DNA from: Promethearchaeia archaeon
GTDB lineage: Archaea; Asgardarchaeota; Lokiarchaeia; Sigyniarchaeales; SOKP01
Length of the DNA stretch: 20,000 bases
Direction: 5' to 3'
Assembly (NCBI GenBank): GCA_029856045.1
Contig: JAHQWG010000050.1
Location: 6,938-26,937, forward strand
The notes under the pieces are model-generated. The model was given only the letters and a program-made list of their open reading frames with translations, did not search any database and was not told where the DNA came from. Below are positions 1-20,000 of the stretch, piece after piece (the first letter of the stretch is position 1; each line of letters starts with the position of its first letter). Both the position numbers and the translations under genes were made by a program.

Positions 1-404
1 ATTCCTTCATGATGAGCTTTAATGGCATTTATTGCTAATATTGTAGCGCCCATAGCCATACAAAACTGGGTATCAAACTGATCAACTGAAAAAATTCTCA
101 TCATTTCAGCAACAGCACCATGTTCTTCATAATTAATATCGAGTTCATCCATTTTATAGGAACGTGATACATATCCTTCTGCACCAAAATCGGGAATCCA
201 TTGATATAAATCTTCATCCATACTATGTTGGATGTTATTTTTTTTCTCATATCTCATGCAGAATCTTTGTACCTTTCTTAAGAAATTAAATTGTTCGGGG
301 CTTAAGATTGCCATTAAATTATTATTAAAAAAGGTGTACCGATTTTTTAGGTTCATTTTTTCCATTATTTCATCATTTATTGCTTGGTCTTGATACATTG
401 GCAT
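1..404 (-). CDS. Acyl-CoA dehydrogenase family protein, C-terminus cut off by the window edge (paralogue of the 717..2012 gene)
   Basis: The minus-strand reading from ATG at 404 gives MPMYQDQAINDEIMEKMNLKNRYTFFNNNLMAILSPEQFNFLRKVQRFCMRYEKKNNIQHSMDEDLYQWIPDFGAEGYVSRSYKMDELDINYEEHGA..., colinear with MVRYQDKAINDEILEKLSLKNRYAFLNNNLMSILKPEQFNWLKTVQKFCMRFEKKNNIQHSPDEDFYEWIPEFG of the downstream ORF. Confidence 0.85.
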   Translation of the reverse strand, partial: MPMYQDQAINDEIMEKMNLKNRYTFFNNNLMAILSPEQFNFLRKVQRFCMRYEKKNNIQHSMDEDLYQWIPDFGAEGYVSRSYKMDELDINYEEHGAVAEMMRIFSVDQFDTQFCMAMGATILAINAIKAHHEG

Positions 405-716
405 ATTCTTATATCACTCTTTTAATTTAGTTTTTAAATTATGTATTGGTAGAAATAAATTTTGAAAATTTTAAAGTTATTTTGTGTAATAGTAATTAAT
501 ATATAATTTTTTTCTCTAATACATTGAATGATTACTTTATTCTCTGAGAATTATTTTCAATTTTAGAAATAAAAGTATTTCAAAAGGCAAATAACATCAA
601 ATTTATCTTTTAAAATTTATGGTTTTTCTAAATTTTTTTTAATTAAAACCATTTATTGTTAAAAAAAGAATTTAATCGTCAGTTAATTGATTAATAACTG
701 ACGAGATAAGTAATTT

Positions 717-2012
717 TTATATCATCTTCCATAATTGACGTGTTGCCATGGAAATGATGTATTGTTGTATCTGGCGTGTCCCTCCGACAATCTCCTGTAT
801 TCTTGAAAGTCCCAAAAGATCCTGCATCATTGTATTATCATTGACTCCTGCACCTCCCATAAGATTCGCCATTTCATAACAACAGCGTTCGGATAGCCTT
901 GATGCTTCCAATTTAAGGTGACTGGCAGAAGCAACAATAGCTTGTGAAATATTTCTTGGTATTTCGCCGCTAAATTTCTCCATTTTTGCATCATATTCTT
1001 CACAAAATTTCAATAGTCCGAGGGTCAAGTTCGAGCACCTTGCCCAATAATCAGCAAAAGTAAAACCAACTCCTTGAAACTTTAAGACTTCTTGTTTAAA
1101 TTGCTTTCTCATGTTAATGAAGAGAAATGCAAGTGAGAGTGCGCCCCATGCTTGGCCGATATTACCCATTGCAATCATTATCCTTTCAGGAGTTAATCCA
1201 TCAAAAAGATGATCTCTACCCGTACCTATTCCTCCTAAGACATATTCTGGAGGAACTCTTAAATTTTCTAAGTGCTCATGGCCAATCCATATTTTAGGAA
1301 CCCAAGGAATAAAAACTCTTTTGACATTAAATCCTTCCCAATTTGTGTTGATTAAGAACTGTGCCATTGTCCTTCCATTATCTTTTTCTGCGCATGCGTA
1401 GCCAACGACCCACTTTGATTTTGGAGCGTTACTATTGTAGACTTTTTCACCATTAAGAGTAAAACTGCCATCTTCATTCTGCTTGCATTCAGTTAACATA
1501 TGCACAGCATCAGAGCCTCTTTCGGGTTCTGTTATCAATATAGCGCCCGGAGATTCACCTGTGACTAGTTCTTTGAGCGCTTTCAAACATTCTGGTCTTC
1601 CATTATGATGGGCTTTGATTGGATTTATTGCTAATATTGTAGCTCCTAAAGCCATATCGAATTGAGTATCAAACATATCGATGGCTATTGCTCTTAACAT
1701 ATCAACAGTTAATCCGTAATACTCATAATTAAGATCAATTTCTTCATATTTATAACCACGAGTTACTAATCCTGCTTTACCGAATTCAGGTATCCATTCA
1801 TAAAAATCCTCATCTGGAGAATGTTGGATGTTATTTTTTTTTTCAAATCTCATGCAAAATTTTTGAACGGTTTTTAACCAATTAAATTGCTCTGGTTTTA
1901 AAATTGACATTAAATTGTTATTTAAAAAAGCATAACGATTTTTTAACGATAATTTTTCTAATATTTCATCATTTATTGCCTTGTCTTGATATCTTACCAT
2001 TTTTATTATCAC
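717..2012 (-). CDS. Acyl-CoA dehydrogenase
   Basis: 431 aa. ACAD signatures ILITEPERGSDAVHM, NGEKVYNSNAP, MGGAGVNDNTMMQDLLGLSRIQEIVGGTRQIQQYI. Confidence 0.9.
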   Translation of the reverse strand: MIIKMVRYQDKAINDEILEKLSLKNRYAFLNNNLMSILKPEQFNWLKTVQKFCMRFEKKNNIQHSPDEDFYEWIPEFGKAGLVTRGYKYEEIDLNYEYYGLTVDMLRAIAIDMFDTQFDMALGATILAINPIKAHHNGRPECLKALKELVTGESPGAILITEPERGSDAVHMLTECKQNEDGSFTLNGEKVYNSNAPKSKWVVGYACAEKDNGRTMAQFLINTNWEGFNVKRVFIPWVPKIWIGHEHLENLRVPPEYVLGGIGTGRDHLFDGLTPERIMIAMGNIGQAWGALSLAFLFINMRKQFKQEVLKFQGVGFTFADYWARCSNLTLGLLKFCEEYDAKMEKFSGEIPRNISQAIVASASHLKLEASRLSERCCYEMANLMGGAGVNDNTMMQDLLGLSRIQEIVGGTRQIQQYIISMATRQLWKMI

Positions 2013-2095
2013 TCTTTTATTATTGTATTATTTTTTCATTCTTAGATTTATCAATTTCAATAGTTTTAATTATTCTTTGTAATTGTGGTTATTAT

Positions 2096-3343
2096 TTAAC
2101 TTTTTTTTTCTAACAAGTTGAGTAGTTGCTTTATTTTCTGTGGATTTTGTTCGGTTATTGCAGATAAATAATGTAATGAGCAGATACCATCAAGATGTTT
2201 TTCTAATTGGTGTAAAAAACCCAAATCTTCTTCTTCAAATCCTTTCATTAATAGTAATGGAATTTCTTCTTCGGTAACTGGCTCAATTTTCGGGCAATAT
2301 TCCACCCAATCCACTAGATATTTATTTATTAGGAATCTCATATATAGAAGAGATGTATACTCCGTCAAATTTGACTCGGCTAAAATTTTTTGCAGTGAAT
2401 TTGGTTCATCAAATCTAGTTAATAAACCAATTATCTTTTTATCCTTAAACTCTTCAGTTAACGATTGTTCATCTTTTCTACTGGCTACGAGATACTCTTT
2501 CCCTCTACTAGTAATGAGAAAATCGTCTGATTTAAGAGGATTGAATCTTAGATAGATTTTATTTGCAATCCATAATTTGAATATTTGTTTTTTAAATACT
2601 GATAATTCTAAGGAATGTTTTTTTACAATACTTTCTACACTTTCTAATCCCGTTATATAAGAAATAAGATTAATTTCTTCTTCACTTGTTGAAGATTCTA
2701 TTAATTCACTAATTTCTTTATTTTTATTTTCATAAAATGCCAATTCTGAAGTAAGATCAGGAACTAAGAAATTTAAAATAACCCGTTCAGCAAAATATTC
2801 AAGAACTATATTCAGAAAGAGATCAAAAATGTCATCCCTTTCAAGGCTTTCCGTAGATTTTGGTGAATAATTTGATTCTATTTCTGTAAGACATTGTTTT
2901 AGCCGTTTTTTAATATTATCGTCTATAAAATTAGAAATTAAAACAATAAAAAAGGAGGTTCCAAAGATATAGGTGAAAATAAGCTTTAAGCCTGGATATT
3001 CTAATTGATTTTGATATTGAAAATCAATTATATTTTTTTCGGCTTCTATTTCATTAATCTTTTCATCAGAGGTTTTATCTTGATTAAAATCAAATTTTAA
3101 AAATTTTTCAATTTTATTAATTGCTGCATCTGTTGTTTTATGTTCTTTTTTTTTATCTATAATTTCTTTAGGAGTTTTTATTTCTATGAAATAAGGAGAT
3201 ATGTCAAATTCTTTTATGATTTTATGATAATTAATATTTTGAGGATACTTTAAAATGGTTAAATCCCGCAATTCAAATAGCGGAGGTTCTTCATTATTGA
3301 AGGCGGTCTTTTTGAAGACACCAAGAAAATTTAATTCAACCAT
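2096..3343 (-). CDS. Hypothetical protein, possible winged-helix-like segments
   Basis: 415-aa ORF without recognised catalytic motifs. The segment IANKIYLRFNPLKSDDFLITSRGKEYLVASRK resembles a wHTH wing (inference). Confidence 0.6.
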   Translation of the reverse strand: MVELNFLGVFKKTAFNNEEPPLFELRDLTILKYPQNINYHKIIKEFDISPYFIEIKTPKEIIDKKKEHKTTDAAINKIEKFLKFDFNQDKTSDEKINEIEAEKNIIDFQYQNQLEYPGLKLIFTYIFGTSFFIVLISNFIDDNIKKRLKQCLTEIESNYSPKSTESLERDDIFDLFLNIVLEYFAERVILNFLVPDLTSELAFYENKNKEISELIESSTSEEEINLISYITGLESVESIVKKHSLELSVFKKQIFKLWIANKIYLRFNPLKSDDFLITSRGKEYLVASRKDEQSLTEEFKDKKIIGLLTRFDEPNSLQKILAESNLTEYTSLLYMRFLINKYLVDWVEYCPKIEPVTEEEIPLLLMKGFEEEDLGFLHQLEKHLDGICSLHYLSAITEQNPQKIKQLLNLLEKKS

Positions 3344-3393
3344 TTTAATTCACCTTATAGTTTTAAATTTATAAATTTTTAAAAAAAGTATTT

Positions 3394-4095
3394 TCAAAGA
3401 GACATTTGGATTCTTTTCGAAAATTTTTTCGAGATTATAAGTGCTGTTTCAAAGGGACACTCTCTCTTAAATTGAATTACACTTATCATTTCTTTATTTA
3501 CTGCATTTATTGATAAAATTCCAAAATCTTCCAGAGTAATTAATTCATTAAGTTCATCTTTCCCTGTGATATGCCTTGCTTCAAGCATTCTTATTATCTC
3601 AGAAAATATCTTATACTCAAGGGAAGATTTTATTATTCCACCATCTTGTGTTAATAAAGCACAATCGATTACAAATGAGGAAAATTTTTGTAGATCTTTA
3701 AAAATTTGTTCAATTTTATGAAAAGCTAAATCATCAAGAATTTTTTTATTATTTTCAATTATTTCTTCCACTGTAGACCCAAATTCAAAAAAATCGGTTA
3801 TGTTACCATTAAAATCTATCAATTGATCGTAAAACTGCTGAATAAATTTGTTTTTTATTGATAGCAAATTAGCCCTGAGTGGTAATAGATTATCACTTCT
3901 TTCAGCCAAAATTACAAATAAAAGTTCCATTTTCCCAGTTTTTTCAATTTCAAAAATAAATCGATATTTTCCCATTTCTATTTGGTTAAGATCTATAGTT
4001 TTTAGACTATGTTTCAAAAAGGCATAAATTGCTGAAAGAAAGCTGCTAGTGAGTTTAAGGTTAAAAATATCATCATATATCTTGTAGTATATCAA
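3394..4095 (-). CDS. Longin/roadblock-like domain protein (tentative)
   Basis: 233 aa. The N-terminus (IYYKIYDDIFNLKLTSSFLSAIYAFLKHSL...GKYRFIFEIEKTGKMELLFVILAERSDNLLPLRANLLSIKNKFIQQFYDQL) has a longin-like beta/alpha pattern. The C-terminus (IDCALLTQDGGIIKSS...) is roadblock-like. Confidence 0.5.
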   Translation of the reverse strand: MIYYKIYDDIFNLKLTSSFLSAIYAFLKHSLKTIDLNQIEMGKYRFIFEIEKTGKMELLFVILAERSDNLLPLRANLLSIKNKFIQQFYDQLIDFNGNITDFFEFGSTVEEIIENNKKILDDLAFHKIEQIFKDLQKFSSFVIDCALLTQDGGIIKSSLEYKIFSEIIRMLEARHITGKDELNELITLEDFGILSINAVNKEMISVIQFKRECPFETALIISKKFSKRIQMSL

Positions 4096-4190
4096 TTCTC
4101 CGCTACTTCTTAAAATGAAAATAGTCTTTATTATATTATTTCACCAAGAATATTATCATGATTTTGATTATTTTATATTTTACTACTATG

Positions 4191-4922
4191 TTAGAATTCG
4201 AATTTTGACCATTCATCTTCTTCTTCCTCTTCTTCTTCCCATTCTTCAAGATTTTCAGTCGCTTCAGCTTCTTTGGCTTCGCTAATCTCCTCTGGTTCAT
4301 ATTCTTCCTCAAAAGAGATAGTTTTTTCTAAATCGGTTGAAAGTTCCATTTCTGCTTTAATTTGTGGAATTGGTTCTTCTTCCCTCTTAGCTTTCTCAAC
4401 TAATTTTAAATAATCACCGTGTATTTTTATCGTGATATCAGATTCTTCTTGAAGTAGTCTAACAACAACTTCTTCACTTGCTGAAGTGTCATGAGGCATT
4501 CGCATAATAACTGCACGACGACCTGTAAAAACACCACTGATAATTTCTACTTTATCACCTTCCTCGAGATATTCAGTGACAGAACGAGGTACTAGCACAT
4601 GATTAATTTCTTTTAATTTGATCTGTCCCACAATTCTTCCTTTTATATGTTGAACACCTTGAATGGCTCTTTGAACATCTGTTTTTTGAGTAGCTTCAAT
4701 GAAGATAAAACCAGGTAAAAGTGGAGTAACAAGCATTCCTTTTATGTCAGGTAATGGAGATAGGATTTTAAATCGATAAAATATTTGCTTCAAAATATTA
4801 CTTTCTTGATTGAGTGTTGTGCGAACAGCGAAAATGGTTGTATCTACATCAGTTTCCTTTATAGTCATATCTAAATCGACAGTCTCTGCTTCATCTTCTT
4901 CCACTCTTTCCTTATCTGCCAT
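4191..4922 (-). CDS. spt5: Transcription elongation factor Spt5 (archaeal NusG homologue) with acidic extensions
   Basis: 243 aa. NGN domain (TTIFAVRTTLNQE...LLPGFIFIEATQKTDVQRAIQGVQHIKG) and KOW motif (LEEGDKVEIISGVFTGRRAVIMRM). Acidic tail EEWEEEEEEEDEWSKFEF. Confidence 0.88.
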   Translation of the reverse strand: MADKERVEEDEAETVDLDMTIKETDVDTTIFAVRTTLNQESNILKQIFYRFKILSPLPDIKGMLVTPLLPGFIFIEATQKTDVQRAIQGVQHIKGRIVGQIKLKEINHVLVPRSVTEYLEEGDKVEIISGVFTGRRAVIMRMPHDTSASEEVVVRLLQEESDITIKIHGDYLKLVEKAKREEEPIPQIKAEMELSTDLEKTISFEEEYEPEEISEAKEAEATENLEEWEEEEEEEDEWSKFEF

Positions 4923-5144
4923 TTTTTTTTATTCTCTCTTTTTAATAATAAATATAAATTTACTTATTTAAGCATTCTTTCATTATTACTCTTTTCCCAG
5001 AAATCTAATTGATTTTAGGAGTTATTAAAATGTTTGATTAAATTTTTAGAAAAAGACAAATATTATTAGTCTATTATAAAATATAAAATTTTTGTAAAAG
5101 TTGTTGGAGATTTGTAAGTGAAAGATATATTATTCTAACTAATT

Positions 5145-5504
5145 CTATAAGGGAATGTTATTGATATCAAGTATCTCAGGCACTTTTCTATTGCGCTCGA
5201 GCCAAGCAATCTCATTAGCTCTATACCGCCAAAATATTTCACATTTTCCCAATTTTCCGGCCGTTTGAGTTTCCCAGTCCCAACTTGAAATTAATACTAA
5301 ATCCCCCTGACGCATCCACACCCTTTTTTTAATTTTACCACGAACACGACCAATTCGATAAACTTTATCCTCACAAAATACGCGCATTCTTTCATTTCCG
5401 AGGATTTCAACAACTCTGCCAAACATTTCCCCGTTTCTTCGATTTGGGAATTTAATTCTAAATGATTGTGCTTGTTGGGCTTCTTTATGTTTTTTCTTTG
5501 TCAA
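5145..5504 (-). CDS. eif1A: Translation initiation factor aIF1A (eIF1A family, S1/OB fold)
   Basis: 119 aa. GEMFGRVVEILGNERMRVFCEDKVYRIGRVRGKIKKRVWMRQGDLVLIS is typical of a/eIF1A. Confidence 0.93.
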   Translation of the reverse strand: MTKKKHKEAQQAQSFRIKFPNRRNGEMFGRVVEILGNERMRVFCEDKVYRIGRVRGKIKKRVWMRQGDLVLISSWDWETQTAGKLGKCEIFWRYRANEIAWLERNRKVPEILDINNIPL

Positions 5505-5607
5505 ATCTTTTAACCAAATCTAATGTTATATTTCTTTAATTATAATTAAGTTTAAATTTTTTTCTGTTAAGATTTTTAAAAAGTTCTTAAATAAAATTAA
5601 ATAAAAA

Positions 5608-5943
5608 CTATATTTTATCATCTGGTATATACTGACTTTTTATAAAAACCACTTTTATATTAGAATTTGAATCATTTCGGATATTATGCATTTCTTTTGG
5701 TTCAATTAAGAAAGCTGAACCTTCTGGTGCAGCAATTTCCTTATCATCAACGATCATTACACCATCTCCTAGAATGAAAAAGAAGGTTTCATCTAAGAAG
5801 TTGTGCCCGTGGGGTTTATCTCCCATATATTCTCTAGGTTTAAGAAGAATCACCCCCCAATCAATACTGGGACCCCTAAAAAGATATTTCACACCAGAAT
5901 CTCCACCACGATATTCGAAATCAGACTCTTTTACTACTTTCAT
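5608..5943 (-). CDS. Cupin domain protein
   Basis: 111 aa. HGHNFLDETFFFILGDG (HxH...E...G) and PEGSAFLIEPKEMHNIRN give both cupin motifs. Confidence 0.85.
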   Translation of the reverse strand: MKVVKESDFEYRGGDSGVKYLFRGPSIDWGVILLKPREYMGDKPHGHNFLDETFFFILGDGVMIVDDKEIAAPEGSAFLIEPKEMHNIRNDSNSNIKVVFIKSQYIPDDKI

Positions 5944-6015
5944 TTATTTTACCTCCAATTATTCTTTTCATCTTAATTTTGTTTATAATAATTTACATAT
6001 TTATTTTTTTTAACT

Positions 6016-7254
6016 TTATAATGCATTCAAAAGAATTTGCTTTAGACTTTCTTTATCAGTATCTCGAGGATTATTATTCAAAGATGACCCTTTCGTATCC
6101 TTAACGATGTCATCAATACAATCTTCGGTAATTCCAATCTCTTTTAAATGCAGGGGGATTTCACAATGTTTAAAAATTTTTCTAATGAGTTCGATTGTCC
6201 AAACAGCTTTATCTTTTATTCTATCTGGGCAATCTTTTATCTTCAAATCAACCTCATTAATAATATTGCTCTGAACTGCAATATCCGCAATATAAGCATA
6301 TTTATTTTGAACATATACTAATTCTGCGTTGTATTCCATCACATATGGCAATAAAAGACCACAGACTAACCCATGATTGATGTTATGTTTAACTCCAATT
6401 GGATGAGCAAATCCATGAACCGCCCCAAGTTTAGAGGTTGCAAATGCTAATCCATCAATGAAACTTCCTAGCATCATCTTTTCTCTCAGTTCAATATTTA
6501 ATAGGTCATTTACTACTTTAGGAAGAGATGGAAGTAATAATTTTATTGATTCAATTGCAAAAAAATCTGAGAGATAATTAGATGCTTTTGATACAAACGC
6601 CTCTATTGATTGAACTAACGCATCAGCACCAGAAAATGTCGTATATTTTTTAGGGCATGAAAGAACTAATTCAGGATCTAATATTACGACATGTGCCATC
6701 ATTTTATCTCCACGAATGCTTTGTTTAATTCCTCGTGTAGGGTCAATTACAACTCCGTTATTGGTCACTTCAGACCCAGTTCCGGAGGTAGTTGGGGCAA
6801 GTATTAGTGGAAGTCCCACTTTATCAAAACTTCTTCTACCAACATGATAATCTTCGACTATTCCATCGTTTGTAACCAAACCAGATATGCATTTAGCGGA
6901 ATCCATAACACTACCTCCACCTATACCAATTATGATATTTGATTTTTGTTCAATTACAAGTTTTTTGCCATAATTTATTACAGTTGTGGTTGGTTCTCCT
7001 TCAATCTCATCATAAATAAAAACCGAAATATTTGCTTCATTTAAATTTTTTAAGATTTTCTCTAAATTACCAGATTTCTTAAGAGAACTTTTTCCAGTAA
7101 CTAAGAATGCATTTAATTCTTTTTTTATATCCTTTTCGCAAATATATCGCGATTGTTCGCCTAATAGTGAGATTTTTCCTCTTCCAAAAATTATACGAGG
7201 CGATCTAAAGAGGAAATCTTTTTTAGAAAAATTTAAAATTTCCATCGTAATCAT
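6016..7254 (-). CDS. Iron-containing alcohol dehydrogenase
   Basis: 412 aa. GGGSVMDSAKCIS, LAPTTSGTGSEVTNNGVV, GAVHGFAHPIGVKHNINHGLVCGLLLPYVMEYN. Confidence 0.92.
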   Translation of the reverse strand: MITMEILNFSKKDFLFRSPRIIFGRGKISLLGEQSRYICEKDIKKELNAFLVTGKSSLKKSGNLEKILKNLNEANISVFIYDEIEGEPTTTVINYGKKLVIEQKSNIIIGIGGGSVMDSAKCISGLVTNDGIVEDYHVGRRSFDKVGLPLILAPTTSGTGSEVTNNGVVIDPTRGIKQSIRGDKMMAHVVILDPELVLSCPKKYTTFSGADALVQSIEAFVSKASNYLSDFFAIESIKLLLPSLPKVVNDLLNIELREKMMLGSFIDGLAFATSKLGAVHGFAHPIGVKHNINHGLVCGLLLPYVMEYNAELVYVQNKYAYIADIAVQSNIINEVDLKIKDCPDRIKDKAVWTIELIRKIFKHCEIPLHLKEIGITEDCIDDIVKDTKGSSLNNNPRDTDKESLKQILLNAL

Positions 7255-7311
7255 CCAAATTTTAAATAAAATATATTTAAATTATAGCTGATCAAAATTT
7301 AATAAAGTTTT

Positions 7312-7764
7312 CTAATCGAATCGATCAGAAACAATTTTCTTTTTTTGTCTTAGATATATAACACTTATTCCCAATTTCATTGCCCTTGACCGAAGTCTAG
7401 AATCATTTGTTGCCAAATGAACTTTAAAATTATTATTTAATAATTTTTGACATGCTTTAATTAAAAAATCATCTACGGTTTCTCCAGTTATCCTTTCTAT
7501 TGGGATCTCACAGAATTTATGAGATCTTAAAATTTTTAAGCCTAATTCTAACTGTTTCTGATATTTGACTTTTTTACTTTCTCTTATTTTTTTCCAGTTC
7601 AATTCATCTAAAGTGGATTTAAAAACGATATAAGCCAATTTCCCCGGGATGATATCTCTAATTTCTTCAAAATAATCAATCCCAAACTGAGATGGAATTA
7701 AAATAAAATTCGCATCCAAAATGATAAGCTGATGATCTTTTAAGTCATTAAAATAAGATAACAT
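7312..7764 (-). CDS. PIN-domain protein (archaeal VapC9/Fcf1-like)
   Basis: 150 aa. LIILDANFILIP, LDEL, VDDFLIKACQ, LATNDSRLRSRAMKLGISVIYLRQKK, with conserved acidic residues and the TND motif. Confidence 0.82.
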   Translation of the reverse strand: MLSYFNDLKDHQLIILDANFILIPSQFGIDYFEEIRDIIPGKLAYIVFKSTLDELNWKKIRESKKVKYQKQLELGLKILRSHKFCEIPIERITGETVDDFLIKACQKLLNNNFKVHLATNDSRLRSRAMKLGISVIYLRQKKKIVSDRFD

Positions 7765-8274
7765 TTATATTTGAATACCCTGGCGTTCTAATATTTCTTG
7801 AGTTAAACGTTTAAAGGATTCTTCAACATTTTCACCAGTTTTTGAAGATATCTTGAGATAATCAAATAAATTTAAATCTTCGATATATGATAAAGCAAAG
7901 TCATCATTCACATTTATATCTTCTATTAAATCAATTTTAGTCCCAAGAAATAAAACAGGTAAGTTAGGGTCGTTTTGGCGCACAATTTGAATCCATTGAT
8001 CAAGTTTTTCCAATGTTGCAATTCTTGTAAGATCAAACATTAGTAATGCTCCTTTAGCCCCTAAAACATAACTTCCAAGTAAAAACCTAAAACGTTCTTG
8101 CCCACCAAAATCCCAGAGTTGAAGTGTAATCTCATTGTCTCCTAAAATAATAGATTTCAGGAAAAATTCCACACCTATGGTCATTTTAGTTTCACTAAAA
8201 AATTGTCCTTCAACAAAACGACGTAATAATGTAGTTTTACCAACACCTCCCTCCCCTGCTGTAAGGATTTTCAT
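7765..8274 (-). CDS. Small GTPase of the Ras superfamily (Rab/Rho-like)
   Basis: 169 aa. G1 GEGGVGKTT, G3 WDFGGQERF, G4 GTKIDL, G5 SSKTGENVEE. No C-terminal Cys prenylation motif. Confidence 0.93.
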   Translation of the reverse strand: MKILTAGEGGVGKTTLLRRFVEGQFFSETKMTIGVEFFLKSIILGDNEITLQLWDFGGQERFRFLLGSYVLGAKGALLMFDLTRIATLEKLDQWIQIVRQNDPNLPVLFLGTKIDLIEDINVNDDFALSYIEDLNLFDYLKISSKTGENVEESFKRLTQEILERQGIQI

Positions 8275-8514
8275 TATGAACTTTTTAGGTATTTTTTCTC
8301 CACCGAAAATTATGAGTTATTTATGTGATTTATAAGATAAAATATGATTATTAATTGTATTTAGTAATTCTTATTAATAAAATAAATTAATTTCAGAAAA
8401 ATAAAACTTTTCATTTTTAGAATTGAGATTTGAAGATCTTATATGATCAATTCTTTTTTTTTAAGATTCATTTATTAATCAAAAAATAGGATTGAATTAA
8501 GTAATTCTTAGATA

Positions 8515-9138
8515 TTAATATGTATCCTTATCTCTATACTCTTTTACAGAGATTTCTCTTTCTGGTAGCCGATTAAATTTTTTAAGAGTATTCAAAATAC
8601 ATTTGACTTCAGATTTTGTTTGTAGATCATATTTTTTCATACCCTCGAGGATTTCCTTCTCACCAAATCCTTTTTTATAAAGTTCATTAAACTTATTTAC
8701 TGATTCTTCGTGAAAATAAATATATCTATTATCCAAATATACAATTAGATATGGTTTTTTGCGTTGTTTTTGAGATAATTTAAATAACTCTTCTCTAATT
8801 TTTCTCAAGGGTTTTTTCATTTTATTAGCAATTGTATCCTCTTCAATCATATAATATTCCATCATTTTTGCTTTAAAAGATCTCTTGAAGAAGAGATTAG
8901 GAAGATATGACAACAAATATAAAATTATTGCAATACCCACTAACCAAATTGCTAGTATTGGTTCTATAAAAAAAACAAATATCACGGCTATTAAAAAAAT
9001 TAGAAACCAGTTACGCCCAACACGTTTGAAAAATACAATAATTTTATTAGGCATCGATATTTTAAGATTATTTTCAAAACTATTTAAATTTTCTAAAAGT
9101 AAATCAATTAAATTAAGAGTTTTAAGTAAAATGATCAT
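8515..9138 (-). CDS. Predicted membrane protein with cytosolic charged tail
   Basis: 207 aa. Hydrophobic stretch NWFLIFLIAVIFVFFIEPILAIWLVGIAIILYLLSYLPNLFF (1-2 TM segments), then a hydrophilic Lys/Glu-rich tail. Confidence 0.6.
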   Translation of the reverse strand: MIILLKTLNLIDLLLENLNSFENNLKISMPNKIIVFFKRVGRNWFLIFLIAVIFVFFIEPILAIWLVGIAIILYLLSYLPNLFFKRSFKAKMMEYYMIEEDTIANKMKKPLRKIREELFKLSQKQRKKPYLIVYLDNRYIYFHEESVNKFNELYKKGFGEKEILEGMKKYDLQTKSEVKCILNTLKKFNRLPEREISVKEYRDKDTY

Positions 9139-9205
9139 AATAAATGTAGGAATATTTCAATTAGATTGATAATAGTGAGTAAAGAGTAAAATTAAAATAA
9201 AAGTG

Positions 9206-9222
9206 TTTATTATAAATTTATA
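9206..9222 (+). promoter_or_regulatory. Candidate TATA-like element upstream of the permuted 5S rRNA
   Basis: tttattataaatttata. AT-rich context makes this weak. Its spacing would place initiation near 9240, inside the proposed terminal stem, so it may not be the real promoter. Confidence 0.2.
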
Positions 9223-9384
9223 GCATTTCACACTAAACTGGAAGTTAAACAACAAACCGTTACAGGTAAGTACTGATATTGCGATTATCGGGAAACTGTA
9301 AACTGTTAATTCGTTAACGGTCATAGGATGTTGGAAAAACCTGATCCCTTTCCGAACTCAGAAATTTAGTGCGATTTGCATTCT
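9223..9384 (+). rRNA. Circularly permuted 5S rRNA (candidate)
   Basis: The 3' half comes first: GAAGUUAAACAACAAACCGUUACAGGUAAGUACUGAUAUUGCGAUUAUCGGGAAACUGUAAACUGUUAA (9241-9309). A UUCG loop follows (9310-9313). The 5' half comes last: UUAACGGUCAUAGGAUGUUGGAAAAACCUGAUCCCUUUCCGAACUCAG (9314-9361). Helices I, II, III, IV and V all form. A terminal stem 9223-9237/9365-9379 joins the new ends. Confidence 0.88.
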
Positions 9385-9385
9385 A

Positions 9386-9393
9386 TTTTTTTT
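9386..9393 (+). terminator. T8 tract, candidate archaeal terminator of the 5S RNA
   Basis: TTTTTTTT immediately 3' of the terminal stem. Oligo-T tracts terminate archaeal RNAP. Confidence 0.5.
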
Positions 9394-9455
9394 AAAAATT
9401 CTTGAGTTAATCAAAAAAAAATAAAAATTTTCTATTTAGATTACCATAATCTCTA

Positions 9456-10706
9456 TTATGGAAAGATTCCCCGTAATTCAATTGCTTTTGCAACTCTTGA
9501 GACAGCAATCATATATGCCGCTATTCTATAAGACACATTTTCTTCTTTAACCAGTTTATATACAGATTCAAATGCATTAAGAATAATTTTCTTTAGTTCT
9601 TTATTAACTCGATCTAAATCCCAATAATATGCATTTATATCCTGTACGTATTCAAAATAAGAAACGATTACGCCTCCACCGTTAGCTAGAATATCGGGAA
9701 TAATAACAGTACCCTTTTTATTAAGAATTTCATCTGCTTTTGGTGTTGTAGGTCCGTTTGCGCCCTCTAAAATAATTTGACAATTAAGATCATTTGCATT
9801 ATACTCAGTTATTTGATTTTCTGTTGCTGCAGGAATTAAAATATCACATTTGATTTTAAAAAATTCTTCATTAGGAATGATCTTAATAGAATCATCTTTA
9901 AAATCAGTAATAAGATTTCCTCTTCTTTGCCATTCTATTAATTCATCTATATTTAAACCTTTCTCAGAATAAATTGTACCATAATACTCTGAAATTGCTA
10001 TTATTTTTGTTCCATATTCATACAGCCTTTTACCAATAATAGAACCAACTTTTCCAAAACCTTGAATTATTGCAGACATAGATTTTAAATCAAGACCTTC
10101 TTTTTCACAAAATTTCTCTATCACAAAAAAAATGCCAGTTCCCGTTGCTTCACTTCTACCTGGGGATCCTCCAATTTCCAAGGGTTTTCCAGTCACAACG
10201 CCAGGCATTGTAGCTCCATGTTGCATTGAATATGTATCCATCATCCAAGCCATAGTTTGAGCATTAGTACCTACATCTGGAGCAGGAATATCTTTATCTG
10301 GTCCAATAATATTGATGATTTCTGCAGTATATCTCCTTGTAAGTCGTTCAAGTTCTCTTTGTGATAACTTTTTAGGATCAGCACAAACTCCACCTTTAGA
10401 GCCACCTAAAGGGAGATTGTGTAGAGCGCATTTCCAAGTCATCCAAGTAGCTAATGCTTTAACCTCATCTAAAGTAACATTAGGGTTAAAACGCACTCCA
10501 CCTTTTCCAGGACCTCGAATAGTTGAATGGTGAACACGATATCCTTCGAAAATTCTAAGACTACCATCATCCATAATAATGGGTATTGAAACAATTAACG
10601 ATCTTTCTACTCTTTTAAGAAAACTGTGCGTATCTGAATTTAAATTCATTTTTTCAGCTACGAGTGCCAACTGTTGTTTTGCCATTTCAAAAGGATTAAC
10701 TTCCAT
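9456..10706 (-). CDS. gdhA: Glutamate dehydrogenase, copy 1
   Basis: 416 aa. [87 protein letters not shown]. Confidence 0.96.
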   Translation of the reverse strand: [416 protein letters not shown]

Positions 10707-10804
10707 AAGATTTTCCTTATTAATTTTTCAAATTTATATTAATATTTTGTTTTATAAAAGTTGTAATTAAATATTACAGATAATATTATCATTTTTTTCC
10801 TACA

Positions 10805-12058
10805 TTATGGAAAAATTCCCCTTAATTGTAAGGCTTTTGCAACTCTTGAAACTGCAATCATATAAGATGCAGTTCGAAGGGTTTCTTTCTTTTCTTTAGC
10901 AACGCTACAAACATTTTCAAACGTATCTAAGATAATCTTCTTTAGTTCTTTATTAACTCGATCTAAATCCCAATAATAAGCATTTATATCTTGAACGTAT
11001 TCAAAATAAGAAACGATTACGCCTCCACCGTTAGCTAAGATATCAGGAATAATAATAGTACCCTTTTTATTAAGAATTTCATCTGCTTTTGGTGTTGTCG
11101 GTCCGTTTGCGCCCTCTAAAATGATTTTACAATCGATATCATTTGCATTATGCTTAGTAATTTGATTTTCCGTTGCAGCAGGTATCAAGAGATCGCATTT
11201 AATTTTGAATAGTTCTTCATTGGTAATTGATTTTATAGAATTTCCTTTAAAATCCTTAAGGAATTTTCCTTTATCTCTCCATTCTATTAACTGATCTACA
11301 TCAAGGGCCTTCTCAGAATATACTCCCCCCGCTAATTCAGTAATTGCAATAATCTTACATCCATATTCATATAACTTTTTGGCAATAACCGAACCCACTT
11401 TGCCAAATCCTTGAATAACCACAGTCATTGATTTTAAATTAAGGCCAAACTTTTCGCAATATCTTTCAATTACAAAAAAAAGTCCAGTTCCTGCTGCTTC
11501 AGTTCGTCCAGGGGAACCCCCTATTTCTATTGGTTTTCCTGTAACAACTCCAGGGATTGTTTTCCCATGCTGCATTGAATATGTATCCATTATGTATGCC
11601 ATAATTTGAGCATCTGTACCAATATCTGGTGCTGGAATATCTATATTAGGTCCTATCATATTAATTATTTCTGCAGTATACCTTCTAGTAATCCATTCTA
11701 ATTCTCTTTTTGATACATTTTTAGGATAAACACAAACGCCTCCTTTTGAGCCTCCAAATGGGAGTCTATGAAGGCTTGTTTTCCAAGTCATTAACATAGC
11801 TAAAGCTTTAATTTCATCAAGTGTCACCAATTGGCTATATCGTATACCACCTTTACAAGGACCAAGAACAGAGGAATGTTGAACTCGAAATCCTTCAAAT
11901 ATTGTTAGGTTTCCATCATCCATGATGACAGGAATTGAAACAATAACTGAGCGTTCTACGTTTTTGAGAAATTTTTCAATATTTGGAGGTAAATCTATTT
12001 TTTTTGCAATAATCTCAAGTTGTTTTTTTGCTATTTCATAAGGGTTAATTTCCCACAT
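10805..12058 (-). CDS. gdhA: Glutamate dehydrogenase, copy 2 (tandem paralogue)
   Basis: 417 aa, colinear with copy 1. [78 protein letters not shown]. Confidence 0.95.
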   Translation of the reverse strand: [417 protein letters not shown]

Positions 12059-12151
12059 ATTTCCCTCACTGAAATGATTATTTTAAATTAGAGAGATATT
12101 TTATAATGTTTAACTTTTATTTATTAATTTTTACTAAGGACTTGAAAAAAA

Positions 12152-12709
12152 ATGTTAATGCAATTAATATATCAGAATTCTAATTTTTTAATTAATTTGC
12201 TTATTGTAGGTATGGGCAGATCTTTAGATATTTTAAGCACCTACTATGTTACGGCAAAATTAAAACTCGAAACTAATAAAATAGCTAGAAGAATTGGTTG
12301 GAAAGGGATGATTTTAGTTCAGATTCCTATTTTAATCCTCGGATCTTTAGATTTTTACCTTGCTCTTTTCATTTTTTTATGGAGTCTATATCTATTTGCC
12401 AATAACTTGGAAAGTTCTTGGTTTATTAGAGATAAGGGAGAAGAGCAATATTATAATGATTTAAAAGATATTTTGAAGCGAACACCGGTAAGAAAAATAA
12501 TAATTGGTGAAATTTCATTGATTTTTTCTTTTAGTGTCTCAGGAGTTTTTATGTTAATTCTAGTTTTTATTTTTCGAGATTTTATTGCAGCGTTTTTTAT
12601 TGGTCTCGCAATGGTTTGTCATGGGTTATTAGGTTCTTATCGTTCTCTCAGGTATCTCTTATCATTAAGAAAATATGAATTAACTGATAAAACCAATGAA
12701 GCAATTTAA
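12152..12709 (+). CDS. Predicted multi-pass membrane protein
   Basis: 185 aa with several hydrophobic segments (FLINLLIVGMG, MILVQIPILILGSLDFYLALFIFLWSLYLF, LIFSFSVSGVFMLILVFIFRDFIAAFFIGLAMV). Start may be ATG 12152, 12158 or later. Confidence 0.65.
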   Translation: MLMQLIYQNSNFLINLLIVGMGRSLDILSTYYVTAKLKLETNKIARRIGWKGMILVQIPILILGSLDFYLALFIFLWSLYLFANNLESSWFIRDKGEEQYYNDLKDILKRTPVRKIIIGEISLIFSFSVSGVFMLILVFIFRDFIAAFFIGLAMVCHGLLGSYRSLRYLLSLRKYELTDKTNEAI

Positions 12710-12714
12710 TTTTT

Positions 12715-14850
12715 TTAAGATCTTATATATTTCTTTTTGTAATTTTGCCAATTATTAAAAAGAATTATTATACCTAAGGCAAGTAATCCAAGCAATCCAA
12801 AATTAATTGAGATTAAAACATAATATAAAATAGGTGGCAGGATCTCAATTTGGAAATTATTTATGTTATAGAGAAAAATTGAATTATTTGCATAATCAAA
12901 TCCAATAATGGCATATTGATATTCCATAAAATCTAATTTATTTAATGTATAGGAATGTAGATCATCTGTGCTACTTTCTTTTTCCAAAGGAAAATAATTA
13001 TATGAAGAAAAATTATCATTTGAAATCAGAAAGAAAATATTTTCTATACCGGATTCATTATCGGATGCGTTAATTGAAAAGCAGATATTATCAGAAACAG
13101 ATGGTTTTTCAGGATTCATATGGAGATTCTCTAAAATGGGAGGATTATTATCCAGTAGGGTTGTAAATGAACCGTTAATTGGTTTGATATTGTGTCCGGT
13201 AATTGTATAATTATATGTGTCGATACCCAAAGGGAGGATTATATTTACGTGTCCGTTTATATCTGAATAGAAAGTTCGATATTTCCCTCCACTACTTACA
13301 AAATTAATCCTAATATTTGAGAGAGCGTTATCATTAATATCTGTTATATACATTGAAAAATGCTGCCCTTCATAAATGTCTCCAGAGAATGGATCTTTAG
13401 GTGTTTTTGGGATATTTGTATAAATATCTACTTCAGGATCTCCCAATAGACAATAAGTTAAGACGTTTTTTCTTTCCCATTCGAGCGAGATATTTATATT
13501 AGAATACTGAAACCAATCACTGTTTAGATATTCAACTTTAGAATCGTAAAGTGCTTTTCCAGGTTGATAACTTTTATTAATAAAGAACGCTTCCCAAAAT
13601 AATTTGCAATTGCCGCGATTCAACATTTCTAAGTCTAGATCTTGTTCAAAATACCAAGTAGCTCTTAATGCTCCAATATATCCTATCGCTCCAGCATCTT
13701 GTCTTTTAATTAAAATTTCACCGATATTATTATCTCCATAGTCATAACTGGAAGTGGTGCATGCATCAGCATAAAATAATGTGGGCATATTAGTATTTGA
13801 GGAACTTCCTGCATTACTGCTGCTGTAAATTATATCTCCAGATCTACTAATAAATCTATTGGGAGCTCCATGACCCGCAAAAATACCCAATGAATGTCCA
13901 TCATTAAAATTATTTCGAAATGTTAAACTTGGATCTGTAATATTATCAAAATCTGGATTTTGTTCAAAGCTTGAAGTAGTTTGGATCAAATGCACATAAT
14001 CCATTGAATCTAGAACATAATTTGATAGAATATAACTTGTAAGTCTCGCCTCATCTTCACCAATCCCAGATTCTGTTTGATAAGGATAATCAGAAATTAC
14101 ACCTGCAAGTAAAAATGAGTTCATCCAATCTCCTATTTGAGGATTTGTTTCGTATTTAAGAGTTTTATTCACCATAATTTCTAACTCCTCATCATCTGAA
14201 GCGGGTAAGCGTCCAACATAAATTTCAGGAGTCCAATCGATTTCATCAACTCCATTATCATTATATACTGATGATTCGCCCCATCTCCCGTCTCCGTCAT
14301 CATCCCAGGTTCCGTCTAAATCAGCATAATAAAAATCTGTTGGTTTAGAATAATCATCTCCAACCGTTTCGCACTCACCTAACGGGAGTACATCATTATT
14401 ATATACAAATCTTATGGGAATTAAGTCTGTATCTCCTGCTAACAACACCCATTGAATTTCTTCAGAATTATAATAACTTTTAATCATGTTTCTAATCTTT
14501 TCTTGTGTATCTACACCGGAATAACTTGAATAATTTGTTAAAATCAGTGTTTTCACGCCTTTTTGATTTTTCCATTCAGCTAAGGGAGTTAAAATATTAG
14601 TGAAATTAGGTTTATCAGGAGGAGCAATAATTAGCATTTCAATTTTTGGATTGAACCATTCTTCTAAATCTTGAGTAAGATTTGCTCTTGGGAGTAATGA
14701 AAGGTCAATATCTAACTCATTATTTGCAGATAATGAAAATCCTTGTTGATAATATGAGCTTGAAGTTAAGAATAGAGAAAAAATTATACAATAATGAAGT
14801 AAAAATATAATCAAATACCTTGAATATTTTAATTTGTTGGTTGACTGCAT
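12715..14850 (-). CDS. C25 (gingipain-like) cysteine peptidase, membrane-anchored surface protein
   Basis: 711 aa. Signal-like N-terminus. MLIIAPPDKPNFTNILTPLAEWKNQKGVKTLIL, AGDTDLIP, GIFAGHGAPNRF (His) and PTLFYADACTTSSYDYG (Cys). C-terminal TM helix plus KKKYIRS. Confidence 0.85.
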   Translation of the reverse strand: MQSTNKLKYSRYLIIFLLHYCIIFSLFLTSSSYYQQGFSLSANNELDIDLSLLPRANLTQDLEEWFNPKIEMLIIAPPDKPNFTNILTPLAEWKNQKGVKTLILTNYSSYSGVDTQEKIRNMIKSYYNSEEIQWVLLAGDTDLIPIRFVYNNDVLPLGECETVGDDYSKPTDFYYADLDGTWDDDGDGRWGESSVYNDNGVDEIDWTPEIYVGRLPASDDEELEIMVNKTLKYETNPQIGDWMNSFLLAGVISDYPYQTESGIGEDEARLTSYILSNYVLDSMDYVHLIQTTSSFEQNPDFDNITDPSLTFRNNFNDGHSLGIFAGHGAPNRFISRSGDIIYSSSNAGSSSNTNMPTLFYADACTTSSYDYGDNNIGEILIKRQDAGAIGYIGALRATWYFEQDLDLEMLNRGNCKLFWEAFFINKSYQPGKALYDSKVEYLNSDWFQYSNINISLEWERKNVLTYCLLGDPEVDIYTNIPKTPKDPFSGDIYEGQHFSMYITDINDNALSNIRINFVSSGGKYRTFYSDINGHVNIILPLGIDTYNYTITGHNIKPINGSFTTLLDNNPPILENLHMNPEKPSVSDNICFSINASDNESGIENIFFLISNDNFSSYNYFPLEKESSTDDLHSYTLNKLDFMEYQYAIIGFDYANNSIFLYNINNFQIEILPPILYYVLISINFGLLGLLALGIIILFNNWQNYKKKYIRS

Positions 14851-15020
14851 TTTAAGGAAGTAATTTTTCTCTTAGAATGTTAAATTAATCTATTCTAATA
14901 AATTTAATATTTATATTAAATAATTTTAAATGAGATTTAGATTATTCTATCAAATAAATAGATAAACTAAGAAAATGATATAGAGTATAAAAAGGGAAAA
15001 ATTTAAGAAAGGTTAAAAAG

Positions 15021-15254
15021 ATGGTATTGAAAGTAAGTAGTTGTCCGTACTGCGATTTAAAAATTTTTTTTCGAATTGAACTTTCTGATATAACTACTGA
15101 AAGATTTCCTGCACCAGTATATATTGTGCATAAAAATGGAATTTGCGATCAACTCTCAACTTTTTACGTAGATAGTAAATTAAGGATTTCTTATTCAACA
15201 AAAGAAAAGAAAGAGGGGGCAATAAAGACCCTTCATACAATAGATAAACCTTGA
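15021..15254 (+). CDS. Small CxxC zinc-ribbon-like protein
   Basis: 77 aa. SSCPYCDLKIFFRIE...PVYIVHKNGICDQLSTFYVDSKLRISY. Independent ORF in a non-overlapping interval. Confidence 0.6.
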   Translation: MVLKVSSCPYCDLKIFFRIELSDITTERFPAPVYIVHKNGICDQLSTFYVDSKLRISYSTKEKKEGAIKTLHTIDKP

Positions 15255-15363
15255 TTTTTCAAAAATTCTAAAAACTTATTTATTGTATTATTTTATTTTC
15301 ATTAAAAATAAGAACCAAATTAAAATATTAAATATTAAAAAAAAAGGGAGTTTTATTTAGCAA

Positions 15364-16815
15364 TTGAGTCAAAAGTGTCCTTATTGTGGAAAGGAATTTA
15401 AGCGTTTAAGCGCACATAAATGTCCAATGGCGCCTTCAGAGGATAAAAAAGAGAAAATACAAGAACAAAAAAGAAAAGAAAAGACGATTGCAAAATCAAA
15501 AACTAAGGAAAAGATTACTCCTAAGAGCCCAGCAAAACCGAAAAATTCTCAAAATCTTAAGGATTTAATCGGAGAGATTCAAGCAGAGACGAATATAGGG
15601 CTTGTAGGGCACGTAGATCACGGGAAGACAACCTTAGTCAAGGCTATTTGCGGAGAATGGACAGATAGATTCTCAGATGAGCAAGAGAGAGGAATATCAA
15701 TCAAGTTAGGTTATGCTAACTCAACGATTTTGAAATGTTCTGCTTGTAATAAATATATGACTTATTGGATGACTGAACAAGCTCGTAAAAAGGGAGAAAA
15801 AAGATATAAATGCATTTATTGTAAAGGAGATCTCGAATTTGTTAGAAAAATTAGCTTTGTAGATGCCCCTGGGCATAGTGTGTTAATGTCTACAATGCTT
15901 AGTGGATCTTCACTCATGGACGGGGCATTATTACTAATAGCAGCAAATGAGATTTGTCCTCAACCCCAAACTCGAGAACACTTAGCTGCTTTAGAAATTG
16001 CTAATATTAAAAATATTGTTATAGTTCAAAATAAGATAGATTCAGTCTCTGAAGAAAGAGCAATTGAGAATTTTAATGAGATTAAAAGTTTTATTAAGGG
16101 ATCTATTGCAGAAAATGCTCCTATTATTCCCGTTTCAGCAGTTTTCAATGCAAATATCGAACTTATAATAGAATATTTTGAAAAAAATATACCCACACCT
16201 CAATTAAATGAAGATGATGATTTTAGGTTTCTAATTGCTAGATCTTTTGATATTAATAAACCTGGAACAGAAATTGATAAATTAGTTGGTGGTGTAATTG
16301 GAGGTTCAATTACTCAGGGATTAGGAAAAATTGGTGATGATATAGAAATGAGACCGGGGTTACGAGGAAAAAGTGGATATGAACCGATTTTTGCTGAAGT
16401 AGTAAGTCTTAGTCAAGGAAATGTTAGACTGGAAGAAGCAAAACCAGGTGGTTTAATTGGAATTGGAACTGAATTGGATCCTTTTCTTACAAAGAGCGAT
16501 TCTTTGATCGGAAACTTAGGCGGAGCTCCAGGCACATTGCCGGAAATTTTAACAGAATTAAAACTAGAGATTCATTTATTAGATCAAGTAATTGGGGCAG
16601 AAGAACCAATAAAAGTAGAACCTATTAAACATAATGAACGTTTATTATTAGTAAGCGGCACTATGAGAACTGCAGGCGTTGTGGAAAAAATTACTAAGGA
16701 TTATGTTCAAATTAAACTATCAATTCCATTATGCACAGAGAAGAACTCATTAATATCCATCAGTAGGGTTATTAAAAAGCGGTTTAGATTAATTGGCTAT
16801 GGATATATTAAATGA
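15364..16815 (+). CDS. eif2g: Translation initiation factor aIF2 subunit gamma with N-terminal Zn-finger extension
   Basis: 483 aa. NIGLVGHVDHGKTTLV (G1), RGISIKLGYA, CSAC...CIYC zinc knuckle, VDAPGHSVLMSTMLSGSSLMDGALLLIAANE, VIVQNKIDSV, IIPVSAVFNANI. TTG start. CPYCGKEFKRLSAHKC at the N-terminus. Confidence 0.94.
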   Translation: MSQKCPYCGKEFKRLSAHKCPMAPSEDKKEKIQEQKRKEKTIAKSKTKEKITPKSPAKPKNSQNLKDLIGEIQAETNIGLVGHVDHGKTTLVKAICGEWTDRFSDEQERGISIKLGYANSTILKCSACNKYMTYWMTEQARKKGEKRYKCIYCKGDLEFVRKISFVDAPGHSVLMSTMLSGSSLMDGALLLIAANEICPQPQTREHLAALEIANIKNIVIVQNKIDSVSEERAIENFNEIKSFIKGSIAENAPIIPVSAVFNANIELIIEYFEKNIPTPQLNEDDDFRFLIARSFDINKPGTEIDKLVGGVIGGSITQGLGKIGDDIEMRPGLRGKSGYEPIFAEVVSLSQGNVRLEEAKPGGLIGIGTELDPFLTKSDSLIGNLGGAPGTLPEILTELKLEIHLLDQVIGAEEPIKVEPIKHNERLLLVSGTMRTAGVVEKITKDYVQIKLSIPLCTEKNSLISISRVIKKRFRLIGYGYIK

Positions 16816-16825
16816 TTTTTCATTT

Positions 16826-17119
16826 CTAAGAATAAGAGATATAAATTTCTCTAATTTTTCCTTTTATAAGTTTTAAATTTAAATTGGCTGTATCAAGGAG
16901 ATTTTGCAACTCTTCGATTATAAGGCTCTCGGGTTTTCCCGTATCTTGTGCAGAAAGCTTGATTTTTGTTTCATATAGTGCTAGGGAGTTTTCAGGAATT
17001 TTTCCTAAGAAATGAAGTATAATTTCAATATTTTTTAAGCTATTAAGATCATCTTGCTGGCTTTCTTTTTTTATTTCGAAAAAAATATTATCTGTAATTC
17101 TTTTCTCGAGAAAAGCCAC
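16826..17119 (-). CDS. Hypothetical protein
   Basis: 97-aa ORF, convergent with aIF2-gamma (10-nt gap). No recognised motif. Confidence 0.5.
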   Translation of the reverse strand: MAFLEKRITDNIFFEIKKESQQDDLNSLKNIEIILHFLGKIPENSLALYETKIKLSAQDTGKPESLIIEELQNLLDTANLNLKLIKGKIREIYISYS

Positions 17120-17194
17120 AAAATCTTTTAATTCATCTATATAAATTACTATTATATTTCATCACTTTTTTTAATATAACCATTTCATTAAGAA

Positions 17195-18850
17195 TTATGA
17201 TTGATTTTTATTTTTTATGTAAATCCATGCTCCCAATCCCAAAATAATGGAATAAAAAATTGAGAAAATAATGATCCACGTTGGAAAGTGTATAACTGTA
17301 GTATCTATATAATTGAGTGTTATTGAAGTATCTGCTGTTCCATTCATTATAAACTGCCCAAGAGAATTGTATACTTCAATAGAATATACTCCTATTGGCA
17401 CATTATACAATAAGACTTGTCCTGCATAGTTGGTTATCTTTTGAGGAATAGGTTGAGATTTTACCAATGAAATAAATGTACCATAAGTTTGATTGAAAAA
17501 ATAAAATTTTAAAATCATTCCTGCAAGGGGCGCTTTTATGTGATCTGTAACCACTACAGATAAGAACTCAGTAGTTTGATATTCAACAATTACTGCAAGG
17601 ACTTCATTCTTGATGAAATAAGAGCTAGCAATATTTAAGCCAAGTCTTGGTGACAAACCTCCTCCTTCAGTTGTGTTTAGGTCTATAACATTTGCTACGC
17701 GCTCGAAATTAGTATTTGTTTTCCTAAATTGAGAATAATATATATTGGATTCAATGAATTGGATTCCTTCAAGGTAAATACCTATAGGTCCATCAAGAAT
17801 TTCTAAGAGATATATACGTTCTCGAATATTATCCGACATAACAAGCCTATCTATTGCCCAAAAATCATAACATACATTATTAAATGAAATTATGAAATCC
17901 GTGGTAAATTTCAATGATATTATGGTTTGATTCGCTGGACAAGAACCATTAAACCAATTTTGTGGGTTTTTATGAGCATTTATATCTTTGGATTCATTTC
18001 CAATTGAGTATTCGAAATTGTATAGTTTAATACTATCTTCAATGCAAAATAAAAAATCTAATGTTAAATTTTCAGCAAGTATACTATATCCTTGAGAAGT
18101 TTTGATTAATCCTTCTATATTAAAGCCATAAGTAAAATTAACTGATTGTATTTGAGTTTTATTAATCATATTTAAGTTTTGATTAAGATCTTGGTTAATA
18201 TTCCAAGATTCAATGGATAACCAATAATCGTAAATAAAAATAAAGCGTAAAGTGCCATTTTTCGCTATATGTTGTTCTCGATAATTATAAATAAAAGCGT
18301 TTTTTGAATCAATTGTATAATTTTCTTTAGGAAGTAAGGTTTCATTAAGATAAGCATCAAGTAAATTCGTTGGATGTAAATTTGTTTGATACATTAAAAG
18401 TCCTGATGCACTGGAATTATAATCAAATATTATTGAAATATTGAATTTTACAATAATATTTTCAAATCGATCTCTGATATCTGTATTATTAAATCTAGCG
18501 GGTCTTACTGTGTTACTAAAAATTAAATCAAAATCTTGAGCAATTAAATCTCCAGAGTCAAGATCATTTTTAATATTTTCATATTCAATATTTCGATAAA
18601 GAAATCCTTGATCTTGTGTATCCATATTTATTATCGAGATATTCCCCAAATCATGCAGTTTTTCTGATAAAACTGGTTCATAATCAAATAATTGTAATTT
18701 TGGAGAATTAATATTATAATCAAAATTGCTTGAATCTTTATGATTTAATTCCTTAATACCATTAACGTAAAATAATGTTAGAGAAAAAGAAAGAATGAAT
18801 AATATTGCTAAGACAAAAGTAAATTTCTTTAAATTAAACTTATTTAACAT
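17195..18850 (-). CDS. Predicted secreted/surface protein with a C-terminal Ig-like/CnaB-like repeat and TM anchor
   Basis: 551 aa. N-terminal signal-like helix (KFTFVLAILFILSFSLTLFYV), Asn-rich ectodomain, KAPLAGMILKFYFFNQ...YNVPIGVYSIEVYNSLGQFIMNG, then TM FPTWIIIFSIFYSIILGLGAWIYIKNKNQS. Confidence 0.7.
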   Translation of the reverse strand: MLNKFNLKKFTFVLAILFILSFSLTLFYVNGIKELNHKDSSNFDYNINSPKLQLFDYEPVLSEKLHDLGNISIINMDTQDQGFLYRNIEYENIKNDLDSGDLIAQDFDLIFSNTVRPARFNNTDIRDRFENIIVKFNISIIFDYNSSASGLLMYQTNLHPTNLLDAYLNETLLPKENYTIDSKNAFIYNYREQHIAKNGTLRFIFIYDYWLSIESWNINQDLNQNLNMINKTQIQSVNFTYGFNIEGLIKTSQGYSILAENLTLDFLFCIEDSIKLYNFEYSIGNESKDINAHKNPQNWFNGSCPANQTIISLKFTTDFIISFNNVCYDFWAIDRLVMSDNIRERIYLLEILDGPIGIYLEGIQFIESNIYYSQFRKTNTNFERVANVIDLNTTEGGGLSPRLGLNIASSYFIKNEVLAVIVEYQTTEFLSVVVTDHIKAPLAGMILKFYFFNQTYGTFISLVKSQPIPQKITNYAGQVLLYNVPIGVYSIEVYNSLGQFIMNGTADTSITLNYIDTTVIHFPTWIIIFSIFYSIILGLGAWIYIKNKNQS

Positions 18851-18999
18851 TATTAAACTCTAACTTGAAAATTTATAGACTAAATAAAGTGTGATATTTT
18901 TTTAATTTTATTAGTTTCAAAATTTTAAAACATATAAATCAATATTTCCAAAAATTATGTAAATATTTTTAATTTTTTTTTGTATTTGATAATTATCGA

Positions 19000-20000
19000 A
19001 TGAATGTTAAAAAAGATAAGAAAAAATTTTTATCTCAATTAGAATATTTAGTAGAGAATTTTTTAGATAATCAATATGAGCAAGTAATTTCTATTTCTCA
19101 TAATGATGCTGATGGATTTAGTAGTTCTGCTCTAATACAGAATTTGTTACATAAATTACAGATCCCATTTGAATATCATATCTTTAATCTAGCGCAATCT
19201 TGGAAAAATTATTTAAAAGGGTTTTTTTCTAAGCTAGGTAATAAAAAAACAGCTTTTATTTTTACCGATATTGGTTCTAATATATCTGAGATAATTGAAA
19301 TAATTAAAGATCGAAAAGAAGATTTCTTTATTTTGGATCATCATGAAATTGATCAAAAGATTGAAGATCTAGAAATCCCAGATAATCTATTCCTTTTGAA
19401 TCCTACAATTTATGGATTTGATGGATTAAGTGATATTGCAGGAGCTACATTAGCATATATGTTTGCAAAAAGAATAAAACCATCGATAGTTAAATTGGGA
19501 TGGTTAGCTATACTTGGAATCTCCGGAGATTCATTAAAATCTATGGATAAATTAGCCTCTTTTAATAAAGAAGTTTATGAGGAAATTATTGAGGAGGGTA
19601 TTATATTAGAACTGGATGGCTTAACTTTATTTGGAGGTATGCATGAAACAATCAAGGAAGGATTGAGATATAGTATATTACCGTTTATAAAAGAAATTGA
19701 GGGAGATCTCCAGAAATCCAAAATCATATTGCGCAAATTGAAAATTGACGAAAATAGACCTGTAATCAAGCTTAATTCAGATGAGATTGAAAAATTACAG
19801 GGCTCAATTAATGCAAATATTATTGGAAAGTCGGCAATCTTTCCAAAGAAAAGTGGATTACTAAAGTTTGTTTTTGAGCATTCATTATTATTAAATATTT
19901 TAGGTTTTAATAATATAAATGCCGCATTTAATTTACTACAAAGCCCAAATATAACTCTATATTCAAAGAAAATGTATTATGATTACATAAAAAATCTAAT
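19000..20000 (+). CDS. DHH-family phosphoesterase, RecJ/Cdc45-like (3' end beyond window)
   Basis: Starts MNVKKDKKKFLSQLEYLVENFLDNQYEQVISISHNDADGFSSSALIQNLLHKL. Motifs HNDADG, FTDIGSN, ILDHHEID. Open to the window end. Confidence 0.85.
   Translation, partial: MNVKKDKKKFLSQLEYLVENFLDNQYEQVISISHNDADGFSSSALIQNLLHKLQIPFEYHIFNLAQSWKNYLKGFFSKLGNKKTAFIFTDIGSNISEIIEIIKDRKEDFFILDHHEIDQKIEDLEIPDNLFLLNPTIYGFDGLSDIAGATLAYMFAKRIKPSIVKLGWLAILGISGDSLKSMDKLASFNKEVYEEIIEEGIILELDGLTLFGGMHETIKEGLRYSILPFIKEIEGDLQKSKIILRKLKIDENRPVIKLNSDEIEKLQGSINANIIGKSAIFPKKSGLLKFVFEHSLLLNILGFNNINAAFNLLQSPNITLYSKKMYYDYIKNL

Follow-up and report, generated by a model that had tools for sequence, protein, structure and literature searches.

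The window analysed here comprises 20,000 nt of contig JAHQWG010000050.1 from a Promethearchaeia archaeon (assembly GCA_029856045.1), and all positions refer to this stretch. Its genes include archaeal housekeeping genes, namely those for aIF2-gamma, aIF1A and an Spt5-NGN protein, and further genes for two glutamate dehydrogenases, a Ras-like GTPase, a PIN_9 protein and a C25 peptidase. Dehydrogenase homologues carry the names Promethearchaeota, Hodarchaeota and Hermodarchaeota, in agreement with an assignment of the window to Asgard archaea. On the plus strand the window harbours the two halves of a 5S rRNA, the 3' half (9244-9309) being located upstream of the 5' half (9314-9363). The dehydrogenases are tandem paralogues of 416 and 417 amino acids (9456-10706 and 10805-12058, minus strand) directly downstream of the 5S rRNA, and the pair is kept in the related loci L002-L007. 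The 5S rRNA is also adjoined by a 207-amino-acid predicted membrane protein without a Pfam match (8515-9138, minus strand). A similar N-terminus (MP.K..VFFK...) is found in the longest open reading frames of the divergent Loki-type 5S loci L139 and L146, which suggests conserved synteny of this protein with the 5S gene. At 7312-8274 (minus strand) a Ras/Arf-like small GTPase (169 amino acids) abuts the PIN_9 protein (150 amino acids) at 7764/7765 with no gap, an arrangement kept in L001-L006. A Peptidase_C25-family protein of about 710 amino acids with hydrophobic segments at the N- and C-terminus (12715-14850, minus strand) is found again, a few kb or less from the permuted 5S, in the divergent Promethearchaeia-type loci L054, L098, L131, L141 and L162.

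The following features were assigned at the 5S locus; BHB stands for bulge-helix-bulge and MFE for the minimum free energy fold.

9192..9199 (+): candidate archaeal TATA box TTAAAATA; the paired part of the leader begins about 25-30 nt further downstream
9223..9237 (+): leader, 5' strand of the processing stem, pairing with 9365-9379 in the unconstrained MFE; it holds the outer BHB helix CACUAAA (9231-9237) and, upstream of it, the imperfect extension GCAUUUCA (9223-9230)
9238..9241 (+): 5' strand CUGG of the central BHB helix, mimicking the 5' strand of helix III (MFE)
9242..9244 (+): 5' bulge AAG; predicted cut after A9243, with G9244 as the first excised nucleotide
9244..9363 (+): predicted excised 5S rRNA, 120 nt, permuted (de-permuted fold, canonical alignment, profile, covariance model)
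9250..9258 (+): helix II 3' strand, pairing with 9326-9333; five of six core pairs altered on both sides
9260..9301 (+): gamma domain (covariation, invariant columns)
9260-9265 / 9296-9301 (+): helix IV, 92.6% paired, with compensatory changes
9273-9278 / 9286-9291 (+): helix V with loop D, 96.9% paired, with compensatory changes
within the gamma domain 9260..9301 (+): loop E, AGUACU invariant (alignment columns)
9302..9309 (+): helix I 3' strand ACUGUUAA (sequence, canonical alignment, covariation)
9310..9313 (+): UUCG tetraloop linking what are the 3' and 5' ends of an ordinary 5S rRNA (sequence, family loop statistics)
9314..9321 (+): helix I 5' strand UUAACGGU (sequence, canonical alignment, covariation)
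within 9322..9357 (+): loop A (CAUA), helix II 5' strand (9326-9333) and loop B (Rfam 5S_rRNA alignment)
9341-9344 and 9345-9357 (+): helix III 5' strand CUGA and loop C (Rfam 5S_rRNA alignment)
9358..9361 (+): UCAG, the 3' strand common to mature helix III and the central BHB helix of the precursor
9362..9364 (+): 3' bulge AAA, unpaired in the MFE; predicted cut after A9363
9365..9379 (+): trailer, 3' strand of the processing stem, UUUAGUG (9365-9371) followed by the extension CGAUUUGC
9386..9393 (+): run of eight T, probable transcription terminator (read from sequence)

The putative promoter was placed according to the general spacing of archaeal TATA boxes, and oligo-T tracts terminate archaeal transcription.

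From 9244 to 9363 the elements of the 5S rRNA follow each other in the order loop B/helix II 3' strand, gamma domain, helix I 3' strand, UUCG, helix I 5' strand, loop A, helix II 5' strand and helix III/loop C. Joining 9314-9363 to 9244-9309 yields an RNA of 116 nt, which folds as a textbook three-way junction and aligns end to end with the canonical 5S rRNA genes of four other archaea. This alignment contains 37 consensus pairs, 19 of which show compensatory changes. The 5S motifs are intact (CAUA in loop A, CCGAAC in loop C, GAAGUUAA, AGUAC in loop E, and GGGAA), as seen where Rfam aligns the 5' half and in the columns that are invariant among the homologues. The free 5' and 3' ends that close helix I in an ordinary 5S rRNA are absent at the gene level, and the UUCG closure is kept across the family.

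Rfam does not recognize this gene at its curated threshold. The Rfam 5S_rRNA model (RF00001) matches no more than the 5' half, at 9313-9378, with 26.5 bits against a gathering threshold of 38 bits, and the rest of this match is badly aligned and uninformative. At the gathering threshold, neither the window nor any of 14 other permuted loci gives an Rfam 5S rRNA hit, and the tRNA and Rfam scans of the window gave no matches at curated thresholds. The low score of the window is due to the permuted order and not to divergence. When the window and its closest relative were left out of the profile of the family, this profile gave a single hit in the window, at 9232-9367, with E = 4e-26. Furthermore, a covariance model of the family (R1) scores the permuted units at 101-139 bits (the window at 134.5 bits) and canonical 5S loci at no more than 32 bits; the gap to the canonical genes is the informative part of this comparison, because the high scorers were in the training alignment of the model. 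A canonical 5S gene was found neither in the window nor in about 123 kb of related loci.

Helix I and its cap form a hairpin at 9302-9321, A CUGUUAA UUCG UUAACGG U. As the sequence-only reading had described, it has eight base pairs with a single U-G wobble (A9302-U9321, C-G, U9304-G9319 as the wobble, G-C, U-A, U-A, A-U and A9309-U9314) and a UUCG loop. The same reading had placed it where an ordinary 5S rRNA has its ends, and the hairpin indeed joins the 3' and 5' strands of helix I exactly. Hairpins of this size are frequent in the AT-rich window, the base composition of which is 27-35% GC. Counting both strands, 37 hairpins with eight base pairs and a 4-nt loop are present as compared to 28 +/- 5.5 in first-order Markov simulations, and 16% of the simulated windows contain at least one such hairpin with a UNCG cap. 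Thus, the hairpin by itself is within chance expectation, and its significance lies in its position and in the comparison with homologues. The window holds just one other 8-bp UNCG hairpin, with a UACG loop at about 11007 on the minus strand inside the second glutamate dehydrogenase open reading frame, which is consistent with chance.

Homologues were collected by pattern scans of genomes and metagenomes. The first pattern used on genomes (GGGAA..CATAG..CCGAACNCRGAA) is loose and matches mostly ordinary bacterial 5S rRNAs; among the matches listed, 4 of 119 loci are truly permuted, and 76 are bacterial 5S rRNAs with the canonical 3' half downstream, where the upstream GGGAA is taken to be 23S 3'-end or spacer sequence. 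The permuted units among these matches belong to Jordarchaeia (L009), to metagenome-assembled genomes (MAGs) of Promethearchaeia or Promethearchaeota (L054, L098) and to an archaeon (L093). The non-Asgard archaea among the same matches have the canonical order. With a tighter pattern, which required the 3'-half motifs upstream of loop C, 86 metagenome loci were obtained. Pooling these with the loci collected before gave 63 distinct sequences, comprising 57 true permuted 5S units and six chance matches that were judged by eye to be unrelated, apparently protein-coding sequence. Both scans together thus provide about 55-57 distinct permuted units among the matches listed. Neighbouring proteins assign further units to Baldrarchaeia, to Hodarchaeota or the 'Asgard group', and to Wukongarchaeota. 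A thermophile-like clade is tentatively assigned to Njordarchaeia, its best named relative having 59% identity. The permuted gene is also present on syntenic contigs; in L007, the most distant one, the cap is UCCG, and helix III as well as the flanks show compensatory changes.

Two observations concern individual loci. The 5S units of L143 and L151 are nearly identical and their leaders are identical; the proteins next to one group with Hodarchaeota/'Asgard group' records and those next to the other with Wukongarchaeota, and this conflict indicates that MAG taxon labels are inconsistent in this clade. In L151, an Rfam tRNA call at 5418-5517 (minus strand) spans 100 nt as compared to the 71 positions of the model, and ARAGORN calls no tRNA; this is probably an intron-containing or otherwise non-canonical tRNA gene.

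Covariation was evaluated on an alignment of 43 distinct permuted units. The 5S structure is paired to 84% as compared to 63.5% in shuffles, and its covariation score is 0.566 versus 0.173. None of 500 shuffles reached this score, and it collapses once the partner columns are displaced. Compensatory changes are present in helices I, II, IV and V, which are paired to 77-97%; the figures for helix III are not meaningful in this alignment, because MAFFT moved the row of the window by one column. Helix I is paired to 96.5%, and six of its eight pairs are altered on both sides, as exemplified by the stem variants UGUUAA/UUAACG, UGUAGC/GCUACG, UGUAAG/CUUACG and UGUAGA/UCUACG. The expectation that homologous loci would show a conserved loop location together with compensatory changes in the stem is therefore borne out by the alignment.

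The cap itself is similarly constrained. Loops were computed with RNAfold, and six mis-parsed units were settled by eye. The cap has a length of 4 nt in 55 of the 57 distinct units and of 5 nt in the other two. UNCG loops close 43 units (UUCG in 38, UACG in 3, UCCG in 2), and further 4-nt caps are UUUG (4), CUCG (3), UUAG (2) and CACG (1). GNRA caps occur twice (GCAA and GUAA, one unit each), both on stems that are 4-6 bp longer and belong to the thermophile-like clade. In the thermophile-like units L148, L156, L168, L174, L177 and L188, helix I extends about 4-6 bp beyond the canonical length and is capped by UUCG, GCAA, GUAA or UUUAU. The excised length is 129-134 nt in these units, and their rRNA is GC-rich in contigs of about 37-41% GC. 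Such a small 5S expansion is possible only because helix I is closed.

The sequence-only reading had claimed a functional permuted RNA as opposed to a shuffled fragment, and this claim is supported, since the de-permuted RNA is a complete canonical 5S rRNA and the stem covaries. We conclude that 9223-9379 (+) is almost certainly a functional permuted 5S gene. It is best explained as the 5S rRNA gene of an Asgard archaeon, present in a single copy and circularly permuted. The permutation was presumably created by tandem duplication.

The sequences flanking the permuted RNA are structured as well. UUUAGUG (9365-9371) is the exact complement of CACUAAA (9231-9237), and in the unconstrained fold of 9215-9385 a 7-bp outer helix is followed by a 3-nt bulge and a 4-bp helix, the outer stem reaching 9223/9379. 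In the 4-bp helix CUGG (9238-9241) pairs with UCAG (9358-9361) through C-G, U-A, G-C and G-U pairs. Two 3-nt bulges on opposite strands, each located 3' of the 4-bp helix, are thereby created, which is the geometry of an archaeal BHB substrate. BHB cleavage by the tRNA-splicing endonuclease EndA falls after the second bulge nucleotide. In silico, the cuts predicted for the window on this basis (after 9243 and after 9363) set free a fragment of exactly 120 nt, and ligation of the ends gives ...CCGAACUCAGAA|GUUAAACAAC..., which is canonical 5S sequence, with the junction CAGAA|GUUAAAC. Cleavage after the first bulge nucleotide instead would give an identical ligation product.

These flanks are conserved among the homologues. 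In the 54 distinct units with full flanks, the central helix is paired at all four positions in 42 units and at three in 10, the fourth pair being G.A or A.A in 10 units. The units L009 and L161 have a perfect central helix one nucleotide out of register, which leaves the ligation product unchanged. The 5' bulge reads AAG in 51 units and the 3' bulge AAN in all 54. The ligation junction obtained in silico is canonical throughout (C.GAA|G(U/C)(U/A/C)AA in 54 of 54 units). For most units the predicted fragment measures 119-123 nt. The outer helix has a mean of 5.6 contiguous pairs as compared to 1.7 +/- 0.2 for leaders and trailers of mismatched loci (maximum 2.4 in 2000 permutations). In the alignment of 43 homologues, all eight of its pairs are altered on both sides. 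The central helix is paired to 91.9% across the family, with CG, UA and UG variants, and the covariation score of the BHB is 0.562 versus 0.183; with displaced partner columns it does not exceed 0.183. The bulges coincide in part with conserved positions of 5S rRNA, namely at two A's of the 3' bulge and at the G of the 5' bulge, and their conservation is therefore partly non-independent evidence.

The motif deviates from a strict hBHBh' in that the inner helix is absent. The 5' bulge lies opposite a loop of about 20 nt, consisting of the helix III 5' strand and loop C, and this half of the motif is thus bulge-helix-loop-like and relaxed. Moreover, the central helix and helix III compete for one strand. 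Without constraints, 11 of 54 units fold with the central helix; when it is imposed, the median penalty is 2.7 kcal/mol, and 0.0 for the window. [quoted passage not shown] This enzyme type is relevant here because one half of the 5S BHB motif is relaxed, and it is plausible that the relaxed motif fits such an enzyme.

We also considered whether the leader 4-mer with the following AA is a mere remnant of a tandem duplication. This was rejected as the sole cause, since the non-palindromic leader 4-mers (CUGG/UCAG, CUGG/CCAG and CGUG/CACG) are complementary, not identical, to the 3' strand of helix III.

The flanks vary in architecture. Most Loki-type loci (e.g. L128-L130, L007 and L054) have a short outer helix ACG/CGU, followed by a leader hairpin (e.g. 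GUAGCGAUUAGCUAC) and a distal long-range helix between leader and trailer (e.g. UUAACCACA / UGUGGUUAA or CUGCAUAAAUC / GAUUUAUGCAG). This three-part processing stem recalls the stems of 16S and 23S rRNA; in the clade of the window it has been replaced by one continuous imperfect stem. The unit L176 (Ga0315277_10035819) has a normal core and a UUCG cap and no detectable outer helix beside the bulges; it may rely on another register or be processed by another route.

Taken together, a maturation pathway can be proposed that is modelled on these sequences. The transcript would contain, in this order, the leader, the 3' two-thirds of the 5S rRNA, the UUCG-closed helix I, the 5' third and the trailer. 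Leader and trailer would pair into the BHB. The central helix of this motif would borrow the 3' strand of helix III, with the leader 4-mer standing in for the 5' strand. EndA would then cut both 3-nt bulges, after 9243 and after 9363. EndA products carry 2',3'-cyclic phosphate and 5'-OH ends, which are substrates of RtcB, and in the archaea studied excised BHB fragments become circular. The RNA ligase RtcB would accordingly be suited to join these ends of the 120-nt fragment, recreating ...CCGAACUCAGAA|GUUAAAC..., and the freed 3' strand would form the true helix III, its foot pairs 9339-9340 with 9244-9245 spanning the new junction. The product would be a covalently closed circular 5S rRNA with helix I still capped by the tetraloop. 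Excision that depends on the predicted BHB is very probable, and once excised the fragment would quite probably be ligated into a circle. That the circle is also the mature form of the 5S rRNA appears somewhat more probable than the opposite, with cleavage, ligation and circularity all deduced from sequence. We infer the persistence of the circle in ribosomes from the same data as EndA cleavage and ligation, and likewise the promoter and the terminator. The strong constraint on the cap, with its length of 4 and its UNCG or GNRA type, argues for retention of this loop in the functional RNA and against its being a discarded linker.

Other readings of the locus have to be weighed against this pathway. 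The sequence-only reading had assumed a permuted RNA with a capped helix I and new free ends elsewhere. Its first part stands, the permuted order and the capped helix I being established; the assumed free ends are less likely, since the flanks form a conserved and covarying BHB. A linear permuted 5S rRNA would be released by EndA or other nucleases and remain unligated, with its ends at the boundary of loop B and helix III. Linear permuted 5S rRNAs do exist in brown-algal mitochondria (PMC4267664), and a nick in loop B might be tolerated. However, the outer helix, the bulges and the central helix of the flanks have the geometry of an EndA substrate, ligation restores the canonical sequence with no nucleotide gained or lost in 54 of 54 units, and the foot pairs of helix III (9339-9340/9244-9245) cross the junction. 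A permuted SRP RNA provides a precedent for circularization (PMC4731332), and the ends expected from EndA are compatible with RtcB. We therefore regard a linear product as unlikely; the BHB in the flanks together with the canonical junction makes a circular RNA more likely than a linear permuted molecule.

Alternatively, the circle could be an intermediate that is re-opened at or near the helix I cap to give a conventional linear 5S rRNA. The transcripts of permuted tRNA genes and archaeal pre-rRNAs do circularize and re-linearize (PMC10085705, PMC7758197), and the outcome would be an ordinary 5S rRNA. Against this speaks that the linker is held to a stable 4-nt tetraloop, which is unexpected for a discarded spacer, and that helix I has only its canonical length of about 8 bp in most units, leaving no extra stem to trim. 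In addition, we know of no enzyme that opens such a loop in 5S rRNA. Re-opening thus seems distinctly improbable. If the locus were a 5S pseudogene, rearranged or in decay, and the hairpin between its fragments a product of chance, this would agree with the abundance of such hairpins in an AT-rich window and with the Rfam score below threshold. Yet Asgard lineages that differ at class level share the arrangement, every helix shows compensatory changes, none of the universally conserved 5S motifs is disrupted, and a canonical 5S was found neither in the window nor in the related loci examined. By these comparative data the pseudogene reading is effectively refuted.

A permuted gene that gives rise to a circular 5S rRNA would have several consequences. 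5S rRNA is regarded as essentially constant and easily found in archaeal genomes (PMC4267664, PMC7594248), and the authors of closed Heimdallarchaeum genomes could not predict 5S genes (PMC8813620). Permutation, if true for these lineages, would account for closed Asgard genomes without a predictable 5S gene (PMC8813620), and also for Asgard MAGs that fail the MIMAG 'high-quality' criterion, in which a 5S gene is required; a permuted covariance model such as R1 would be a simple remedy. BHB-dependent circularization would be extended from 16S and 23S rRNA and SRP RNA to a third rRNA, against current statements, and all three Asgard rRNAs would mature via one BHB pathway. The product would be the first naturally circular 5S rRNA. 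Whether the ribosomal 5S rRNA of Asgard archaea is a circle made by EndA and ligase from a permuted gene, and whether this state is ancestral to a large part of the group, is in our estimate an evenly balanced question. Since Asgard archaea are the archaeal group closest to eukaryotes, such an ancestry would raise the question how 5S maturation changed towards eukaryotes; the eukaryotic lineage would either have reverted to a linear 5S rRNA or have branched off before the permutation. Full-text searches of a collection that lacks most subscription journals gave no account of an archaeal 5S rRNA that is permuted or circular. A list of natural circular permutations of RNA from 2023 names for 5S just the brown-algal mitochondrial case (PMC10085705).

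The permuted mitochondrial 5S rRNAs (mtPerm-5S) of brown algae and other stramenopiles (Valach et al. 2014, PMC4267664) share with the Asgard RNA the closed helix I, and both were missed by standard models. In mtPerm-5S, however, the ends are located where the alpha and gamma domains meet at the three-way junction, the order beta-gamma is kept, and the RNA is linear and lacks a BHB (PMC4267664). The Asgard permutation is encoded on an archaeal chromosome, with the break in the beta domain (loop B/helix III) and the order gamma-alpha-beta. In a permissive Rfam scan of the window (E up to 10), the mtPerm-5S model gave no match and RF00001 alone was returned.

A stem of leader and trailer with a BHB is also found at archaeal 16S and 23S rRNAs, where EndA and a ligase make circular rRNAs (PMC7758197, PMC12918454). 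For 23S rRNA the circle was argued to persist in ribosomes, and circular or permuted mature forms have been described (PMC7758197, PMC12918454). Those genes are colinear and their natural ends are joined, whereas here the gene is permuted and an internal site would be joined. A paper from 2026 states circularization for archaeal 16S and 23S 'but not 5S rRNAs' (PMC12918454), based on lineages with an ordinary 5S rRNA. The permuted tRNA genes of Cyanidioschyzon merolae, as far as the work of Soma (2007, 2014) is summarized in PMC10085705, likewise have the 3' half upstream, BHB flanks and a circular intermediate. According to the same summary, that circle is re-opened by RNase P and tRNase Z and the linker removed (PMC10085705). 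In contrast, helix I of the 5S rRNA runs on into its linker, a stable tetraloop that is conserved.

Closest to the Asgard 5S rRNA comes the permuted SRP RNA of Thermoproteus tenax, for which EndA cleavage, the circle and protein binding were shown experimentally (Plagens et al. 2015, eLife, PMC4731332). In both cases the 3' part is encoded first; flanks that form a BHB and a ligation that restores the functional region are known for the SRP RNA and predicted for the 5S rRNA. The mature SRP RNA is a functional circle, and its canonical gene had been reported as 'missing' from the genomes (PMC4731332). The two cases differ in that the SRP RNA permutation is limited to some Thermoproteus species and the 5S permutation concerns a ribosomal RNA in several Asgard classes, for which the pathway is deduced from sequence and in which one half of the BHB is relaxed and reuses a strand of helix III. 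A circular 5S rRNA, analogous to this SRP RNA, is the most likely product of the permuted gene, and we propose that the mechanism known from Thermoproteus SRP RNA is applied here to a universal ribosomal RNA in several Asgard classes.
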